Shown here: in pieces, positions 1 through 64,000 of the stretch
How positions within the stretch are numbered: position 1 is the first letter of the stretch
Layout of the letters: each line of letters begins with the position of its first letter
From: Podarcis pityusensis
Lineage: Eukaryota
Reading direction: 5' to 3' (one strand)
NCBI GenBank assembly: GCA_964106645.2
Contig: OZ067041.1
Length of the DNA stretch: 64,000 bases
Notes under the pieces: generated by a model
Told to the model about the DNA's origin: nothing
Databases searched by the model: none
The model's input: the letters and a program-made list of their open reading frames with translations, nothing else
Program-made: the position numbers and the translations under genes

Positions 1-2775
1 TAAAAGTTTAGGAATATCCTGATATCAGGCAAACTAGCAAGGAGATAAATTAGTGGCACATTGTGAGCCAAACAGCTTTCAGAAAATATTTAAATATAAT
101 TCTGTTTAAATTATTGTTTGGTTACCTCTTTAAATTTTTTTCTAGTTTCATAATCTTTAATTCTGCAATGCCTAAGTGTAAAACTATTTAAACCACTTTT
201 TTCCAGGAAGTACATGTAACTTCTTAAACCAAAGAGCCTTCTATTCTCTTGTCTCCCATGCAAAATGTTTCTAATTGCTTGTTTGGGGTTTTGTACCTGT
301 ATAAAATATGCTTTGATAGATTTGTTTTGATTAAAGTCATTTTAAGGAAGGATGTTTTTCCTACTTAGCAAACAAACTGGGAGAAATACTATGTAAGTGA
401 TGTCATACTTTAAAATACTGCATGCTCAATGTATCAGTTGTTCCTATGTGGATTTTCGTAGCATATTACAGATTGCCGATATACAGATACACAAAATTAT
501 CATCTTCCATTCTAAAATGGCAATTATTTAATTTTGAAGTAGATTGTATTTATTTTAGTAGTTGCCAGAAGCGCATATAAGCCATTATTCAACATCCATG
601 TAGATTACTTGTTTGTGTCAATAGCACAACATTTCACACTCGTGTAAAAGGTAAGGAGAGGCCCACCTTGCATTGGAGGCTTGCCCTGCTACTGTTTCTC
701 CATTTTAAAACCTTGACAAGTTGTACACTCCTGTTCAGGAGTCGTGCAGTTGATTCAGTGCACAGTCTCCAAACCTTTTGTTTTAGAAGGATAAGTAATA
801 CTTACAAAATGGCCTGGATTTTTTTAAAAAAAACAAAAAACCCTGTGTTGGCATCACAAGTCACATTACAAACTGTACTGAATAGGTGTCCATGACACTT
901 CCATACCGCAGTCCTCATAACAATCAAAGAAGCAATGAATATGCTAGTGGGGAACCCACATTTTCCCACACATAAATCCTACTCAGTGATACAAAGCATG
1001 ACAATGTTGAGGGGATGTTGCCCTTCAAAACACTTAACATGGTTATAGACTATACCAAGATGGCTTTAATTCAGGAGGCGGTGAAATAGCTTCAACCTCT
1101 AATACTAACCCTCAGCATAAGATGATTTTTAAAGGATAGTTTGTATACAGTAGAATCTTATTTCTCTAAATGCATTCTACAAATGATTGAGCACATATCT
1201 GTAGTCAAGCACTGAAAACAAGTTATTATTTTTCTAGAACTCTCAGGATGTATTTGAGACTTTGATAATCACTTTGAATTTTAAGAATTCTTTTTTTAGA
1301 TGCTGCCTTGGTCAAAGCTCTCCTGCTCCTACAAAATAAAATAAAAAAAGAGAAGATAACTTTACATTCATTTACATTAAAACAATACAATTGGAGGTTT
1401 TTGATCCATAGAAGTAAAATTAGATCTTTTATTGTGTTTCTTTTCATTTTGCTTTTTCCTAGCCATTCTTTTTAGTAGTCTATCCTCACTTTGATTTTTC
1501 ATTAAAAAATTCAACTTCTAGCATCTATAAAAAGCTCAATTTTCAAAATTTCAAAACACAAGTTCTTGAAATGCATGTTTAAGTTCTTTCGAGAAGCTTT
1601 GCATTTTTAAAAAAAACACCTGAAAATTTGTGAAAACCTGAAATATAGGCTTTGGGTTGGAACCATAGGTATGCCATCAGTCGATGGAAAGCGTCTTCCA
1701 TGCATGGAAGGGCTGTTTCTGACTTAGCAGGAAAGCATTGTGTAAGAAAATAATCCCCAGATCCAGAGGAGTTTCTCCATGTGTACAAGTTTTTTTGTAG
1801 GACTTTGCACAAGCTTATTATGATCTACTAGAATTTTTTATGCTACAGCTGGTATTTTAGTTATGCCCAGTTTCTTATACTGTAATGCAATCTCTGACAC
1901 ATTGTGCCTCTAGCTCTTGAGCAAAACTCAACATGGAACAGAACTAACAAATATTCTCCTCCTAGTTGCTGTAAGATAGGCTAATAGAATTCAAACGTGT
2001 TGTTGAAATTTCATCCCCAAAAATATTTGCTTAGAGTATCTTTCTCTAGAATGGTTCAGGCCTAATGGCAAACCATGGGTTGGCATTATGTGAACATAGT
2101 GATTCACTACTTCCCTTCTGGTTTGAGGTCAACCTTAATTTGCCATAGCATTTGAATTAACAAACTGTGGTTTGAGCATGCCCTACAAACCAGTATTATA
2201 TTGCATCCCTTAACTTTGAGATAGGGTAAAATTTCTAACCTCAGGCTCCTCATCCATTAAGTGACATTCCCCCTTAATACTGAAAGGTAGAACACACCTT
2301 TTAGTTCATGAGGCTTTGCTTGAGAGGCTTGTTCCTAAAAGGTCCATGTGTCCTTCTTCTGCAAGTAGCAAAAGTAATTATCTGAAAATGAGACAATATA
2401 TACAGAGGAAGGAAATTTAGCCAGAGAATAGCAATGCATATGAAAACCTGGCATGAAGTGAAAATTCCATGGATAAATGGAAATTTGATTTCATTATTTA
2501 TAGCAGAACATTGGGAATTGTGCAGAAGTCAAATCCATGTTTCCTCCATTGGGTTCTGCAAGTTGCTTTGTAATTTCAGGTGTTCAGAACTGTAGCTATG
2601 TTAGGAACACCTTGCTTTTTAAACTGAGTTGAAATTTTGAGTTGGCCTTTGGTAAGACAACTGGGATACAAAGGCATAAAGCATAACAAATCAATGGAAC
2701 ATTATAAACAAATTGTATGGTTGGCTACAGGAGAATGTACAGTGGTCAAGGCTAATATTCCAGCATCATCTAGAG

Positions 2776-2909
2776 CAGTCTTTCTCACCCATTGGGTCCC
2801 CAGACGTGGGGCTACAACTCCCATCATCCCTGACCACTGGTTCTGCTAACTAGGAATGATGGGAGTTGGAGTCCAACAACATCTGGGGACCCAAGGTTGA
2901 GAAAGGCCC
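2776..2909. mobile_element. Short palindromic hAT-type MITE
   Basis: Fold-back arms (CTACAACTCCCATCAT.../ATGATGGGAGTTG); 8-bp TSD ATCTAGAG at 2768-2775 and 2910-2917. Confidence 0.85.
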
Positions 2910-4957
2910 ATCTAGAGGCTCACTGTTTCACCATCCCTAGTATATGGGGATGCTTCAGGCACTAAGAAGGTAAAAAAAGGCAAATGTCTGCCTCCTCACA
3001 CCTTTCCTACTCTCCAGAAAACTCTCCGCTTAGTCCTGATCATTATTTAATAGATTTACATCCTACTCTTAACTGAACCCCTTCTGAACATCCTACTCTT
3101 AACTGAACTTCACAACATGTTTTACATGTCATCATGGATTACCCCCCCCAAAAAAAACCCCATACATTTATGGCCTAATAGGAAGGGAAGAGCTAGTAGT
3201 TCAAGGGCAGGCACTTGAAATTGTCTGTCTCCCTCTCTTTCTCCTTGGTGATAAATGGTATTGTATTGTGATGGGGGAAAGGATAATCCAACTGGGGTAA
3301 CAGTAGGCACCCGATATTGCAATATATAGCAGCAGATCACTCAAAATCAGTGTTGGCATCCCAGCCCCAGACTTGAGCTCTTCAGCACAGTATGGCACAG
3401 AAGGTTAAGGTTTCAGGAAGATGGAAATAAATAAATAACAGCACACTCTTTTTTTCCATGTCAACTTCCACAGCAAGTCCAAAATAGTGCTGCAAGGCTC
3501 CTGTTTCAGGCTGCCTGGAATTCTGAGCTGGAGGATTAGTTTTAGAACGCAAAGGAACAATGCAGTATTTTGTTGAAGATCCTCACTTGTCTGAAAATAC
3601 AAGCCGAGAGTTAGATATGAAAAAAGTATGGCCAAGGAGAGAAATTATACGCGCAAATCCCACCATCGACCCACTTGCTATGCAAAAATTCACCAATCCA
3701 CAAGTAAAGAATTGTGCCCAAACCTCACTATAAACACCACAGATTCACATATCCGAAAATCCAGAGTTTGCCCACTTCCTTATTTGCTTGCTTGCTTCTG
3801 CTTTGCTGGTTGGTAGCAGCTATGTTTAGGCAGAAACTATGAAGGGATTGAGGGTGCAAGATCAGATGAATCAGTAGGAGGGATCAGGCAAATCAGTTTT
3901 TCCCTTTGTCTCTCTTTTGCTGATTGGCTGCAGAAAAAATTGAAAAGGGTGGGGGAGAAATTGGGAAAATCCCAGATTAGAAGTATTTCTATCAGAAATA
4001 ATGGAAATCATGAACTCATTACTGTATGTGAACACTCGCCTGACGAACGATTTTCACAGAAAATGCTGTGCTTGATAAGCAAGACCTGCGAGTATATGTT
4101 TAAAAGGCTATTAAAATCATGGGTTATATCCAATACTAGTCTACTCAGAGTAGCACTGTTGAGATTAATGACCCAGAGTAATCATGTTCATCTTCAGTGG
4201 GTCTACTCTGAGCAGGACTAGCATTGGATACAACTTTATTTTGAAAATCATAGAGTCCGAACATTTTTCCTAAAAGGATGATCTTACAATATTTCCTAGA
4301 AGGCAAATTATTGGTGATTAGGCAGACTTCCCTAGGCAAAGAATACGAAATATGGGAGCCACAACAATAAAGACTGCTAGATCTCCTCATTGATAGCGCT
4401 TCTTGACTGAAACTACTCCTTCTCATATCAATAGATGGGTGAGCTCTTTTGAGGAAAATATGCAGCTGCCCCTGTTGTGTGTGTATGTGTGTGTGTTTTG
4501 GGACTAAAATCCCCATCATCCCTGACCTCTGGTCCTGTTAGCTAGGGATGGTGGGAATTGTAGTCCCAAAACATACATATGCATGCATTAATATTCTCAG
4601 ATCCAGGCACAACTGTGTAAGCCAAAATGTAGGAGGAAGCCATTCATGTCCTCTGTTGTTTTGTAACACAAGAAGCTATTGACCCGTTGCAATATAATAT
4701 GGTGTTAGACATATTTTACTTATTGTTGGGAAAATTATTAAACCCAACTGAATATTCTCATCCTAAAATATCAGAGTCCTGTACTTTTGCCTCAGTCCTT
4801 TTTTCTATAATGTAAGTGATTTGTTTTACTACAGAAGTATTCAAAAGAAGTTGAGTTTTCTTTTTTGACAACTTTGTCATGTATTATATGCCCCATCAGG
4901 AGTGTAAAGATATGTCTTCTAAAGAGTGGTTGGGGAAACCCAGCCAGATTGGTGGCA

Positions 4958-4991
<34 letters not shown>
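4958..4991. repeat. (TAT)n microsatellite
   Basis: Direct inspection; produces the poly-Tyr run in ORF 4865..5071. Confidence 0.95.
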
Positions 4992-5202
4992 TACAATATC
5001 ATACTATTCCATTTGTTTTTAAGCAAGCCATGTTTCTTCATGTTGCCCTCCAGATGAACTGCAGACTATGAAAAGCCCAACAGAATTTATAGATTATTAT
5101 AGGAGAAAGGCCTCCCCATATACACCTGAAAGATAATAGCAAGTTTTCTATTCAGTTATGTCCCAAGATTTCAAAATAATATGAAAGAAAGGCCATTCCA
5201 AG

Positions 5203-5204
<2 letters not shown>

Positions 5205-5236
<32 letters not shown>
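5205..5236. repeat. (CA)n microsatellite
   Basis: Direct inspection. Confidence 0.95.
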
Positions 5237-5239
<3 letters not shown>

Positions 5240-5376
5240 TGTGTATCTATAGTATGTCCCACTTACATTTAAAGTTATAAAAAATAGACATTAATTTAGA
5301 TTGTGTATTAAAAAAATATGAAAACACTCGAGATTCCTGGTTTCCACATAATGCTAAGCCAATCCATGGTTTAGCA

Positions 5377-5512
5377 CAGTGACGGCCAAACTTGGCCCTC
5401 CAGCTGTTTGGGGACTACAATTCCCATCATCCATGACCTCTGGTACTGCTAGCTAGGGATGATGGGAGTTGTAGTCCCAAAACAGCTGGAGGGCCAAGTT
5501 TGGCCATCACTG
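5377..5512. mobile_element. Short palindromic hAT-type MITE
   Basis: TIRs CAGTGACGGCCAAACTTGGCCCTCCAGCTG / CAGCTGGAGGGCCAAGTTTGGCCATCACTG; perfect 8-bp TSD GTTTAGCA. Confidence 0.92.
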
Positions 5513-5976
5513 GTTTAGCATGAACTTCAGAAGAGGAGAGGGTAATCATTTTGCTCCTCCCCTGTTGTTTTGCTGAGCTGAGCCATAGCTTGATTCAGTG
5601 TGTCATCTGAATCTGGATGCATGGTTTCACTCTCCCAGACAAACCTCAAACTGTAAACCATGGGACAAAACCTTGGATAAAGCTTAACATTAGTCTAGAG
5701 AGAGCTAAACTACAACTAGGTTTAAACAATACACAGAGCCAAACTATGGCTTAGTACAATATTGCATCAGGACCACCTGGGAGAAGCAAAGCAGCCACTT
5801 GCCTCTCTTCCAGAGTTTGCACAAAGCTGTGGTTTGGCTTTGTGTGATGTGGAAAGCAGACCGGGAAGGAAAAGGCAAAATAATTGGTCATAAGCCTGTG
5901 GATATAACTGTTGACATGAATATATCTGTGTTCTGCAGTAGTGTTGTGTGATAATGAACCTTGTGTCTTATTTCAG

Positions 5977-6045
5977 AGAGATTCCCCCTCTACATCCAGA
6001 CAGTCCCCAGCTAATGGCCATAGCAGCATTAACAATTCTGTTTCG
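5977..6045 (+). CDS. CASK: CASK 69-nt cassette exon (PDZ-SH3 linker), [23 protein letters not shown]
   Basis: Boundaries tttcag|AGA...TCG|gtaaga, phase 0-0; peptide matches the known CASK alternatively spliced linker exon. Confidence 0.95.
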
Positions 6046-7319
6046 GTAAGACTTCTAGACAGAGAGTATTCAGATCTTGTTGGTGCTCATCTACCATTCC
6101 TGTTATGATTACATGTTCAGTAGAAAATTGTGTTCTGCTGATAAAATCAAGAATACTTAGAAGTCTAATTCCCCATTTGCTCTCATTCAAGGGTTTACAC
6201 GACAACATAATCTTCTCATTAAAATCCCTTTAATGAGTTACATTCAACTGTAATGTAAAAATTCACTCATCCCTGAAATATGCTTATCATTACCCTCATC
6301 CTGACTTGCTCAAAACTAAACAAAAAGGCTAATTTCTATTTTCAACTTTTGAAGTGGTCTTTTGAAGCAAAATATTTGCACAGCAGGTATTTGGAGGGTT
6401 TTGGTTTTTTTAGACCTGGACATTTTTTATTTTTAAAGCTCTGTAGATTGCAGTATTGGTTTCCGCTATCTCAGTTAAGGAATTGGTGTGTCCTCTGCTG
6501 TTGTGGTATGTGCACATATTTTTGTGAAATATGAGCCTTGCCTGGATATGAAAAGCAAAAGGAACTGGCTTTAAACTGCATTTATAATCCCAAGCTATTA
6601 ACATCACATCTTTAACACAAAGTACTTTCTTTTTAGTCATATGTTCAGGAAAAAAAGGTACTGTTAAACATAATGGCAGACACCGCTATTTTTTATCATT
6701 TGTTTTTCTCTGAACATATATGGTAAAACACTAGAAAGCACCTGTAGACAGATCTTCCTTGAGAAACACTTAGATAATTGTGCTGTTAACACATGTACTA
6801 TAAGATGAGAAATGGTATCTGTTTCTGCGAACTTTCAATTAACGTCAATATAGACTGTTCTATATGTTGTTTAAAATACTGCCATTGTAATTAGCTACAG
6901 GAATAATTTGGTTTATGTATAAACACTAAGATTTATATGAATTAGAAATCTATTTAGACGTAACGGCTGGATACACAGTAGCTTTCAAATTGTAAAAACA
7001 GTTTATTTATATAATTGCCCCAATAGGAATATAATTAGAATGTTAAGACTAAAAGAGGGGTCCTCCTTTGCTTACAGGTGCTTTTGTGTTGAAGATGATG
7101 TATTCTTATTGAAAGCACATTTTCTGTCTGCTTAATTTTTACCTGCTTTCTTCAGCTTGCTGCTAAACAGCCTGGATTTGACATTTTTTCCTATTAAATT
7201 GTTGTTTCTGAAAATAAATTTGTTGTTAATACTTGCAAATTAACTATTTGCTTTGATACTGTTGACTGCTTTCAAAGTAAAATGAAGTTTTCTTTTCCTG
7301 GGTTGGCTTTGTTCTGCAG

Positions 7320-7355
7320 GACTTGCCATCAACAACACAACCAAAAGGACGACAG
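7320..7355 (+). CDS. CASK: CASK 36-nt cassette exon, DLPSTTQPKGRQ
   Basis: Boundaries ctgcag|GAC...CAG|gtgaat, phase 0-0; matches vertebrate CASK peptide. Confidence 0.95.
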
Positions 7356-8089
7356 GTGAATAGCTATTCTACGTGGAAGCTTTCCTAATTTAGCGCCTTT
7401 AGTTTGTAGCAATCGCTCCTTACCATCTCAAATGTGGTATTCCATGATGTGCTGACTTTAACTCTAAAAACTTTTCCCATTTTGTGTTTTACTCACCTAG
7501 CTGATTCATCATAGTTCCATTTTCCTGTGACCTGAAATGTAGTTGTATATTTTTTTTTATTACAACTTTTATTATAATTTCTAATAGTAGCTATATTCAG
7601 GACCATGTGATGTGTTGATGCCATCATTCTTCTAATGTTTCGTTTTCATTGCATCTTCATGGTTGTCGTTTGCTGCCCTGAAAATAATATTTAGGCATTT
7701 ACTATACATAACAGTTTTTCATGTGTGGTAGTTGTGCATTCTTGAGTATTTTGGTCTTAATAAATACTAGATTTTCTTAAGTTTCATTATGCTGAGGAGG
7801 GGATGATTAAGGGACAGTTCTTACAAGCTGGAATTTTTTATTTATGATTATTACTCAGGTATCCTGATAATATTTGGCAATACCTTTAGAATTTATTTAT
7901 TTATTTGCTTGCTTGCAGGTTTATAAACTGCTTCACAACAAAAAATTACCGAAGTGGTATACAATAAAATAATAATAAGTATTACAAACACCATGAACAA
8001 AGGACAATAAAACCAGTTCTGTAGTTACAGTTATTATTGCACAAAATGGCTGGGTCACATTTCATGAAAAGCCTTTTAAAACAAAACTC

Positions 8090-8545
8090 CCTTTAGTTAA
8101 ATATAAAAACAGCTAGGTGTTTGTCTGATTTCAAATGGTAACTGATTCCAAAGGGCTGGAGCTGCAACACTAAAAGCCTAGTTTCTACTGCATACTAATC
8201 ACACCTCTGGGGCATGTGATACTTTTAGCAGTGCTCTATCTGAAGAGTGTAGTTCCAAGGCAGGGATATATGGGGTGAGGCAAGTTGTTTAGGACTTTAC
8301 ATGTTAAAAGCAAAACCTTGAACTGATCCCAATAGCATATTGGTAGCCAGTGCAGTACCGTGGCAGAGGTTTATGTGGTGTAAACAGGGTGTCCCAGTCA
8401 GCAACCTAGCATCTATATTCTGCAACAGCTGCAGATTCCAGACTAAGCTCAAGGGCAGCCCCACATAGAGCACCCTGTAGTAGTCCAGTCTTCTGGGTAC
8501 CAGGACCATACCCACAGTGGCCAAGCTATCTCAGTCGAGGAATAG
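8090..8545 (-). mobile_element. L2-clade LINE ORF2 3' fragment
   Basis: ORF 8297..8524 RLDYYRVLYVGLPL...LQLLQNIDARLLTG resembles the L2 C-terminal RLDYCN/LQxxQNxAAR motif; boundaries approximate. Confidence 0.75.
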
Positions 8546-8929
8546 ACATAGGATTTGAGCTCTGTTTATGTGTCCTCATGCAGCCCACTCACGGCATTCA
8601 AACACCAATCTAGACCCTGATTCAGATATTACAAAGAAGCAATTGTGTGTGGTCATAATTTTTTTGTCTGAATGTGCTTCAGTTTACATTTGCTTACCCT
8701 CAGCTTCATTTCCCATTTTAATGCTCATTCACCCAGTTTGAATAGATATCTGTTTGGAGCACTGTTTGTTCTTACCACCCTGGACGAACTTGGCCACTTT
8801 GTTACTCACCTGTAACTCTACATCATGACAAAGTTAAAACAAGCACTGGTTCCAATATTGGGGACCTCACATCCTGTCATTGTGAGAACTGTCCTTTTTT
8901 CTACTTTCGTCTTCCTGCTTGACTTGTTA

Positions 8930-9990
8930 CTGTTCAGCCAGGTACCGATCCATTAAAAGACCTGTCCTCTCATCCCATGACTGACCGCTAAAAGTACTCA
9001 GATTCCGTTGATGACAAATTCCATCAAAAAGTTTTTTGAAAGTCAAAGTATGCAATAAAGCCTAGATAAGTCCTTCCGTATGATTACTGACACTCTCAAA
9101 TAACTTTTAAGTTAGACAGAAGGTACCCTTGCAGACGCAATATTGGTCCTTTCCAGTCCTCAAGTACAGAGGCTGATCTTGGAGGTGTTAACAGATTTTT
9201 GTTAGATCAGCTATTTCATGTTTGAGTTCTTAGAAACTCCTAAAATGGATATCACCTGAATCCAGGGATTTGTCTGTTTTTAATTTGTCAATAAGGGACA
9301 CGGGTGGTTCTGTGGGTTAAACCACAGAGCCTAGGACTTGCCGATCAGAAGGTTGGTGGTTCAAATTCCCGCAACGGGGTGAGCTCCCGTTGCTCGGTCC
9401 CTGCTCCTGCCAACCTAGCAGTTCAAAAGCACGTCAAAGTGCAAGTAGATAAATAGGTACCACTCCGGTGGGAAGGTAAATGGCGTTTCCATGCGCTGCT
9501 CTGGTTCGCCAGAAGCGGCTTAGTCATGCTGGCCACATGACCCGGAAGCTGTACGCCGGCTCCCTCGGCCAATAAAGCGAGATGAGCGCCACAACCCCAG
9601 AGTTGGCCACGACTAGACCTAATGGTCCAGTCGTGACCCTTTACCTTTACCTTAATTTGTCAATAAGACCCAGAATTTCATCTCTTGTCATCACTGTTTG
9701 GCACAGTTCCTCAAATTCCCTTTCTGAGAAAGTTAGTTCAGCTACAGGGATCTGTCCTACATCTTCCACAGTGAAAACAGATAGAAAGAATTCATTCAGC
9801 TTCCTCACAATTTCCTTTTCTTCCTGTTAATACATCTTTAACTTTCCTGTCTTCCAAAGGTCCAACTGCCTGTCTAGCAGGTGTCCTACTTCTAATGTCT
9901 TTTTTCCTTAAATGGTTGCTCTTAATGTTTTTAGTGATACGCTTCTCAAAAAAATTCTTTGCCTCCTGTATTGTCTGCTTGCAATTCATT
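8930..9990 (-). mobile_element. Degraded CR1 LINE ORF2 fragment interrupted by a SINE
   Basis: Minus-strand remnants resemble CR1 ORF2 (IRSRxPARQAVGPL; YFDFQK-like segment near 9030-9055); boundaries approximate. Confidence 0.75.
9296..9651 (+). mobile_element. Full-length Sauria SINE (lacertid type)
   Basis: tRNA-like head, core GCAAGTAGATAAATAGGTACC, (ACCTTT)n tail; 16-bp TSD TTAATTTGTCAATAAG at 9280-9295 and 9652-9667. Confidence 0.93.
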
Positions 9991-10946
9991 CCAAAACATC
10001 ACTTGAACAACAAATTATTTCAAACTAACTCATCAATTTCAAAAATAGTAGCATCTTTATTAAAAAAAATAATAATCCCAAGACTTGGGAAAATACAACC
10101 AAGAATTCCAGATTTTAAATTAGTATATATATTTAATACAATACATGTTGAATCTAAGGGCTAGATCTTTTCCTTCTCTCAGTAGACCTCTGGCCATCTG
10201 ACAGCAAAATTAGGCATTCCTTCTATGATTCTGTCCTTCTTGTCTACAGCTGTCATGACTCCTGAAGGCTGGAGGTGCATGAGGGAGAACTGAGGATTAA
10301 GACAGGACTTGAGATGATGTTGAGGAAGTTATTGGGGAGCCCAGACAAGGAATCATTGAAACAGGGCTTTATAGACTGGCTTTCTGTCAGTTGCTTGAGG
10401 TCTTCAGTTGGGGTGGGATCTGCCGTGGGGTCCCAGTCCTCTTCCTCCAGGGTCTGGGTCAAATGGAATCTTAACATACATAAAAATGAAAGATTTAGAA
10501 CACAGGAAGCTGCCTATAGATATGCCCCTAGTAATATAGCTTGTGTTCAGCACATAGTAAAGATGCACTGTGTGCATTATTATTTTTCATCTTCTGAATT
10601 AAAGTTTTTGTTAGTTAAGGTATTGTCCATTAAGTTATACATATTTCTATTTCATATTTTGAGTAACTAGTAACAATATTTTAATGCAAACAGACAAAGA
10701 GGTGAAGTAGAATTTCAAAGTTTCAATGGAATGTTAAAGCACTCCAATTAAAGGCTTCATCAAAATCATCACCACAGTTCTTTCCAGCTTTTTCTGTTTT
10801 GTTTTCAGCCGTCATTCTTATGTCTAATACTGGTATCTTCCTAAGCCTGGATGCAAACAGTGATAGTTAGATTATAGAGTAACATTTCACCTGTCAGTTC
10901 TAACCATATTAACATCGCATTGTTTTCACAAACTCCTGTTTTATAG

Positions 10947-11177
<231 letters not shown>

Positions 11178-12641
11178 TAATTTAAAATAAATTGGTCTGT
11201 CAAAATGTGCCTACGATTTGAAACATTTGTTCCCTTTTTTCTGGCAAAAAAAGGTGTTTGATTTAGTCAATTAAATTGGTCATTCAGTCTAGTGCTCAAA
11301 ACACACATACACTGTTATAGCAAGAACATGCACATATATCCTGAGACTACTCCTGGGAGAGGTAAGTGGTGGTAACACTGCAGTGATAAGATCAGTCCCT
11401 GTGGAACTTATTCAGGCAGCCTCTTTGTGACAAAGAAAAGAAAAATTGGTCTTACCTGAAGTGTAGTTTTGGGAGTGGAGCGTCGTTTCCAACGGAATGG
11501 GTGTTTACCATGTCTCACAACAAGGTGAACACCCATTCCATTGGATACGACGCCCCACAAACTAAAATATGCCTTCCATAATCATTTCTATCAACAATTC
11601 AGTGAAGACGCAGATGAGTGCTGCCATGACGTTTTCTCATTGATATTTTGAATAAGTGCTGTGGACAATCCATGAGAAATTTATGGTTGAAAATGGTGTT
11701 GCATTTGCCCTTCCTTGGCTAGACTGCCAGGTCTACTAAACCAAACAAATTGTTTGGGGAGAGTTGTGTGATTCAGCAACCATTTTTCCCCACCATCTTT
11801 AAAATAATAGTGAGATTAGACACTAGATAGTAGCTGTATAAATTATCTGCTTATACACTAGCCTTCAGAGGGCTTTTATCATTGCTGTCATCTGAGGCAG
11901 CAGCAGCTTTCTCTAATTTAAAAATGTATTGGTAATCCCATTCAACAACCTGCTCTTCCTTTTAGTGTAAATGGTTGCTAACATTTACCCTTACACCATG
12001 TTGGCATCGGACAAATAAGAGGATACTTTCAGTGCCTCTGTTTGGATACTATCATGTAGTAGCAGTGTCCAGATCAGATTGAAGACAATGTTGTTTTTCT
12101 GCAAATGCCTTGCAAAGCAAGTCCATAACAAACTGCAGTTAGTTCACATAAGTGACCAACCAGAGAGGGCAACAACCCCTTGCCTACGCAAAAGAGCTCC
12201 ACCAGATGGCATGGCATTTGTTTCACTCCCATGGCATGACCTTCAAATGATATCTGTGTTGTGCTTAGTTTGATTCGGCCTGAATCTTACACTGCATGCC
12301 CTCAGTTGCTTTTCCTGCTGCTTTAAGTTTTGTAGCAATTCAGTTACCAAGGAGTAGCACCTTACAAAAGTGTGAGAAGAGAATGCCTAGCTGCCACAGC
12401 ATTGTAGCCATACTCAACTTTTGATTTCATATATCAACCATTCTGTCACCAGAGTGACCTTTAGTGTCAATGGATAAATCTTCCAAATAATTCTTTAAGC
12501 CAAAGGATCCATCAGCTTCTGGAGAAGTACTGCAAAGAGCATGAACTGAGACTACTCAGGCCTACATAAGGTTGTGGTCAATTCATGACAAAATGTATTA
12601 CAACGATACCCTCATACCCTGACTACCTAAATCTAGGACGC

Positions 12642-12718
12642 TGTTGTTGTTTAGTCGTGTCCAACTCTTCATGACCCCATGGAGCAGAGCACGCCAGGCA
12701 CTTCTGTCTTCCACTGCC
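12642..12718 (-). mobile_element. BovB/RTE LINE 3' end fragment
   Basis: TGTTGTTGTTTAGTCGTGTCCAACTCTTCATGACCCCATGGA; same family as 21988-22100 and 33535-33758. Confidence 0.8.
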
Positions 12719-13702
12719 ACTTAATCAAGTGTGTATCCTGCCTTCTGTGTGTGGTTTCTAATTAATTAATTAAACTTACGCCCTAGTCTTCCTCTGAGGA
12801 GCTCAGGGCAACTTATATATGGTTCTTAGTCAGCACCCCACCAAGGCAGCTTCCAAGATCATACTTGTTAGACTTCAGTAGAAGAAATGCATCATATAAT
12901 CTTAGGCCATTATCTGGGTTTGTAACACATCAGCATAGCCAAATGATTGTCATAGCAGCCATGAAGTTCCTGCTAAAGGCTTGATAATAGCAAACCTGAA
13001 GACCAGGTCTGTAATTAGGAAGTCTCTAAGATAAAATCTCAGTCTCAGTCTTATCCTATATGTGGACATAGTCTGTACTGGTTATCTACTAAAAGGAAGG
13101 CTACCACTGTAGAGATCAGAGATGTACTCCGTACCCAAATTGTGGCTGATGTTGCACTAAATGACCAGGTGGAACAAACTGGACCACTATGGATTAAGCA
13201 GCAGTCCATCCTGCTTTTGGCAATGCGAATGAAATCAAGGCCTTCCTTCGTGTTTAGACTATGAAGGTCATGTAATTTAAGTTTGGTTTACAGATCACCC
13301 TGCTCTTGGAGGATTGTGTTCATGAGAGTTGCCCCAGGAGCTCCCTCCTGTCATCAGTCATGACAGTCGGTAGCCATGGCAGGATGAGAGGCTTTGAGAA
13401 ACTGGAGTACCTTCTGCCATGCCCTGTGCTGTGACAGATGAAAAGAGCCACAGCTGTCAAAGTGCTGCTTCGCCCCTGCCTTAGCTCCTCTCACCAGCTG
13501 CAGCTATCTTTTAAAGCAGCAATAACTCATTTGACTCCATGGTGGCTGCTGGTGTGGTAAACAAGGAACTGGTGCTTTGAAAAGGGTCATCAAAAATTCA
13601 AATGTGAAAGCTGGGAAATGAATTTTAATCTGTCCTGCAAAAAAAAAAAAAAATGGTGGGGGAGATTATGTTAAAGATAAATATTAACATTGCTTCATTT
13701 AA

Positions 13703-13969
<267 letters not shown>

Positions 13970-14906
13970 TAACTTAAAAAATCCAGACATTGAAGCGTAA
14001 GAAAGCATAAGCGCTAAACAGATACTGGTGAATAAACAATATATGGGAAAAGCAATGGTTAGCATAAGTTGAATATGGAAAATGTGCTGATGCATCTGGG
14101 GCAAGATCTGCATCTTGGAGACAGTGTTAGGTAATCTGAGATGTTGTACAAGAATGTTTTTGCAGCTGTACAGAATTTGCATATGCAGTTGAACTTCCAA
14201 GAAAATACAGTGCTCTTAAGAAATAAAACAGTTTTAATAAGTTTAACATTATGCATATCTTTTGAGAGTTAGTGTAATTTATTACATTTGACGCTTCTCA
14301 CATCTGAGGAAGTCTCAAAGGGAATTAGCAAAAAGAAAGAGACTGGGTACATCATGGATTTCATTACAATGGAACTGAAAATTATGCATATTTTAATATA
14401 CTGTATGTTTGCATTTGGGGGGTTTATATTTTAAGTTTTTGTGTTAAGACATTTCAGTCTAATGTGACTGAGGGCACTGTATTTCTGATGAAGATGTATT
14501 GTGGTACTCTGACACTCAGACAATTAAGCGTTATAGTGCACTTCCAAATTCTGGAACTTGCTTAAATATACAATTTGTTGTATATTTTTCATTCCTTTGC
14601 TATAGTTGAGGGAAGTGATTTTTGTTTTTAAGGAGTTTGGGAAAGGGCTATAGAAGAAAGGGTGGGAAATTTGGGACAACCTAGGTACAGTTGCTGTTGT
14701 GGGGCAGGGGAGGAGAGGAGCAATGAACATGACTGAGGAGTTTCGATAGCTTGAATGTGACAGTTCCAAGTTCTCACCAAATTTGGAAATATTTCACCAG
14801 AACTGTGCACACATTTTGAGACACACACCCCCAGACTCTACATTTGGGGGCTATTCTCTAAAATATATTATATGATTGCAGCAGTGAAAATTCCTGTAAA
14901 TCCTTC

Positions 14907-15330
14907 CAGCGGCGTAGCGTGGGTTGTCAGCACCCGGGGCAAGGCAAGTAATTTGCGCCCCCTAACCCGGGGCAAGGCAAGTAATTTGCGCCCCCTAACC
15001 CCTAACCTGCCGCCGCTGCCAGCTTCTTCTTGCTGCTGCCTGGTCTGGTCTGGTGTGGTTCTCTCCCGCGCTCAGCGCTGCGCTGGGCGGCCGCTGCACT
15101 GTCCCTCCCCCAGATAGTCCCTCGCTCTCTCTCCGCACCGCACACCTGGCACCCACCCCCTCCACAGTGGGCGGCGACCCAGCGGCTTGGATCGGATTCG
15201 CACAGCCAGCACTGCAGTGAGAGAGAGTGAGTGAGCCAGGTAGGGGCTGAGAGCTGCGAGTGCGAGCGCCCCCCCCAGATGTTGCGCCCGGTGCGGCCGG
15301 CCCCCCTGCACCCCCCACGCTACGCCACTG
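14907..15330. mobile_element. GC/CpG-rich non-autonomous hAT element
   Basis: TIRs CAGCGGCGTAGCGTGGG / CCCACGCTACGCCACTG; perfect 8-bp TSD AATCCTTC; internal 33-bp tandem duplication at 14933-14998. Confidence 0.92.
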
Positions 15331-18300
15331 AATCCTTCCCCCTTGCTTTTCATGCTAACATGGACACCTCCCACTTTGTCCTTCAGTGTCTTATGCAGAG
15401 TTGGAAATAGTATCTAAGCATTAGATACAATGTATTGTGAGTGGGCATCCATTGGTGCAACAGAACGGATATTTTTTATAGTCAAGCTACACATAGCTAC
15501 ACTGACAAATAGAAAAGGACAGTGCAAATATTCATAAGGGTTGCTTGTATATTAAAGACAAAAGTTCCTTTCATATTTATTAGCATAATTATTTCTATTC
15601 TATATGTTTTGCTCCAAGCTCCTAAAATTAGGACTGTGCCTGTTTGTTTGTTTGTTTGTTTGTTTGTTTTAAAAATATTTAAGTTTTTTTACAAAAACAA
15701 GTTGAAGATTAACAGTAGTAGTCAAAGTGTGAAAATATAGTCTGCATACATATTCCTGTGTGTGGTGATAAGCTCCTGTGTATAACATCAAATCTTCATA
15801 TGAGACCACAAGCAGTTCCCCCATGGCCTGCAAACTCGTGTCACCTGAATGGTAGATTGAAATCTACTGTGAATGTTTTTCTGAAGTGGATTTTCCCACA
15901 CAAGTACTATTCTGCTGTGTTATTTACCAATATAAAGCGCAATAATGTACTTCAAAATGGACCATTACCTAGATGAATCTGTTTTGTGAAAAAACTGTTA
16001 CAATACAATCAGAGGCAGTAAATTCAGTGAGCCTTCCTTCTAAATGATCTTAGGATTAGTGCATTTTAATTTGGACCATCTAATGCAGAAATCACCATGT
16101 TGCAAAGCGTGCTCATTAAAATGTGAAATTTGTCAAAGTATGGGCAGGCAATTTGGAAATTGCTTCATATTGCCAGTGGGGTGCATTTCCTTGCATAGAG
16201 TCTTATGAAAACCTCAAATGTGTTTAAGGTAACAGGAATAAAATTCAAACAGTAAATGTTTCAAATTGGAAAGGCCTAATCTATCTGAGGTAAACTGTGT
16301 TAAGTCCGATTGATTTGAGCAGAGAGATTTAAGCATGTGCTTAACTCACCCTCTGAAATGAATGGGATTTAACAGTACTTCATTTGAACTACCGTACTTC
16401 ATGCCCCCAGTTCTCCTAATATTCTAGGTTTGGTGGGGATTGGTCCATTCATAATTTATGGAATCTAGGAGGAGTCTAGTATTTATTATGATGATGATGA
16501 GTCACAATAAATTGTAGGTAGTTGTACATGTATTTTAAATCTGAGGCAATAACAAGTAAGTGCATAGGCAAAAATGGAGTCACATAACTTGGATACCTGA
16601 TTTGTGTGCCATTATCTTCTTGCCTGTTTCTTGTGCTTTGGGTGAATGAGTGGTCCTGTCCCTACTACAATCTCTTATCAAAGAGAATTTGAAACTGCTG
16701 GCTGATGGCAGAAACTTTCTGGGTGTCAGACACCAATCCCCCCAAATAAATTCAGAGTTCTTTGTGCTTCACTGCTACCATAGAGATTGTCAGGACCCCT
16801 CAATCTGTGTGTTTTTAATATATTTGGGTTTTTTAAAAAATGCTATAGAATCTGTAGTGTACAGACCAGTTGCTAAAACTATCTCTACAACCCTTCCTCC
16901 CTTAATTCTTTCACGCCCCATTGTTCCACCTTTTCCTTTCAATTACTCAACCTTTGCACATGCGCAACATCTCATTCTCAATACTGATGGGGAGGCATGT
17001 TGCTGCCTTGTTAGTAATGTGTTTTTTAATTTTTAAAAAATACAACTTATAAATGGTGTCCTCCAAACAAACCAGATGGCTAGACACATACTTCACAAGG
17101 AAAGGAAAGCTCTTTAAAATCAGTTCCGAAATTCAAACTGGTTATTTTTCTCCTCCCTTTGAGTTGTATCCAATGGTGCATTTCCATAATTAGAAGGAAT
17201 CATTCCTTTTGCAGAAGCATCTTTGATATAGTGGAGACCTCCACTGGCAAGAAGAGAAGAGGGAATTATCCTTTTAAGTCTGTGAAGCGGATTTAAGCAT
17301 TCAGGGGGAAAGGGCATTCCATCCTACAAAAAATGGGGAGGAAATAGTCCTCTAGATCAAACTGTTCCCTGAATGGAAGGACACCATGGAATTCAGCCCT
17401 GTATTTATAGTGTATAGGCAGTATTTCCTACCTTCTCTCCTATTTCTGCTATCTCTGAATTCCTTTTTATCCTAGTTATTTTAGAAATTCTGGCCACGAG
17501 GCTCATTCTTGCCCATCAATATCTACAGCTAATTTGAAGTGCAGGTTATTACTTCTAAGTTTTATTTTAAAATTATAAAGTAAGAGTGGAATCTAGTGCT
17601 CTGTGAGTGGACTTCCAATTGCGCACAGAAGCATTGGATACAACCCTGAATTTATAAAGGCCAAGTGTTGTGGGTTTCTTTACTCTAAACACCAGACCAT
17701 AGGCATATTCAGTTATTCGTCTGGTAATGCCAATGACAGCAACTTACAGGACAGAGCCAAGTTTTTATAAAACATGCTTATCATTTAACGTGATTTATTT
17801 GCCTTGTGTTTAGACTATTGCATGGTGAAGTTTATTTTGTGCATATACTTTTATTTTACTAATATATTATGAGCCATATTTCAATGACCCCTGTACATTT
17901 TTCATGCTGTCTTAATCCCAATGGCCTCTGTGCATGTAAGTAACCTGTCAAGTGACAATGCCTCTTTATTTGCTTCTTACGGTTTCCTTTCAGTAACTCC
18001 TTTTCTTTATTAGCTAGAAGTGTAGAAGTGTTTAAAAGTTCAGTCTGTAAATGTGTCCATGTACTCCTGAATTTGTGTTTAAAAAGTCATTTCTTCATTT
18101 CTGTTGGAAACCCTGAAATTATTAGTGGTCATGATTATTTACCAGAATGTTTTATTCTGTTTGTTTTGTAGTTAAGGAACTGTGTTCTGTTTTCACTAAG
18201 GGTGGTTCTACTCTTAGCAAATATAGCAAGGGCCTGAAAAGTACTACCGGGTGACCATTTTTGTTCTTATTAGCATGATATATTATTTTGGGGAGCTGGA

Positions 18301-19973
18301 GTGAAGTTTTTCAGAAGGGAACATTTTTTAGGACTTAATATTCCTAGTTACTGACTTAGGTGGGATATCGTAGAACAAGCTCTTTGATTTTAATAACCTG
18401 AGAATATAAGTGAAGCACGTTCTTGGTACATGGCAATATAGTTCTTGAGACATGTTTAGGGATAGCTCTGAAGAAATGTTAAAGATGTAAATATTAATAT
18501 CCTATCAAAAAATACCTAGAATTTGCCTGGAAATGTTTTTGAAACTAAAATGTTTCGCTTGCTGAAGTAGATATTGGCTTTTAATTCATCAAGTGTTTAT
18601 GCCCCACCTTTTGATCTCAAGGGACACCTCTGCCACCGTAGCAGCTATATGGTGTGTGGGGTTTATTTTTTAAGAAAACAAATTAAAAGCTTTCTGACAT
18701 TCTTGACATAATATTGCTGTACCTGGAGATAGATTTGGTCCAAACGTAGCCTTCCACAAATGAAAGGGGACCTTCAGCTGGCCAAAATGGGCTGAGATCC
18801 AGTGGCAACTTCCCTTGGAAGAAGGGGAGGACGTAATTGTCATTCATTTCCCCACTCCCTCTGCAACCCTCCTCGCCCCTCCACATGCTCTTCCGAGGCT
18901 TCCCTGGTCCTCCAGAGCAGCTTGTTGGGAGGAAGGCAGAGGAGGCTGCCGGGAGAATGGGAAAACTGACCAATGACAAAAATAAGGAGGAGAGTACTAT
19001 GGACAGAATTACACCTGCAGTTAGTCTGGATCCACCCACTGACCATCCTGTCCTGGAAATACATCTTTCCAGCTTTTCGGGGACATATGACTGAAAAAAT
19101 GTTTGGATGTCCTGGTTCTGAATCTAAATTTAAAACTGTACTCTAATAAATTGATTAAAGTTAAGCCATGCATACTGTTAGGTCCTCCCTTTTTTTTTTT
19201 CAAAATCATAGTAGACAATGTTTAATAGAATGGCTTCTTCACTATTAACATCATCATAATTTAGATATTCAAATATACCCTTACAGTTGGCCTAAATCCT
19301 TCAACTGACAATTGTTTTCTATAGAAATTATTAAAACACCAGAAACCTGTCATTATTGGCCACAAGTAAGGACAGGGTTGTTAATATGATTTGCTGTATC
19401 ATAGCAATTGACAGTGGTTTGAGATCGCATTGCAGTAAACATAAGGAAAATTGAGAACCTTTACTAGAGTCATATTTTATTAAATGCTTGAATTATGGTG
19501 GTGGCTTTATAGTGTGCCGTGAAGCCATCCTCTGTCATCAGATCTTTACTCACTGTCTGAAATTTAGAGAGCATGTTAATATAAAATTAGCACTTCTGTG
19601 TGAAGAGAACTCTACTTACAATTAATCTGATAAATGTATATGGAAGAGTAAGTAAAACAATAAAACCAAACAATTTAATGCATTTCGTTACTTTTGATAA
19701 AATCTAAATCTTTATTGTCTGTGTAAGTAGATGTTCTCATATTTGTATTCATCTGTCTACAAACTTTATTGCTCACTTTCAGGAATCCCAGAATTTTCCA
19801 GAAGCACTAATTTTTTGTAACGTGCATAGTGCATGATCTCAAATTCTTAAGCATGCAATTTGAAATATGATCCTAATATTGAAGCAAATTTAGTTTGTTT
19901 AATAAATTGAAAGAAGGAAATGGTTGGTTAAAATATTGGTTTAGCTTATAAATTTGACATTTGTGGATAGTAG

Positions 19974-20141
<168 letters not shown>

Positions 20142-20178
20142 TAAACAACATAATTTTGAATCTCTGTGATAATATTAA

Positions 20179-20280
<102 letters not shown>

Positions 20281-21987
20281 TAACTGTGTTATGAGGCAGA
20301 TAGCTGCATATTAACTACTAATTATGATATACCTAATTTGTTACTTTCTAACAATTGTAATTTGATTAAAAGCTAAATATGGTGGTGGTTTTCAGAGTTC
20401 CTCTACCAACTCCATCCATCAAGTCCCTTGCCACCTGCTTCACTTTGTGCATTCTGTAAACCATGTATGGAATATGGCCTGAATTTACTGTACACTGGAA
20501 GCAATCCCCAGGCTGTTTGCAGTCCTGCAGTCAGAGGTTGACCATAACTAATGCACAACTTTTATGTTGGGAACCGCCCTGCGATCTACAGATGAAAGGC
20601 AGTATACAGATTTAATTAATTAATAATATACATTGTTGTGCAAAAAGCAGAGCGCCAATACATTGCAAGAGACAACTGCAGGAGAAGGTGCTGCATGAAG
20701 AACGCATCTGATAGTTAAGAAGGCAATTCCTCTTTCTCTCTACACCCAGGAGAGATCATTGAGCAAACCAGCATGAGAGGAACTGCCTCCTGGAAACACT
20801 TCCAGCTTTTTTGTGTGCCCTTTCAGTCACAAGGCTGAAAATAAATTTTCTATCCTTTTCCTGACCCAAAAACCCTTAGCTGTGTTTTTTGGAAGTTTTT
20901 TCAATAAAGACATTTCAACTTTTCCTTTCTCTACACCCTAACCCCAATCTCAGAGTAGCAACTTGAGCCACGTACACCAATGAGCTGAAGTAGTAGAAGG
21001 CAGCTTCTGCTGCCTATCCCAATATTTTCTACTCTGCCAGCTGCTCTCCAGGATCTCAGGAAAGAATATTTCACAGCATCTACTACTGGAGATTGCCGAC
21101 AACTATATTCTGTGTGCAAAATTATTTTATTTATTCATTTCCCTTCTGCCAAGCACCCAGGGTGGTTTACAGTTTAAAAGGACTACAACAAATGATACAG
21201 TATGTAAAGCTGGCTTGGGGGGTGGGGAGACTGCTTGACCTCATGTTCTCTGTGCCTCACCCTCCTCTTCCTCCTCACGGGGGTTTTGTGTCTGGGCCCT
21301 GGGTGGTCCACCTAGAGCAAGCCCTGAGGTTGTCTATGCCCTCTTTTTCCTCCTCATAGGGCAGATGGTGTCTATTGGCTCTGTAAGTGAGGGGGAACAC
21401 CCTAGCTAGAGTGGGCCCTGACAACAAGCAATGGGCATTGCAGAATTGTAATGGGGATTATAGCATTATGTAGTTTCAAGTGAAACTTCTTTCATACCCC
21501 TTCCAGCTGATTGTGGAAGAGGAATACCTCAACAGCACCAAAGAACCCTAGTGCAGAAGCAAAATACTTTCCCTCATAAATTCACACAGTTTTGTGATCT
21601 GCCATGACAAATTTAGTCAGTTTTTCCTATTCCCTTCCACCTCCAGCCCTAGCACAACTCCCTGGCTGTCCGCTTCTCACAGTACAAATGTGGAACTTTC
21701 ACCCAGCCACATTTACACTAGATACAGCTAGGGATAACTACAACATTAACTCACCTATATGTTTTCTGAGGTTGAGATATTATGAACTGGGGGTAGTAAA
21801 AAGTATGGGGCTGCTATACTCGTAAAAAAATTATTCTAAAGAATTGCTTTCAGAAATGTTTTCTTGAGTGTTCTGCAATTTAAAAAACATCATTCTTGTT
21901 TTCCATCGCATGACAAAACAATGTAAAAATACTGAAATAATTAGTGGTAGTCTTCGCAAATACAAATATATGAAGGTGAAAAATAAT

Positions 21988-22100
21988 GTTGTCATTTAGT
22001 CATGTCTGACCCTTCGTGACCCCATGAACCAGAGCATACCAGGCACTCCTGTCTTCCACTGCCTCCCGCAGTTTGGTCAGACTCATATTAGTTGCTTCGA
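21988..22100 (-). mobile_element. 5'-truncated BovB/RTE LINE 3' end
   Basis: GACCCTTCGTGACCCCATGAACCAGAGC; 10-bp TSD GAAAAATAAT at 21978-21987 and 22101-22110. Confidence 0.85.
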
Positions 22101-22327
22101 GAAAAATAATAGTCCACCATATTTACTTATGAATCTCTTTGGCATCAGAATATATGGACGGTCTATTATAATCCTTTGGAGCAAATTTTGAGGGCATGCA
22201 AGGAGCTGCTGCAAAGGGGTTGAGGGGAAGTTAAAGTCCCCTTACATGAGCAGAAGTCTGCTCCATTGCTCATGGACAGCATTGGCAACCATCCTGTATG
22301 TATGTCTGTATTATAGATTGGGTGTGA

Positions 22328-22648
<321 letters not shown>

Positions 22649-23903
22649 TAAATTAACACATTTGATATGTTAATGAGCTTTTCTTCATATATGAACTTGA
22701 TTTTTAAATTGTTGGTATATATGAAAAACATATGACATTTTCCCACAAAATGAATCGGAGCTAACTATGTATCCTTTTTCTGAACATTTTTGTCTCTTGC
22801 AAAAAGAAATATGAAACAAAAAGTCCATCTGCAGTGTGTTTTACATCCCAGGTGGGCCACAAAAGTTTGTGAAAATATTTTCCAAGGCTGCCCCTAATTA
22901 TTTAGGCAATCAGGCCAGTACACTGTCTTGTTAGTGGGGTGTAACCACCTCAGCAACAAGGATGTTCCATACCCATTTAGAATGTGGGTTGACACATAGC
23001 CAAACCTTATTGTCTGTGAAATCATTGCCTTTGCAACATGATCCCTGATCAGCTGGGATCATTCAGGGAAGAGAACCTGGGGAATATAAAATGCCGCTGA
23101 ATCAGCAGTAGAGGGATAAACAAGCTGTGAACAGCAGTGGGAAAGGATGCAGCTAAGGGGCTTGTGGGGGAACATTTCCTCTCTAAATATTAAAATTTGG
23201 CGGGGCTCCTGAAAAGACTTCATACATAGCCCAAAGGGTTTCTTGCTATTTTTCAAGCACTAGTAAGAACAGTTGCGGACGGAAACAGTATTTTAAACTG
23301 CAGGTTGTCTTATGAACAATAGGAATTGTGCAGATGGGTTCTCTCATTTGTATAAATTGCAATGATATCAGCTTGAGTACTGGTTTGCAAAATCTTCAAC
23401 ATCAAACATCAAATACCTACAACTGTTGCGACCTGGTAGTCAGCAGCAGTTACACATACCTGCTATTCCTGGTTACCTAGTAGCAAATGAAAGCCCCTTC
23501 ACCTAGTTCTCTGCACATCACAAAGAAATCAAAGGTGGTAAAGATCTCTTCCCCTCTTGCTGTCACTCCTAAGTTCTCTAGCCTACTTCCAAGTGTCACC
23601 AATGCCTGATACGAACAGAAAGTCAGAGGACAGGTGGGGGTCAGTGGGAACCACAAATAGTGTCTGCCTGCCAAGCCCAGATAAAATTGGGGGCCCTTGT
23701 ATTATATTTAATTTATTTTTTACATTCAGTAGTACCATTGACAGAAACGAGTTCTAACAATGCATAGACATTTCGGGCGCTGCAAGGTTGGAAACACTTA
23801 TCAACTTACAATTTGGCTTCCAAAAGGATCCAGAATCATGTTTTGTCTTCAAATGTATTACAATGTATGCCATGCTCCTCCTCCTAAAATATTCTTTCCT
23901 TAG

Positions 23904-23987
23904 GCCCTGAAGGTCCTGAGGACTGCAGAGTTTGCTCCTTTTGTTGTTTTTATCGCTGCACCTACAATTACCCCAGGCATTAACGAG
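23904..23987 (+). CDS. CASK: CASK GK domain exon [28 protein letters not shown]
   Basis: Boundaries ccttag|GCC...GAG|gtaaga, 84 nt, phase 0-0. Confidence 0.97.
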
Positions 23988-24901
23988 GTAAGACTTTTGC
24001 AATGAAATCACATTTGTAGAGTACTTAAGAATAGGCACAAACAGAAACTTCATCCCTATTTGACGGAATTTAATGTGATAGATAATAGTGATGAATGAAA
24101 TCTTGATGAAGAAATCTTATATTCATTATTGTTTCTCTGTACTGTAATGGAAGTTTAAGACTACGTCCATTCATTCATTTTCCTTTCAAATCATCATTTG
24201 CATAAATATCCCTTTTTCTTTACCTGCTTTACCTTGTTTTAAAACCTACCTTAAAAGCACATATTTCTAAGGACATGTCTGTACCACTCATTTCTGCACA
24301 GTCGTTCACTGAAAATGCATGAGAGGATGATGGAAGTCTGCCTCTCTGTTTTATGTCACTGATTGTCCCTAAATAGAAGTTCACATCAAGTTTCTTTACA
24401 CACAGCTAGAGAATAACCTTTTTAAATATATAGATTTAGTTTGGACAATGTCTTGTGATGTGAAGACATTATCAGAGCTTCTTTTCCTTTTAATCTTTAA
24501 AACAATTTTTAGCATACTTACATTTATTGGGAAAGTAGGAGTTTGTTTTTTACTTTGTCCAAGCCCAGCTGCTTAAAACTTCCATATAGATCTATTTTAT
24601 TCATTTCATTTTGTATCAAGTGTCAATGGTGTCTAGGTGTAATTGTATATATTTTGGTATTGCGTTTTATAAAAAGCAAAATGCTGAACTCATGATTCCA
24701 AGATGGAGCAAGCACCTGTTCACTGAAATTGTATGACAGAACTGACAAAAGGAGACAGAAATTGAAATGAAAATAAGTGTAAGATGTGGTGATGTCACAG
24801 ACATATCCTCCTACATGACTGCCCTTGTTTTGTTTATTTTTCTTGAATTATCATTTTTACTTTTCTTCTCATTTTCTTGCACTTGTACTAATTTTATCTA
24901 G

Positions 24902-24928
24902 CTGCCAAAATGGTGCAGAAAGTTGCCT
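24902..24928 (+). CDS. CASK: Candidate CASK 27-nt microexon, LPKWCRKLP
   Basis: Long pyrimidine tract then atctag|CTG CCA AAA TGG TGC AGA AAG TTG CCT|gtaagt; phase 0-0 like the host intron; no stop. Confidence 0.6.
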
Positions 24929-25161
24929 GTAAGTACCAGCTTAGGAACCAATAATATATAATCCTTATTATTTTAAGTTGCACAGTGGAAAGGTGCCAGA
25001 CATGGACAGGAGCAGGAATTGCATTTCAGTAATGATGTCACAGACCAGTGAATGCACAGGTTACAATCCATGCAGGAGGAGGAGTAGTAACAGTGTATGA
25101 AGTAACAGTGTATGAAGGAAATATTTCATTTTCCCAAATATAAAATTATAGTACTTCTATT

Positions 25162-25678
25162 CAGTGCTTCTTTTCTAGAAAAAAAGGGTGACAGTTTTTA
25201 CCATGATTCTCTTCCTCCCTTTTCTCTCTCTCTCTCTCACACACACTCCTGTCCCTCCCCCCATTAATTAAAGGCCCCTCTCCCTCAACCTTGTCCCTTC
25301 TGCTCTTCACACCTACCCAACAGCCTGCCCCCCCCTTCTCCTTCCTTCCCCTCCTCCCAGCCACCAGCCACACCGTCCGCACTCACCTCTATGGCTTGCC
25401 CCAGCCCCAGAATGGAGGGCGATGGAGCCTTGTCCGCCTTCTCTCCCTCCCACCCCGTACACATGCAAAGAGCGAGCAGAGATGAAAGGGAAGTGGTACT
25501 CACTCGCTCAGCCGCTTGCAGCACTGCAAGGCAGCAGCATAGGAGCATGTCCAGGGCAGAAGAGGGGGAATGATGCAACCTGTTGACTGAGAGCAGCAAC
25601 TCCAGCCCCAAACAAGGACCTCCTTTTCCTCACTGCCACTGCCTCAGCCTCCTGCTTTTTGCAATCCCCCTTTTAGCC

Positions 25679-25715
<37 letters not shown>

Positions 25716-25803
25716 CTCCCCACCCTCCATATACCTTATCGCAAGATTGGTGGGGGGGTGCCAGTACTGCATACTGCTGAGTACTGCCAGAAAAAAAGCA
25801 CTG
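25162..25803. mobile_element. Non-autonomous DNA transposon (hAT-like) with internal (TTGC)n and CT-rich repeats
   Basis: TIRs CAGTGCTTCTTTTCT / AGAAAAAAAGCACTG; degenerate 8-bp flanks. Confidence 0.65.
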
Positions 25804-25904
25804 CCTCTGCTGATAGGAAAATGTTATATCCCTGAAGCCAAAATGCAGCTTCTTGGTAGATACTTAGACTAATGAGGAACAACTGCACTTTCTTTGCCTT
25901 ACAC

Positions 25905-26040
25905 CAGGCATCCCCAACCTTCAGCCCTCCAGATGTTTGGGACTACAATTCCCATCATCCCTGACCACTGGTCCTGTTAGCTAGGGATCATGGGAGTTGT
26001 AGGCCAAAACATCTGGAGGGCCGCAGGTTGAAGGTGCCTG
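25905..26040. mobile_element. Short palindromic hAT-type MITE
   Basis: TIRs CAGGCATCCCCAACCT / AGGTTGAAGGTGCCTG; perfect 8-bp TSD CCTTACAC. Confidence 0.9.
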
Positions 26041-27317
26041 CCTTACACCATGATCATTTTAAGGCCCATAGTATCACCAGGGTGTGGCTATAACATGCCT
26101 GGCTTCTGAATCCATTGGCTCTGAATCTTAGTACTTTTCTGCTTCACTTCCCTTTCCTGATACGTGCCTGTTCAGGAGGAGTGTGGTACAAATGGAAATG
26201 ACAAGCGCTCAGAGTAAAGCCTCACACAATTTTCTCAGAATGTGTGTTGTTCTGTGAATGTTTCCCGTGGTGGCAATTTCATATAGGCCAAAGTAATGAA
26301 GAGGGAGCAATATATCTGTGGATTAGTTGATACCGCAGGTCTCATGTTGCTAATGCACAATACCCAAACTAGAAGCTCTTTGTGTGCGTAGGCTGCTCCT
26401 ATTGGAGGGAGCAGAGTTGTCCCTGTGAAGGCAACACCAGCATTTATAGGTTTAGAGCACATGTGGGATACATACGGCTCTCTGGTTGTTGGTCATGCTG
26501 GCTGGAGTTGATGGGAGTTGAAAATCCAACATCTGAAAGACCACAGGTTCCCCACACTTTTAAAGGGTTTGCAAAAGTGTGCACATCAGAAAAACTTAAT
26601 ATGATCCTGTAATGGTTTCCCAACTTCCCTGTTCTCTAATACACTTTAGTAGTTCATGTGTACCAGAGAGCATACAATGTATTCCTTTTAGTCAACACCA
26701 TCTACCAATTCGTTGTGAATAAAGGAACTTCCAGTTTGTGTGAATTAAGCGATTTCACAAGGGCCGCCCCATTCATTTAAATAAGGGGGCGACTAACATG
26801 GGGCCCTCCAGACATTTCAGGACTACAGCTCCCATCATCCCTGACCCTTGGCCATGCTAGCTGTGACTGATGGGAGTTGGAATCCAATAACATCTGCAAG
26901 GCCACAGGTTAGCTCCACCCCCACCCACCCCCAATTTAGAAAGAGACAACAGAATCATGCTCATGTTCCTTTATGCGTGCAGATCTGCTTCTTTCACTGA
27001 AATGAATTAGATTGCTCATGTGCCTTAATCAAATCAATGCATAACAGAAGACAAATAGGTTGTATGTGGTGTGTTGTCCTTAATGACATAGCCCTCCACA
27101 CCCCTTGGTCCTTGTTTATGCTGATCCTTTTTTCTCATCTTCATTCCTTGTCCATTCAAGTCTCCCTGAAAGTAGATAAGTGTATGGTTGTGTTGTGAGA
27201 AACCTAAGACTGTGGCAAACTGTATAACAAATTAAGTGGAATTTGGCGTTTATTAAGGTACTAAATCACTGACAAATTCTTAGGTAAGAATTTCATTTGG
27301 TAGTCTCTTCTGTATAA

Positions 27318-27569
<252 letters not shown>

Positions 27570-29030
27570 TCTTATCACCGGAAGAATTTTATCATTACTG
27601 GGAACCACCTCATACATGGAAGAACCTCTTTGTTATTGACCTTGTGTCAACAGGTCTTGGCCCCTAGAGACTACCTAGATGTAGTGTGACCTAAATTTAT
27701 AATTATCGTCATGTCCTTATAGATAGGAGGAGAAAATGCTAATTTAAAGAGACAGTATCTTTTTTAATCAGTTCTCCTAAACTTTATTAAAATGTATCTT
27801 TAAATATATGTATTATTCAATCCTTTGGAATGTTATATTTTTGGAAATCATAGCTTTTAATTTCAAAGGCCCCTAAAACTGCACAAAATAGATGCTGCTT
27901 TCTATAATCTATTTTAATAATAATATGATCTGTTACTTAACTTGGGGTTGGAACACTACATTCTTTTTAGAGTCTGATTTTGTGAATTGGAATACCTTGC
28001 TTTCCTTTATTTATTTGAAATTATTAGCCCAATCATAACAAGATCAATTCTTAAATTCTAATGGCCTTCCTTTGCTTTTTTATTTTTAGAATAGTATTTT
28101 GAAGTACTTTCATGTAATATCCGAATAATGTGATACTGTCTCTTTGAAGAACTCTGTAAAACTTATAGAGATTTGAAGTTGGGTCTTGACTCTTAATGCA
28201 TGTGGGCAGTCGCAAGCGTTCATGCTGTTGGTGTATCTGTGTTGAAAAAAAACTGTAATCTACAGCAAAGTACATTCCGTTCATGGGGGGAAGTACCCAA
28301 GGGAATAAAATTAAGTACTATGACTAAGTTGTAAAACCTATGCACATCCCTTGCATTTTGGGCAACTTTATAAACAAAAATCCTAATTTTTATTAATAAT
28401 CATGTAGTGAAATGTGTTTGTAATTTTGTCTCAATTTAATTTGTTGTAAAGGTGGGAGGGGGAAAAAATTACTGGTTTCACCATTTCAGATCTGTGTTGT
28501 CTGAGAGTATTAACGTTTTAATTACGTTTAAGCAAAGAAATGCTGATTTTTAATATGTATGTAATTGTTTTGAAAATGCACACATTTTAAGAGAAAATAC
28601 TGTGCAATGAAGAAACCAGTTTAGGCATTGCGATGAACTAACAATTCCAAAAGACTCATCTGCCGCAGCCCTGTAAATTCCTTTCAACGGTAAATGACTC
28701 TACATTCTGACCAATTTTTTATTTTAAATATACTTCCTTTTATGTGTTCAACAATTAAATGCCTTGGGTCATTCATTTCATCACAGGATTCTTCAGGTGC
28801 TTCAAAAGCCAGTCAACTCCTTTGTAGATGTTTAGGGTGGGGAGGGATTCTCGCCATCTTTGTGTTGATTGGCATACGTGGTTTGACTGCAAGACTTGAA
28901 GACTTGTGGCTCACTTAGCAAATAAGGGTTGCTTCATACAGTCACATTTTTAGCATGTGCGCATATTATACATGCTAAAAACAATATACCGAAAAAAATA
29001 TGCGTAATAAAACAAACATGTAGTGCACAG
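27570..29030 (+). other. CASK: CASK 3'UTR, proximal part (may extend to ~34600)
   Basis: AU-rich stretch with no recognisable repeats after the stop; AATAAA at 28304-28309 and 29006-29011. Confidence 0.6.
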
Positions 29031-32000
29031 GTACAAATCTCCGGGAGCTTCCAATTGGCCACGTCCTCCTGCAGTGCATACTGAATGGGGAAGCGTTTGT
29101 TCTTGACAATGTGTGAAGCAGTCCTAAATTTTATATGCAGAGCCTTAATAAGCAAATATTTTCCATGTATTCATCTCAGGGTTGTTGCTATTTTCTGATT
29201 TATCTGACCTTCCTTCAGCAAAGGGTAACGTCTGTTCCCTGTCCTAGAAGAGGGAGACTGAGCATTTCCCATCCCAGTTTGATGTCTTTGTGAACTTAAA
29301 TCACCATTTATCGCCAGTATTGATGTACCTTGGACTGATTGTTTTACATTTTTATTATTTAATATGGATTTTTTGCTTTTGTTATTAAATTCCAGTATGT
29401 TTTTGAAAAGTGTTATCCTCAACGTTAAAATGCAAAAAAAAATTATTTACTCATAGATAGCTTCACCTCCTTGAGAACCATTCAGAATTCAACATATGTT
29501 AACAATATAAAAAGACTAAAGATTTTTAAAGGGCCTAAGAAGAGTTAATGTACTTTGAGAAGACTGCAAGCGAGAGCAAAGAGAGCCATTTCCTTTGGCA
29601 TATAAGCCTTTGCACTAGGTTTTTTATGTATAGAGGGTGATACCCAACATTAGTCCTCCTCAGAGTATACCCATTGAAATCAATGAGTTGAATCCAGCTC
29701 TGCACACAGAGTTCCACTTGTGCAACAGGATTTCTCCTACCTCACTTTTCCTCACATGTCCCAAAGAACTACTCTGCAAACCTTTTATAGCAGATTTTGA
29801 GGGTATGCAGGTGAGAAGACCCATTGCACAACCCAATAAACTTAAATACATTGATCTCAGTGGACAACCATAATTTAGCTGGATAGCACCCAGAACGTTT
29901 ATCAGTTGCCTTTGTCTCATTGCATAGCCCATGACACCTTCAGAAATTCGGATTGCAAGCTAGTTTTGAGTTTCTGAACCTGGCACAATGTAAGTTTAAT
30001 GAGAAAAAGATATCCCTTTTTCTATCCCCTCCCCGAGCTTTGATTATTCAACTATAAACATAACCATTTAATTTGCATTTGTTATTAGACTACATGGTTT
30101 TCCTGACTTTATGACATCATGCCTTGCATCACAGGGCTGGCAAAAAATTGAAGCAATATACAGCTGTTTCTTTACCATCAACATTATTCTTAAGGAATTG
30201 AGTGTACTATTATAATCCAGTGCTGTGGAAATGGAATCACTGAGCTGATTCAATAAGCTTTTAATCTCCCAGCATTCTAACATCTGCATTAGTGACTTAT
30301 TCTCTCTGGATTTTTTCTGCTCTTATGTGTTAAACTTTTTATTCTTTAGCTAAATATTCAGCAGCAAATTATGGGGATTTAGTAGCCAGTGCCACTATCA
30401 AAAACATTTGTGCTAGTAGCATATTTATTAGCAGTATCTGTGTACACTTGTGATGCAAGTTCATCTTCCATGACAACAGCAAAACCCTAGTTCATTTTAA
30501 TGCAGCTAAGTAGCACCCATGGTTTGTAGTATTGTGCTTCTCAGTTGAAATTCCTGCATTGCAGGGGATTGGACTGGATGGCCTTCAGGATCCCTTCTGA
30601 CTGCAATTCTATGATTCTGTGATCACCAGGATTGCACCCTTGGTGGGTGGCTCCTGCACTGCCAACACCCATTAACAATGCCACCACCTCCCACCCCATC
30701 CAAAATGGTGGAGTCCCCCATCTTGATTCAAAATAGCAGCCAACCTTTTCCAAACAAAGACCAAAATCTGCACCTCCATCTTAAGAACCGCCATGTCAAA
30801 TTGGAATAGCAGAATCATCAGAGACATCCCCATTGACCCAGTTTGTTGCACCAAATTGAGCAACAATCTCTTGTGACATCTCCAGATAGGCAGAGTTTGG
30901 AATGGTTCAGTCTGCTGTTTGGATTCCAAACATTGTCCAATGGTATCCAAGCAGACCAAAACCTGCTCTTCGCTCTTGGGAACCAACACACCAAATTAAG
31001 CAACAGTATTTTCAGAGGTGTCAGAATTGGTACAGCTTGGAACCATCACACCAAACCGGGCGACACAACACCATACTGAGCAACAGCACCTTCAGAAGCA
31101 TCGAAATGCAGAACTCTGCATCCAAAACAGCGTTACTAGGAAGAAGGATTGGCTGCTATACCACTGTGAGCATTGTAGCTCGGGGGGGGTAATAAGGGTC
31201 TTCTAATAACTCATCACCTTAACAAACTACAGTTCCCAGGATTCTTCACGTGGAAGTCGTGACTGCTTAAAGAGGTATGATGCCACTTTAAATATATTGT
31301 GCAGATGATGTCTCCAGAGTGAAAACCAGGAGTGCGTTTTTCTGTGAACTTGAGCAGGTGCTTGGAAGCATCCTGCTCCTCAGTTTGAAGAATATGCTGT
31401 TCTCCCCACCGCGGCCACTCATTTGCACCTGGCTCCATTTGGTAAATTTCAGAGTTCTGGGTTTTTTGTTTGTTTGTTTTTTAAAGGTAGAAAATGCAAG
31501 CCTGAAACCTGCCCACCCTGATTTACTGGATGTGCCTATGCTGCCATGTTTTTGAGAAACAAAAGACACCACAGGACAACTTCCATGGTACTGAACAGTA
31601 GCCTCCCATGACTACTCTGGAAACAGCCCTGGAGGTCAGAATGGAACCACTAAAGTATGGTGCCCCCACACTACCCCTTCTTAAAAATAATATTAGGGAA
31701 CAATGAAGGAGCCTCTCTGTATGCATCTATCCAAAAGGCATTATAAACAGAGGCTTTGTTTTCTGTTGGAATAAGAAACCTTACCATTATTAATATTTAA
31801 ATGATATTGAAATGGGTCTCGAGGAAAAAAGAAAGCATCTGTCCAGAGAATTAGCACTTCTATGAAGAAATTAGCATGGTGAGTTACCGCATTGTTTTGT
31901 AATATTCTGATATCTACTAGCTTTCATTTTAATTGGCATTCTGAAATGGGGGTAAATCAACACATAGATGTTACTTTGGGTGAATCCAAGGGGGGGGGGA

Positions 32001-33440
32001 TATGCCAAAGTGAATTAGGCCAGTTATCTTTGAATGTTTACCTGAGTGTCATGTTTATTCAGCAATGTCAACCCCTTATTCTTGTCCTGTGGAAATGCCT
32101 TCATGTTTTTTTCACTGAAAAATATGCCAGAATGCTTTATGTGAATAGTACTCTGTTTATGAAAGGATTAGCAGAAAATGAAATGGAAAGATCATTGTTT
32201 TCAAGGAGTGCATGTAGCCATGACATATTTCCATGGGGATCTATAATTAAATCTTCCAGGTTTTTTGTTGTTGTTTAAAATTGAATAGCAGTCACAAGGA
32301 GGAAGTTTGGATCAGGACTCTGGTATCAGGGTGGGAGATAACCTTCTCTCCCAGTGCCTTCTTCTGATTTAAATAGTTTCTCCAGCAGCTACCGTATTTG
32401 CCCTGCAATGTAGAACTAACAAGTGTCATGCAGCTATTTTTTACTGTGATACAATTAGCATCTGCAGTGGCAAATTTCAGTAGGAGAACAGTACGCAGTG
32501 GAAATGTTAACCCACCCTAGTGGTGCAGTGGTGGTCCAAATTGGCCCTTTCCTCCTTAGCTGCTGTTCAGATTTTTAAATAGTGGGAGCGAAGTGGTAGG
32601 AAAAGCTTAAATTATTAGGAAAGGTGTTGGAAATGAAATTTCTAGCAACTTAATGCTTTGTTATTCTAATGGTGTGGCTGTATTTGGAATACTGTGAACG
32701 GGTGCTCCATTTCAAAAAGGAGATCATACCTTTGGAAAAGGTACCCCAAAGTGCTACCCAAATTATTGTGTTTGGAGCACTCACTGTATGAGGAAAGTTT
32801 TTCAGGATTATTTTTTTTTTTTAGTTCAGAAAAAAGCTATGGATTTGCATTGGGATTTTTTGACAATAATGAATGGAACTGAGAGGAGTGTAGATAGAAA
32901 TTTAGAGTTCAGGGTCACTCAATTAAATTGATGAGCACTATATTCAGGGCTAACTACTTTTTTGCACAAATTGTTCAAACTTGTGAAGAAGAAAATATAC
33001 TGAGGATAGCTCATGATCAAACATGATCAAATTCAATTCATAAAAAACCTTTCAGCTTAGCATGTTCTGCTAAGGGCTTTCCATGTTCACTCCAGCTCCA
33101 AAATGCCAGGAGAGCTCATTTGCCCTAACCCCATGGCTGACACTTGACACAAATTCACATATCGTTACAATGCAGTTCAATCATTACCCACGAAGTCCAA
33201 AACCTCAGACTTCCCTGTGCCAGGAAACTCAGTAAATTCTTAAAAAGCCTCTCTTCTCTCCCACTGACTCTGGCTAACCTGCAGTAAGCAGGGAGTTCAC
33301 TTAGGTGACATTTGAGCACATTTCCAACTCCTTATCATTCTGTGTGAATGGGATTTGTTGCCAGTTAGGTACTTGCTATGCAAAATAATACCTTCAGCTG
33401 TATAGACTCCGTATGTGTATTCCAGTGAACAAACAAAACT

Positions 33441-34290
33441 GAGATAGCTCAGTTGGCAGTGCATAAGACTCTTAATCTCAGAGCATGGGCCTGGGCGTAG
33501 CTGCCCCCCCCCCCCCCCAGATCAAGTAAAACAAAGTTATTGTTTTTGTTTAGTGATTTAGTTGTGTCTGACTCTTCATGACCCCATGGACCAGAGCACG
33601 CCAGGCACTCCTGTCTTCCACTGCCTCCCGCAGTTCGGTCAAATTCATGCTGGTAGCTTCGAGAACACTGTCCAGCCATCTCGTCCTCTGTCATCCCCTT
33701 CTCCTTGTGCCCTCCATCTTTCCCAACATCAGGGTCTTTTCCAGGGAGTCTTCTCTTCTCAAGTAAAACAACAGAAATAACTAACTGACCAATCACATCA
33801 TCCCTGCCCCCCCTAACAAAAGTCCTGGCTACACCCATGTCTCAGGATCATAGGTTTGAGTCCCACATTTTGCAAAAGATTCCTGTATTGTTGGGGGTTA
33901 GGCTAGATCAAGGGTCCCCAACCTGCGGCCCACAGAGGCCGTTTAACCAGCCCATGAGCCGCCCCAGAACCAAGCCGCGTGCTCAGTGAGTCCCCGCACA
34001 CTGCGCTAAACTGGCACGGCGCAGGGACTCTCTTCAGCTGCTCCAGAAATCACTTCTGTGCATGCCCAGACACTGGAAATCGTGTCTGCACATGTCTGTG
34101 GCACTGGAAATCACTTCTGCTCATGCCCAGACGCTTCTGCGCAGGCACAATTTTCGGCATCTGGGCATGCGCAGAAGTGATTTCCGGCATCACACTGCGC
34201 CAGTCTGGCCCACGGAGGATCTCTGCAGGAGTGATCCGCCCCATGCCTGGTAATCCTTGCCGACCCCTGGGCTAGATGACCCTTCCAACT
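33441..34290 (+). mobile_element. tRNA-Lys-derived SINE split by two hAT MITEs (33484-33839 and 33909-34269); the first MITE contains a BovB 3' fragment (33535-33758)
   Basis: SINE pieces align end to end with the intact copy at 38781-38935; TSDs TCTCAGnn, TCAAGTAAAACAA and GGCTAGAT. Confidence 0.85.
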
Positions 34291-36199
34291 CCATCCATCT
34301 CCATGGCAGTGGTGAAGCTGAAATAACCACAGGAGTCCAAATCAATATTGTCAAATAACCTGTCTGTTCAGGGCCATGGCCCTGAACAGCACCAATTTCC
34401 CTGAAATGGAAAGTTTTTTTGTAATTGAGTTTCTAAGATAGTTGATGGGTCCTTAAATGTTTGCTGCTACCTCTTAAGTCACAAATATTTCTGCGGTTTT
34501 ACTAGTTTTGAGAAACCCTGTCTACTGGCTTTTGCTTAAAATGCACTGTTAACTTTTTTTTACTACAGTTGCCATAATAAAGTTTTCATGTTAAGGACAA
34601 CAGCAATAAAAGCATTTCCTAAATATACATTACAAAAAGAGCCAGCTGTACAGAAATGAAAACCAACCAATATTCCGGATCCTACTAGCAGTTTTATCAA
34701 ATGTCTGCAAACTTCAAGCCGCATGATGAACAATGTTTTCCCTGGAGAAATCCTCAACTTAATCTACAGCATTTGGCTGATACAGGAGGGGACAGGGACG
34801 AGACCTTTTATAATACACAGTTGAATTTAGCATTTAAGAAGATTATTGCATTTATAAATAGCCTGAAAATCCAAAGTCATTGAATGTAGTGCACAGAAGA
34901 GATCAATCAAGTAGTTATCATGCCATCTGGCCCCTTTTTTTGCAGTAGGAAAATTGTCCTATAACACTGCATTGGCTAGAATGCCTGGGTTTGGGTGTAT
35001 TTAACACTCCGCCCGAAAATGCTTGCTGCTACTGCTGCTGTGATTGCTTTTTTCTTTGCATAGCTGAACAATAATAGGGCCACGCAGATAGGAATTTAGC
35101 AGCATAAAATCCTATTTTGTAAGGCAGTCAAAACTATGGACTGGAGAAAGAGTGAGGATTTCACCGCTTTCAACAGCAGCTGGGCTTGGAAAAGCTGGAC
35201 AATACATTTCCACCAGTCCATGCAATAACAAGTTGTTCATTATTTCTTACTATGGCTGCTACTCTGAAAGGCTCAGCAGAAAAAATGTGTAACTCTCTGT
35301 AAACCATATAAAATTTGTCAGGAAAGGGTCATTATTAGTTGAAGCATCCATCATTAATAACACCGCCTGCTGTTTTAAATCAAGAGTGGGAAATGGCTTT
35401 TGTGGCTGGATTGTGTGTTTGACATGCCTAGTCAATGATTTTTTATTTATTTATTTAATCCTGTTTAAAAACCATCTGTTTGCCTATTCTTCCCTATAAT
35501 ACGCATTGCAGATGTAAGAACATGAATGATATTTTAAAACAGGATCTTTGTGTAGGGAAATTTTAGTCAGACATTTTATTCTTTCACTTCTTTTATCATT
35601 TATGTTGGAATATGTGTGCTTTGAAAACCATAAGCCAGATATTACAAGCTCCATGCACTTGTGGGTAAATGTTTTTTTTTTCTTATTGTATCGCCAGACT
35701 GGGAAAAGTGCTCTTTTAAGAGTTCCCATTATATTAAAAAAGATTAATCTTACACTAGACAACACTTTTTTTAAAAAAAATAAAAAATCCAAAGCTAAAG
35801 ACAGGTTACATAATTATCTAGTTCACAGTAGCCTAAGGGAGTGTTGAATTTTTCAGTTTTCAAATTCCAAGAATGAGGGGTGCTAAAAATTTGTAACATA
35901 ACTTGGGAATTCGAAAGATATTTTGGTTAAATTAATATAATATAATTTAGTTTTGCTTGGTAAGTAAAATGTGTGTAAAAACTCATTGGAAATAATTAAA
36001 AATGATTGTCAAGTACTTACAGTTTGTTTATTTATTAATTATTATTATTATTATTTAGCATTACATGACATTTTCAAGAGGCAAAATTAAAATTCTTTGG
36101 TAAATAGCAAGATCTGAATTCCTCACATCCCAAAAAATATTTTTAAGACCCTCTCACTGAAGAAAGCTGCAAAAATTAAGTTCCACCCTATTTTGCTGC

Positions 36200-36790
36200 T
36201 ACAGGTGCATCATGGCGTTTCTGCTCTCTGCATTCCTACTATCACTGCTGTGGATGCACAACCGCACTTGTCTGTCCCCAGGCACTACAATCGTCTGCAA
36301 GGGATTCCCACACAGTAGGGTTAATGTTGCCAACCTTCATATCATGTTTGATGACAGTTGGTCTGTCAACAGGCCTGGTGCCTGAAGCCAGCTCCCCATA
36401 CAGCACATCCTGTTCTGCCATCTTCATTCTGTGTACATGAGCAAGCCAATATAGACGTCGCTGAGAGAGGAGTGTGAACATGCTAGGAATATGGGCTTGA
36501 GAGAGCATATATTTGTATGAGACTCTGTCCTTCCATGTGATGCCCAAAATCTTTCTGCCCACGACTCACTTCCATATAACAATGCACTCAACATGCAAGC
36601 CTGCTAGACCTTCAACTTGACATTGGTCATTCGCATGACATTCTCCCACACCCTTTTGGAGAGGCGAGCCATTGCCATATCTGCCTTGCCAATACGCTTG
36701 TCCAGCTCAGCTTCAGTTGAAAAGTGGATGGTTATGGTGGTGCCCAGGTAGACAAAATTGTCTACCCCATCTCAAGTGTGGACACAAAAT
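36200..36790 (-). mobile_element. RTE-clade LINE ORF2 C-terminal fragment
   Basis: ORF 36242..36562 ILGITWKDRVS...QRRLYWLAHVHRM...LYGELASGTRPVDRP is typical of the RTE C-terminus; boundaries approximate. Confidence 0.85.
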
Positions 36791-37389
36791 ATGCAATTGG
36801 AAAAAAGTGCAGTTGGAAAAATTGGGGCAGGGACATTAGGTGTATGTGTTTACTAAGCGCTTTTAAGCAGAGATATTGCCTTGTCTGCATATGCAATGTT
36901 TTTAAGATGTTTTATTGCTTTATCACTTGTTTACCACCCTGGACTCCTCTGGAAGAAAGGGCAGGGTACTGTCCTAAACAAGTTTGGGGACAGGGCTAAC
37001 GCTTAATTGGGGATTTTGAACCCTTAAGTCAAGAAGAAGGGAAGGGAAAGAGATGTTGCGTCTTCTTTCCCCGCCTCACCCCTCCCCCAAATCAACACCT
37101 GAGCTGTTTCCCTTCCCTCAGGATCATTTCAGCTCCACAGCTGTTGAGCACAGCTGTTGAGCACAGTGATTCATTGGGTGGAGTGCGTACGCTGGTGAGA
37201 ATCATAGCAGTGCTCTTGTAATTTGGCAGCCCTGCAAAAAAATTGATCTTGTCTCTCAACACAATGCCAAATATTTCATCAATGAACATTGTTTGGTTTG
37301 TTGGCTGTTTTGTTTTCTTGAATGAAAGCTCCACTCGTCAATTTCCTTCTCTCCTTCCCCCACTTCATGCAAACATGAGAAACAGGGAG

Positions 37390-38030
37390 TGTCCTGAACC
37401 CTTGACCTACCTGGCAAGCAAGTCACCTTCAAAGCCCAGGGATCAAACCACACCAAGTTCAAAGGTCAGGAAACGCAGTCCAGGGTCAGTCCAAGTAAAA
37501 ATGTCTGATATCAGGATACAGTCCAGAGTCAAAGCTGAAGCAAAGTACAGTTGAGGTCCAGGAACATTCAAGCCAAGGTTTACCAACATGGGCAGTTGAG
37601 CAGACACAGCACTTCCTCTCTGCTTCCCTTTGGTACTTTGCCTGCTGATTGCAGCATCTGGGCTTGATGAGGCAGATGACCCTCACCTGTGCCAAGCCCA
37701 CTCCAGCTGAGGAATCACACACATTCCCAGAGGTAGCGAGCCCCACCTGGCTGGCTAGGCTCTTGCTTGCCTCAACCTCCTACAACACCTCTCCCACTGC
37801 TCTCTACACTTCAGGGCCTGCCGTGTTTGTGGGGACAAGGCCCCCTCTGGTTCTGGGTCCTGCTTGTCTGGTTCCTGTGCATTGGCCCCCATCCCCTCGC
37901 CATCACGTGAGTACTTCCTTCCCTTTCCCCTGCTTGCCCCAGTGTGTCCCAGTCCCAGCCCTTGCCAGGATCATCTTCCTCCTCCCCCTCGTGTTTGAGA
38001 GATACCAGCTTTGGTAGCACATGTTTGATG
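37390..38030. mobile_element. Probable degraded Gypsy-type LTR
   Basis: Starts TGTCC, has CAGTCCA-type short repeats and GC-rich low-complexity sequence; ends and TSD not resolved. Confidence 0.35.
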
Positions 38031-38780
38031 GGGCAAAAAGAATAGATACAGGTAACTTTCAGGAAGATCCAATGGCTCTTGCACCAATGTAAGTGATACT
38101 GAGTTGGGCTTTACATCAGTGCAAGGGCCACTGGGTTGTCCTGTGTTAGGGACTGCATAGTAGATAAGAACTGCTGACTCCTATGGAGAAAAGTCATTGC
38201 TACAGAGTGTAGAGTTATAGAATTATAGAGTTGGAAGGGACCATAAGGGTCTAGTCCAACCCTCCGCAATGCAGGAATTTATTTTGCCCAACATGTAGGC
38301 ATGGAGTTGCAAACCATGCAAGTCCTTGTAAACAAGCAGAAAAGCATGCTTTGAACTCATTTATGTTTGTTTGGTTTTTTAAGTGATGGGGAATTGTGCA
38401 GTTGGAAAATCTGTTTTCAAGAAACCCTGAATAATTATATTTTCCAAGTGGAAACCTTACACACTGATTTGGTTTCTTCATGAATGCTAATTAATATCCA
38501 TGCCTATAAAGGCATGTATGAGTACAGACATTTTCTAAGGAGGGGGGCATTCATAATTTTGTATGTATCTGTAGTCTTTCTCCTTGCAGTATAGCTTATA
38601 GCACTGCAAATACTTCTATATTCAGTGCCTATAGCGCAACAAACCATTTAAAAGCAAATTTAAAAAACAGAAGAATTCAATGTTTGTTTGTTTATTAAAA
38701 TGCCCTGTTATGTCCTATTTGAGATGTAATTGAAGGGTTAAGAGACTCCAGGTGGTGTGGGTGCATAAATGGCACTTGCA

Positions 38781-38935
38781 GGATTTGCTCAGTCAGTAGA
38801 GCTTGAGACTCTTAATCTCAGGGTTGTGGGTTTGAGCCCCACATTGAGCAAAGGATTCCTGCATTGCAGGGGGTTGGACTAGATGACCCTCGTGGTCCCT
38901 TCCAACTCTACAATTCTGTGATTCTACAATTCTGT
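38781..38935 (+). mobile_element. tRNA-Lys(CTT)-derived SINE with CR1-like ATTCT(G/A) tail
   Basis: Head GCTCAGTCAGTAGAGCTTGAGACTCTTAATCTCAGGGTTGTGGGTTTGAGCCCCAC resembles tRNA-Lys-CTT; tail CCCTTCCAACTCTACAATTCTGTGATTCT; 3' fragments also at ~30550-30622 (+) and ~38215-38280 (-). Confidence 0.85.
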
Positions 38936-38984
38936 CATAGGGAGTTCAGGAGTACCACATCGATGCTTGTGGTGGTGGTGGTGT

Positions 38985-39390
38985 TATTTGAATTGATATA
39001 TACTGCCCTGTACTTGGAGGTCACAGAATAAAATCAAAATATAAAACCACAAAATGTATAATCAAAATAAAAAAACAACCCAATAACCCCCCCAAAAAAC
39101 CCCCACATTTTAAAAGGGCATAGGATGTCGATCAAATCAACCAAAGGCCTGGTTTAAAAGAAACATTTTTGCCTTGCACCCAAAGGTATATAATGAAAGC
39201 ACCGGGCAAACTTCCCTGGGGAGAGCATTCCAAAGACGGGAGCCAATGCAGAGAAGGCCCGTTCTCGTGTTGCCACCCTCCGGATCTCTCGAGGAAGAGG
39301 CACACGAAGAAAGGCCTCAGAAGATGATCTCAGGGTCCGGGTAGGTTCATATGGAAAGAGGCGGTCCTTGAGGTATTGCGGTCCTGAGCT
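38985..39390 (-). mobile_element. L2-clade LINE 3' fragment
   Basis: ORF 39154..39399 GPQYLKDRLFPYEPTRTLRSS...RAFS is typical of the L2 ORF2 end. Confidence 0.8.
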
Positions 39391-40586
39391 GTTCTTCACA
39401 GAGGAGAGGTAGGGATGATGGAGGCAGGGGCAAATGGCTTACTGACCTGAGTAGCCACTGCCCATAGCATAGCAGCTGTCCCTGCCCATTTTAATTTTAT
39501 TTACATTATATATACTACATACCCTGCTTTGTCCAAGTCCCTTCTATTTGGTGAAGGGGACTGCTGGCTTGCTCAGCACCTGTGAAGAGTCAGGGGCTTA
39601 CCCCCTCCCCCTCCCCCTCCCCCTCCCCCTCCCTTGAGTTCACCCACAGCCCAGTGGACATAGTCTGAAGGAGAGTTGAAATGACTGGATGTAATGAGAC
39701 AAAAGCAATTTTTAAAAACAAAGATCATGACAAGTAACACTACTTAGTGGGAAAATCAGAGTGGGAGATGGCTATTGAAGAAATTAATTGAAGTGAAAAT
39801 GTAATTTTGGGAGAGATCACTATGAGAAATTAAATATTTTAATTCATGTCATGGTTGTTGCATCAGAATGTAACAACACCCCTGGTGGGAAGGCCATGTA
39901 TTCAGACATTTTGCTTCCAAAAGCAGTCAGCCAAATGTCTCTGGGAGCTCAAAAACTGGGCATGAAGATGGTGGGGGCCTTCTTTTATTTTTTATCTCTA
40001 ATATACCTGTGTGTTTTGGAAGTATCTTGCGTCTGAACATAGAGATTATGTTCATCTATCACAGGTAAAAGCTGTCAATATGTCAATTCAGAGATTTTTT
40101 TTTAACCCATCTAAACTAATGGTGGTCAGCACACCTCACAGCTGTGAGTTCTGTATGTTCATTATGCGCGTTGTTTGAAGAAGAATGTTAGCAGCCTTTC
40201 TTTATAAAGCTGCCAGAATTTTAATTCCCTTGTTTCTGGGAAGTGTGGCTATCATGAGGGGAGAACAATTCAGACCATGGCACTCCAGCTAATGTTGAGT
40301 CAAATGAGAGAGGTCAGCTTTGGAAGCAGAAATGATTTTGGCAGTGTCAACATTTGTGGCCTTACAGAAGAAGGTCTTCTGTAAAAATGGGTGTGACAGC
40401 AGCTGTGGGAGCAAAGGAGCAGCTTGCCTTAAACTACATTTGTGGCTCCATCTTGGTAAAAGTCAATTGTCTCCATCTAATCCAGCATTCTTTTTTCCCA
40501 CAGAAGCTAGCCAGCTTATAGTTAGGACACGAGTGTGGTGCTCCTCCCGTGTTTGTTTTTTACTTCCTAGCATCTGATAGAGTAGT

Positions 40587-40829
40587 TGTTATGTCTTGAA
40601 GTGCTCACCCTGGCCACCAAGGGGTATTGTGTATATAGTTTTCACTCAGGTCCGCGTCAGTTAATTTAGACGGGAAACCCTGGGTTGTTAATGTTACAAT
40701 GTGACAGCTGGCTGGCTATAAAAGCAGGCCGGCTGAGCTGTGTTCAGTTCAGTTCAGTTCCAGCTTACTTATAAAGAACTACTTGGAGGAATCTCTGTAT
40801 CGTCTGCCTTGTCAACCCACTACTTAATA
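40587..40829 (+). mobile_element. Solo LTR (243 bp)
   Basis: TGTTA...TAATA termini (CA decayed to TA); 5-bp TSD GTAGT at 40582-40586 and 40830-40834; TATAAAA at 40717-40723 and a downstream polyA-like hexamer at ~40770. Confidence 0.75.
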
Positions 40830-41694
40830 GTAGTAATTCCATTTAGCTATCATGGCTGTTAAGAGGCGCTTCCATTGCTGTCCCCTGAAGATAATGGAAT
40901 GGTGGCAGTTGTTAGGCCTCTCTCTCAGCACTGCCAGACTCACAAGAATGGTGAGTACAGTGTGCGGTGGCAATGGTGAAATGCTCTCCCCACAGTTAGC
41001 AGAGGAATCAGGACTAGCAGAGGAAGTGAAAAGTCTTGTTTAAACATGGATATATATTTGTGAAGTGTGTTTATAAAAAACATGGCAGGAAAAGGGAAAA
41101 ACCCATCTCCAGTGTCTGGATTATTATGCTTTAGTTCCCATCAGGTGCAAGAGATTCATACAGAGAAACTGATCCCTATGTTTTTCTGATCCTTTTAATA
41201 GCTGCAGAACACCATCACCCTTTTTTGTTCCATGACAATAGCATCCTATATGTAAGAACCACCTGAATGTCTTGCCAAATCCCTTAGTAAAGCTGCAAGT
41301 CTATTATCTAAATTTTTCAGTGCATATCACCATACATATTTGTTTTCTGTCTTCCTTATTGAGCTATGTCTCATTATAAAATATGAACAGCAATCAGGTT
41401 CCTGCCAAGCTTCTTTCAATTCAGCGTGAATTTGGATTAATTTTACTGCAGCTGAGGGACTTTAGAGTCACTCTTATGGGAGACTAATGACAGGAATCAC
41501 ACTCACTAAGTGTGACAGATTATAAAATTATAAAGCGCTTTATAAATGAGTTCTGCCTCTGTGAACCTAAACCTATTTTGAAAGATGGGCCCAAAGTAGA
41601 TCACTAGGTCTAAATATGCACTAAACCACAGAGACCTTTTGTACCTGATCTACGTCTGAAGGTGGTAGCTTAACATTCTATCCTGTACAAAACG

Positions 41695-43097
41695 CTATAC
41701 AGAGGGTATAGAACTTCTAGTAGTTCTAAACAATATCCAAAGATTTAGATAACATACGAATCTGATATTGCATTCCCCCAGTCCTAAAGATGCCTCATTA
41801 GTCAATCCATCTAACAAGGTTGTGTTGACAAAAGCTTCTGTGGTGTTTCCTACTTCTTCTGAAAGGCCCTTCTGGAGCAGGAATTTAGAGATAAGGCTGT
41901 TGAACTTGTTCTCTGTGGTAGATTGTGGTTCTGCAGTTGCGAAAGGATTGTAAGTTGTGGCATTTAGCTCCTCTGGGTCAAGACAAAAACCTTCAGGCGT
42001 TCTCTCGAAAGAAACATCAGTTAGGTCAAGACCAGCCACAGAGGATGGGGAGGCACAAGGAATATCCCTAACAAGTCTGTAGTTCTCCATCCATTCCTTC
42101 AGCCACTCAATCCTGCAGTCGCATTCCCAGGGGTTCCGGAAAAGATAGAGCCTTCCTAGGAAGTAGACAGGTTGGAAGACTGAGAAAGGCAAGGTGGTTA
42201 GGTTGTTACTGTTCAAGTGCAAAGACACCAAGCTTATGAGGTTTTCAAAAGCCCCTTCCTCAATGTGGCTAATCCTGTTCCTGTCCAAATACAAAACTTC
42301 CAGCTCTAACTGGTCCTGGAACCATGTATTAGAGACATTTCGAAGTAAATTGCCGCCAAGATTAAGCATGTTGAGACGTCTTAGGCCGTCAAAACAGTTA
42401 TCAGGGAGGTCACTGAGGACATTGTCATTTAAATAAAGATACTCCAATTTCTGACAGTACTGAAAAGCTCTGTCATGAATCACGTTTATTCTGTTATCTT
42501 GCAGATTGAGATATTTCAGCTGGGTCAGACCCAAGAGAGAATTATAAGCCACAGCTTCGATCTTGTTTTTCTCCAGATAAACATGGGTCAAATTCTCCAT
42601 CCCTCGTATCGCTCCTGGAATCCTTTTGAAGTTGTTCTGAAAGCAAAAGAGTTCCTGAAGGGCTGGAAGCTCTATAAAAATCCTGTCTGGGATGTTGAAA
42701 AGGTTGCAGTCCGCTAAGTCCAGTCTGACGAGCCTCTTGAGTGAAATGAAAGTCCTTGTGTGCAAATACTGAATGTATTCATTGTGGGCCATTTTTAGTT
42801 CCGTCAAGCTGGCCAGCCCTTTGAAAGCACCAGGAGTGATGAAGGATATGTTGTTGTGGCTTAATGAGAGAGATCTGAGGGATGGGAGGGTACCAAATGC
42901 CCTCTCAGCAAGGAATTTGATGCTATTTTTATCCAGGTTAATAGAGTAGGCCTCACAGGGAAACTCTTTAGGGATCTGTGTGAAACCAGCACGGTCGCAA
43001 AGAATGGCACAACTCCTCTCTTGAGTGCACACACAGCTGGTGGGGCAGGAGCGGACACAGGCCCACACACTGTGAACAGGGGGGATGCAGAGAAGGA
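41695..43097 (-). CDS. NYX: Nyctalopin, main coding exon (SLRP-family LRR protein of ON bipolar cells)
   Basis: Acceptor ...cttgccag|TC CTT CTC; Cys-rich N-cap (CVRSCPTSCVC), LRR array, C-cap NPWECDC...PCASP; collinear with nyctalopin (ERAFGTLPSL, FLGRLYLFRNPW, DPEELN); syntenic between CASK and DDX3X. Confidence 0.97.
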
Positions 43098-43219
43098 CTG
43101 GCAAGGAAGTGTACCAGCAAGGGAAGCGGGGGAGAGAAAGAGAGAAATCAGAGATTAGTGAACACTCGCAGTATCAAAACACAATATTTATATAATGAAT
43201 GGATCTTGCTTACTAGTAA

Positions 43220-43645
43220 TTATTATTATCATTATCATTTATTATTTATACTCCGCCCATCCAGCTGGGTTTCCCCAGCCACTCTGGGCAGCTTCCAACA
43301 AAAGATTAAAAATACATTAAAACATCAGTCATTAAAAAGTTCCCTAAACAGGGTTGCCTTCAGATGTCTTCTAAACGTCAGGTAGTTGATTATTTCCTTG
43401 ACATCTGATGGCAGGGTGTTCCATAGGGCAGGGGCCAGTACTGAGAAGGCCCTTTGCCTGGTTCCTTGTAACCTCACTTCTCACAGTGAGGGAACCATCA
43501 GAAGGCCCTCAGCGCTGGACCTCAGTGTCTGGGCTGGATGATGGGGGTGGAGAAGCTCCTTCAGGTATACTGGGCCAAGGCCATTTTGGGCTTTAAAGGT
43601 CAGCACCAACACTTTGAATTGAGCCCGGAAATGTACTGGGATTGA
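43220..43645 (-). mobile_element. L2-clade LINE 3' fragment in the NYX intron
   Basis: ORF 43481..43699 PVHFRAQFKVLVLTFKAQNGLGPVYLKELL...TLRSS. Confidence 0.85.
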
Positions 43646-44571
43646 GTGACTAGTTGCTGAGACAAACACCAGCTGTGGAAGGGTCCTATTAAGTTTCAAG
43701 AAGCTGGTTTACTTTCACAGAATCTCAATAAGCTCTACAAATTATGTGGCATGAGAAAGCTTTGCTATCACATCCAATAGGTGGTTCTTTAGGATCCTTT
43801 CGAGGGAGAGACTTGCCCCCAACTTACATAATGAAGGCATTTTCCCATCCTCTTCCCATCAGTAAGTTTTCTCTGTTCCTGTGAACTGTATTTAAGGGAT
43901 GCAGCTGGAACTAAGCCTAGGACTCTCTCGATTGGGAAAAGGGGAAACTGAAATTATTGGTTGTGAATGGGGAGGCTTCTCAAGTGCACACTGTGGGCAG
44001 GCTAGCCAACCGATAAGATTGTCATCATGGCAGGTGATGAGAGTTTAAAGGCATCAATGTCACTGCAATATTACAGGGTCCTTGTGTCAGCTGATCTGCT
44101 CACAGGGCCCCACATTTTCAAACATTGGGCAAACCATTTTTTAAACACAAGTTAATGGAGTATAAGCAGTAAAAGCTAGCAGGTAGCACTCTTCACAACC
44201 AAACACAAACATGTGGTATTAGGCCAAAATTGTACTCAGCTTCTAAGAGCAAGCTACAAAAGTGCAAAGTCTAATTAAAACGAGTTCACAGTTTTGTCTT
44301 CTGCCCTCAGTGGGACAAGCCCTGCAGGTAACATCCTTTGCTCCCAGACCCTTAATTTGTGGGATCAGTGCGTTGGTTACACATCAAAGACCAGATTATA
44401 TTTACTGTAACTTCATCCAATTGACCACTTTTAAACAGCCATGAGAAGAGATTTGCTTGAAATATTCCTTTGGTTCAGTGCCCAAGTTTGAAGAAAGTTC
44501 TGTCCTCTTTAGTTCTACTAAAATGTGAAGGAGGTATTTCTACTGGTTTTTGTCCCCTTTAGAAATAAATT

Positions 44572-44720
44572 AAAAAATCGTCCAGTAGCGCCTTAGAGAC
44601 CAACTAAGTTTGTTCTGGGTATAAGCTTTCATGTGCATGTCTCTAAGATGCTATTGGACATTTTTTTAATTTTTAAAATTTATTTCGACTGCGTCAGACC
44701 AACACGGCTACCTGAATCTT
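44572..44720. mobile_element. Penelope-like element terminal remnant with inverted repeat
   Basis: Inverted repeat GTCCAGTAGCGCCTTAGAGAC (44580-44600) / GTCTCTAAGATGCTATTGGAC (44639-44659); AAGCTTTC and AACACGGCTAC motifs that I associate with reptile Penelope ends. Confidence 0.55.
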
Positions 44721-46439
44721 GCCTCCTTTAGGTTACTATAAGAGGCTTCATGAGGAATTCTCTGGAGATCTCTGTAATGCCAGCACAATGACATAAGAAG
44801 GAGCAACTCCTCCTCTTGCATGCTAAACTATTTGTATCGTTTACACTTCAGAACTATTAAAAACCACTTTACTTAAACTTTCATCATCCTTACCTTCCTG
44901 CTTTCAGTATTCCTCTGTGGAACATTCCAGATTTGATATTTAAACATCAGATACCGCATGCGATCAAATGGATTGACACATGCAGCCACAACCTGCTACA
45001 GGAGGCTGTGAGTTTGAGCAGAAGAATTTCATTCCATGCTCCTTCAGTTTTTTTTTCTGTTCAAAATTGCCCTCTGCCTCTGAAGTGAAACATATTGGGC
45101 CCTGTGTTTTCTCTCTCTCTAAGGTGGAGAAGGTATGGGGGGGGGTGTTGTTTTGAACAGAAAAGCAATTGGGATTGAAAGGGTTAAGCAGTTCCCTTTC
45201 CCCCCAAAGTTCTTCTGCTCAAACCTGCAGGCTCCTTAGGCCTCCATGACATAATTTAAGCATCATTTCTGGATGGGGGGGGGGGGGAGGAATACATTTT
45301 TTAAATCCTTTGTGCTTTATGCACCATGGAGATGGATATACCGAACATCACAGATCTATTTTGCAAAGTGCCTCAAGAGTGTAGACAAACTCAGGCCTGT
45401 TTGACATTTGAAAAGCTACTCCAGGGCATTCATTTCATTCTCTGCATACTGTATGAACAAAGGCCAGAGGTGGGCTGAATTTGTCTTATAGAATGTAAGT
45501 ATTTTGTTTTCCTAGAAGACCAACGTGCTTTAAAGTGTGCATGCTTAGGATCTCTCAGATATGGTGTTCGGAGTGATCCGAGGAATGCACTCTTGCTTAA
45601 AAACAGAGAAAAATATATACAACACATAGCTCACTGTTTTTGGGTTGTATACAACATAGTGCTATGGCAGGGCACCATCAGTGCAAAGTTTACCACTAGC
45701 ATAATAGGACTTCCCCCACTCCTACCCCTGCTAAATCTGTTCAAAGGTTGCCCTCAATACTCCAGATTTGGGGAGGGTGCAAGGGAGAAGAGGAGAAAAG
45801 TCCTGTTGCACTAGCAGTAATCTTTGCACCGAGGGGATGAGTTAGAATACCACTCCACTATTATTAATAATATTAATTCCAGAAACCATCAAGGACTTGG
45901 ACAAGGTGTCAGTGGTGTGTCACATTCACTCAGGCAGATACTTGCACTCAGGACCACTTTTTAATGACTATCTGGAGAGGTGGAAATGTGTCCAAACTGA
46001 CTGTCCTGATTTGACATTTGAGAATTATTTCGTGTCCAGGATTCTAGGTGCTGCTTGAAACTTGCTAATGGACTACCCCCCAGAGCAAAATACATTTATA
46101 AAGCAACATGTAATTAATAAATGTGTGCTTGTAGCCTTTCTAAGAGTCCTCTCTGTGAAGCTTGGATGCTACACACTCTTACTGAATAGTGAGCAGACAA
46201 CGCCTAATGATATCAATCTGCTTGCACAATAGAAATCAGCTTGTGCAACAAGACCTCCGATTTCCCTTCTCCCCACTGTGCCCCCCCCCCCAATATCTGC
46301 TTGAGAGAGACTGCCAACCCTCCAAAGCAGATTTTTGGGGGCACACAGGGAAGGAGAAACAGACCCACTCGTACTATGTTGGAACTCATTTCTCTGCACA
46401 CTTTTGCCTCTGCCCCCCCCCCACCATGGCCCCTTAAAA

Positions 46440-46575
46440 AGGGTCCCCATCCTTGCTCCAGATGTTGTTGGGACTCCAACTCCCATCAGTCATCACCAGC
46501 ATGGCCAGTGACCAACAAATGATGGGAGTTGTAGTCCAACAACATTTAGAGGGCTATAGGCTCCCCATCCCTGCT
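46440..46575. mobile_element. Degenerate copy of the palindromic hAT MITE family
   Basis: GATGTTGTTGGGACTCCAACTCCCATCA...TGATGGGAGTTGTAGTCCAACAACAT. Confidence 0.75.
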
Positions 46576-47669
46576 ATAAGTCCTGCCTTAAAAGTTGGAA
46601 TAGGAATAATCAAGTACTTGGGGTGGAGGGAAGGACATTTTAAAGGGATTTAAAAAACCCACACACCATCATTTATGTTAATAAATGGTAAGAAACACAT
46701 CTTTCTCCTACACAGATGTATCTTTGGTACTTAGGAACATAAAGGGTGGTAACATTAAGGCCTACAGCTACATTAAAATAAAGCCTGCTGCATAACTCTT
46801 TCTGTTCATTTCCACTTAACTAAAAGGCATCAACGCTAGTCTGTGTATTGTGTGTAGGTCAGCTTTAATGACCACATTGCAATAGTCCACCATCAAAAAT
46901 CATCTATCTGCACAGCTCTAGTCTACTGTTTATTTAGGCATTATTAACGCAAAACTGTGTCACCCAGAATTAAGTATGCATTACCTGAAGGGCTTAGCTA
47001 TTCCATGCAAGAGAAGGAAGGATAAACTAAGTCAAAAGAGCACTAAACTGAGGTAAATAATCACCCCACTGTAAACTGGATCCCCACTTTATTCTAATTT
47101 GCCTCAGTATAGCAGGGAATGGGCAGTGTTTTTCTTTTTCATAAAATTGTCCCTAATCAAAGTCACAAATTAAGCCACACAAAATGCTAAAAAGTTCTTC
47201 AAATCCCAAATATCAATTTGACATTTGTAGCAAGTATCCATTTTAGGTATCCAAAGAAAGGAATAAGCTTAAAGGACAGCCGCCATACTGTCTTTACACA
47301 GAAAGACAGTTAATACATAATTAAGTAGAGTCCACAGAGGGATACAATTTCCTCAGAGTTCATGGTCCATATTTCTCTTCAAAGAACCACAAAAACTAAT
47401 CAATATAATAGATTAAACAAAAGGGGAATTGCTGGTGTTCAGATATGACTGAAGTAAAAGGGCAGCATAGCAGAAAAATGACACAGATGTTGTAATAATT
47501 GGCAAATGATCCAGTCCTGTACCTTTATGCTGAAAAATCTGACTCTTAAAACTGATAAATTTCCTGCAGTGCGTGCTTAACATAAATTAACTCTTTCAAA
47601 CTAAAAGAACTAAACACTACTAGCTTTAGAAATTGCTGTAAAATTTTGTGGAATGAAAAGTCTACTTAC

Positions 47670-47691
47670 CATTTAAAATGATGACAAACAT
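47670..47691 (-). CDS. NYX: Nyctalopin first coding exon, MFVIILN + phase 1 (whole exon 47670-47733)
   Basis: ATG TTT GTC ATC ATT TTA AAT G|gtaagt; acceptor cttttag| at 47734-47735; splices in frame to give the signal peptide MFVIILNVLLCIPPVHSVWA and a 474-aa protein. Confidence 0.9.
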
Positions 47692-48141
47692 TACCCTGAT
47701 TAGTTGCTTGTGGCATCTCAGGTCCTCCAAAATCTAAAAGCAGACCAAAAACAGGGAACTATGCCATACAGTTCTCATTTGCAATTGTCCTTTGCCTCTC
47801 CTTTTTAAAAAGTACTGCTTATGTTTTTTTCATCCTCTGTCTGAAAGCACAATTTATCTCCCCTCTGCTGGTTTCTTCCACAAACCTTTCCAACCAGTAA
47901 CCCAATCCTTTGCATCTTTATTTTCAGAGTGAATTGGATTCCCACTAAATTCAATGGGACTTTCTCCCAAAAAATTGTGCATTGGATTGCGATCCTACTT
48001 GCCCAGTCTTATAATACATCACACTGAAATATGAAGTGGACTGGAAATAATGAAAATGTATGACTATTTGTAACCAGCCACAGATACTTTCCTCCACCAA
48101 CATCTACAGAATCAAAGTGAAGTAGAAAAAGGACTGGTTAC

Positions 48142-48480
48142 CTGCCTCCCTTACCTGACAGGGGGATGTCTGTGTTGTCCTTTTTTCTTCTGAAGCTTGC
48201 GGTTAGCTCTGTTGCAGCATCTCTGAAAGGCTGGCATTTTCTCTGCTCTCAAAAGCTATCATTTAATGGCAGGAAAATCCTCTGTATCAGGGGAGGATTA
48301 GCAGAGACGGATGAGTTTGTCTTGTTCCATAAAGCTCCTGGATTGTTGACAAATCCATCAGCTTTTATTCCCCTCACACCCCCCAAAAATCAGACAGGAG
48401 CTGGCCCTCAGCCATCCCCAGCATTACAAAGGAAAACAACCCTCGGCCAGTGCTAGTTACATAAGGAGAGGCATATAATT
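48142..48480 (-). promoter_or_regulatory. NYX: Candidate NYX non-coding first exon and proximal promoter
   Basis: Two tandem donors, CAG|GTAAGG (exon end 48155) and CAG|GTAACC (48142), upstream of the acceptor-bearing ATG exon; TAATCC (CRX/OTX2-type site) at 48295-48300. Confidence 0.35.
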
Positions 48481-49410
48481 ATGTTTGAGGGCAAGCTTAT
48501 GATTTTAGCATACACAGTGACTGAGGAAGGCACACACCTGACTTCTCCTATCAAGGGAAAGTCTCAAAACTCAGCTGCCTGCCATAATCTGAACCACAAC
48601 ACATAGCAGTGGAACTGGATCTACCATTGGGCTGAGTGAGGCAACCACCTCAGGAAGCAGATGCTGGGACAGAAATGTGTCGTCCCCCCCCCCCCCATGT
48701 CTTTGAACAATGCCCCCACAGATGCAGTGGGGAAAATGCTGTCTAGCCACCAGGGCTGAAGTAACAAACATTTCTGGTGCCAGATGCTGTTCTCTTAGCA
48801 TGCACTAGTTGCACAACCAACCTGTTGCATAGTGGAGAAAGTGGCCATCAGCTGCAGTCATGCAATAGGACTTTATTTGCTCTCCCTGCCCCAGCATGCC
48901 TTCCAGATTGGGGGAGGGTGGAGCAAAAGGCAAAGTTCTGTTGTTGAAACATCACTTGCATGTTTGTGCTTTTCGGTGCATCTGCACCCAGTATTTGTGG
49001 GATAATCAGGCTTAAGCCTAATTAATGAAAGGGTTAAGACCATAGAGTAAGCTGTCGTGCCAGGTTTAGCTAGGTCACTTCCCCTCGCATTAGGAAGGTG
49101 ATAAAGCCTTTGTTCTTCCATTCCATCATGCAAACTCTACCTCTAGCTTAGACCATGTGACTTAAGCAAGCCATCCTTGTGTTTCTATACTTTAGGAACT
49201 TTCACGACTTTGGAACCCCAATCTTACTGCTTGTCTTTTCTGACTGCTCTACGGAAAAGCACACAAATCTGACCTTTGAAGAGTTTGTAAGTAAACCTTC
49301 AACTTACCAAACCCGTGGTTTTTTTCTATGCTAAGAGAAGTGGAGAACTTTAGAAGCAACTGAGGGATTATTTTAAAGGTCTACTGCTCCATCCACTTTC
49401 CTTTGCTGTA

Positions 49411-49648
49411 TGGTCGTACCTTGGAAGTCAAACAGAATCCGTTCTGGAAGTCTGTTTGACTTGCAAAACATTTCACTTCCAAAGCGCGGCTTCCGATTGG
49501 CTGCAGGAAGCTCCTGCAGCCAATCAGAAGACCTGTCAAGACATTCGGCTTCCCAAAGAATGTTAAAAAATGAGTCACTTATGGGTTTTGATCGTTTGGG
49601 AACGGGAACGTTCGACTCCCAAGGTGTTGGGGAGCAAAGGTATGACTA
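49411..49648. mobile_element. Tc1/mariner (Tigger-like) MITE
   Basis: TA flanks; TIR-like GTCGTACCTTGGAAGTC vs GACTCCCAAGGT...AAGGTATGAC; central palindrome GATTGGCTGCAGGAAGCTCCTGCAGCCAATC. Confidence 0.75.
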
Positions 49649-51194
49649 TATTTAAATCTCTGCTGAGGTTTTCTCACCAGAGTACTTGCCCCAAACCTAG
49701 ATCTCAGGCATCTAGGGAATTCTTTTTATTATACCCAATATATATTTATTTTAACCAGAAAACGAAACCCACACTATTTCCCTCCACCTGATGTACCAAC
49801 AACACAAGGCACAGCCTGCACCCACTTCCGTAGTACATTAATACAAGTGCAATATGTAACAATGTTGCAGTGGATTCACATCCCCTAAGAGGAATGTTCC
49901 TCTTCTGGAGCCTTGTAGTACTTATTCCAGGGAAGCAGGGAACAGCAAGGTGTCAAGGGATGGATATAGTCAAAAATATATGGAGGGCACCAGGTTGGCA
50001 GTGTATTAAGTGAGCTGCCAGCCCTATCCCCAAACACTTTAGTGACTGAGGGGGTGGGTTGAGAGTTCTTACCATAAAAACCCAGCTTATTTCAGGTAAT
50101 TTTTAACTCAATGCATCATTTGTAGGAGACAAATACTTTAATGGCTTCCTGGCAGACTTGTCTTCCCAGGCTTTTATCACGTCTTAATTTTGTTCCTTCT
50201 TCCATTGCTGTATTGTGCAATTACATTGTAAACTGCTCTGCTAAATTTTATACTGCCAACAGTAAAGCAAACTAAAACTTCCAAGTTAAGATTGTGAAGA
50301 TCACATTTCAATTACAGAGCTTTTTAAAGCTTGACACCCTATAATCTCCAACCATTCTCAATTTGTCTGAGCTGCCGTTTTCAGAATGACTTTTGGAAGA
50401 TTGTGCTTTCTCTATTGGAAGTTACCCTCGCCATCTGCAGTCACTTACTCCAGCAGCAATCTCAGGGGTTAAGTACCTTCCCGTACCAGGTGTGGACACA
50501 ACTTTATTTCAGCATTTTATTCCACCTTTAAGTAGTTTAATGCTGGTTGAGTTGTGTGAATGCTGAAGTTTCAGGTACTTTGTTTAAACAGAGATCTGTT
50601 CCACATTTAAAGATAGAAAAAATGTATTTTAATGATTTAATAATAAACATTCAAGGACCTCTGAATTGAAAAGGGCACTTGAGCTAATTGAAACCACACT
50701 TATTCCTTTTCACACCCTTCAATTACTATATGGACATAAAGCATATAATTCTGGAAATATATTGGGGTGAATTCTGACTATGAAAGTGTTTTGGTGTTAA
50801 AACTCTGAATGGCATGCAAGATCATTCTGCAAGGGGTTTAAATCCACATACCACTGATCAGTTGTTTGGGAGGAAAGGGGTTTGGGGCAAAATCTATTAT
50901 CTGATCAAGCAGCCATTTTTCTGCAGGTGGGAGGAAGACCCACCACTTGAACAACATCCCCACATTTAAGAAAACATGAGGCAAAACAGGCCACTAGGTC
51001 TGGGGGACCAAGCAAAACAGCTACAAGGGGCTGTTCCATATAATGACCTTTCCTAGCTAAATGTGTGAGCTGCTTCTATTAGAAACTTGCATCTGTGGCA
51101 CTTAAGCTGGGGTGTCTCACTGCAATCAGTAATGATTAACAATGAAAAAGGAGAAGCCCATTTTGTCACCAAGAAAAAGACCATCAACATAAAG

Positions 51195-53626
51195 TGCATT
51201 TCAACTTTTTATTTTATTAAAATTGAGAGCAATGCACAGCACATGCAGTGCTAGCATCTAAACTAATACAATAAGCAATTACTAAACCTACAGTGACTTG
51301 AAGTTCAAATCTTTACATTCAGCAAGTTTAAATCCGTTCATTGCATATGATTAAACCCATTCTTTGCATATGATTGAATCCTTATCTGAACTGAATAATA
51401 TTGCTGGCTGTAAAACTTGCTAAAATGCTATTGCTGAATGTACAAGTCACTGATTATGCCAATACAACAAAGATAACCACATGTTTTGAGGATTGCAATG
51501 TGCCAGACATTCACTGGAAAAAAAACCACACAACTAAACAAAAACTCACGCAACAAACATCTGAGAATCTGGACACTTCACGTCAGTGTTTTGAAGTGTT
51601 TCATTAATATCTTAAGACAAGTGTATCAAAACCTTGGCATGTTTAATTTTAAAGTTGCCAATTTTTGTTTTACTATCAGNNNNNNNNNNNNNNNNNNNNN
51701 NNNNNNNNNNNNNNNNNNNNNNNNNNNNNNNNNNNNNNNNNNNNNNNNNNNNNNNNNNNNNNNNNNNNNNNNNNNNNNNNNNNNNNNNNNNNNNNNNNNN
51801 NNNNNNNNNNNNNNNNNNNNNNNNNNNNNNNNNNNNNNNNNNNNNNNNNNNNNNNNNNNNNNNNNNNNNNNNNNNNNNNNNNNNNNNNNNNNNNNNNNNN
51901 NNNNNNNNNNNNNNNNNNNNNNNNNNNNNNNNNNNNNNNNNNNNNNNNNNNNNNNNNNNNNNNNNNNNNNNNNNNNNNCATTATTCCCATGGTCCCAGTT
52001 TTAGAATCTAGTTCCTCCTCCTTAGACAAGNNNNNNNNNNNNNNNNNNNNNNNNNNNNNNNNNNNNNNNNNNNNNNNNNNNNNNNNNNNNNNNNNNNNNN
52101 NNNNNNNNNNNNNNNNNNNNNNNNNNNNNNNNNNNNNNNNNNNNNNNNNNNNNNNNNNNNNNNNNNNNNNNNNNNNNNNNNNNNNNNNNNNNNNNNNNNN
52201 NNNNNNNNNNNNNNNNNNNNNNNNNNNNNNNNNNNNNNNNNNNNNNNNNNNNNNNNNNNNNNNNNNNNNNNNNTTAGGAGATTTTGCTGTTGTCCTATGC
52301 CACTTAGACTAAGAGTTGGTAACAGCTCTGGCCGCAGAAGATAGCTCAGAGAAACTAAGTGGCAGAGGCATTTTACTGTTGGAAATACTTATCTTTGGCC
52401 AGATTCAGCATAACAGACTAAATACAATGGAAACCTATGCAACTAAAACTGACTAAAACTGCACTTGATAGCAGAATTGAAACCTTGTGCAGTTATGTAC
52501 ATTCCAACCTTTGTGATCTCAGAATTTGTTACTCTTCTGGAGCCATTTTACAAGTCTACAGTAAGCCAGTNNNNNNNNNNNNNNNNNNNNNNNNNNNNNN
52601 NNNNNNNNNNNNNNNNNNNNNNNNNNNNNNNNNNNNNNNNNNNNNNNNNNNNNNNNNNNNNNNNNNNNNNNNNNNNNNNNNNNNNNNNNNNNNNNNNNNA
52701 TCAGTCAGGCCCTTAAAAGGTGGACCCATCACTGTTGTGGTCAGCCATTCTACCATTTCAATTTTAATATGGCAGGCAATTTTGAAAAGTCTAAGTAGAT
52801 GAATTCTCCTAAAAACTATTTCAAGTTCAGACCTTTAAACATTCCCTGTAATGTTCCGCCTCCATTTGGCTAGCTCACATTAATAATCTGCCTAAACACT
52901 GGAATTGCTGTGTTTACTTGCATTAACTTTAAAACAGTGCTTGTATGCATGTATCCATACATCACTTCATCATCATCATCATGACTGGAATGGCTTATTA
53001 AAGACTATCAGGTTCTAAGTACCTATCCAGGATAGAGTGAGCAAATCAACTTTAACTTAGTACAGTTTTGCCACATTAGAAACTAATTCCATTGATATGC
53101 TTCAAGATGTTTTATTTTTTCAAATCTGAGTATCAAAGCCCTAATGCAGGCCACCGCACAAGTTTTTTTTTTGTAGTATAAAGTGGATGAATCAATGATT
53201 CCTGTAAGTTGTATCACACCTGCGTGCCAAGGTTTGATTTTTTTAAAGCCCAAGTAGAGTAATTTTGTCAAGACAATTGATAATCTTGGGCATTACTGAG
53301 CCAACAGGACATCAAAATAAAAAGTTGTCTAAAGTTAAAGGCACAGTACATTAACAAATGATCCTCAGTCACAAAATTATAAATACAGTCTGGGAGTAGG
53401 GGGGTGGAGGAGTTAATCTCAACTACAATGGAGTCTTTAAACCTTCAAAGTAGGGCTTCTGNNNNNNNNNNNNNNNNNNNNNNNNNNNNNNNNNNNNNNN
53501 NNNNNNNNNNNNNNNNNNNNNNNNNNNNNNNNNNNNNNNNNNNNNNNNNNNNNNNNNNNNNNNNNNNNNNNNNNNNNNNNNNNNNNNNNNNNNNNNNNNN
53601 NNNNNNNNNNNNNNGCAGCAAGCAGA
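51195..53626 (-). other. DDX3X: DDX3X 3'UTR (~2.4 kb) with tandem AATAAA at 51208-51218
   Basis: Follows the TGA at 53627-53629; minus strand reads AATAAAATAAAAAG followed by a GU/U-rich downstream element; contains four N runs. Confidence 0.75.
51680..53614. other. Four N runs (51680-51978, 52031-52273, 52571-52699, 53462-53614)
   Basis: Direct inspection; lengths 299, 243, 129 and 153 nt. Confidence 0.99.
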
Positions 53627-53758
<132 letters not shown>

Positions 53759-53831
53759 TTACCTTTACAATCTTATTTTCTACAGTTTGGGAAAAACCCG
53801 AGAGTTTAGATTTCCCCACCACCTTCCTTCA

Positions 53832-54047
<216 letters not shown>

Positions 54048-55005
54048 TTAGAAGACCACAGTTCCTTAAGTATGCTATTTAATACATGTCCTCATTCATT
54101 GCCCTTCATGTTGCTACATCAGAAAATTCAGTTAATCAAACATCTTAGCTAGTTCTTCAACAATTGCCAGTCCCTTGGCTAAAATTATGTACTATATTAA
54201 TTTTTAATGTTATGTATTTCATTTTCAATAAAAGATCATATTTCGGGAGAGGGGGCGCCAAGCAAAGCAATGCTGGCCCCAATCCATTTCAGAGCCAGTA
54301 TCTGAAGAAATGCCCACTTCCACATAAACCAGCCTAAATGCCTCTGGCAGCCCCTGCCTTCAGAGGCTGGGAGAGAAGCAGCCAGATAAAGGGCCTTCAC
54401 AGCTGTGGCTCCCAATCCGTAGAGCAGTCATCCAGCGCAGAATTGTGTATTGCCAGGTAAAAGGGAGTCTCGTACAAAGACCCAAGCAAACAGATCTGTT
54501 AAATACGCTTTGCTGCTTCAAAGTAATAGTTTATAAATGTTCGAGTTACAAGCCACCATGAGAGCTCTAGAAATTGAAGGACAACCATATTTCTCCTAAG
54601 ATATCCGCTGCTGATTAATAATAAAAATTAACTATTTTGATGGTGCTTAATAATGGAATCTTAAGAATTGTGTTACACCAAGCACCTTCTGCTGAGTAGG
54701 TTTATTATATGGGCCATACTCCACTAAAATATCATTTCCCCAGAGCCAGCCAGGGCCATGGTTTCAATTTTTTATCATGCTGCTCCATGTGTCCTCTTTT
54801 AAAAGCAACCTCTCCTGGCTAGTAATTACTATTCTTCTCATCCTGCAGAAAGGAAGAGCACTTTCTTCCACTGAAGGGCCAAAGGGAGGAATACAGAAGT
54901 AAAATATTATACTGCTATATGGAAGTCAAGTATTTTGCTTTGACGTTGGGTATCATTCCAGCTCATCTACATGACATCTAACTGCTTAGGGATTAACTCA
55001 ACTTA

Positions 55006-55185
<180 letters not shown>

Positions 55186-55464
55186 TTAAGGCAAGGTAAG
55201 GAAGCTGTATGTTCAAAATACCAAGAGCATGGGTAAGACATTTTCCTGAGTGCTCTCCAATTACAAAAACTTTTAATTACAACAGTAGCTGAACTGTAAA
55301 GCAGCATTCAAGAAATTTTGCACACAGGCATATAATGACATCCACCCTTTCCCACATTGAGGTAATCTGCCGTGTGCTTTGCAGGAATGGGAATATTTCA
55401 TGTGAATCTTTCACACATGCCTCTGTTAACCAAAGATCTTCTGCACAAAACCAGTTCTAGTCTA

Positions 55465-55716
<252 letters not shown>

Positions 55717-55743
55717 CTAATGAAGATAAAGAGTCAGCCATCA

Positions 55744-56112
<369 letters not shown>

Positions 56113-56205
56113 TTACTAGTCAAGCTAGCTGCATGCAGATTAAAGAAAAATATTCAAATATAGGAGAAAACAAGGAGGAAAAGTCTGAAGCTTTTCCTCC
56201 ACCTA

Positions 56206-56433
<228 letters not shown>

Positions 56434-56692
56434 TCAGTATGAGAGACAATTAAATAATGAATCCACCCCCATTAGACTTACCTATAGCTATAAGCTTCCA
56501 TGGACGCATACAAACTAGGTGTTTCTCTCCATATTTTAAACTAGAAACAAAGTATTCGGGTGGGGGGGAAATACTTAGAATTTTTCTTGTTCTCTACCTA
56601 TGGTTAGCTGCCTACAACAGCAGCTGCTTGCTGGGTTTGAGTATCACCACTTCTATAGTATGCTGACTCACTGGAAATGGGGCATTCAACTA

Positions 56693-56878
<186 letters not shown>

Positions 56879-56917
56879 TTAGGATTTCCAAGATTCCATG
56901 TTAATATGCTGCTGTCA

Positions 56918-57112
<195 letters not shown>

Positions 57113-57414
57113 CTATGGGAACAAAATTTAGTTTTAGAATTCAATACTTGAGATATCAAGTTCCTAGGAGCACAATACCACAGGGCTGGCTAATCTACAG
57201 GCCTCATGTGCCCATCCCCCTTGCCCTGGGATTTTTGCAGATTCCCTCACCCCAATTGTTTTTTGTTTTGTTAAGATTTTTCGGGGGGGGGGGGGATCAG
57301 TGACCACTACTGCTGTGATTCTGTGATACATGAAAGTTTTTTAACCACCCACCCAATTTTCCTCTTTTAAAAGTTAGTAATTTGTCACTTGCACCTTCAG
57401 CTCCTGTATTGTTA

Positions 57415-57612
<198 letters not shown>

Positions 57613-57899
57613 TTATTTCTCAACACAATCTGCTACCCAAGTGTTTACACCTTTTACTCTGCTCTTTCCATACAGGTTTTTAAAGGTTGTGGTCTGAATC
57701 CTGCAGTGTTCATGACTGCACCCAGGCAGGAGAACCACAAGCTGTGCCAGTAACTATTAGCATCACAGCTATTCTAGCAGAGTGACTGTCATCATAATCA
57801 AGATGCTGGCTACAACTGAACCTAGACCTACTATGGGTAATTCTGTGCAAACTCCATCCTGATGTGTAAACTTATTTGATGGCGGTGTCTTAAAATCAA

Positions 57900-58500
57900 T
57901 TCACCTTCTGTTATGGTGGAACCTGTTCTAGATGGGGTTCATCCCCCCTGAAAGAAATGCACTGTCTGGGAGTACTTCTGGATCCATTACTGTCACAGCA
58001 GGCACAAGTGGCCTTAGTGGACCAGTGCCTCCAACGGTTAGACTGGTGGACAGCCACTAGCATGCCTGGAGAGGGAAGGCCCAGTTTCTTAAGTCTATGT
58101 TACGGCAACCTCTGGGATAGATTACTGCAATGTGTTATGTGGGGCTGCCTTTGAAGACAGTCTAGAAACTGCAACTAGTGCAGAATTCAGCAACCAGATT
58201 GCTGCCTGGAACTACATCTGAACATACAACACCAGCAACCGCACTACAGGTTGACTACAGGTTTCTGGGTGGGCTCCATTCAAAGTGCTGGTTTTCACCT
58301 AAAGCTGTACACACATCTTATTGTCCTTTTTTCTGTGCTTCCTGAGAAGAGAGTTGAGGAGGGTGGCAACACAAAAAAGGCCTTTTCAGTGGTAGCCCCC
58401 TAGGTGTGTAATGTTGGGGAGAGGTGCCTGGCACAATTATCAGCTTTTAGGCAGTAGGCCAACATTTCGTCATTTACTCTGGCATTTGATTCTTATATGC
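57900..58500 (+). mobile_element. Degraded L2-clade LINE fragment in DDX3X intron 8
   Basis: LGVLLDPLLS and (I/L)DYCNVLCGAA...LQLVQNSATRLL remnants; boundaries approximate. Confidence 0.7.
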
Positions 58501-58739
58501 TATAATGGTACCCTAGCCTGCTTTAATATTTATCTTTTAGTGGGGTGCAAAAAAAAAAAATCCATTCTTTCTACAATATTGCAGGATGATTGCTTTTAGT
58601 AAATTATGTTGCTTTATGTAGTAAGCAATGAATAAATGTAATAAAGGGTATATTTGTACTCAAGATCTACATTTTTCAGCAATGTAACAGAGATGGCAAT
58701 GCGCACAGTGCTAAAGTGAAGTACTGTATTGTTTGTTTA

Positions 58740-58847
<108 letters not shown>

Positions 58848-59103
58848 TTAAAAAAAAAAAAAAAAAAAGACATTTAATCTTGAAAGCAATGCAAAAACAT
58901 TTTCATTCCATAAATCCCACCCAAATGTTATGCTCCATCCATCCTGTACTCATTTCAAGTTAATCTGAAACTGGCATTAAATTTAGGGTGGTATTTTAAA
59001 TCCTTGTACGTTTTACCAAATTATCGGTGTCCATGTTGTGCTAGAGTCAACTGCCAGTAAAGGGAATGGCCTATCCCTCACTATGTGCACCCAAGAACCC
59101 TCA

Positions 59104-59313
<210 letters not shown>

Positions 59314-59808
59314 TCAAGTTATTAAACAACCTGGTAAAAGCCCAAAAAGTTTGCTTTACACTCAGAAGAGGGGAAGGCAGAGGATAGGCGGAGAATTGCC
59401 CCTCATTTTCCAGCATCTTGCTAAAAGGCTGGATATCAACAAGTCTTGCAGTGGGTTAATGCAGATGGAAGAAACTTGCCATCTTACATAAGAATCAAAT
59501 GGGCTGGTGAGGAAGATGGGATGTCCCCTTCCTTTCTTGGTATCCCCTTTTGTTTATGCTGAATACAAAGGCAGCAAAGCATATTTCTCAAAGCGTAACA
59601 TAAAAATATAGTGTGCTGCTGGAGGCAAGGAGAGTTATGTTCCTCCTCCAACATCCTGCATTCATTCATCTGCATGCAATTCCATGTTGCCTATAGCAAT
59701 CACATAGATTATTAAAGACAAAGACTTCTAAGTAAAGTGTCCCTTTTGAAGGACCGTCAGATCCACAACGCTAATTTAAATGTATAAAAGTAGTCCCTTG
59801 GTATTCTA

Positions 59809-59973
<165 letters not shown>

Positions 59974-60032
59974 CTATCACACAGCACTGAATACCTGACT
60001 TACAGACCACCAGATCCCACTGCTAGTACTTA

Positions 60033-60209
<177 letters not shown>

Positions 60210-60959
60210 TTACATGAAATTACACTAAAACCAGTTTTCATGACAGTTTCTGTGATGTGATGTACTAAACACACTAATGAAGCTGCCTGGCTGCTTCAAA
60301 GTATTTTATGATATAATTAAACAATAAATCCGTATAACACCACAGCTATCTATTTCCCAAGATTTGACATCCCCTTGAGAAGGATATATTACCCCAATAT
60401 TTCAACTGTCTCATATATGAGGCATGTGGACAGAATACCAATGAAATTTGAGGTGGCACACCTGTTCAGATTGCATTTTAATCCACATTGGGAATTGGAC
60501 TATCATTTAACTCCTCTACTGCTCTCACAACACAATTCTGCCACATCCCCTTAACGCCCCAGCCTCCTGGTCCTTCATCAAACAAGGAGAAGGCTTACTG
60601 AAAGAGCTCCTTCCAATCCCAGATATATGCCATAACTGCAAAGTTGCTCTAAATTGTCATTCCCCTGTCTTTCTGCTGGGGCCTATGTGCTAATGCGAAG
60701 AAGGCACAAGGACTTCTATTATATGGATGTAAACTTTAGAAGTCCTACAGCAGTAAGTTGGTGGAAATGAGAGGGTAGCCCTATACACATAAAAATTAAC
60801 ATGCTGCAGTCAATGCAAGCCTAAGAGCTACAAAGCAGGCTTTCAACACAAAAAGCACATGTCTTAACCTCAGTCAGTTCTCCCCTATTTCTACAGATTA
60901 CTGAATGTTTTACAGTGGTGGCATTCACATTTTTAATGGGAAAAGAGCTACATTTTTAC

Positions 60960-61086
60960 CTTCCTCTTGAACCATTACCACGCTCAGCAAAAAAGCTTGA
61001 TTTTCCTGATCCACGGTCACTCCTTGCACCAAAGCTACTGTATGCAGCATCCCTGTCTCTGCCAGCATTCCACCCACCATCAAATC
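60960..61086 (-). CDS. DDX3X: DDX3X exon 4, GFDGGWNAGRDRDAAYSSFGARSDRGSGKSSFFAERGNGSRG
   Basis: Boundaries cctag|GA...AG|gtaaaa, 127 nt; AYSSFG and KSSFF motifs. Confidence 0.96.
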
Positions 61087-62043
61087 CTAGGAATAATAAA
61101 ATCACCAATGAAATCACTGATTGTGTAGATGCTCAGTGTAAAGATACAAAATCCCTCAAACCATCACCATGAAAATGTTTGAGTAATTAGCAGCCTGTCT
61201 TAAGAGAAATTCCCATATTTTATTGCACATTTTAAATCAAGGAAAGGCACTGAAATCGGGTGTTTTACTGCCAATATTGCAAGATGGCAGAGTTTAAAAA
61301 GCTGGTCCAGGGTGATCATGTAGCAAATTATATTCAAGAGGCAGCAGCCGATGATTCTCTCGAGCTGCAGCAAACCCCAAAAGCAAAGCCTAGAAATGTC
61401 CATTAGGACCCTGCCTACTTTTGTGCCCATGGCGTTGTAGTAGAGTATGGCCATTAGGCAACTTTTCGTGAATTATGTCATTATCTTATTCTAGTTACAA
61501 TTAATTTGTCTCAAGAAAAAAATGGCAACCTGGGCTGAAAATGAGACCTTCCCGGAGTCCATCAATGTGTCCACAGGTACACTGAAGCAAAGATGATGAA
61601 ATAGAAAGCAGTGAAAAGACCTGGAGACTGATGGTATTTCCTGACAGGCAAAATCTGGAGTCGGTGGTAACTGGTATAATGAGGCCACTCAGTGAGAAGC
61701 TTCACTGTTCTTGAGACATTCGTATGACTGTTTGATTTGGATAACTATACAACTCCAGAATTCTACGGTAGTATCCTATAGCTGTAACTATAATTATGGC
61801 TCCAGGATCCAAATTCAAATAACCAACAAGAATCAGTACTAATTCTGTAGCTTTCCAGCTGAGGGCAAAACAGCTCTGCAAATGGTACTTGATAAACAAA
61901 GCCTCAAACTTCCCTAAGAAGTCTCAACCTATGCTACTATAACCTGATCTAAGCTCTCTAGAAAGAAGCTGTCTTTATTGCCAAGAGCAGCAGTGGACAC
62001 TCAAGTTTTGTTGGATGAAAGGTGCCAGGTCTCCCTCGCCCAC

Positions 62044-62175
62044 CTCTGTCATCACGTCCAGATCCTCCTCTGGATCCAAACACACCACGATCACGATCGT
62101 AGCCATTCATCCGGCTGTCACGATCATATCCATTCATATAGCCATTACCTCCACGAGAGTCCCAGCTGGGGGAAT
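62044..62175 (-). CDS. DDX3X: DDX3X additional 132-nt exon, DSPSWDSRGGNGYMNGYDRDSRMNGYDRDRGVFGSRGGSGRDDR (An3/PL10-like)
   Basis: Boundaries ctctgccaaag|AT...AGA G|gtgggc, phase 1-1, open frame; resembles the Xenopus An3 N-terminal insert (WDS-RGGNGY-NG...RMNGYDR). Confidence 0.85.
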
Positions 62176-64000
62176 CTTTGGCAGAGAATAAAAAGTTACA
62201 AAATTAAAGGGTAAAATGCGCTAGCAAGTTCTTGCAAGCTCCACAGCATCAGTGCGACTTTTGCTGCCAGAAATTTACATGAAAGGCTCCTTTCTGGGAA
62301 AAGCAGAGTAGTGTTGGGCCTAAATTCTTGATTAGAAATGCAAGCCTTCGCCTGACATGGATGCTGCATTGTGAACCACTTTACAAAGCTGCAAACCAGG
62401 TTTTATAGAAAGTTGTGTATTTAGTTGAGCCAAGAGATTTTTTTTAAAAAAAGAAACTAATGCAGTGATTCGTATGTGTATTAGTTTTGTGCATCAATAC
62501 TTGCTGCCATGCTGAAAACAGAAGCATGTCCTAAAGAAAGCTAGTCAAACCGAATGAAGCAAGATTCAAGATCCTGTGCTAAACTTGGCAAATATATATT
62601 TTATTATGAATGGAATGACGACAGACCAGTCAACGATGAGTGTTGTATGTATTATTTTGATTACAAATCCTGCTTCCTAGTAAGAGCAGATTGCAGTATA
62701 AAGTTCATAAAATGATGTTTGAGTCTAAGCCAGTTTACTGATGCAAATGAACCTTGGTGAGCCTTGGGCTCACACACTTTCCTTGACACGCTAACAAGGA
62801 GTTCTGAAGGCTTCAACTTATATTTGTGCTTGACCACAACTTGTTATGCCTGGGGTGGCCACTGTGGTACTCTGGAGGACATCCATTAGAATTTGTGCCA
62901 TTGATATGTTTGTGATAGTGGGAAGACCAGATCTGCATTTTTTACTGTGCAGTCTTCACACTGCAATCTTTATTCTCATGGTCATTTTTTGGGTATCTGT
63001 TTTTTTCTACTGGATCCAATGTTTACTCAAGTCAAAATGTGTGCTTTCTGTCTGCAGGGGGAGATGGAAAGAGATGAGAAAGAAGCAACCAGTGGTGGTG
63101 ACGCCCACAGAACTCTCGTCATTCCAAATGTGCCCAATAGCCCAAAAAGATTGGTATCAATGCTAGATGTCCAAACTGACAAATTGGTGAATATTAACTA
63201 CAGAACCATTTGCAACAAGCCAAGTTGAAACCAGAATTAGCATTAACAGGCTTGTCAATTTGGACATAAACTGCACTTAACAGAAAAGAAGTCTTAACTC
63301 CTGTTGATGGCTGCACACCAAAGGAAGCACGAGAAGGAAGTGTACGAGTCCAAGGCTTGCTTGCATCACACTTAACTGTGATTTAGCATGATATCCAAAC
63401 TATCCCACTGTTACCTTAGGGGGTTGTATTGATTCTTCAATTCCTAGATGATGCTAACTACTTAAGCCCTAGTAAAAAGATTGTTCACTACAAGGTTTCT
63501 GTTCACTACAAGATCCTTCCACCGAGACACGTTTGGTACTTCCAAGATGCTGAATTTATTTGTCTGACTAGCAGAGCAATTGAACCTCTGTCCAGGCAGC
63601 TGCAGGGTTTAGCAGAGCCACTGCCACACCCACAGCACTGTCACTCACACTGGTCAGCTTGGAAGGCAAGAGCAGAGTTGTTGTAGCTACCAGGACCAAT
63701 GCAATTAATTGACAACAGTGGGGTCAGCTCAGGATCCAGCAGATCCCAGGCCAGCTGAATTACCCTGATCCCTCCCCAGTTGGGGACTTTTTATGAGCTG
63801 GTGGAGTGAAGCTTGCTGACAGTACTCCTACCAGTGAACATTTACAGTGGGTGAATAGGGAATCTGCACCGCCAGAGCAGATTGATCTGGACTCACAAGA
63901 GAGAGCCCCCTGCCACCACAGTAGATTAGGGAGTTGGACAGCACCCTAACATTTATACTTTCTGTATTTAACAATTTACTGTACATGTATTTCAGTTTTT

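What the first reader, a model, noticed from the sequence alone, without database searches (positions are those of the whole stretch)
24850..24935. Candidate 27-nt microexon inserting LPKWCRKLP into the CASK guanylate-kinase domain
Seen in sequence: inside the last CASK intron (phase 0), a ~50-nt pyrimidine-rich tract containing TGC (24878-24880) and TACTAAT (24886-24892) leads to TAG|CTGCCAAAATGGTGCAGAAAGTTGCCT|GTAAGT. The exon is 27 nt, frame-preserving and stop-free, with a consensus donor. Inclusion gives ...TPGINE-LPKWCRKLP-DESLQRL... Established: neural microexons are 3-27 nt, usually frame-preserving, and activated by SRRM4/SRRM3 through an upstream UGC; ACUAAY is also a QKI site; canonical human CASK lacks this peptide. 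Inference: a tissue-regulated basic, Cys/Trp-containing insert in the LID region of the GK domain, which could alter GK partner binding (e.g. TBR1, CINAP) or SH3-GK coupling. It may be present in non-mammalian vertebrates and lost in mammals.
Basis: partly seen in the sequence, partly recalled or inferred. Interest (0 to 1): 0.78.

Follow-up and report, generated by a model that had tools for sequence, protein, structure and literature searches.

The report
Known photoreceptor CASK microexon in lizard
The 27-base candidate is a real exon: it is this reptile's copy of a tiny CASK exon kept almost unchanged from skates and bony fish to mammals, which in mouse is used almost only in rod photoreceptors under Musashi-1 control, so it is a known exon and not a new brain microexon lost in mammals.

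Summary
The sequence is exactly as described: AG|27 nt|GTAAGT at 24902-24928, phase 0, encoding LPKWCRKLP between ...TPGINE and DESLQRL... of the CASK guanylate-kinase (GK) domain.

Splice-site strength alone does not separate it from chance pseudo-exons. Conservation does. The same 27-nt exon, with AG and GT(A/G)AGT sites, lies in the last CASK intron of another sauropsid, red deer, bank vole, little skate and both teleost CASK paralogues. It is the only conserved block in that intron. Changes are almost all synonymous (pN 0-0.09, pS 0.2-1.0). GenBank models of notothenioid fish already splice it in.

It is a known exon. ASCOT (Ling et al. 2020) lists a 27-nt mouse Cask exon with PSI 96.7 in rods, 12.4 in cochlear hair cells and about 0 in brain and all other neurons. 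Msi1 knock-down abolishes it. Its spacing from exon E24a (7015 nt) matches the vole (7000 nt).

"Lost in mammals" is refuted, and "pan-neural SRRM4 microexon" is not supported.

The lizard lacks the downstream UAG cluster seen in the other tetrapods and, as a cluster, in the skate.

The scan's notes hold no earlier CASK finding.

The parts
24902..24928 (+). 27-nt cassette exon encoding LPKWCRKLP, orthologue of the mouse rod-specific Cask exon
   Evidence: sequence and translation. Orthologous exons in L009, L014, L016, L015, L001-7, L017 and L018/19. pN/pS. Mouse exon chrX:13524825-13524851 in ASCOT.
24900..24901 (+). 3' splice site AG
   Evidence: AG is invariant in all aligned species.
24929..24934 (+). 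5' splice site GTAAGT
   Evidence: GTAAGTA is invariant in lizard, L009, deer, vole, skate and teleost L001-7. It is GTGAGT in L017 and L018/19.
24822..24899 (+). Upstream pyrimidine-rich tract with UCUU/UUCU/CUUC (PTBP1-type) motifs; UGC at 24878-24880 (-24); TACTAAT at 24886-24892 (probable branch point)
   Evidence: pyrimidine fraction 0.76 over 80 nt, with PTB-like motifs at -62..-27. UGC at -24 is also present in L009, deer, vole and teleost. TACTAAT is shared with deer and vole.
24820..24946 (+). The only block of the 3.4-kb last intron that is conserved with other vertebrates (an exon-shaped conservation peak)
   Evidence: blastn of 23988-27392 against the last introns of L009 (86% over 104 nt, E 6e-28), deer (79% over 121, E 1e-24), vole (73% over 147, E 2e-20), skate (82% over 44, E 3e-6) and teleost (82.5% over 40, E 4e-5). 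There were no other hits.
24942..24944 (+). Single downstream UAG (+14), conserved at +13 to +15 in L009, deer, vole and skate. The further UAG cluster present in those species is degenerate here.
23904..23987 (+). Upstream constitutive 84-bp exon ('E25' of Dembowski 2012), ending ..TPGINE.
   Evidence: The 84-bp size matches PMC3447378 Table 1.
27393..27569 (+). Last coding exon (DESLQRL...VSWVY plus the stop codon)
   Evidence: It is 100% identical to annotated sauropsid CASK C-termini.
22383..22585 (+). 203-bp exon ('E24'). Intron 24 (22586-23903, 1318 nt) is the intron that holds the mammal-only exon E24a in mammals, and it is not the candidate's intron.

Best explanation
Window 24902-24928 is the orthologue, in this sauropsid, of an ancient 27-nt alternative exon in the last intron of CASK. 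The exon has been present since at least the common ancestor of jawed vertebrates. When it is included, nine residues ([L/V/I]P[K/R]WC[K/R]KLP) are inserted into the surface loop between the FVVFIAAP strand and the LQRLQKES helix of the GK domain. That loop stands where catalytic guanylate kinases have their LID. In mouse the exon is included almost only in rod photoreceptors and weakly in cochlear hair cells. The published control logic is repression by PTBP1 on the upstream pyrimidine tract and activation by Musashi-1 on UAG motifs just downstream of the donor. Shown here: the sequence, the orthology, the purifying selection on the peptide, the positional identity with the mouse exon, and the loop location. 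Inferred: that the exon is spliced in this lizard's photoreceptors by the same logic, and that the insert changes GK-domain partner binding or SH3-GK coupling at the photoreceptor synapse.
For: The same exon lies in the same intron and phase, with AG and GT(A/G)AGT sites, in L009, deer L014 and skate L015, vole L016, teleost L001-7, the other teleost paralogue L017 and icefish L018/19. It is the only conserved block in the intron. Among amniotes pN is 0 with pS 0.17-0.35. Lizard against teleost gives pN 0.05 and pS 0.86-1.0. Lizard against skate gives pN 0.09 and pS 0.69. GenBank proteins KAK5847817.1 (Eleginops) and KAK5875024.1 (Champsocephalus) read MTE-IPKWCKKLP-DDSLQ.., and those models use the genomic 27-nt exon. 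ASCOT Supplementary Data 1 lists mouse Cask chrX:13524825-13524851 (27 nt) with PSI 96.7 in rods, 12.4 in hair cells and 0 in brain and other neurons. Msi1 shRNA abolishes it. In human retinal organoids the CASK retinal exon falls 60% after MSI1 knock-down, with MSI1 motifs at the donor and PTBP1 motifs upstream. The distance from E24a to the 27-nt exon is 7015 nt in mouse and 7000 nt in vole. In the AlphaFold2 model of the no-insert form P0297 the junction E246|D247 lies in loop 237-247, between strand 230-236 and helix 248-267. Pfam leaves profile positions 126-137 unmatched at that point.
Against: There is no RNA evidence from this species. The UAG cluster that is conserved downstream in L009, deer and vole, and present as a cluster in skate, is degenerate in the lizard: 1 UAG in 150 nt against 5. 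Musashi dependence in this lineage is therefore doubtful. The function of the insert has not been tested in any species.
Confidence: 0.87

Rival explanations
1. It is a chance pseudo-exon: an AG..GTAAGT pair in an AT-rich intron that happens to be open in frame and is never spliced.
For: The splice-site scores are modest, and 43 equal-or-better AG..GT pairs exist in the 64 kb window. The bare pattern AG-N(3..30, multiple of 3)-GTRAGT occurs 27 and 21 times on the two strands.
Against: The exon is conserved, with synonymous-only or conservative changes, from skate and teleosts to mammals. It is the only conserved block of the intron. It is annotated in fish gene models and measured at PSI 97 in mouse rods.
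Confidence: 0.01
2. One reading: a pan-neuronal microexon activated by SRRM4/SRRM3 through the upstream UGC, repressed by QKI through ACUAAY, and lost in mammals.
For: The length is 27 nt and the exon preserves the frame. A UGC at -24 is conserved in lizard, L009, deer, vole and teleost. The upstream UCU-rich tract followed by UGC resembles the bipartite enhancer described for SRRM3/4 microexons. Cochlear hair cells also include the exon at PSI 12. From memory, not checked here: rods and hair cells both express SRRM3/4.
Against: PSI is 0 in mouse brain and in every non-photoreceptor neuron type profiled, and inclusion is abolished by Msi1 knock-down. The exon is intact in deer and vole. The TACTAAT lies downstream of the UGC, whereas in the described SRRM architecture the UGC lies between the branch point and the AG. 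The CASK microexon reported as SRRM3/4-sensitive was not identified here and may be a different exon, for example the 18-nt exon listed in ASCOT's human table.
Confidence: 0.07
3. It is a relic in this lineage. The exon sequence is still intact, but the exon is no longer, or only weakly, spliced in this lizard because the downstream Musashi-type UAG enhancer cluster has decayed.
For: There is only 1 UAG in the 150 nt downstream, against 5 in L009, deer, vole and skate. The block TAG..TAGAATGTAGACAT shared by L009, deer and vole aligns to a UAG-free stretch in the lizard.
Against: The peptide is identical to the mammalian one. The only differences from deer, vole and L009 are one or two synonymous changes. 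Both splice sites, the pyrimidine tract, the UGC, the TACTAAT and the +14 UAG are intact. Teleosts also lack a tight cluster (UAG at +48, +84 and +95), yet fish gene models include the exon.
Confidence: 0.1

Closest known systems
Mouse/human rod (retina)-specific 27-nt CASK exon, Msi1-dependent (Ling et al. 2020, ASCOT, PMC6952364; bioRxiv 10.1101/2021.08.04.454918)
   Same: Same gene, same intron, same 27-nt length and phase. The peptide is identical in deer and vole (LPKWCRKLP), the donor is the same GTAAGTACCAGC, and the upstream pyrimidine tract is present. The mouse coordinates match the vole exon by spacing (7015 against 7000 nt).
   Different: Tissue use in the lizard is untested. The lizard lacks the downstream UAG cluster that the mammals and a second sauropsid share.
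CASK E24a, the depolarisation-inducible 120-nt exon in the GK domain (Dembowski et al. 2012, PMC3447378)
   Same: It is also an alternative, frame-preserving insert in a loop of the CASK GK domain, and it is normally skipped.
   Different: E24a lies one intron upstream, between the 203-bp and 84-bp exons. It is 120 nt (40 aa), specific to mammals, and has a weak non-canonical donor. The candidate lies in the last intron, is 27 nt, has a consensus donor and is pan-gnathostome.
SRRM3/4 (eMIC)-dependent neural microexons
   Same: The size class is the same (27 nt or less), the exon preserves the frame, it lies in a surface loop of an interaction domain, and it has an upstream UCU-rich tract plus UGC.
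   Different: It is not included in brain or generic neurons in mouse. The demonstrated regulator is MSI1, with PTBP1 motifs upstream, and SRRM dependence has not been shown.
Other Musashi-dependent photoreceptor-specific exons (Ttc8, Cep290, Cc2d2a, Prom1, Adgrv1, Doc2b; same ASCOT table)
   Same: They are short cassette exons with PSI above 80 in rods and about 0 elsewhere, and several are also 27 nt (Adgrv1, Doc2b, Kif1b).
   Different: The host protein is a synaptic MAGUK scaffold, not a ciliary protein, and the insert lies in a degenerate enzyme LID loop.

Membership tests
Rod/retina-specific MSI1-dependent CASK 27-nt exon (ASCOT) | A 27-nt, phase-0 cassette exon in the last CASK intron, between the 84-bp exon and the last exon | tested here: met
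Rod/retina-specific MSI1-dependent CASK 27-nt exon (ASCOT) | Sequence orthology with the mammalian exon | tested here: met
   Deer and vole have the identical peptide. The exon-plus-flank block aligns at 79% (E 1e-24) with deer and 73% (E 2e-20) with vole.
Rod/retina-specific MSI1-dependent CASK 27-nt exon (ASCOT) | The mouse exon chrX:13524825-13524851 is the exon of the last intron | tested here: met
   Its spacing to E24a is 7015 nt in mouse and 7000 nt in vole. The mouse DNA itself was not read.
Rod/retina-specific MSI1-dependent CASK 27-nt exon (ASCOT) | Photoreceptor-restricted inclusion in this species | not testable with these tools
Rod/retina-specific MSI1-dependent CASK 27-nt exon (ASCOT) | Tandem UAG (Musashi) motifs within about 125 nt downstream of the donor | tested here: not met
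   The lizard has 1 UAG in 150 nt, against 5 in L009, deer, vole and skate. This lowers the claim about the regulator in the lizard, not the orthology.
Rod/retina-specific MSI1-dependent CASK 27-nt exon (ASCOT) | PTBP1-type pyrimidine motifs upstream of the acceptor | tested here: met
   UCUU/UUCU/CUUC motifs at -62..-27, with pyrimidine fraction 0.76.
SRRM3/4-dependent neural microexon | Length 3-27 nt, frame-preserving | tested here: met
SRRM3/4-dependent neural microexon | UGC close to the 3' splice site, downstream of a UCU-rich tract | tested here: met
   UGC at -24, conserved in amniotes and teleost. Its position relative to the branch point is ambiguous.
SRRM3/4-dependent neural microexon | Inclusion across neurons and brain | tested here: not met
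   The mouse orthologue has PSI 0 in brain and in all non-photoreceptor neuron types in ASCOT Supplementary Data 1. This is published data, not data from this species.
CASK E24a | A 120-nt exon in intron 24, between the 203-bp and 84-bp exons, found only in mammals | tested here: not met
   The candidate lies in the next intron. In the vole, E24a is at 6120-6239 and the 27-nt exon at 13239-13265.

The most novel reading that the evidence does not exclude
In this lizard lineage the ancient photoreceptor exon has been uncoupled from Musashi. The downstream UAG cluster, kept between mammals and another sauropsid and present as a cluster in skate, has decayed. The exon, its splice sites, the UGC at -24 and the branch-point consensus remain under constraint. 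The exon may therefore now be driven by another factor (for example SRRM3 through the UGC) or be used in a different set of cells, which would be regulatory turnover on a 450-million-year-old coding microexon.
Probability: 0.12. Interest if true: 0.45.

Novelty: already known. Interest (0 to 1): 0.27.

Why it matters
The exon itself was reported in 2020 as a novel rod-specific splicing event in mouse and was later followed in human retinal organoids. The lizard copy is therefore an orthologue of a known exon. First, the exon and its peptide are under strict purifying selection across jawed vertebrates, including both teleost CASK paralogues, which argues for a real and so far unstudied function of a photoreceptor-specific CASK GK-domain isoform. 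Second, the insert lies in the loop that replaces the guanylate-kinase LID. Third, none of the sauropsid CASK proteins I could list carries the insert, so variant interpretation and isoform catalogues may overlook the exon. CASK is an X-linked disease gene whose disorders can include eye findings (my own knowledge, not checked here). An unannotated, photoreceptor-only coding exon is a plausible blind spot, but that link is speculation.

Tried and rejected
There is therefore no read evidence. In local scripts they were masked or left out.

Exons were searched one at a time, by reference.

(3) The search for homologous proteins with P0002, region 630-698, gave 2353 hits, but the 120 listed are all perfect no-insert matches. 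Insert-bearing isoforms would rank lower, so this is uninformative about annotation in reptiles and birds.

(4) A profile containing the insert failed. MAFFT misplaces the nine residues, because P0013 has only three residues upstream of them.

(5) A search scoring the last exon only, in the mid-size length range, gave 42 hits, none with the insert.

(6) P0013 itself is not on record in the look-up of encoding contigs. Contigs L010-L013 were too short to reach the exon.

(7) P0003 has a human-like C-terminus and was deliberately not followed.

(8) No repeat or transposon copy of the region exists elsewhere in the window.

(9) Which CASK exon is HsaEX0012545, and which is the zebrafish caska developmental microexon, could not be established.

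(10) For the deer, vole and skate loci I used database protein ids of partial CASK models.

Full report
OBSERVATION. The 84-bp exon ends at 23987 with ..TPGINE and a GAG|gtaaga donor. At 24900-24934 the window reads ag|27 nt|gtaagt, and the 27 nt (24902-24928) translate without a stop to LPKWCRKLP. The last exon starts at 27393 with DESLQRL and ends ..VSWVY, with the stop at 27567-27569. The intron is phase 0, so inclusion preserves the frame. TGC at 24878-24880 and TACTAAT at 24886-24892 are correct, and the 50 nt upstream are 78% pyrimidine. Pfam puts both flanking exons in the C-terminal part of Guanylate_kin PF00625. The upstream exon matches profile positions 105-125 and the last exon positions 138-180. 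The junction therefore falls in a gap of the profile.

IS IT MORE THAN CHANCE? Not on splice signals alone. The real neighbouring sites score 11.2 and 10.4. In this 64 kb, 26 AG..GT pairs on the + strand and 17 on the - strand, 3-51 nt apart, score at least as well on both sites. One of them is a real CASK alternative exon (7320-7355), and most of the rest look like noise. A reader scanning 64 kb would expect to meet a few such 'microexons' by chance. The region is not repeated elsewhere in the window.

READS. The look-up of sequencing runs found RNA-type contig runs of the same species label that hold about 45% of the sampled words of 23800-30400, which is about the share expected for exons plus UTR. 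It also found two raw bulk RNA-seq runs. I therefore have no direct RNA evidence from this species. Exons were searched separately, by reference.

CONSERVATION. A search of 1.84 billion representative proteins with the last exon alone returned P0013, among many genomic read-through ORFs. P0013 is 70 aa and reads MTE-IPKWCKKLP-DDSLQRL... It is GenBank KAK5847817.1 of the notothenioid Eleginops maclovinus. A cluster-mate, KAK5875024.1 of Champsocephalus, has the same insert. These are fish CASK models with a 9-residue insert, 7/9 identical to the lizard peptide, at exactly this junction. I then fetched genomic DNA around last-exon ORFs and partial CASK models, and the exon itself turned up in every lineage examined:
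- teleost contigs L001-L007 (VPKWCRKLP, about 750 nt upstream of the last exon);
- a distant sauropsid, L009 (LPKWCRKLP);
- red deer, L014 (LPKWCRKLP), and little skate, L015 (LPRWCKKLP);
- bank vole, L016 (LPKWCRKLP);
- the other teleost paralogue, of caska type, L017 (LPRWCRKLP);
- icefish, L018/L019 (IPKWCKKLP), where the annotated model uses 9 nt of the 84-bp exon, then the 27-nt exon, then the last exon.

In every case the exon is 27 nt long, follows an AG and precedes GTAAGT or GTGAGT. When the whole lizard intron (23988-27392) is compared with each of five orthologous introns, the single significant match is the exon with its immediate flanks (window 24820-24946; E from 6e-28 to 4e-5). 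The substitutions are those of a translated sequence. Among amniotes pN is 0 while pS is 0.17-0.35. Lizard against teleost gives pN 0.05 and pS 0.86-1.0. Lizard against skate gives pN 0.09 and pS 0.69. The chance pseudo-exon reading is excluded. The exon is at least as old as jawed vertebrates, and it has not been lost in mammals.

WHAT IT IS. The literature identifies it. ASCOT (Ling et al. 2020, PMC6952364) lists, in Supplementary Data 1, mouse Cask chrX:13524825-13524851, which is 27 nt. Its PSI is 96.7 in P28 rod photoreceptors, 12.4 in cochlear hair cells, 0.5 in embryonic motor neurons and 0.16 in islets. It is 0 in brain, in all other tissues and in about 20 other neuronal and glial populations. 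[quoted passage not shown] A preprint on human retinal organoids (10.1101/2021.08.04.454918) reports a 60% drop of the CASK retinal exon after MSI1 knock-down. It also reports MSI1 motifs next to the donor and PTBP1 motifs upstream of the acceptor, and notes that some of these exons are still unannotated. I could not read mouse DNA, so I tied the coordinates to the exon by spacing. The same table lists the 120-nt exon E24a at chrX:13531866-13531985, which is 7015 nt from the 27-nt exon. In the vole, E24a (6120-6239) is 7000 nt from the LPKWCRKLP exon (13239-13265), with the 84-bp exon between them. The lizard candidate is thus the orthologue of a known rod- and retina-specific, Musashi-dependent CASK exon.

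It is not E24a (Dembowski et al. 2012, PMC3447378). E24a lies one intron upstream, between the 203-bp exon (window 22383-22585) and the 84-bp exon, and is found only in mammals. It is also distinct from the 18-nt CASK exon listed in ASCOT's human table. A clone survey of human brain CASK found variation only at exons 11, 19, 20 and 23L (PMC8208546), which fits a PSI of about 0 in brain.

HOW IT LIKELY WORKS. For the protein, I made an AlphaFold2 model of a no-insert sauropsid fragment (P0297; GK-domain pLDDT mostly 74-91). The junction E246|D247 falls in loop 237-247, between strand 230-236 (FVVFIAA) and helix 248-267 (SLQRLQKES..), and confidence is lower in that loop. Together with the unmatched Pfam positions 126-137, this places the nine basic, Trp/Cys-containing residues in the shortened loop that replaces the LID of true guanylate kinases. 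Calling it the LID rests on general knowledge of the fold. What the insert does, whether to partner binding, to SH3-GK coupling or to something else at the photoreceptor synapse, is unknown, and I offer it only as inference.

For the RNA, the lizard keeps the upstream pyrimidine tract with UCUU/UUCU/CUUC motifs, a UGC at -24 (also in L009, deer, vole and teleost) and TACTAAT at -16..-10 (also in deer and vole). The TACTAAT is most simply a branch-point consensus unusually close to the AG. The lizard also keeps a UAG at +14, conserved at +13 to +15 in the other tetrapods and the skate. This fits the published logic of PTBP1 repression and MSI1 activation. The conserved UGC leaves room for help from SRRM3/4. 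From memory, not checked here, SRRM3 is needed for photoreceptor microexons.

AN ODDITY. L009, deer and vole share a block about 50-60 nt downstream of the donor with three closely spaced UAGs, and the skate also has five UAGs in 150 nt. In the lizard this block aligns to a UAG-free stretch, and only the +14 UAG remains. Either Musashi control is weaker or different in this lineage, or the proximal site is enough. Teleosts also lack a tight cluster, yet their gene models include the exon. This is the main reason my confidence that the lizard uses the exon in the mammalian way is lower than my confidence in the orthology.

VERDICT. Novelty: already known. The exon was reported in mouse in 2020 and followed in human retinal organoids, and it is annotated in some fish. 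The depth of conservation, its presence in both teleost paralogues, the loop location and the decay of the UAG cluster in the lizard are modest additions. The scan's own notes contained nothing on CASK.

Noticed in passing
window 24945-25080, compared with L009:6850-6870, L014:6580-6625 and L016:13283-13330: The cluster of UAG (Musashi-type) motifs downstream of the exon is shared by a second sauropsid, deer and vole, and is present as a cluster in skate. In this lizard it is degenerate: 1 UAG in 150 nt against 5.
   Followed up: partly
window 7320-7355 and about 6000-6045: The pseudo-exon scan also picked up the real 36-nt CASK alternative exon (DLPSTTQPKGRQ) and the 3' part of the preceding alternative exon (..[13 protein letters not shown]). 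Both peptides are present in annotated sauropsid CASK (P0002).
   Followed up: partly
window 22586-23903: Intron 24 is only 1318 nt here. In the vole it is about 7.3 kb and carries the mammal-only exon E24a, and a 2012 paper gives 2878 nt for 'lizard'. The short intron is consistent with the absence of E24a outside mammals, but I did not search it for an E24a-like sequence.
   Followed up: no
P0314, P0315, P0318, P0173, P0313 (invertebrate-type CASK fragments): At the same point of the GK domain these proteins have longer and variable linkers before the DESLQ/ERL helix (for example ..APTIIGNDNTRNLPMPNGDVA). The loop that receives the vertebrate microexon is therefore a general hot spot for length variation.
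   Followed up: no
L017:9385-9411 and L018:3198-3224: Both teleost CASK paralogues keep the 27-nt exon. In L017 and in the icefish the donor is GTGAGT, not GTAAGT, and in L017 the last intron is only about 850 nt.
   Followed up: partly
PMC12626420 supplement; bioRxiv 10.1101/2024.09.17.613571: Zebrafish caska has a microexon whose PSI rises from 0 to 0.75 across the five samples of that table row. Human CASK has a highly SRRM3/4-sensitive microexon, HsaEX0012545. I could not establish which exons these are. The 18-nt exon in ASCOT's human table is a likely candidate for the human one.
   Followed up: partly
window 62044-62175: Another first-stage note on this window proposes an extra 44-codon RG/NGY-rich DDX3X exon. 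DDX3X lying downstream of CASK fits the expected gene order (from memory). I did not examine it.
   Followed up: no
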